Below are positions 1 through 11,525 of a stretch of DNA of 11,525 bases, one piece after another (the stretch's first letter is position 1; each line of letters opens with the position of its first letter). The position numbers and the translations under genes are program-made. The notes below the pieces were generated by a model. That model did not search any database. It saw only the letters and a program-made list of their open reading frames with translations, and had not been told where the DNA came from. The DNA is from an uncultured Muribaculaceae bacterium (GTDB taxonomy: Bacteria > Bacillota_I > Bacilli_A > RF39 > UBA660). The stretch is taken from positions 6,942 to 18,466 of the forward strand of contig CAZJTX010000014.1 in assembly GCA_964549115.1 (NCBI GenBank), written 5' to 3'.

Positions 1-348
1 TATGATTATGTAAAAAGACCTAACACATCTATATTTGATGTTGCAAATAGTTTAAATAACGAATATAGTAAAGAAATATTAGATATTGTAGAAATTGAAA
101 TAAAATATTCAGGTTATATCAAAAAACAAGAAGATGAAATCAACAAACTTAAAAAATTAGAAGAAAAAGAAATACCAAAAGATATTAATTACTTTGATAT
201 TAAGAACATAGCGATAGAAGCAAGGCAAAAGCTAGATATGATTAAACCTAAAACTATTGCTCAAGCATCTAGAATTAGTGGTGTTAACCCAGCAGATATA
301 GCAGTATTATCAATATATTTAAAGAAGGAATATAATAAAGATGAATGA
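1..348 (+). CDS. mnmG: tRNA uridine 5-carboxymethylaminomethyl modification enzyme MnmG (GidA), C-terminal fragment; the 5' end lies outside the window
   Basis: Frame 1 is open from nt 1 to TGA at 346..348. The translation ends ...IEIKYSGYIKKQEDEINKLKKLEEKEIPKDINYFDIKNIAIEARQKLDMIKPKTIAQASRISGVNPADIAVLSIYLKKEYNKDE, the conserved MnmG C-terminal signature (IKYxGYI ... AsRIsGvnPADI). It lies directly upstream of rsmG as in most bacteria and overlaps the rsmG ATG by 8 nt. Confidence 0.9.
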   Translation, partial: YDYVKRPNTSIFDVANSLNNEYSKEILDIVEIEIKYSGYIKKQEDEINKLKKLEEKEIPKDINYFDIKNIAIEARQKLDMIKPKTIAQASRISGVNPADIAVLSIYLKKEYNKDE

Positions 349-988
349 ATTAGAATTTATTAAAGAATTAAAACTTTTAAATATAGAAGCATCGGAAGAA
401 CAGTTAAAAGTTTTATCAAAATATTATAATTTTCTAGTTAAATATAATGAACACACAAATATAACTAGTATTTTAAATAAAGAAGATGTTTATTTAAAAC
501 ATTTTTATGATAGTTTAACAATAACAAAAATAGTGAATCTAAAGGAAGTTAATAACGTGCTAGATATTGGTTCGGGTGGAGGTTTTCCGGGTTTAGTTTT
601 AAAAATCTTTTATCCAAATATAAATCTTTATGTACTCGATTCAAATAATAAAAAAATTAAATTTTTAGAAGAATTATCTAATCATTTAAATATAAAAATA
701 AATTTGATACATGACAGAGCAGAAGAGTATAGTAAAAAGACTAATATTAAATTTGATTTAATAACAGCAAGGGCGGTATCTAAGCTTTCTAATTTATTAG
801 ATATAACAAATAATTATATAAATAAAAATAATATGTTTATAGCTATGAAAGGGCGAGTATCAAGGGAAATTAAAGATTCTAAAAAATGTTTTTTTAAAAA
901 CAAATTAGTTATTGATAAAAAAATAGAATTTAATTTACCTAACGATCAAGGGTATAGAACATTACTAAAAATAACTAGAAAAGATTGA
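341..988 (+). CDS. rsmG: 16S rRNA (guanine527-N7)-methyltransferase RsmG (GidB)
   Basis: 215-aa ORF with the SAM-binding loop DIGSGGGFPG and the N-terminal pattern ...YYNFLVKYNEHTNITSI...HFYDSL typical of RsmG. The mnmG-rsmG pairing is conserved. Confidence 0.9.
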   Translation: MNELEFIKELKLLNIEASEEQLKVLSKYYNFLVKYNEHTNITSILNKEDVYLKHFYDSLTITKIVNLKEVNNVLDIGSGGGFPGLVLKIFYPNINLYVLDSNNKKIKFLEELSNHLNIKINLIHDRAEEYSKKTNIKFDLITARAVSKLSNLLDITNNYINKNNMFIAMKGRVSREIKDSKKCFFKNKLVIDKKIEFNLPNDQGYRTLLKITRKD

Positions 989-1049
989 TAAAAAGTTGTA
1001 TTTAAGATATTATTAATACAATAAGGGGTATAGATAGATAGGTACTAGT

Positions 1050-2006
1050 ATGGAACAAAAAATTATGCAAATTCCTATTGAAGAAATATTGCCTAATCGT
1101 TTTCAACCACGATTATCTTTTGATGATGCATCATTAAGTGAATTAGCTGAATCTATTAAAACTCATGGTGTTATACAACCTTTAGTTGTAAGAAGATTAA
1201 AAGACAAATATGAGATAGTTGCAGGTGAAAGAAGATATAGAGCTTCTAAGAAAGCTGGATTAACATCAATTCCAGCCATTTTAACGACGATTTCAGATAC
1301 AAAGAGTGCAGAGCTAGCTTTAGTAGAAAACGTTCAAAGAAAGGACTTATCTGCTATAGAAGAAGCGAGGTCTTATCAAACATTGTTAGGACAAGGAGAT
1401 GTTAATCAAGCGGAACTAGCTAAAAGACTAGGTGTGTCTCAAAGTGCTATTTCTAATAAGTTAAGACTATTAACGTTGGCTCCCCAGGTACAAGACGCAG
1501 TTATAAATAATGAAATATCTGAAAGGCATGCTAGAAGCTTATTAAAAGTAAGTGATCATACTAATCAAAAAGTATTATTAAAAAAGATAATTACTGAAAG
1601 ATTAACGGTTAAAAAATTAGAAGATGAAATAAGAAACAACTATAAAGAACCAGAAGAGATAACAAGTAAAATAATGACAATAGAAGAACTTGAATCAACA
1701 ACAAGTGATATAAAAATAATAAAAGAAGAACCTAAGGAGGAGATAGAAATGTTTAATGCCCCACAAGAGGTTAAACCCCCAAATAAGTTTTTTAACTTTT
1801 TAGAAAGTGAAGAAATAAATTTAAATGTTGAGGAACCTGTAGATTTGATCGAAGAAATAGAAATGTTAGACTTTGAAGTACCTCCTAAAGAAAATAAGGT
1901 AGTAAAAGAAATAGAAGAGTTTTTAAAGAAATACCCAAATATAGTGGTAAATAAAGAAACAAGAGATAAGGAAACAATAATAAAAATAGTAATTAAAGAA
2001 GAGTAA
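1050..2006 (+). CDS. noc: ParB/Noc-family CTP-dependent DNA-binding protein, Noc-like subtype, with an acidic low-complexity insertion before the C-terminal domain
   Basis: It carries the ParB N-terminal box VAGERRYRA and the HTH LAKRLGVSQSAISNKLRLL. PNRFQPR and ISERHARSL match what I remember of B. subtilis Noc (PNRFQPR, ITERHARAL) rather than Spo0J (PNPYQPR, MGHGR). The C-terminus NIVVNKETRDKETIIKIVIKEE resembles the Noc C-terminal strand region. The position right after rsmG is the classical noc position. The SD is weak: AAGGGG lies 21 nt upstream of the ATG. Confidence 0.7.
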   Translation: MEQKIMQIPIEEILPNRFQPRLSFDDASLSELAESIKTHGVIQPLVVRRLKDKYEIVAGERRYRASKKAGLTSIPAILTTISDTKSAELALVENVQRKDLSAIEEARSYQTLLGQGDVNQAELAKRLGVSQSAISNKLRLLTLAPQVQDAVINNEISERHARSLLKVSDHTNQKVLLKKIITERLTVKKLEDEIRNNYKEPEEITSKIMTIEELESTTSDIKIIKEEPKEEIEMFNAPQEVKPPNKFFNFLESEEINLNVEEPVDLIEEIEMLDFEVPPKENKVVKEIEEFLKKYPNIVVNKETRDKETIIKIVIKEE

Positions 2007-2018
2007 TCTTCTTTTTTT
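1995..2018 (+). terminator. Possible weak intrinsic terminator overlapping the noc stop codon
   Basis: AAAGAAGA (1995..2002) pairs with TCTTCTTT (2007..2014) across the loop GTAA and is followed by TTTT. The 8-bp stem is AT-rich, so this is weak. Confidence 0.35.
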
Positions 2019-2036
2019 ATTTATAATTTATTTAAG

Positions 2037-2064
2037 TTGATTTAGATTTTTTCTATGATATAAT
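2037..2064 (+). promoter_or_regulatory. Sigma-A type promoter with extended -10
   Basis: -35 TTGATT (2037..2042), 16-nt spacer, then TGaTATAAT (TG 2056..2057, TATAAT 2059..2064). It lies 24 nt upstream of the ATG of the 111-aa ORF, whose SD is AGAGAGG at 2076..2082. Confidence 0.6.
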
Positions 2065-2087
2065 GTTTTAGAAAAAGAGAGGTTATT

Positions 2088-2423
2088 ATGGATATTAAAA
2101 TTAATTGGTATGTATATAATAACAATAAATTACTTGTAGCTAGGAAAAATCAGCCGGCAATTTATGACGGAAAGAATTATTTAATTTATGAAAAAGATGA
2201 TGAATATCATAAAATAGATTTTAGTAACAAAGTATTTATTAGAAAAACTAAGGAATATGATATGGAAGTGGATTTTACCAACAATATATGTACATTTAAC
2301 TTTGACAAAGAAGGAATGTCTAAGGTTGAAGTAGTAACTAACTTTAAATTTAAAAACGAAAAATTAAAAATGGACTATAAAATAGATGTGGATGTTGCTA
2401 AGATTGTGGTAGAAATAATATAA
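2088..2423 (+). CDS. Hypothetical small beta-rich protein (111 aa), probably co-transcribed with rpoE; possibly DUF1934/YwiB-like
   Basis: Good SD and promoter. The stop lies 11 nt before the rpoE ATG. The alternating hydrophobic/polar pattern (YLIYEKDDEYHKIDF, VFIRKTKEYDMEVDF, KVEVVTNFKFKNEKLKMDYKIDV) suggests a beta-barrel-type fold. The DUF1934 assignment rests only on remembered resemblance and was not verified. Confidence 0.6.
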   Translation: MDIKINWYVYNNNKLLVARKNQPAIYDGKNYLIYEKDDEYHKIDFSNKVFIRKTKEYDMEVDFTNNICTFNFDKEGMSKVEVVTNFKFKNEKLKMDYKIDVDVAKIVVEII

Positions 2424-2434
2424 GAGGTGAGTTT

Positions 2435-2845
2435 ATGAAAGATTTACAAGAACAAATAAATGAAATGAGCTATGATGATATAGCTTTCATGGTATTAAGA
2501 CATTATGGAACAAAAATGAAAACCCAAACTTTATATAAAAGAGTATGTAGAGTTTTAGATATGGAATTTGACGAAGATCATATAGGCGACTTTTATGAAT
2601 TGTTAGCTGTTAATAAAAAGTTCTTATTTGTGAAAGGTTATTGGGACTTACAAACAAAACACAAAATAACAAATCAAACTTATGAAGAGGAAGATGATTT
2701 TTTAGACGATATAGATTTTGAAGATGACGAGGAAGAAAATGATGAATCAGAAGAAATTTATATAGATGAAGATGATGACGATATAGAAGAAGAGGATATA
2801 TCTGGTTTTATAGTAACCGGAAATGATTTAGAAGAAGAAGTTTAG
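2435..2845 (+). CDS. rpoE: DNA-directed RNA polymerase delta subunit (RpoE)
   Basis: The N-terminal HARE-HTH-like domain (MSYDDIAFMVLRHYGTKMKTQTLYKRV...IGDFYELLAVNKKFLFVKGYWDL) is followed by a roughly 55-aa polyacidic tail (EEEDDFLDDIDFEDDEEENDESEE...DDDDIEEEDI). This is the diagnostic two-part architecture of Firmicute RpoE. Confidence 0.8.
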   Translation: MKDLQEQINEMSYDDIAFMVLRHYGTKMKTQTLYKRVCRVLDMEFDEDHIGDFYELLAVNKKFLFVKGYWDLQTKHKITNQTYEEEDDFLDDIDFEDDEEENDESEEIYIDEDDDDIEEEDISGFIVTGNDLEEEV

Positions 2846-2853
2846 CTTCCTTG

Positions 2854-2862
2854 TGATATAAT
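2854..2862 (+). promoter_or_regulatory. Extended -10 promoter element upstream of prfA
   Basis: TGaTATAAT (TG 2854..2855, TATAAT 2857..2862) lies 17 nt upstream of the prfA ATG. No convincing -35 is present (GAAGAA sits at the expected position). The SD is AAGGAGG at 2868..2874. Confidence 0.45.
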
Positions 2863-2878
2863 TTTATAAGGAGGCATA

Positions 2879-3940
2879 ATGATTGCTAGACTAGAAGAAA
2901 TAGAAAACAAATATAACGAATTAAAACAAGAGTTATTGAAACCCGAAGTTTTAGAAGATTACAATAAAATTAAAGTTTTATCTAAAGAAATAAGTGAATA
3001 TGAAGAAACTGTTAATCTTTTTATACGATATAAAAAGGTTCTTTCTGATTTGAAAAATTCAGAAGATATGTTAAGTGATGTAGATTTAAAAGAAATGGTT
3101 GAAGAAGAAATAAAAAATCTAACTGAGGAAAAAGAAACATTAGAAAATCAATTAGAAGTCTTATTAATACCAAAAGATAAAAATGACGGTAAAAACGTTG
3201 TTATGGAAATAAGAGGCGCCGCTGGAGGAGACGAAGCTAACCTTTTTGCAGGAGACTTGATGAGAATGTATTCTTACTATGCGGAAGAACATGGTTGGAA
3301 AGTAGAAGTATATAACGAACAACCTGGAACAAGTGGTGGATTCTCACAAATAGAATGTATTATAAAAGGCGAAGGAGTATATTCTAAATTAAAATATGAA
3401 AGCGGCTCTCATAGAGTTCAAAGAATACCCGTAACTGAAACCCAAGGCAGAGTTCATACATCAACTGCTACAGTTTTAGTAATGCCAGAAGTTGATGAAG
3501 TTGATATTGAAATAAATGAAAAAGATATTAAAGTAGATGTGTATCATTCATCAGGTGCGGGTGGTCAATCTGTTAATACGACAAACTCAGCTGTAAGAAT
3601 GACTCATTTACCAACAGGAATTGTTGTTACTTGCCAATCAGAAAGAAGCCAAATAAAAAACAGAGACCAAGCTTTGAAAATGTTAAGAGTAAGGGTATAC
3701 GACGAAATAACAAGAAAACAAGAAGAAGAGATCGACAGTACAAGAAAACATAAAATAGGTACAGGAGATAGATCCGAAAAGATAAGAACGTATAATTATC
3801 CACAAAATAGAGTGACGGACCATCGTATTAATTTTTCTATTATGGAATTAGACAAAGTTATGGAAGGAAAGCTAGAACCTATAATAGAAGCTTTAATAAA
3901 TGAAGATATGAAATTAAAATTAGATGGGGAAACTTTATAA
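2879..3940 (+). CDS. prfA: Peptide chain release factor 1
   Basis: 353 aa. It has the GGQ motif (SGAGGQSVNTT), the RF1-specific PxT tripeptide as PVT (RIPVTETQGR), and the conserved DRSEKIRTYNYPQNRVTDHR. Confidence 0.97.
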   Translation: MIARLEEIENKYNELKQELLKPEVLEDYNKIKVLSKEISEYEETVNLFIRYKKVLSDLKNSEDMLSDVDLKEMVEEEIKNLTEEKETLENQLEVLLIPKDKNDGKNVVMEIRGAAGGDEANLFAGDLMRMYSYYAEEHGWKVEVYNEQPGTSGGFSQIECIIKGEGVYSKLKYESGSHRVQRIPVTETQGRVHTSTATVLVMPEVDEVDIEINEKDIKVDVYHSSGAGGQSVNTTNSAVRMTHLPTGIVVTCQSERSQIKNRDQALKMLRVRVYDEITRKQEEEIDSTRKHKIGTGDRSEKIRTYNYPQNRVTDHRINFSIMELDKVMEGKLEPIIEALINEDMKLKLDGETL

Positions 3941-4669
3941 ATGAGTGAAAAAGATTTACTTGAAAAATATATAGAACCAAAAAAGCAAAAAAAAGCATTT
4001 AAACAATTAAATAAAGGTATACCGGTTCAATACATTATTGGAGAAGTAGATTTTTTTTATTGTAACATTAAAGTGAGAAAAGGTGTTTTAATACCGAGAT
4101 TTGAAACAGAAGAACTTGTCGATAAATTAATTAAATTAATTAATGAAAAGTTTGGAAACAAATCTATAAAAATAGCGGACTTAGGAACTGGTTCTGGAGC
4201 AATAGCAATAGCCTTAAAAAAACATGTTCCTAGTGCAACAGTAATAGGATATGATACCTCGTTAAAAGCTCTAAAATTAGCAAGAGAAAACGCTAAATAT
4301 AATAATGTAGATGTAACTTTTAAATATAAAAACATTAAAACGAAAATTAATGAAAAGTTTGATGTAATAGTAAGTAATCCTCCATATGTATCGAAAGAAG
4401 AAATAATTGACGATATAGTAAAAAAAGAACCTATAAAAGCAATATTTGCTAAAGATGACGGGTTAGAATATTATAAGAAAATTTTGAAATATGCACATGA
4501 ATCAACAAAAGAAAAATATATAATTGCGTTTGAAGTAGGATATAAACAAGGAGACTTAATAAAACAAGAAGCATTAAAATGTTTTGAAGAGAAACAAGTG
4601 GAAATTTTGCCTGATTTATCGGGTAAAGATAGGTTTGTTTTTATAATATCTCAAAATAGTAATGAATAA
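3941..4669 (+). CDS. prmC: Release factor glutamine N5-methyltransferase PrmC (HemK), short form with a reduced N-terminal domain
   Basis: NPPY catalytic motif (VSNPPYV), SAM loop DLGTGSGAIAIAL, and the conserved block VQYIIGEVDFFYCNIKVRKGVLIPRFETEELV. It starts on the codon immediately after the prfA TAA. Confidence 0.9.
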   Translation: MSEKDLLEKYIEPKKQKKAFKQLNKGIPVQYIIGEVDFFYCNIKVRKGVLIPRFETEELVDKLIKLINEKFGNKSIKIADLGTGSGAIAIALKKHVPSATVIGYDTSLKALKLARENAKYNNVDVTFKYKNIKTKINEKFDVIVSNPPYVSKEEIIDDIVKKEPIKAIFAKDDGLEYYKKILKYAHESTKEKYIIAFEVGYKQGDLIKQEALKCFEEKQVEILPDLSGKDRFVFIISQNSNE

Positions 4670-4680
4670 TTTATTAGTTA

Positions 4681-4689
4681 TGTTATAAT
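4681..4689 (+). promoter_or_regulatory. Extended -10 promoter element upstream of the 462-aa ORF
   Basis: TGtTATAAT (TATAAT 4684..4689) lies in the 54-nt prmC/ORF spacer, with a second TATAAT at 4702..4707. There is no good -35. A strong SD, GGGAGG at 4712..4717, lies 6 nt before the ATG at 4724. Confidence 0.4.
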
Positions 4690-4723
4690 TAAATTAGAGA
4701 ATATAATCACAGGGAGGTTCGAG

Positions 4724-6112
4724 ATGATTACGTTACTAAAAACATTAGGTGAAAAAGTTTCAAAAAGGGAAATGACTTGGAAAGATGCAACAGAATATTA
4801 CATAATGCAAACAGGCGAGGAAATCTCCAGAGCTGCTCTAAAAAACAGATATTATAAGTTAAATAAAAAACTTAAAGAAGATCCAACTTATATGAGTGAT
4901 GTTATAGCTAAAGAATCTGAAGTTGTTGCTCAGATGACATTTCATAAAGACATAGAAGAATATTATTCGGATGGTTCTCTTTATGCTAAAAAGTTAGTTA
5001 ATCTACCTCCTGAACAAAAAGAAAGCCCAGCAGAAGTCTTAAGGGCTATGAATTATCCGCCCGAAAATTGGGAACTTGAAAAAATAAGATTTACATCGTG
5101 GCAACAACATACAAAATCACAATTAACTAAAAACCTTTTCTCTGTAGAAGTGAGGTTGTTTCCACGTGTAAAAACCATGTCCAAAGAAGAAGCAATGGAA
5201 GTAATACTGGATTATTTTCAAGGAGAGATTAAACCTTTGAAATTACCTGAAGTTACACAGAAATATCAAAATGAAGATTTGATGGTTGAATGTCCAGGTA
5301 TAGAATTGCATTTAGGAAAATTAGCTCATTATATGGATACAGGGGAAAATTATGATCATAAGATAGCTGAAGAAAGATTTGGAAAAATTATGCGTGAAAT
5401 TGTTTCATACCAAGAGGTTTCAAATGCGGCTAATTTAACAATGTTTATAGGAAACGACTTCTTTAATAGTGATACTCCCGATAATACAACAACTGCTGGT
5501 ACACAAATGCAAAATGACCTTAGATATAAGAAGATGTTTTTATTAGGCCTTAAAATGTATACTGAGGCGTTGTATTTATTAAGAGAAAAGTTTTCAAACA
5601 TAAAAATAAAATTACAATCTGGAAATCATGATGAAGCAACAAGTTTTTATTTATATGTTGCGCTGGCACAAGCTTTTCAAAATGATAATATAATAAAGTT
5701 CTCAGATGAATATAAAGCCGTCCAAGTTACAGAATTTGGAAATAGCGCGTTATTTACTGCACACGGTAATTTTAAGGGTAAAAATTATAAAAAACTAATT
5801 CAATCAATCGCATTTGAATTTGCTGAAGTGTGGGGAAGAACCCAACATAGAGAATTACATTTAGGTCATTTACACACCGAATTAGTTGTTGATGAAAACA
5901 GTGGGTTAATAGTTAGAAGAATAGGAAGTCCAAGCGGAACTGATTCATGGCATTATGAAAACAGATATGTAGGAAGCCGAAAAGCTCATCAACTATTTTT
6001 ATGGCATAAAGAAGTGGGTATGATCAATTCTCACTACATAGTATTTCCTCCAGAACTTGAATCGACTAAAGAACGCGCTGAGATGGAAATACCTAAACAA
6101 CGTACTAGATAA
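4724..6112 (+). CDS. Uncharacterised 462-aa protein: helical/basic N-terminal region of about 185 aa plus a calcineurin-like (Mre11/SbcD-type) metallophosphoesterase domain with non-canonical motifs I and II
   Basis: All five metallophosphoesterase motifs occur in order:
- Motif I: IELHLG (E194-x-H196, nt 5303..5311).
- Motif II: GNDFFNSD (aa 243..250, nt 5450..5473).
- Motif III: GNHD (aa 300..303, nt 5621..5632).
- Motif IV: AHG (H347, nt 5762..5764).
- Motif V: GHLH (aa 381..384, nt 5864..5875).
The N-terminus MITLLKTLGEKVSKREMTWKDATEYYIMQTGEEISRAALKNRYYKLNKK looks like a small HTH/Myb-like module. The SD is strong, and the stop lies 8 nt before the murA ATG. Confidence 0.85.
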   Translation: MITLLKTLGEKVSKREMTWKDATEYYIMQTGEEISRAALKNRYYKLNKKLKEDPTYMSDVIAKESEVVAQMTFHKDIEEYYSDGSLYAKKLVNLPPEQKESPAEVLRAMNYPPENWELEKIRFTSWQQHTKSQLTKNLFSVEVRLFPRVKTMSKEEAMEVILDYFQGEIKPLKLPEVTQKYQNEDLMVECPGIELHLGKLAHYMDTGENYDHKIAEERFGKIMREIVSYQEVSNAANLTMFIGNDFFNSDTPDNTTTAGTQMQNDLRYKKMFLLGLKMYTEALYLLREKFSNIKIKLQSGNHDEATSFYLYVALAQAFQNDNIIKFSDEYKAVQVTEFGNSALFTAHGNFKGKNYKKLIQSIAFEFAEVWGRTQHRELHLGHLHTELVVDENSGLIVRRIGSPSGTDSWHYENRYVGSRKAHQLFLWHKEVGMINSHYIVFPPELESTKERAEMEIPKQRTR

Positions 6113-6120
6113 GGAGCTTT

Positions 6121-7368
6121 ATGAAAAGAATTATTATTGAGGGGGGCCATAAATTAACCGGAACAATCAAAATAGGTGGCGCAAAGAATAGTGTTGTTGC
6201 ACTTTTGCCTGCGGCATTACTATCAGATGAAGGAGCATATATTAGAAAAGTTCCTAATATATCAGATAAAGATGCATTAGTACAAATTATGACACTTTTA
6301 GGAGCAGATGTGGAAGTAACTAAAACTACGGTAAAAGTAAATAGTAGTAAAGTAAAAAGTATTGCCATTCCGGAAGAATTAAGTAATAAATTAAGAGCAT
6401 CGTATTATTTTATGGGTGTTCTTTTAGCAAGATATAAAAAAGTTCAAATTCATTTTCCTGGCGGGTGTAAAATAGGCGAAAGACCAATAGATTATCACTT
6501 GAAGGGATTTGAAAAACTTGGAGCAAAAATTAAAAAAGACGATTCTAAATATACTTTAACTGCTAGAAAGTTGGTAGGATGTCCTATTAATTTAGAGTTT
6601 GCTTCGGTTGGGGCAACAATTAACATTATGTTCGCGGCAACAAGAGCTGAAGGAATAACCACAATTAACAACGCCGCAAGAGAAGCGGAAATTATTAATG
6701 TAGCAGATTTTTTAAATAGTATGGGTGCAAAGATTTCAGGACAAGGAACGAGCACAATAACCATTGAAGGAGTTAAATACTTAAAAAAAGGAAGTGCCGC
6801 TGTAATACCTGATAGAATTGAAGCTGGCACTTATGTTGTAGCAGGAGCATTACTAGGTAAAAACTTAAAAATAGAAGGAATAGAAAAAAATCATATTGGT
6901 GCGCTATTAAAGAAGTTGGACGATATGGGCATACCTTATGATTTAAATAAAGATAGTATAACTATTAGTAAAGTAAGAAAAATAAAACCGATAAACGTAA
7001 AAACTTTGGTTTTTCCGGGTTTTCCAACAGATTTAGGTCAACCAATACAAGTGTTATTAACTCAAGCAAGTGGAGCTTCGTTTTTTGAAGAAACAATATA
7101 TGAAAATAGAATGGCTCACATAAAATACTTACAAATGATGAATGCTAATATAGAACATACAAATATGAGAGCAAAAATAGTGGGGCCTACCAAATTAGTA
7201 GGAAGAGAAATAACAGCTCAAGACTTGAGGGGTGGAGCGGCATTAGTATTAGCAGGTTTAATAGCAGAAGGATTAACAATAGTTAATGACGCTGATCATA
7301 TTTTAAGAGGATATGAACGAATAATAGAAAAACTTACAAATGTAGGAGCTAAGATTAAAATAGAGTGA
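6121..7368 (+). CDS. murA: UDP-N-acetylglucosamine 1-carboxyvinyltransferase
   Basis: 415 aa. The N-terminus is IEGGHKLTGTIKIGGAKNSVVALLPAALL, the catalytic Cys loop is PGGCKIGERPIDYHL, and the C-terminal region has DLRGGAALVLAGL and RGYERIIEKL. The SD AAGGAG (6111..6116) overlaps the stop codon of the preceding ORF. Confidence 0.95.
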   Translation: MKRIIIEGGHKLTGTIKIGGAKNSVVALLPAALLSDEGAYIRKVPNISDKDALVQIMTLLGADVEVTKTTVKVNSSKVKSIAIPEELSNKLRASYYFMGVLLARYKKVQIHFPGGCKIGERPIDYHLKGFEKLGAKIKKDDSKYTLTARKLVGCPINLEFASVGATINIMFAATRAEGITTINNAAREAEIINVADFLNSMGAKISGQGTSTITIEGVKYLKKGSAAVIPDRIEAGTYVVAGALLGKNLKIEGIEKNHIGALLKKLDDMGIPYDLNKDSITISKVRKIKPINVKTLVFPGFPTDLGQPIQVLLTQASGASFFEETIYENRMAHIKYLQMMNANIEHTNMRAKIVGPTKLVGREITAQDLRGGAALVLAGLIAEGLTIVNDADHILRGYERIIEKLTNVGAKIKIE

Positions 7369-7375
7369 TTAATTG

Positions 7376-7403
7376 TTGAAACATATACCAAATGTGATAT
7401 AAT
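7376..7403 (+). promoter_or_regulatory. Sigma-A type promoter with extended -10 upstream of rpmE
   Basis: -35 TTGAAA (7376..7381), 16-nt spacer, then TGaTATAAT (TATAAT 7398..7403). The SD is AGGAGG at 7427..7432. Confidence 0.6.
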
Positions 7404-7436
7404 ACAAAAGATTGAAAAGAAGGACTAGGAGGCATA

Positions 7437-7649
7437 ATGAAAAAAGATATACATCCAGAAATAAAAGAATGTAACGTAACATGTGCGTGTGGTGCTACAT
7501 TTACTACAAAATCAACAGTAGATAAAATGAACTTAGAAGTATGTAGTGAATGCCATCCATTTTACACAGGAGTTGCAGGCAAAGTAAGAAAAGCTGGTAA
7601 AATAGAAAAATTTAATATAAAACACGGTTTAAAAAACGAAGATAAATAA
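7437..7649 (+). CDS. rpmE: 50S ribosomal protein L31, Zn-ribbon (type A) form
   Basis: 70 aa: MKKDIHPE...[11 protein letters not shown]...[11 protein letters not shown]...KFNIKHGL. The cysteine pairs CxC and CxxC are typical of type A L31. Confidence 0.95.
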
Positions 7650-7669
7650 ATGTAAAATTTTCGTTTTTT
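7631..7669 (+). terminator. Possible rpmE terminator (weak, large loop)
   Basis: AAAAAACGAA (7631..7640) is the exact reverse complement of TTCGTTTTTT (7660..7669). The loop is 19 nt, the T-run is largely consumed by the stem, and the 5' arm lies inside the rpmE coding sequence. Confidence 0.3.
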
Positions 7670-7670
7670 A

Positions 7671-7699
7671 TTGGAGTTAATTAATAAAATTAGTATAAT
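7671..7699 (+). promoter_or_regulatory. Sigma-A type promoter upstream of rpiB
   Basis: -35 TTGGAG (7671..7676), 17-nt spacer, -10 TATAAT (7694..7699). The SD TAGGAGTG follows and the ATG is at 7718. Confidence 0.55.
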
Positions 7700-7717
7700 T
7701 AAAATAGGAGTGATTAA

Positions 7718-8161
7718 ATGAAAGTATTTGTAGCAGGAGACCACTTAGGCAATACTTTAGAAAAAGAAATTGTTAAATATTTACAAGAAAACGAAATAAA
7801 GGTAGAAGGGTCCAATTTAAAAACATACCCAACTGATGATTATCCTAACTTTGCTAAAGAGGTTTCAGAAAAAGTAGTTGAAAATAATGGTTTAGGAATA
7901 TTAATTTGTGGTAATGGAATTGGGATGAGTATTGCTGCAAACAAATTTAAAGGCATAAGAGCTGCTAGAGTACTAACTGTTGATGATGCTTTTAAGGCTA
8001 AAAACCATAATGGTGCAAACGTTATTACTCTAGACTCAAATACCCCAACAGATATTGTTAAGGGCATAGTAGATGCGTTTATAACAACAAAAACACCTGA
8101 AGAAGAAAGACATTTAAGACGTATCCAGTTAATAAAGGATATAGAAAATAATGAATTATAA
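7718..8161 (+). CDS. rpiB: Ribose-5-phosphate isomerase B (RpiB/LacAB family)
   Basis: 147 aa. It has MKVFVAGDHLG and the family core GILICGNGIGMSIAANKFKGIRAA with the catalytic Cys, followed by ...HNGANVITL. Confidence 0.9.
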   Translation: MKVFVAGDHLGNTLEKEIVKYLQENEIKVEGSNLKTYPTDDYPNFAKEVSEKVVENNGLGILICGNGIGMSIAANKFKGIRAARVLTVDDAFKAKNHNGANVITLDSNTPTDIVKGIVDAFITTKTPEEERHLRRIQLIKDIENNEL

Positions 8162-8336
8162 AATATATTTTTATATTTTCTTCACATTTGTGTCCGCAAT
8201 TGGGTTATCAGGCATAAATGTTAATTCAATAATTAAAAAAAACAAGAAGGTAGAAGCAACAATTTTAATGATGAGTTTAAGTTTTATAATGGGATACATA
8301 TTAACAGAGTTTGTATTTGGTTTTTTTAATAAATAA
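8151..8336 (+). CDS. Small two-TM membrane protein (61 aa), possibly DUF1146/YwzB-like
   Basis: Two hydrophobic segments (IYFYIFFTFVSAIGLSGI and ATILMMSLSFIMGYILTEFVFGFF) are separated by a basic loop (IIKKNKKVE). The ATG lies inside the last codons of rpiB (11-nt overlap), with AAAGGA 11 nt upstream. The family assignment is from memory only. Confidence 0.55.
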   Translation: MNYKIYFYIFFTFVSAIGLSGINVNSIIKKNKKVEATILMMSLSFIMGYILTEFVFGFFNK

Positions 8337-8346
8337 GTGTTATAAT
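8317..8346 (+). promoter_or_regulatory. Extended -10 promoter upstream of hpf
   Basis: TGtTATAAT (TG 8338..8339, TATAAT 8341..8346), with a weak -35-like TTGGTT (8317..8322) at 18-nt spacing. Confidence 0.45.
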
Positions 8347-8366
8347 TTTTATAAGGAGTGATTATA

Positions 8367-8897
8367 ATGAAATTAAATATACGTGGGGATAAAATAAAAA
8401 TAACTAAGGCGATTGATGACTATATTTGTGATAAAATATGTAAATTAGATAGATATTTTGAAAAACAAGATGAAATAAATGCTTTTGTGAAAGTTTCGGT
8501 AAAAAATAATAGACAATCAATCGAGGTTACTATACCAACTAAAAACTTTACTATAAGAGCGGAAGAAGATGATAATGACTTATATACTGCTATTGATTTA
8601 GTTGTGGACAAACTAGATAGACAAATTAAGAAAAACAAGAGTAAGTTATTAAATAGGTATAAAGACGTTGAGTCGTTTGAGATGAAACTAGACTTTGAAC
8701 ATGATGAAGAAGAAACTGTTGATAAAATAGTTAAAAGAAAAACATTGGAAAGTAAGCCAATGGATGAAGAAGAAGCCATGCTTCAAATGGAACTGGTAGA
8801 TCATGATTTCTTTGTTTTTAAAAACATTGATGAAGAGTGTGTATCAGTTTTATATAAAAGAAAAGATGGCAAATTAGGAATTATAAATATTAAATAA
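8367..8897 (+). CDS. hpf: Ribosome hibernation promoting factor, long form (100S dimerisation type)
   Basis: The N-terminal S30AE/YfiA domain (MKLNIRGDKIKITKAIDDYI...LYTAIDLVVDKLDRQIKKNK) is followed by a linker and the C-terminal dimerisation domain (KPMDEEEAMLQMELVDHDFFVFKN...VSVLYKRKDGKLGIINI). I place the start at ATG 8367, 8 nt after SD AAGGAG (8353..8358), rather than at the GTG at 8358 used by the ORF track, because that GTG lies inside the SD. Confidence 0.9.
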   Translation: MKLNIRGDKIKITKAIDDYICDKICKLDRYFEKQDEINAFVKVSVKNNRQSIEVTIPTKNFTIRAEEDDNDLYTAIDLVVDKLDRQIKKNKSKLLNRYKDVESFEMKLDFEHDEEETVDKIVKRKTLESKPMDEEEAMLQMELVDHDFFVFKNIDEECVSVLYKRKDGKLGIINIK

Positions 8898-8905
8898 TTA
8901 ACAAT

Positions 8906-9087
8906 GATAAAAACGAGTAAATTGAATGTAATATAAAGAGAGTTGATGGTGGTGCAAATCAATTATTACTACAATTGAAGATGATTTTTGGAGTTAATTC
9001 GCTATAAAGCGTTAAAAATTAAGAGCATGTAAATCATGAATTAAGGTGGTACCGCGGGAAAACCCGTCCTTAGTTTATGATTTTTTT
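8906..9087 (+). promoter_or_regulatory. T-box riboswitch leader, methionine (AUG) specifier
   Basis: The recognisable elements are:
- Conserved T-box sequence AATTAAGGTGGTACCGCG at 9039..9056, with the UGGUACC bulge at 9047..9053.
- Stem I distal hairpin TTGAT/ATCAA (8943..8947 / 8958..8962) with the loop GGTGGTGCAA.
- AG-rich bulge AAAGAGAG at 8935..8942.
- Helix GTAATA/TATTAC (8928..8933 / 8964..8969).
- S-turn elements AGTA (8916..8919) and GAA (8977..8979).
- AUG at 8981..8983, followed by the conserved purine A8984 and the base helix AAAAA/TTTTT (8909..8913 / 8985..8989).
- U7 run at 9081..9087.
The specifier matches the downstream metG. Confidence 0.85.
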
Positions 9088-9098
9088 GTGGAGGTAGT

Positions 9099-9578
9099 AT
9101 GAGAAAATTTGAAAAAGTAAGTGAAAAACAATTTATTAAGGATACTGGTTTAACACGAGAGGTTTATAATGGTATAACTTTACCAACAAGAAAAACAGTA
9201 GACAGCGCAGGTTATGATTTTATTTCTTATCAAGATATAATTATAAAACCAAAAGAAATTGTTAAAATACCAACAGGTATAAAAGTAGATATGAATAAAG
9301 GGGAAGTTTTATTTATTGTAGTTAGAAGTAGTATGGGTTTTAAATATAATTTGAGACTGTGCAACCAAGTAGGAATAATAGATAGAGATTATTACAATAA
9401 TGAAGGTAATGAAGGACATATATTTGTCGCATTACAAAATGAAGGGGAAAAAGAAATAATTATAAAAAAAGATGAAGCCTATGTACAAGGCATTATTCTT
9501 AAATATTACACGACAAATGAAGAAGTGAAAGAAATAAGAAAAGGTGGCATAGGCAGCACAAATAAGGAGGAAAAATGA
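9099..9578 (+). CDS. dut: Trimeric dUTP diphosphatase (dUTPase), YncF/YosS-like
   Basis: 159 aa with the dUTPase motifs in order: SAGYD (motif 1), VRSS (motif 2), GIIDRDYYNNEGNEG (motif 3), AYVQGIIL (motif 4) and RKGGIGST (motif 5). The stop overlaps the metG start (ATGA at 9575..9578). Confidence 0.8.
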   Translation: MRKFEKVSEKQFIKDTGLTREVYNGITLPTRKTVDSAGYDFISYQDIIIKPKEIVKIPTGIKVDMNKGEVLFIVVRSSMGFKYNLRLCNQVGIIDRDYYNNEGNEGHIFVALQNEGEKEIIIKKDEAYVQGIILKYYTTNEEVKEIRKGGIGSTNKEEK

Positions 9579-11098
9579 AAACATATTATATAACTACACC
9601 TATATATTATCCAAGCGAAAAATTTCATATAGGGCATTGTTATACAACTATAATTGCAGATTCTTTAGCAAGATATAAAAAACTATCCGGTTATGATGTG
9701 TTTTTTCAAACTGGATCGGATGAACATGGAGAAAAAATAGCTAAAAGAGCAGAAGAAGCTAATAAAACACCAAAAGATTATGTTGATGTTATTATTGATG
9801 ATGCAAAAGATTTGTGGAAACAACTTGATATTGAATATGATTACTTTATTAGAACAACAGATGAGGATCATGTAAAAAGAGTCCAAAAGATATTTGAAAT
9901 ATTATATAACAATGGAGATATATACAAAGGAACGTATAAAGGACTTTATTGTGTTCCTTGTGAATCTTTTTGGACAGACAAAGATTTAATAGAAGGTAAG
10001 TGTCCAGATTGTAATAGAGAAGCAAAGGAAGTAGAAGAAGAAACATATTTTTTCAAATTAAGTAAATATCAAGCTTTTTTAGAAGAACTATACAAAAGAG
10101 AGGACTTTATATTACCGAAATCAAGACGAAATGAATTATATAATAATTTTGTAAAACCAGGTTTAGAAGATATAAGCGTTACAAGAACTACATCTAAGTG
10201 GGGAATAGAAGTACCTTTTGATAAAGAACACACTATTTATGTATGGATAGATGCTCTTTCAAACTATATTACATCTTTGGGTTATCCTGATAACCCAGAC
10301 TTGGGCTTTAATAAGTATTGGCCTGTAGATTTACACCTAGTAGGTAAAGAAATTACTAGATTTCATGCTATTATATGGCCCGCATTATTAAAAGCTCTAG
10401 ATATAGAAATTCCAAAACAAATATTTGCTCACGGATGGTTATTAATTGAGGGAGGCAAAATATCTAAATCAATTGGTAATTATGAAGACCCTAGAATATA
10501 TATAGAAAAATTTGGAGTAGACGCTGTAAGATACTATATTTTAAAGGAAGTAAAACTGGGATCAGATGGTAATTTCTCAGTTGATGCTCTAATAAATTTA
10601 ACAAATAGTGATTTAGTTAATACTTTAGGAAACTTAGTAACAAGAACAGTATCAATGATACATAAATATTTTGATGGCAATTTAAAATATGTATTAAAAG
10701 AAGAAAGTTTAGACAAAGATTTAATAAACAATATTAATAATTTGTATAAAGAAGTTGATAAAAAAATAAACAATTTACAAATTAGTGAAGCTTTAGAAAT
10801 TATATTAGATAATTTACATAAAACAAATAAGTATATAGATGAAACTACCCCTTGGATACTGGGTAAAGACGAATCTAGTCATGATAGATTAAGCACTGTA
10901 TTATATAACATATTAGAAAGTATTAGAGTTTCAAGTATACTACTTAAAGCATTTGTACCTAACTTAAGTGATGAAATATTAAGTGCACTTAATACAGATA
11001 AAACAACATTTAATGATTTATCTTTTGGTTTGTTAGATAAAGACTTATCGTTAGATGAACCAAAAATAATATATAAAAGAATAGAAAAAGATGAATAA
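9575..11098 (+). CDS. metG: Methionyl-tRNA synthetase, short form without the C-terminal tRNA-binding appendix
   Basis: 507 aa. It has HIGH (FHIGHCYT), KMSKS as KISKS, a single Zn knuckle CVPCESFW...CPDCNRE, and conserved YVWIDAL and GKEITRFHAIIWPA. It ends shortly after the anticodon-binding helical domain. Confidence 0.97.
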   Translation: MKTYYITTPIYYPSEKFHIGHCYTTIIADSLARYKKLSGYDVFFQTGSDEHGEKIAKRAEEANKTPKDYVDVIIDDAKDLWKQLDIEYDYFIRTTDEDHVKRVQKIFEILYNNGDIYKGTYKGLYCVPCESFWTDKDLIEGKCPDCNREAKEVEEETYFFKLSKYQAFLEELYKREDFILPKSRRNELYNNFVKPGLEDISVTRTTSKWGIEVPFDKEHTIYVWIDALSNYITSLGYPDNPDLGFNKYWPVDLHLVGKEITRFHAIIWPALLKALDIEIPKQIFAHGWLLIEGGKISKSIGNYEDPRIYIEKFGVDAVRYYILKEVKLGSDGNFSVDALINLTNSDLVNTLGNLVTRTVSMIHKYFDGNLKYVLKEESLDKDLINNINNLYKEVDKKINNLQISEALEIILDNLHKTNKYIDETTPWILGKDESSHDRLSTVLYNILESIRVSSILLKAFVPNLSDEILSALNTDKTTFNDLSFGLLDKDLSLDEPKIIYKRIEKDE

Positions 11099-11525
11099 AT
11101 TATATTTTGTAGATACACATGCTCATATAACTAAAAAAGATTATAAAGACATTGATAAAGTAGTTTATGATGCTTTTTCTAATGGCGTTGAATATATTAT
11201 TAACTCAGGCAGTGATGCTAGATCCAATAAAGAAATATTAAAGTTAAGTAAAAAATATAAAAATATGTATATTACACTAGGAATACATCCTCATGAAGCA
11301 AATAATTATAAAGAAAAAGACATTTTATTTATTAAAAAGCATTTAAATAATAAAAAAGTTGTAGCAATAGGAGAAATAGGATTAGATTATCATTATGGTA
11401 AGGATACAAAGAAAGAACAAATAAAATTATTTGAACGTCAATTACAAATAGCCGAAGAAAATAATCTACCTGTTGTAATCCATGCTAGAGATTCTCATGA
11501 AGATATATTAAATTGTCTTAAAAAG
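11091..11525 (+). CDS. tatD: TatD-family metal-dependent DNase/hydrolase, N-terminal part; the ORF runs off the window
   Basis: The frame is open from ATG 11091 to the window end: MNKLYFVDTHAHI...GIHPHEA...AIGEIGLDYHY...QIKLFERQLQIAEENNLPVVIHARDSHEDIL. This carries the TatD signature motifs (DTHxH, GxHP, GExGLDY, HxRD). It overlaps the metG stop by 8 nt, and the metG-tatD pairing is as in B. subtilis metS-yabD. It is absent from the ORF track only because no stop lies in the window. Confidence 0.85.
   Translation, partial: MNKLYFVDTHAHITKKDYKDIDKVVYDAFSNGVEYIINSGSDARSNKEILKLSKKYKNMYITLGIHPHEANNYKEKDILFIKKHLNNKKVVAIGEIGLDYHYGKDTKKEQIKLFERQLQIAEENNLPVVIHARDSHEDILNCLKK

Follow-up and report, generated by a model that had tools for sequence, protein, structure and literature searches.

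The stretch of DNA analysed here (the window, 11,525 nucleotides) comes from an uncultured low-GC member of the Bacilli and raises the question of what an unfamiliar protein of 462 amino acids (aa) is doing between two housekeeping genes, prmC and murA, and how it came to be there. A first-pass annotation, made from the letters alone, had described the protein as an orphan and all other genes of the window as recognisable. The second statement was slightly overstated, as two ORFs of 111 and 136 aa (2088..2845) are without a Pfam family, and the first did not survive a profile search. The reading that we favour, at a probability of roughly 0.6, is that this gene, here called X, encodes a phage-derived enzyme made up of a helix-turn-helix (HTH) module, an alpha/beta domain and a metallophosphoesterase (MPE) domain, which was captured once, has since been maintained by its host and would act as a phosphodiesterase on nucleic acids.

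Gene X (4724..6112, on the plus strand like every feature given below) was delimited from the ORF list and assigned by profile match as a 462-aa HTH-metallophosphoesterase of the family PHROG 704. A predicted extended -10 promoter element, TGTTATAAT, was read from the sequence at 4681..4689 and a Shine-Dalgarno (SD) sequence, GGGAGG, at 4712..4717, 6 nt upstream of the ATG, both of them as noted previously. Both TGTTATAAT and the SD, as CAGGGAGGTT, were kept in the prmC-X spacer of a sister species, in which the other spacer bases had diverged, and the spacer showed no variation among 9 strains. A scan for consensus promoters did not list the extended -10 element, because it is without a -35 match. 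At the distal end of the gene, the stop codon TAA (6110-6112) overlaps the murA SD AAGGAG (6111-6116), which together with the murA ATG (6121-6123) spans 6111..6123, and no terminator-like sites were found between 3800 and 7800; the overlap and the lack of such sites bear out the tight coupling to murA that had been proposed. The sister species has a spacing of 3 nt between the stop of X and the murA ATG. Expression of X would draw on its own conserved extended -10 promoter and probably also on read-through from prfA-prmC, and its translation would be coupled to that of murA.

Comparison of X with PHROG 704, labelled ‘DNA repair exonuclease’, gave an E-value of 2.7e-67 (228.6 bits), with aa 13-435 aligned to profile positions 16-380 of 390. 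Relatives were present in 2,035 phage records (~ 4% of 50,697 sequenced phage records), the carriers including most T1-like coliphages, Klebsiella and Salmonella siphophages. A total of 846 homologues of X were found, the family comprises 5673 clusters at 50% identity, and a fold search of BFVD returned 48 viral matches at E <= 0.001. With a family of this size the term orphan is wrong, and the profile match and the phage records bear out an earlier hunch that the protein had a link to phages. Two of the phage proteins in PHROG 704, gp01 of Bacillus phage vB_BhaS-171 (YP_009273325.1) and gp19 of the Klebsiella T1-like phage GH-K3 (AYP28200.1), annotated as ‘DNA repair exonuclease’ or ‘putative phosphoesterase’, share with X the order of HTH, middle domain and MPE, the same five motifs and a full-length match to the profile. 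Their identity to X is only 23-30%; they are phage-borne and have the canonical Asp in motif I, whereas X is located in a chromosomal core operon and has Glu. The PHROG label is an annotation and not the result of an assay. No experimental characterisation of any family member was found in the literature searched, and the substrate and activity of X are for that reason purely what we infer; what the profile search reached is a catalogued family with a function uncharacterised in that literature, not a well-characterised one with a known role.

An AlphaFold2 (AF2) model and the alignment of homologues divided the protein into three parts. The N-terminal module (aa 1-52; 4724..4879) was modelled as three helices (2-13, 19-30 and 36-52) of HTH type with pLDDT above 90 throughout, and W19 and R42 were nearly invariant among homologues. 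Searched against Pfam, the N-terminus of X itself gave no significant match. Against Sigma70_r4_2 (cut-off 25.7), the homologues from GH-K3 and BhaS-171 scored 30.2 and 27.9 bits, respectively, over their aligned N-termini, and other homologues gave weak Myb/GcrA matches only. Since these phage homologues pass the Pfam threshold, the HTH suspected at the outset is probably real by homology, in line with the predicted helices. The middle alpha/beta domain (aa 77-170; 4952..5233) was modelled with strands at 77-80, 86-92, 116-128 and 136-147 and a helix at 154-168; it is specific to the family, being conserved across PHROG 704, and had no convincing match among PDB folds. The MPE catalytic domain (aa 183-441; 5270..6046), defined from AF2 and Foldseek, gave when modelled alone a pLDDT of 82 and a pTM of 0.85, with an alternating beta/alpha sandwich.

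The five motifs of the MPE superfamily were found in X in their usual order (D/E-x-H, G-D, G-N-H-[DE], H, G-H-x-H). Motif I, IELHLG, occupies aa 193-198 (E194-x-H196; 5300..5317), with E194, L195, H196 and G198 invariant in 49 sequences; motif II, GNDFFNSD, aa 243-250 (5450..5473), with G243, D245 and F247 invariant; motif III, GNHD, aa 300-303 (N301 and H302; 5621..5632), invariant; motif IV, AHG, aa 346-348 (5759..5767), with H347 and G348 invariant; and motif V, GHLH, aa 381-384 (5864..5875), with H382 and H384 invariant. The invariance of E194, H196, D245, N301, H302, H347, H382 and H384 across 49 homologues (39-58% identity) argues that the motifs are not a product of chance. Further conserved Arg, Lys and Thr positions were seen in the family alignment, and motif II is followed by a family-specific NTTTxGTxxxND loop with T256, T260 and D265 invariant, of which aa 255-264 are probably flexible, judging by the low pLDDT of the model. 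The second ELHLG in the protein is part of a 25-nt direct repeat (5299-5323 and 5848-5872). The ORF, the motifs, their residue numbers and the double ELHLG were all as the first-pass annotation had them. Its term ‘degenerate’ for the core did not hold: the Glu of motif I is fixed throughout the subfamily of X, independent chromosomal clades included, and at the same position the distant T1-like and BhaS-171 homologues have the canonical Asp.

Curated profiles were of little help in placing this domain. X fell below the Pfam Metallophos threshold (21.5 bits) with a score of 14.5 (E = 0.049), Metallophos_2 reached 16-17 bits on homologues (cut-off 27), and a search of Pfam and NCBIfam with X returned nothing beyond sub-threshold Metallophos and PdeM; we attribute this shortfall of the curated HMMs to the divergence of the family. 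Taking alignment and model together, X is likely to be an active enzyme, and its MPE domain would, as one element of the main reading, be divergent but intact and dinuclear. Weighing on the other side are the sub-threshold Pfam scores, a profile search of PDB sequences without a true match, the weak similarity of the fold to solved MPE structures and the lack of a significant HTH profile match for the N-terminus of X itself.

The chromosomal setting of X proved to be stable. The exact protein was present on at least 26 contigs, every time in the same context and with an intact ORF, and when strains without X were sought by means of a PrmC variant, all four contigs recovered carried an ORF 54 nt after prmC with > 99% nucleotide identity to X. 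In the sister species (MurA 78% identical), the same synteny, prfA-prmC-X-murA-rpmE-rpiB-hpf-dut, was found with the X ORF intact, whereas in more distant sporulating relatives (MurA 65-67% identical) the order was prmC-spoIIR-mntP-murA, with no X at the site. By its MurA neighbours, the host belongs to an uncultured ‘Bacilli bacterium’-type lineage. No integrase or phage genes were found flanking X, and the search for an insertion scar or flanking repeats yielded short low-identity repeats only, as expected for DNA of 28% GC. The GC content of X was 32.5% (28.4% for the window) and its codon-usage deviation of 0.19 fell inside the range of its neighbours, so that its composition is host-like. 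The absence of an integrase, of meaningful repeats and of a compositional break agrees with the earlier statement that the locus carries no sign of recent insertion.

The nearest phage relative was a metagenomic phage protein, P0003 (loci L001-L004), with 57% identity to X. Both fall in the ELHLG subfamily, are of near-equal length and can be aligned end to end; P0003 differs by the absence of a linker insertion of ~ 20 aa (aa 53-75) that is common to both chromosomal copies. In a neighbour-joining tree, the two chromosomal copies were sisters, P0003 formed the next branch and all three were nested within phage clades. The shared synteny, this nesting, a dN/dS of ~ 0.2 and the retained promoter and SD suggest that X was acquired from a phage once and domesticated afterwards, the reading now favoured of those offered at the outset. 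X would have been acquired in a single event by an ancestor shared by two or more uncultured low-GC species of Bacilli, at the site held by spoIIR-mntP in the sporulating relatives, and the gene would have been retained since then under purifying selection.

A second group of chromosomal relatives, here called X', consists of long forms of 570-690 aa from metagenome-assembled genomes of uncultured Erysipelotrichaceae, ‘Tenericutes’ and Bacilli. Like X, they stand among housekeeping genes (rnhB-X'-glyS, mnmE-X'-mnmG and X'-DHH-hpf-secA) and have its catalytic subfamily signatures (ELHLGKL and GNDFFN[ST]DT..NTTTAGT); their E-values against PHROG 704 were 1e-30 to 1e-37. Approximately 70 cluster representatives, with identities graded from 46 to 99%, were found on contigs of up to 512 kb. 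Unlike X, to which they are 24-29% identical, they have an extra C-terminal extension of ~ 110 aa, and the rnhB-linked clade is without the TW-type HTH. As they are located at other chromosomal sites, they would either have been captured separately or descend from an old lineage of paralogues.

Between the two species, X showed a dN of 0.36 and a dS of 1.73, a ratio of ~ 0.21 (prmC 0.18, murA 0.13). Changes in X within the species were almost all synonymous, and within-species Pi was 0.36% for X, compared with 3.8% for prmC and 7.6% for the adjacent 3' end of prmC, while the between-species dS of X was normal. We also considered extreme purifying selection as the cause of the monomorphic state of X, and rejected it, as synonymous sites were invariant too and the between-species dN, dS and their ratio were ordinary.

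Gene neighbourhoods in phages and chromosomes point to a role in nucleic-acid metabolism. The gene for P0003 is flanked on one side by a RecU resolvase (two genes upstream of the homologue in L001) and a small NrdD-like ORF, and on the other by glycosyltransferases and terS, terL and portal genes; other close phage relatives have RusA-like, HNH and terS/terL neighbours (names read from translations). Among 80 IMG/VR loci, 40 had a RuvC-like gene, mostly two genes upstream, and 39 had a primase-like gene on the downstream side (both names read from sequence), and in T1-like phages the homologue is directly followed by genes for a polynucleotide kinase/phosphatase (PNK) and an NTP hydrolase. To these are added the chromosomal relatives that lie beside rnhB or a gene for a DHH phosphoesterase. 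X would be a phosphodiesterase that depends on metal and is directed to nucleic acid by its HTH, its most likely activity being that of a nuclease on DNA ends or branched DNA; the phage copies may act in the phase of replication, recombination and packaging, and the host copy may now serve in DNA maintenance, possibly in defence.

The place of the homologue, however, differs between phages: it is found at the early/late boundary, beside PNK in the T1-like group and, in the temperate phage L006, at a moron position with tail and probable lysis genes on one side and an integrase on the other. Such variation would be expected of an accessory gene no less than of a core gene for DNA processing, and together with the moron position it lends some weight to the possibility, unlikely on the whole but a serious one, that X is an anti-phage effector (superinfection exclusion or abortive infection), a prophage accessory gene retained for its ability to degrade a signalling nucleotide or the nucleic acid of incoming phages. 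The marked trough of diversity at X could stem from a recent sweep specific to this gene, of the kind that phage pressure would produce, but rsmG in the same window was also invariant within the species and the trough is therefore not specific to X. A search of PADLOC-DB v2 with X and two chromosomal long forms gave zero matches at E <= 0.01, and no partner gene, defence island or mobile element was found beside X. X is moreover transcribed together with an essential cell-wall gene close to oriC and has been inherited vertically and stably over a dS above 1, both of which speak against an effector of this kind.

In favour of the effector reading, a DNA-attacking phage MPE is known from an arms-race setting, namely Gp48 of mycobacteriophage A10ZJ24, an enzyme that damages the DNA of its host and switches off defence genes (PMC12287305). 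It resembles X at the level of the superfamily, being phage-encoded and DNA-directed, with five MPE motifs and a demonstrated phosphodiesterase activity (PMC12287305). The motif I Asp of Gp48 is residue 10, since D10G abolishes activity, which places the start of its MPE domain at the N-terminus, whereas the MPE domain of X follows a 180-aa extension. Gp48 is also toxic to its host, unlike X, with its stable expression from a host operon.

Another function, which we consider distinctly improbable, is that of an end-healing 2',3'-cyclic phosphodiesterase or 3'-phosphatase, of the type of the Clostridium thermocellum Pnkp MPE or the lambda phosphatase, readying broken RNA or DNA ends for ligation instead of cutting nucleic acid. 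The arrangement of homologue, PNK and NTP hydrolase genes in T1-like phages does resemble the kinase-plus-MPE pair of Pnkp (PMC2190708, PMC3675462), and the fold matches of X include purple acid phosphatase and YmdB, representing phosphomonoesterase and cyclic-nucleotide types of MPE. The association with PNK, however, is confined to a branch ~ 25% identical to X, and neither the window nor the sister species nor the closest Firmicutes phages showed a neighbouring kinase or ligase gene. Counting further against this function, end-healing enzymes are not known to have an N-terminal HTH.

Fold comparison also bears on the family to which the first-pass annotation had assigned X, the true Mre11/SbcD-type nucleases, an assignment that is not established and that we rate as very improbable. 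Foldseek matches at a probability of at least 0.8 were all MPE proteins, with modest TM scores of about 0.35-0.53; for the domain-only model, the high-probability matches, all of MPE fold, comprised Mre11 (4o43_A), purple acid phosphatase and YmdB. The nominal top match of the full-length model, Cas12f, was rejected as an artefact of the multi-domain query (TM 0.13). In favour of Mre11/SbcD, the best PDB fold match of the isolated domain was Mre11 of T. maritima (4o43_A; E = 5.3e-5, probability 1.0), PHROG 704 is labelled ‘DNA repair exonuclease’, and D/E-L-H-L-G is a common form of motif I in SbcD and Mre11. The same match, however, had a TM of only 0.43-0.50 with an rmsd of 7.2, and the full-length model had Vps29 as its best MPE match and no Mre11 among the top 50. 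A profile search of PDB sequences returned one spurious match and no Mre11 or SbcD, and searches of Pfam and NCBIfam gave no match to a capping or DNA-binding domain of the SbcD_C or Mre11_DNA_bind type. T. maritima Mre11 (PDB 4O43) shares the MPE fold and motif order with X, which instead of a capping domain has the N-terminal HTH and middle domain. Neither the window nor the two 21-kb loci L007 and L008 contained a Rad50/SbcC or SMC-like gene, and 11 IMG/VR loci have, 3-4 genes downstream of the homologue, a separate MPE-motif protein (median 717 aa) that is SbcD-like by reading. Equally remote is the possibility that X is what remains of a prophage and has no function, or that it is purely a regulatory protein with an HTH and an inactive enzyme domain. 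The phage origin and the non-canonical Glu of motif I might point that way, but both species and at least 26 contigs have an intact ORF, dN/dS is ~ 0.2, the metal ligands are invariant at 39-58% identity and the Glu is fixed across the subfamily.

With the main reading of a captured and host-maintained phage enzyme, X offers a clean evolutionary case of the domestication of a phage gene; purifying selection on the chromosomal copy and the independent chromosomal clades suggest that the activity is useful to cells and not to phages alone. The labels ‘Mre11/SbcD’ and ‘DNA polymerase II small subunit’ carried by proteins of this family are unsupported. By itself the finding overturns nothing and opens no long-standing question. 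A much broader proposal, which we regard as speculative and rather unlikely, is that PHROG 704 and its cellular offshoots make up a class of their own among DNA-targeted phosphodiesterases, one that has gone unrecognised and was recruited from phages several separate times by reduced-genome low-GC Bacilli into core, partly oriC-proximal operons (prmC-X-murA, rnhB-X'-glyS, mnmE-X'-mnmG, X'-DHH) for lineage-specific chromosome maintenance or immunity; were this the case, the near-absence of polymorphism in X within the species would be the trace of a recent selective sweep for that function. As a separate observation on the family, a precomputed PF27386 assignment was present on three homologues of X.

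Gene X (plus strand, 4724..6112), flanked by prmC (3941..4669) and murA (6121..7368), belongs, as a new and chromosomally encoded member, to a phage family that is catalogued but uncharacterised. Its 462-aa product had been described as an orphan in the first-pass annotation, a label incompatible with its match over aa 13-435 to PHROG 704, "DNA repair exonuclease", in the phage profile library (E = 2.7e-67). Curated cellular libraries returned a sub-threshold Pfam Metallophos score (14.5 bits, cut-off 21.5) and nothing significant in NCBIfam. Relatives were detected by tblastn in 2,035 of 50,697 phage records, mostly T1-like siphophages of Escherichia, Klebsiella and Salmonella, along with phages of Vibrio, Lactobacillus, Flavobacterium and others; the best match was Bacillus phage vB_BhaS-171 (30% identity). 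A collection of 5.8 billion proteins contained 846 word-sharing homologues, nearly all unnamed, and exhaustive profile search recovered 5,673 representative clusters at E ≤ 1e-3 (1,964 of them at E ≤ 1e-30). Foldseek against predicted viral structures gave 48 matches at E ≤ 0.001, each uncharacterised or generically labelled.

All five metallophosphoesterase motifs reported earlier were found at the expected residues (IELHLG 193-198, GNDFFNSD 243-250, GNHD 300-303, AHG 346-348 and GHLH 381-384), and the duplicated ELHLG was visible as a 25-nt direct repeat. In an alignment of 49 homologues (39–58% identity), E194, L195, H196, G198, G243, D245, G300, N301, H302, H347, G348, H382 and H384 were invariant; a loop following motif II (NTTTxGTxxxND) and several Arg positions were also conserved. 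When more distant members were included, the proteins of BhaS-171 and the T1-like phages had D-L-H as motif I, and the subfamily of X had E-L-H throughout, so E194 is a fixed conservative variant and not, as previously proposed, a mark of a degenerate core.

The full-length AlphaFold2 model (mean pLDDT 83.9) opens with three helices predicted with confidence (aa 2-52). A disordered linker joins them to a β-β-α-α-β-β domain that also has a helix (aa 77-168), and the catalytic sandwich follows. The N-terminus of X itself had no significant Pfam match. Aligned N-termini of the homologues from BhaS-171 and Klebsiella phage GH-K3 exceeded the Sigma70_r4_2 gathering score, and those of other homologues gave weak Myb or GcrA matches; the helix-turn-helix (HTH) assignment therefore holds by homology. 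As judged from sequence and model, the proposed architecture of an HTH joined to an active-looking phosphoesterase is retained.

The predicted catalytic fold is clearly that of a metallophosphoesterase. No solved relative emerged when all PDB sequences were searched by profile, and the sole credible PDB fold matches to the full-length model were to Vps29 (Foldseek probability 1.0, TM 0.53 on target); nominally better Cas12f matches had a TM of 0.13 and were discarded as artefacts. Modelled alone (pLDDT 82, pTM 0.85), the catalytic domain had T. maritima Mre11 as its best match (4o43_A, E = 5.3e-5, TM 0.43–0.50), followed by purple acid phosphatase and B. subtilis YmdB. Neighbourhood, Pfam and PDB profile analyses revealed no Rad50/SbcC partner, capping domain or profile similarity that would define the Mre11/SbcD branch, and the earlier placement in that branch is not supported.

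The exact X protein was present on at least 26 contigs from many samples in a constant origin-proximal context (rpmH-rnpA-yidC-jag-mnmE-mnmG-rsmG-parB-...-prfA-prmC-X-murA-rpmE-rpiB-hpf-dut-metG). In a sister species, represented by two perfectly overlapping contigs of one organism, synteny was identical and X was 58% identical (MurA 78%, PrfA 80%, PrmC 65%). The next relatives (MurA 65–67% identical) are sporulators with the order prmC-spoIIR-mntP-murA; X thus sits in the slot of spoIIR and mntP, both of which the window lineage appears to have lost. In three contigs of these sporulating relatives, the prfA-prmC-murA-rpmE-rpiB block is interspersed with mntP and the sporulation genes spoIIR, spoIID and spoIIID. 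The window lineage has none of the four, as would fit a lineage that lost sporulation and reduced its genome.

Beyond the sister species, the nearest homologue was phage-encoded (P0003, 57% identity), its gene having a RecU resolvase gene on its upstream side and the terS, terL and portal genes on its downstream side; another (P0010, 50% identity) adjoined the integrase of a temperate phage. In a neighbour-joining tree the two chromosomal copies were sisters with P0003 as the next branch, the whole group being nested among phage clades, and alignment revealed a linker insertion common to both chromosomal copies and lacking in the phage proteins. Between the two species, dN and dS were 0.36 and 1.73 for X, 0.29 and 1.60 for prmC, and 0.16 and 1.29 for murA, and the extended −10 and Shine-Dalgarno (SD) sequence were kept while the rest of the spacer had diverged. 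A decaying remnant does not fit these data. Tree, synteny, dN/dS and conserved signals fit one old phage capture followed by domestication. Both halves of the first-pass suggestion are borne out: the phage link by the PHROG 704 match and the nesting among phage clades, and domestication by shared synteny in two species, dN far below dS and a conserved promoter and SD.

The signals themselves, all noted earlier, were confirmed by direct reading of the plus strand: the extended −10 (TGTTATAAT, 4681-4689), the SD GGGAGG (4712-4717) and the TAA stop codon (6110-6112), which overlaps the murA SD AAGGAG (6111-6116) 8 nt 5′ of the murA ATG. The extended −10 was missing from the list of the consensus promoter scan because it has no −35, and a terminator scan detected no terminator-like hairpin across 3800..7800. 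Composition (GC 32.5%, GC3 21.6%, codon-usage deviation 0.19, inside the range of neighbouring genes) carried no sign of recent insertion and flanking repeats amounted to short chance matches, in agreement with the original reading. The best sigma-70-like match of the scanned region (7376-7403; TTGAAA, 16-nt spacer, TATAAT with upstream TG; 11/12) lies just 3′ of murA and 5′ of the 70-aa rpmE (L31) gene at 7437-7649, which suggests a separate promoter for genes downstream of murA.

A scan of GTDB species representatives yielded 21 loci with relatives, several encoding longer proteins (X′, 570–690 aa) of the same ELHLGK / GNDFFN[ST]DT..NTTTAGT subfamily among core genes. Five MAGs, labelled in their records as Erysipelotrichaceae, 'Tenericutes', Clostridiales or Bacilli, had the context rnhB-X′-...-glyS; further contexts were mnmE-X′-mnmG and X′-DHH-hpf-secA. 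The rnhB-linked X′ comprised about 70 cluster representatives of graded identity (46 to 99%) and uniform length on contigs as long as 512 kb, the pattern expected of a gene inherited vertically within a bacterial clade. Since X′ clades occupy other core-gene sites, low-GC Bacilli seem to have recruited the PHROG 704 family more than once.

Among the Firmicutes-type phages nearest X, the gene lies at the early/late boundary, with terS/terL, HNH endonuclease and RusA-like genes as putative neighbours (named from translations); the RecU encoded upstream of P0003 is backed by a Pfam match. In 80 IMG/VR loci, a putative RuvC-like gene, mostly two genes upstream of the homologue, was read in 40 and a putative primase-like gene downstream in 39. 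T1-like phages have a polynucleotide kinase/phosphatase gene after the homologue; with an NTP hydrolase gene the two make up a tight block just 5′ of the lysis cassette, as in GH-K3 (L011, 5743-7977). Such three-gene blocks may constitute a nucleic-acid end-repair module, and no experimental study of them was found in the literature. Phage neighbourhoods and the HTH together point to nucleic-acid substrates for X, probably DNA ends or branched DNA. Literature searches turned up no experimental work on any family member, and no PADLOC model matched X. The one characterised phage metallophosphoesterase found, mycobacteriophage Gp48, has phosphodiesterase activity and causes damage to the DNA of its host (PMC12287305); it serves as an analogy only.

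Across nine strain sequences of the window species, segregating sites numbered 60/729 in prmC (Pi 3.8%), 45/293 in its 3′ end (4341-4633; Pi 7.6%), 0/90 at 4634-4723 (Pi 0%) and 7/881 in the first 881 nt of X (Pi 0.36%). The hypervariable prmC segment directly abuts the invariant stretch, and nonsynonymous codon differences in prmC exceed synonymous ones (26 vs 17 between the window and contig L007, for example). The diversity trough (4634-6212) begins 36 nt before the end of prmC, takes in the spacer and the whole of X, and ends 92 nt into murA, with three variable sites among five strains; beyond this, variation returns. The rare changes within X were almost all synonymous, and the 5.8-billion-protein collection contained no X variants between 58% and 100% identity. 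Constraint alone cannot explain the trough, because between-species dS is normal; a recent gene-specific sweep is possible, as is import by recombination into the flanks from lineages lacking X, with such imports excluded from the trough. The trough is not unique, since rsmG (200-1200) had zero variable sites among the compared strains, and diversity is thus patchy along this chromosome region.

Two ORFs between parB and prfA (2088-2423, 111 aa; 2435-2845, 136 aa with a very acidic C-terminal tail) matched no Pfam family. ORFs of comparable size (111–112 and 140–151 aa) flank argS in two more distant relatives, and the window lineage has no argS between parB and prfA. A 61-aa hydrophobic ORF (8151-8336) between rpiB and hpf, overlapping the end of rpiB, is a called gene with a weak DUF1146 match in related contigs and adjoins spoIID in sporulating relatives. 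Upstream of the window, at the origin-proximal contig end directly 5′ of rpmH-rnpA, three contigs (L007:1-361, L008:1-358, L009:1-235) carry a 424-aa reverse-transcriptase gene (Pfam RVT_1), which could be of group II intron or retron type.
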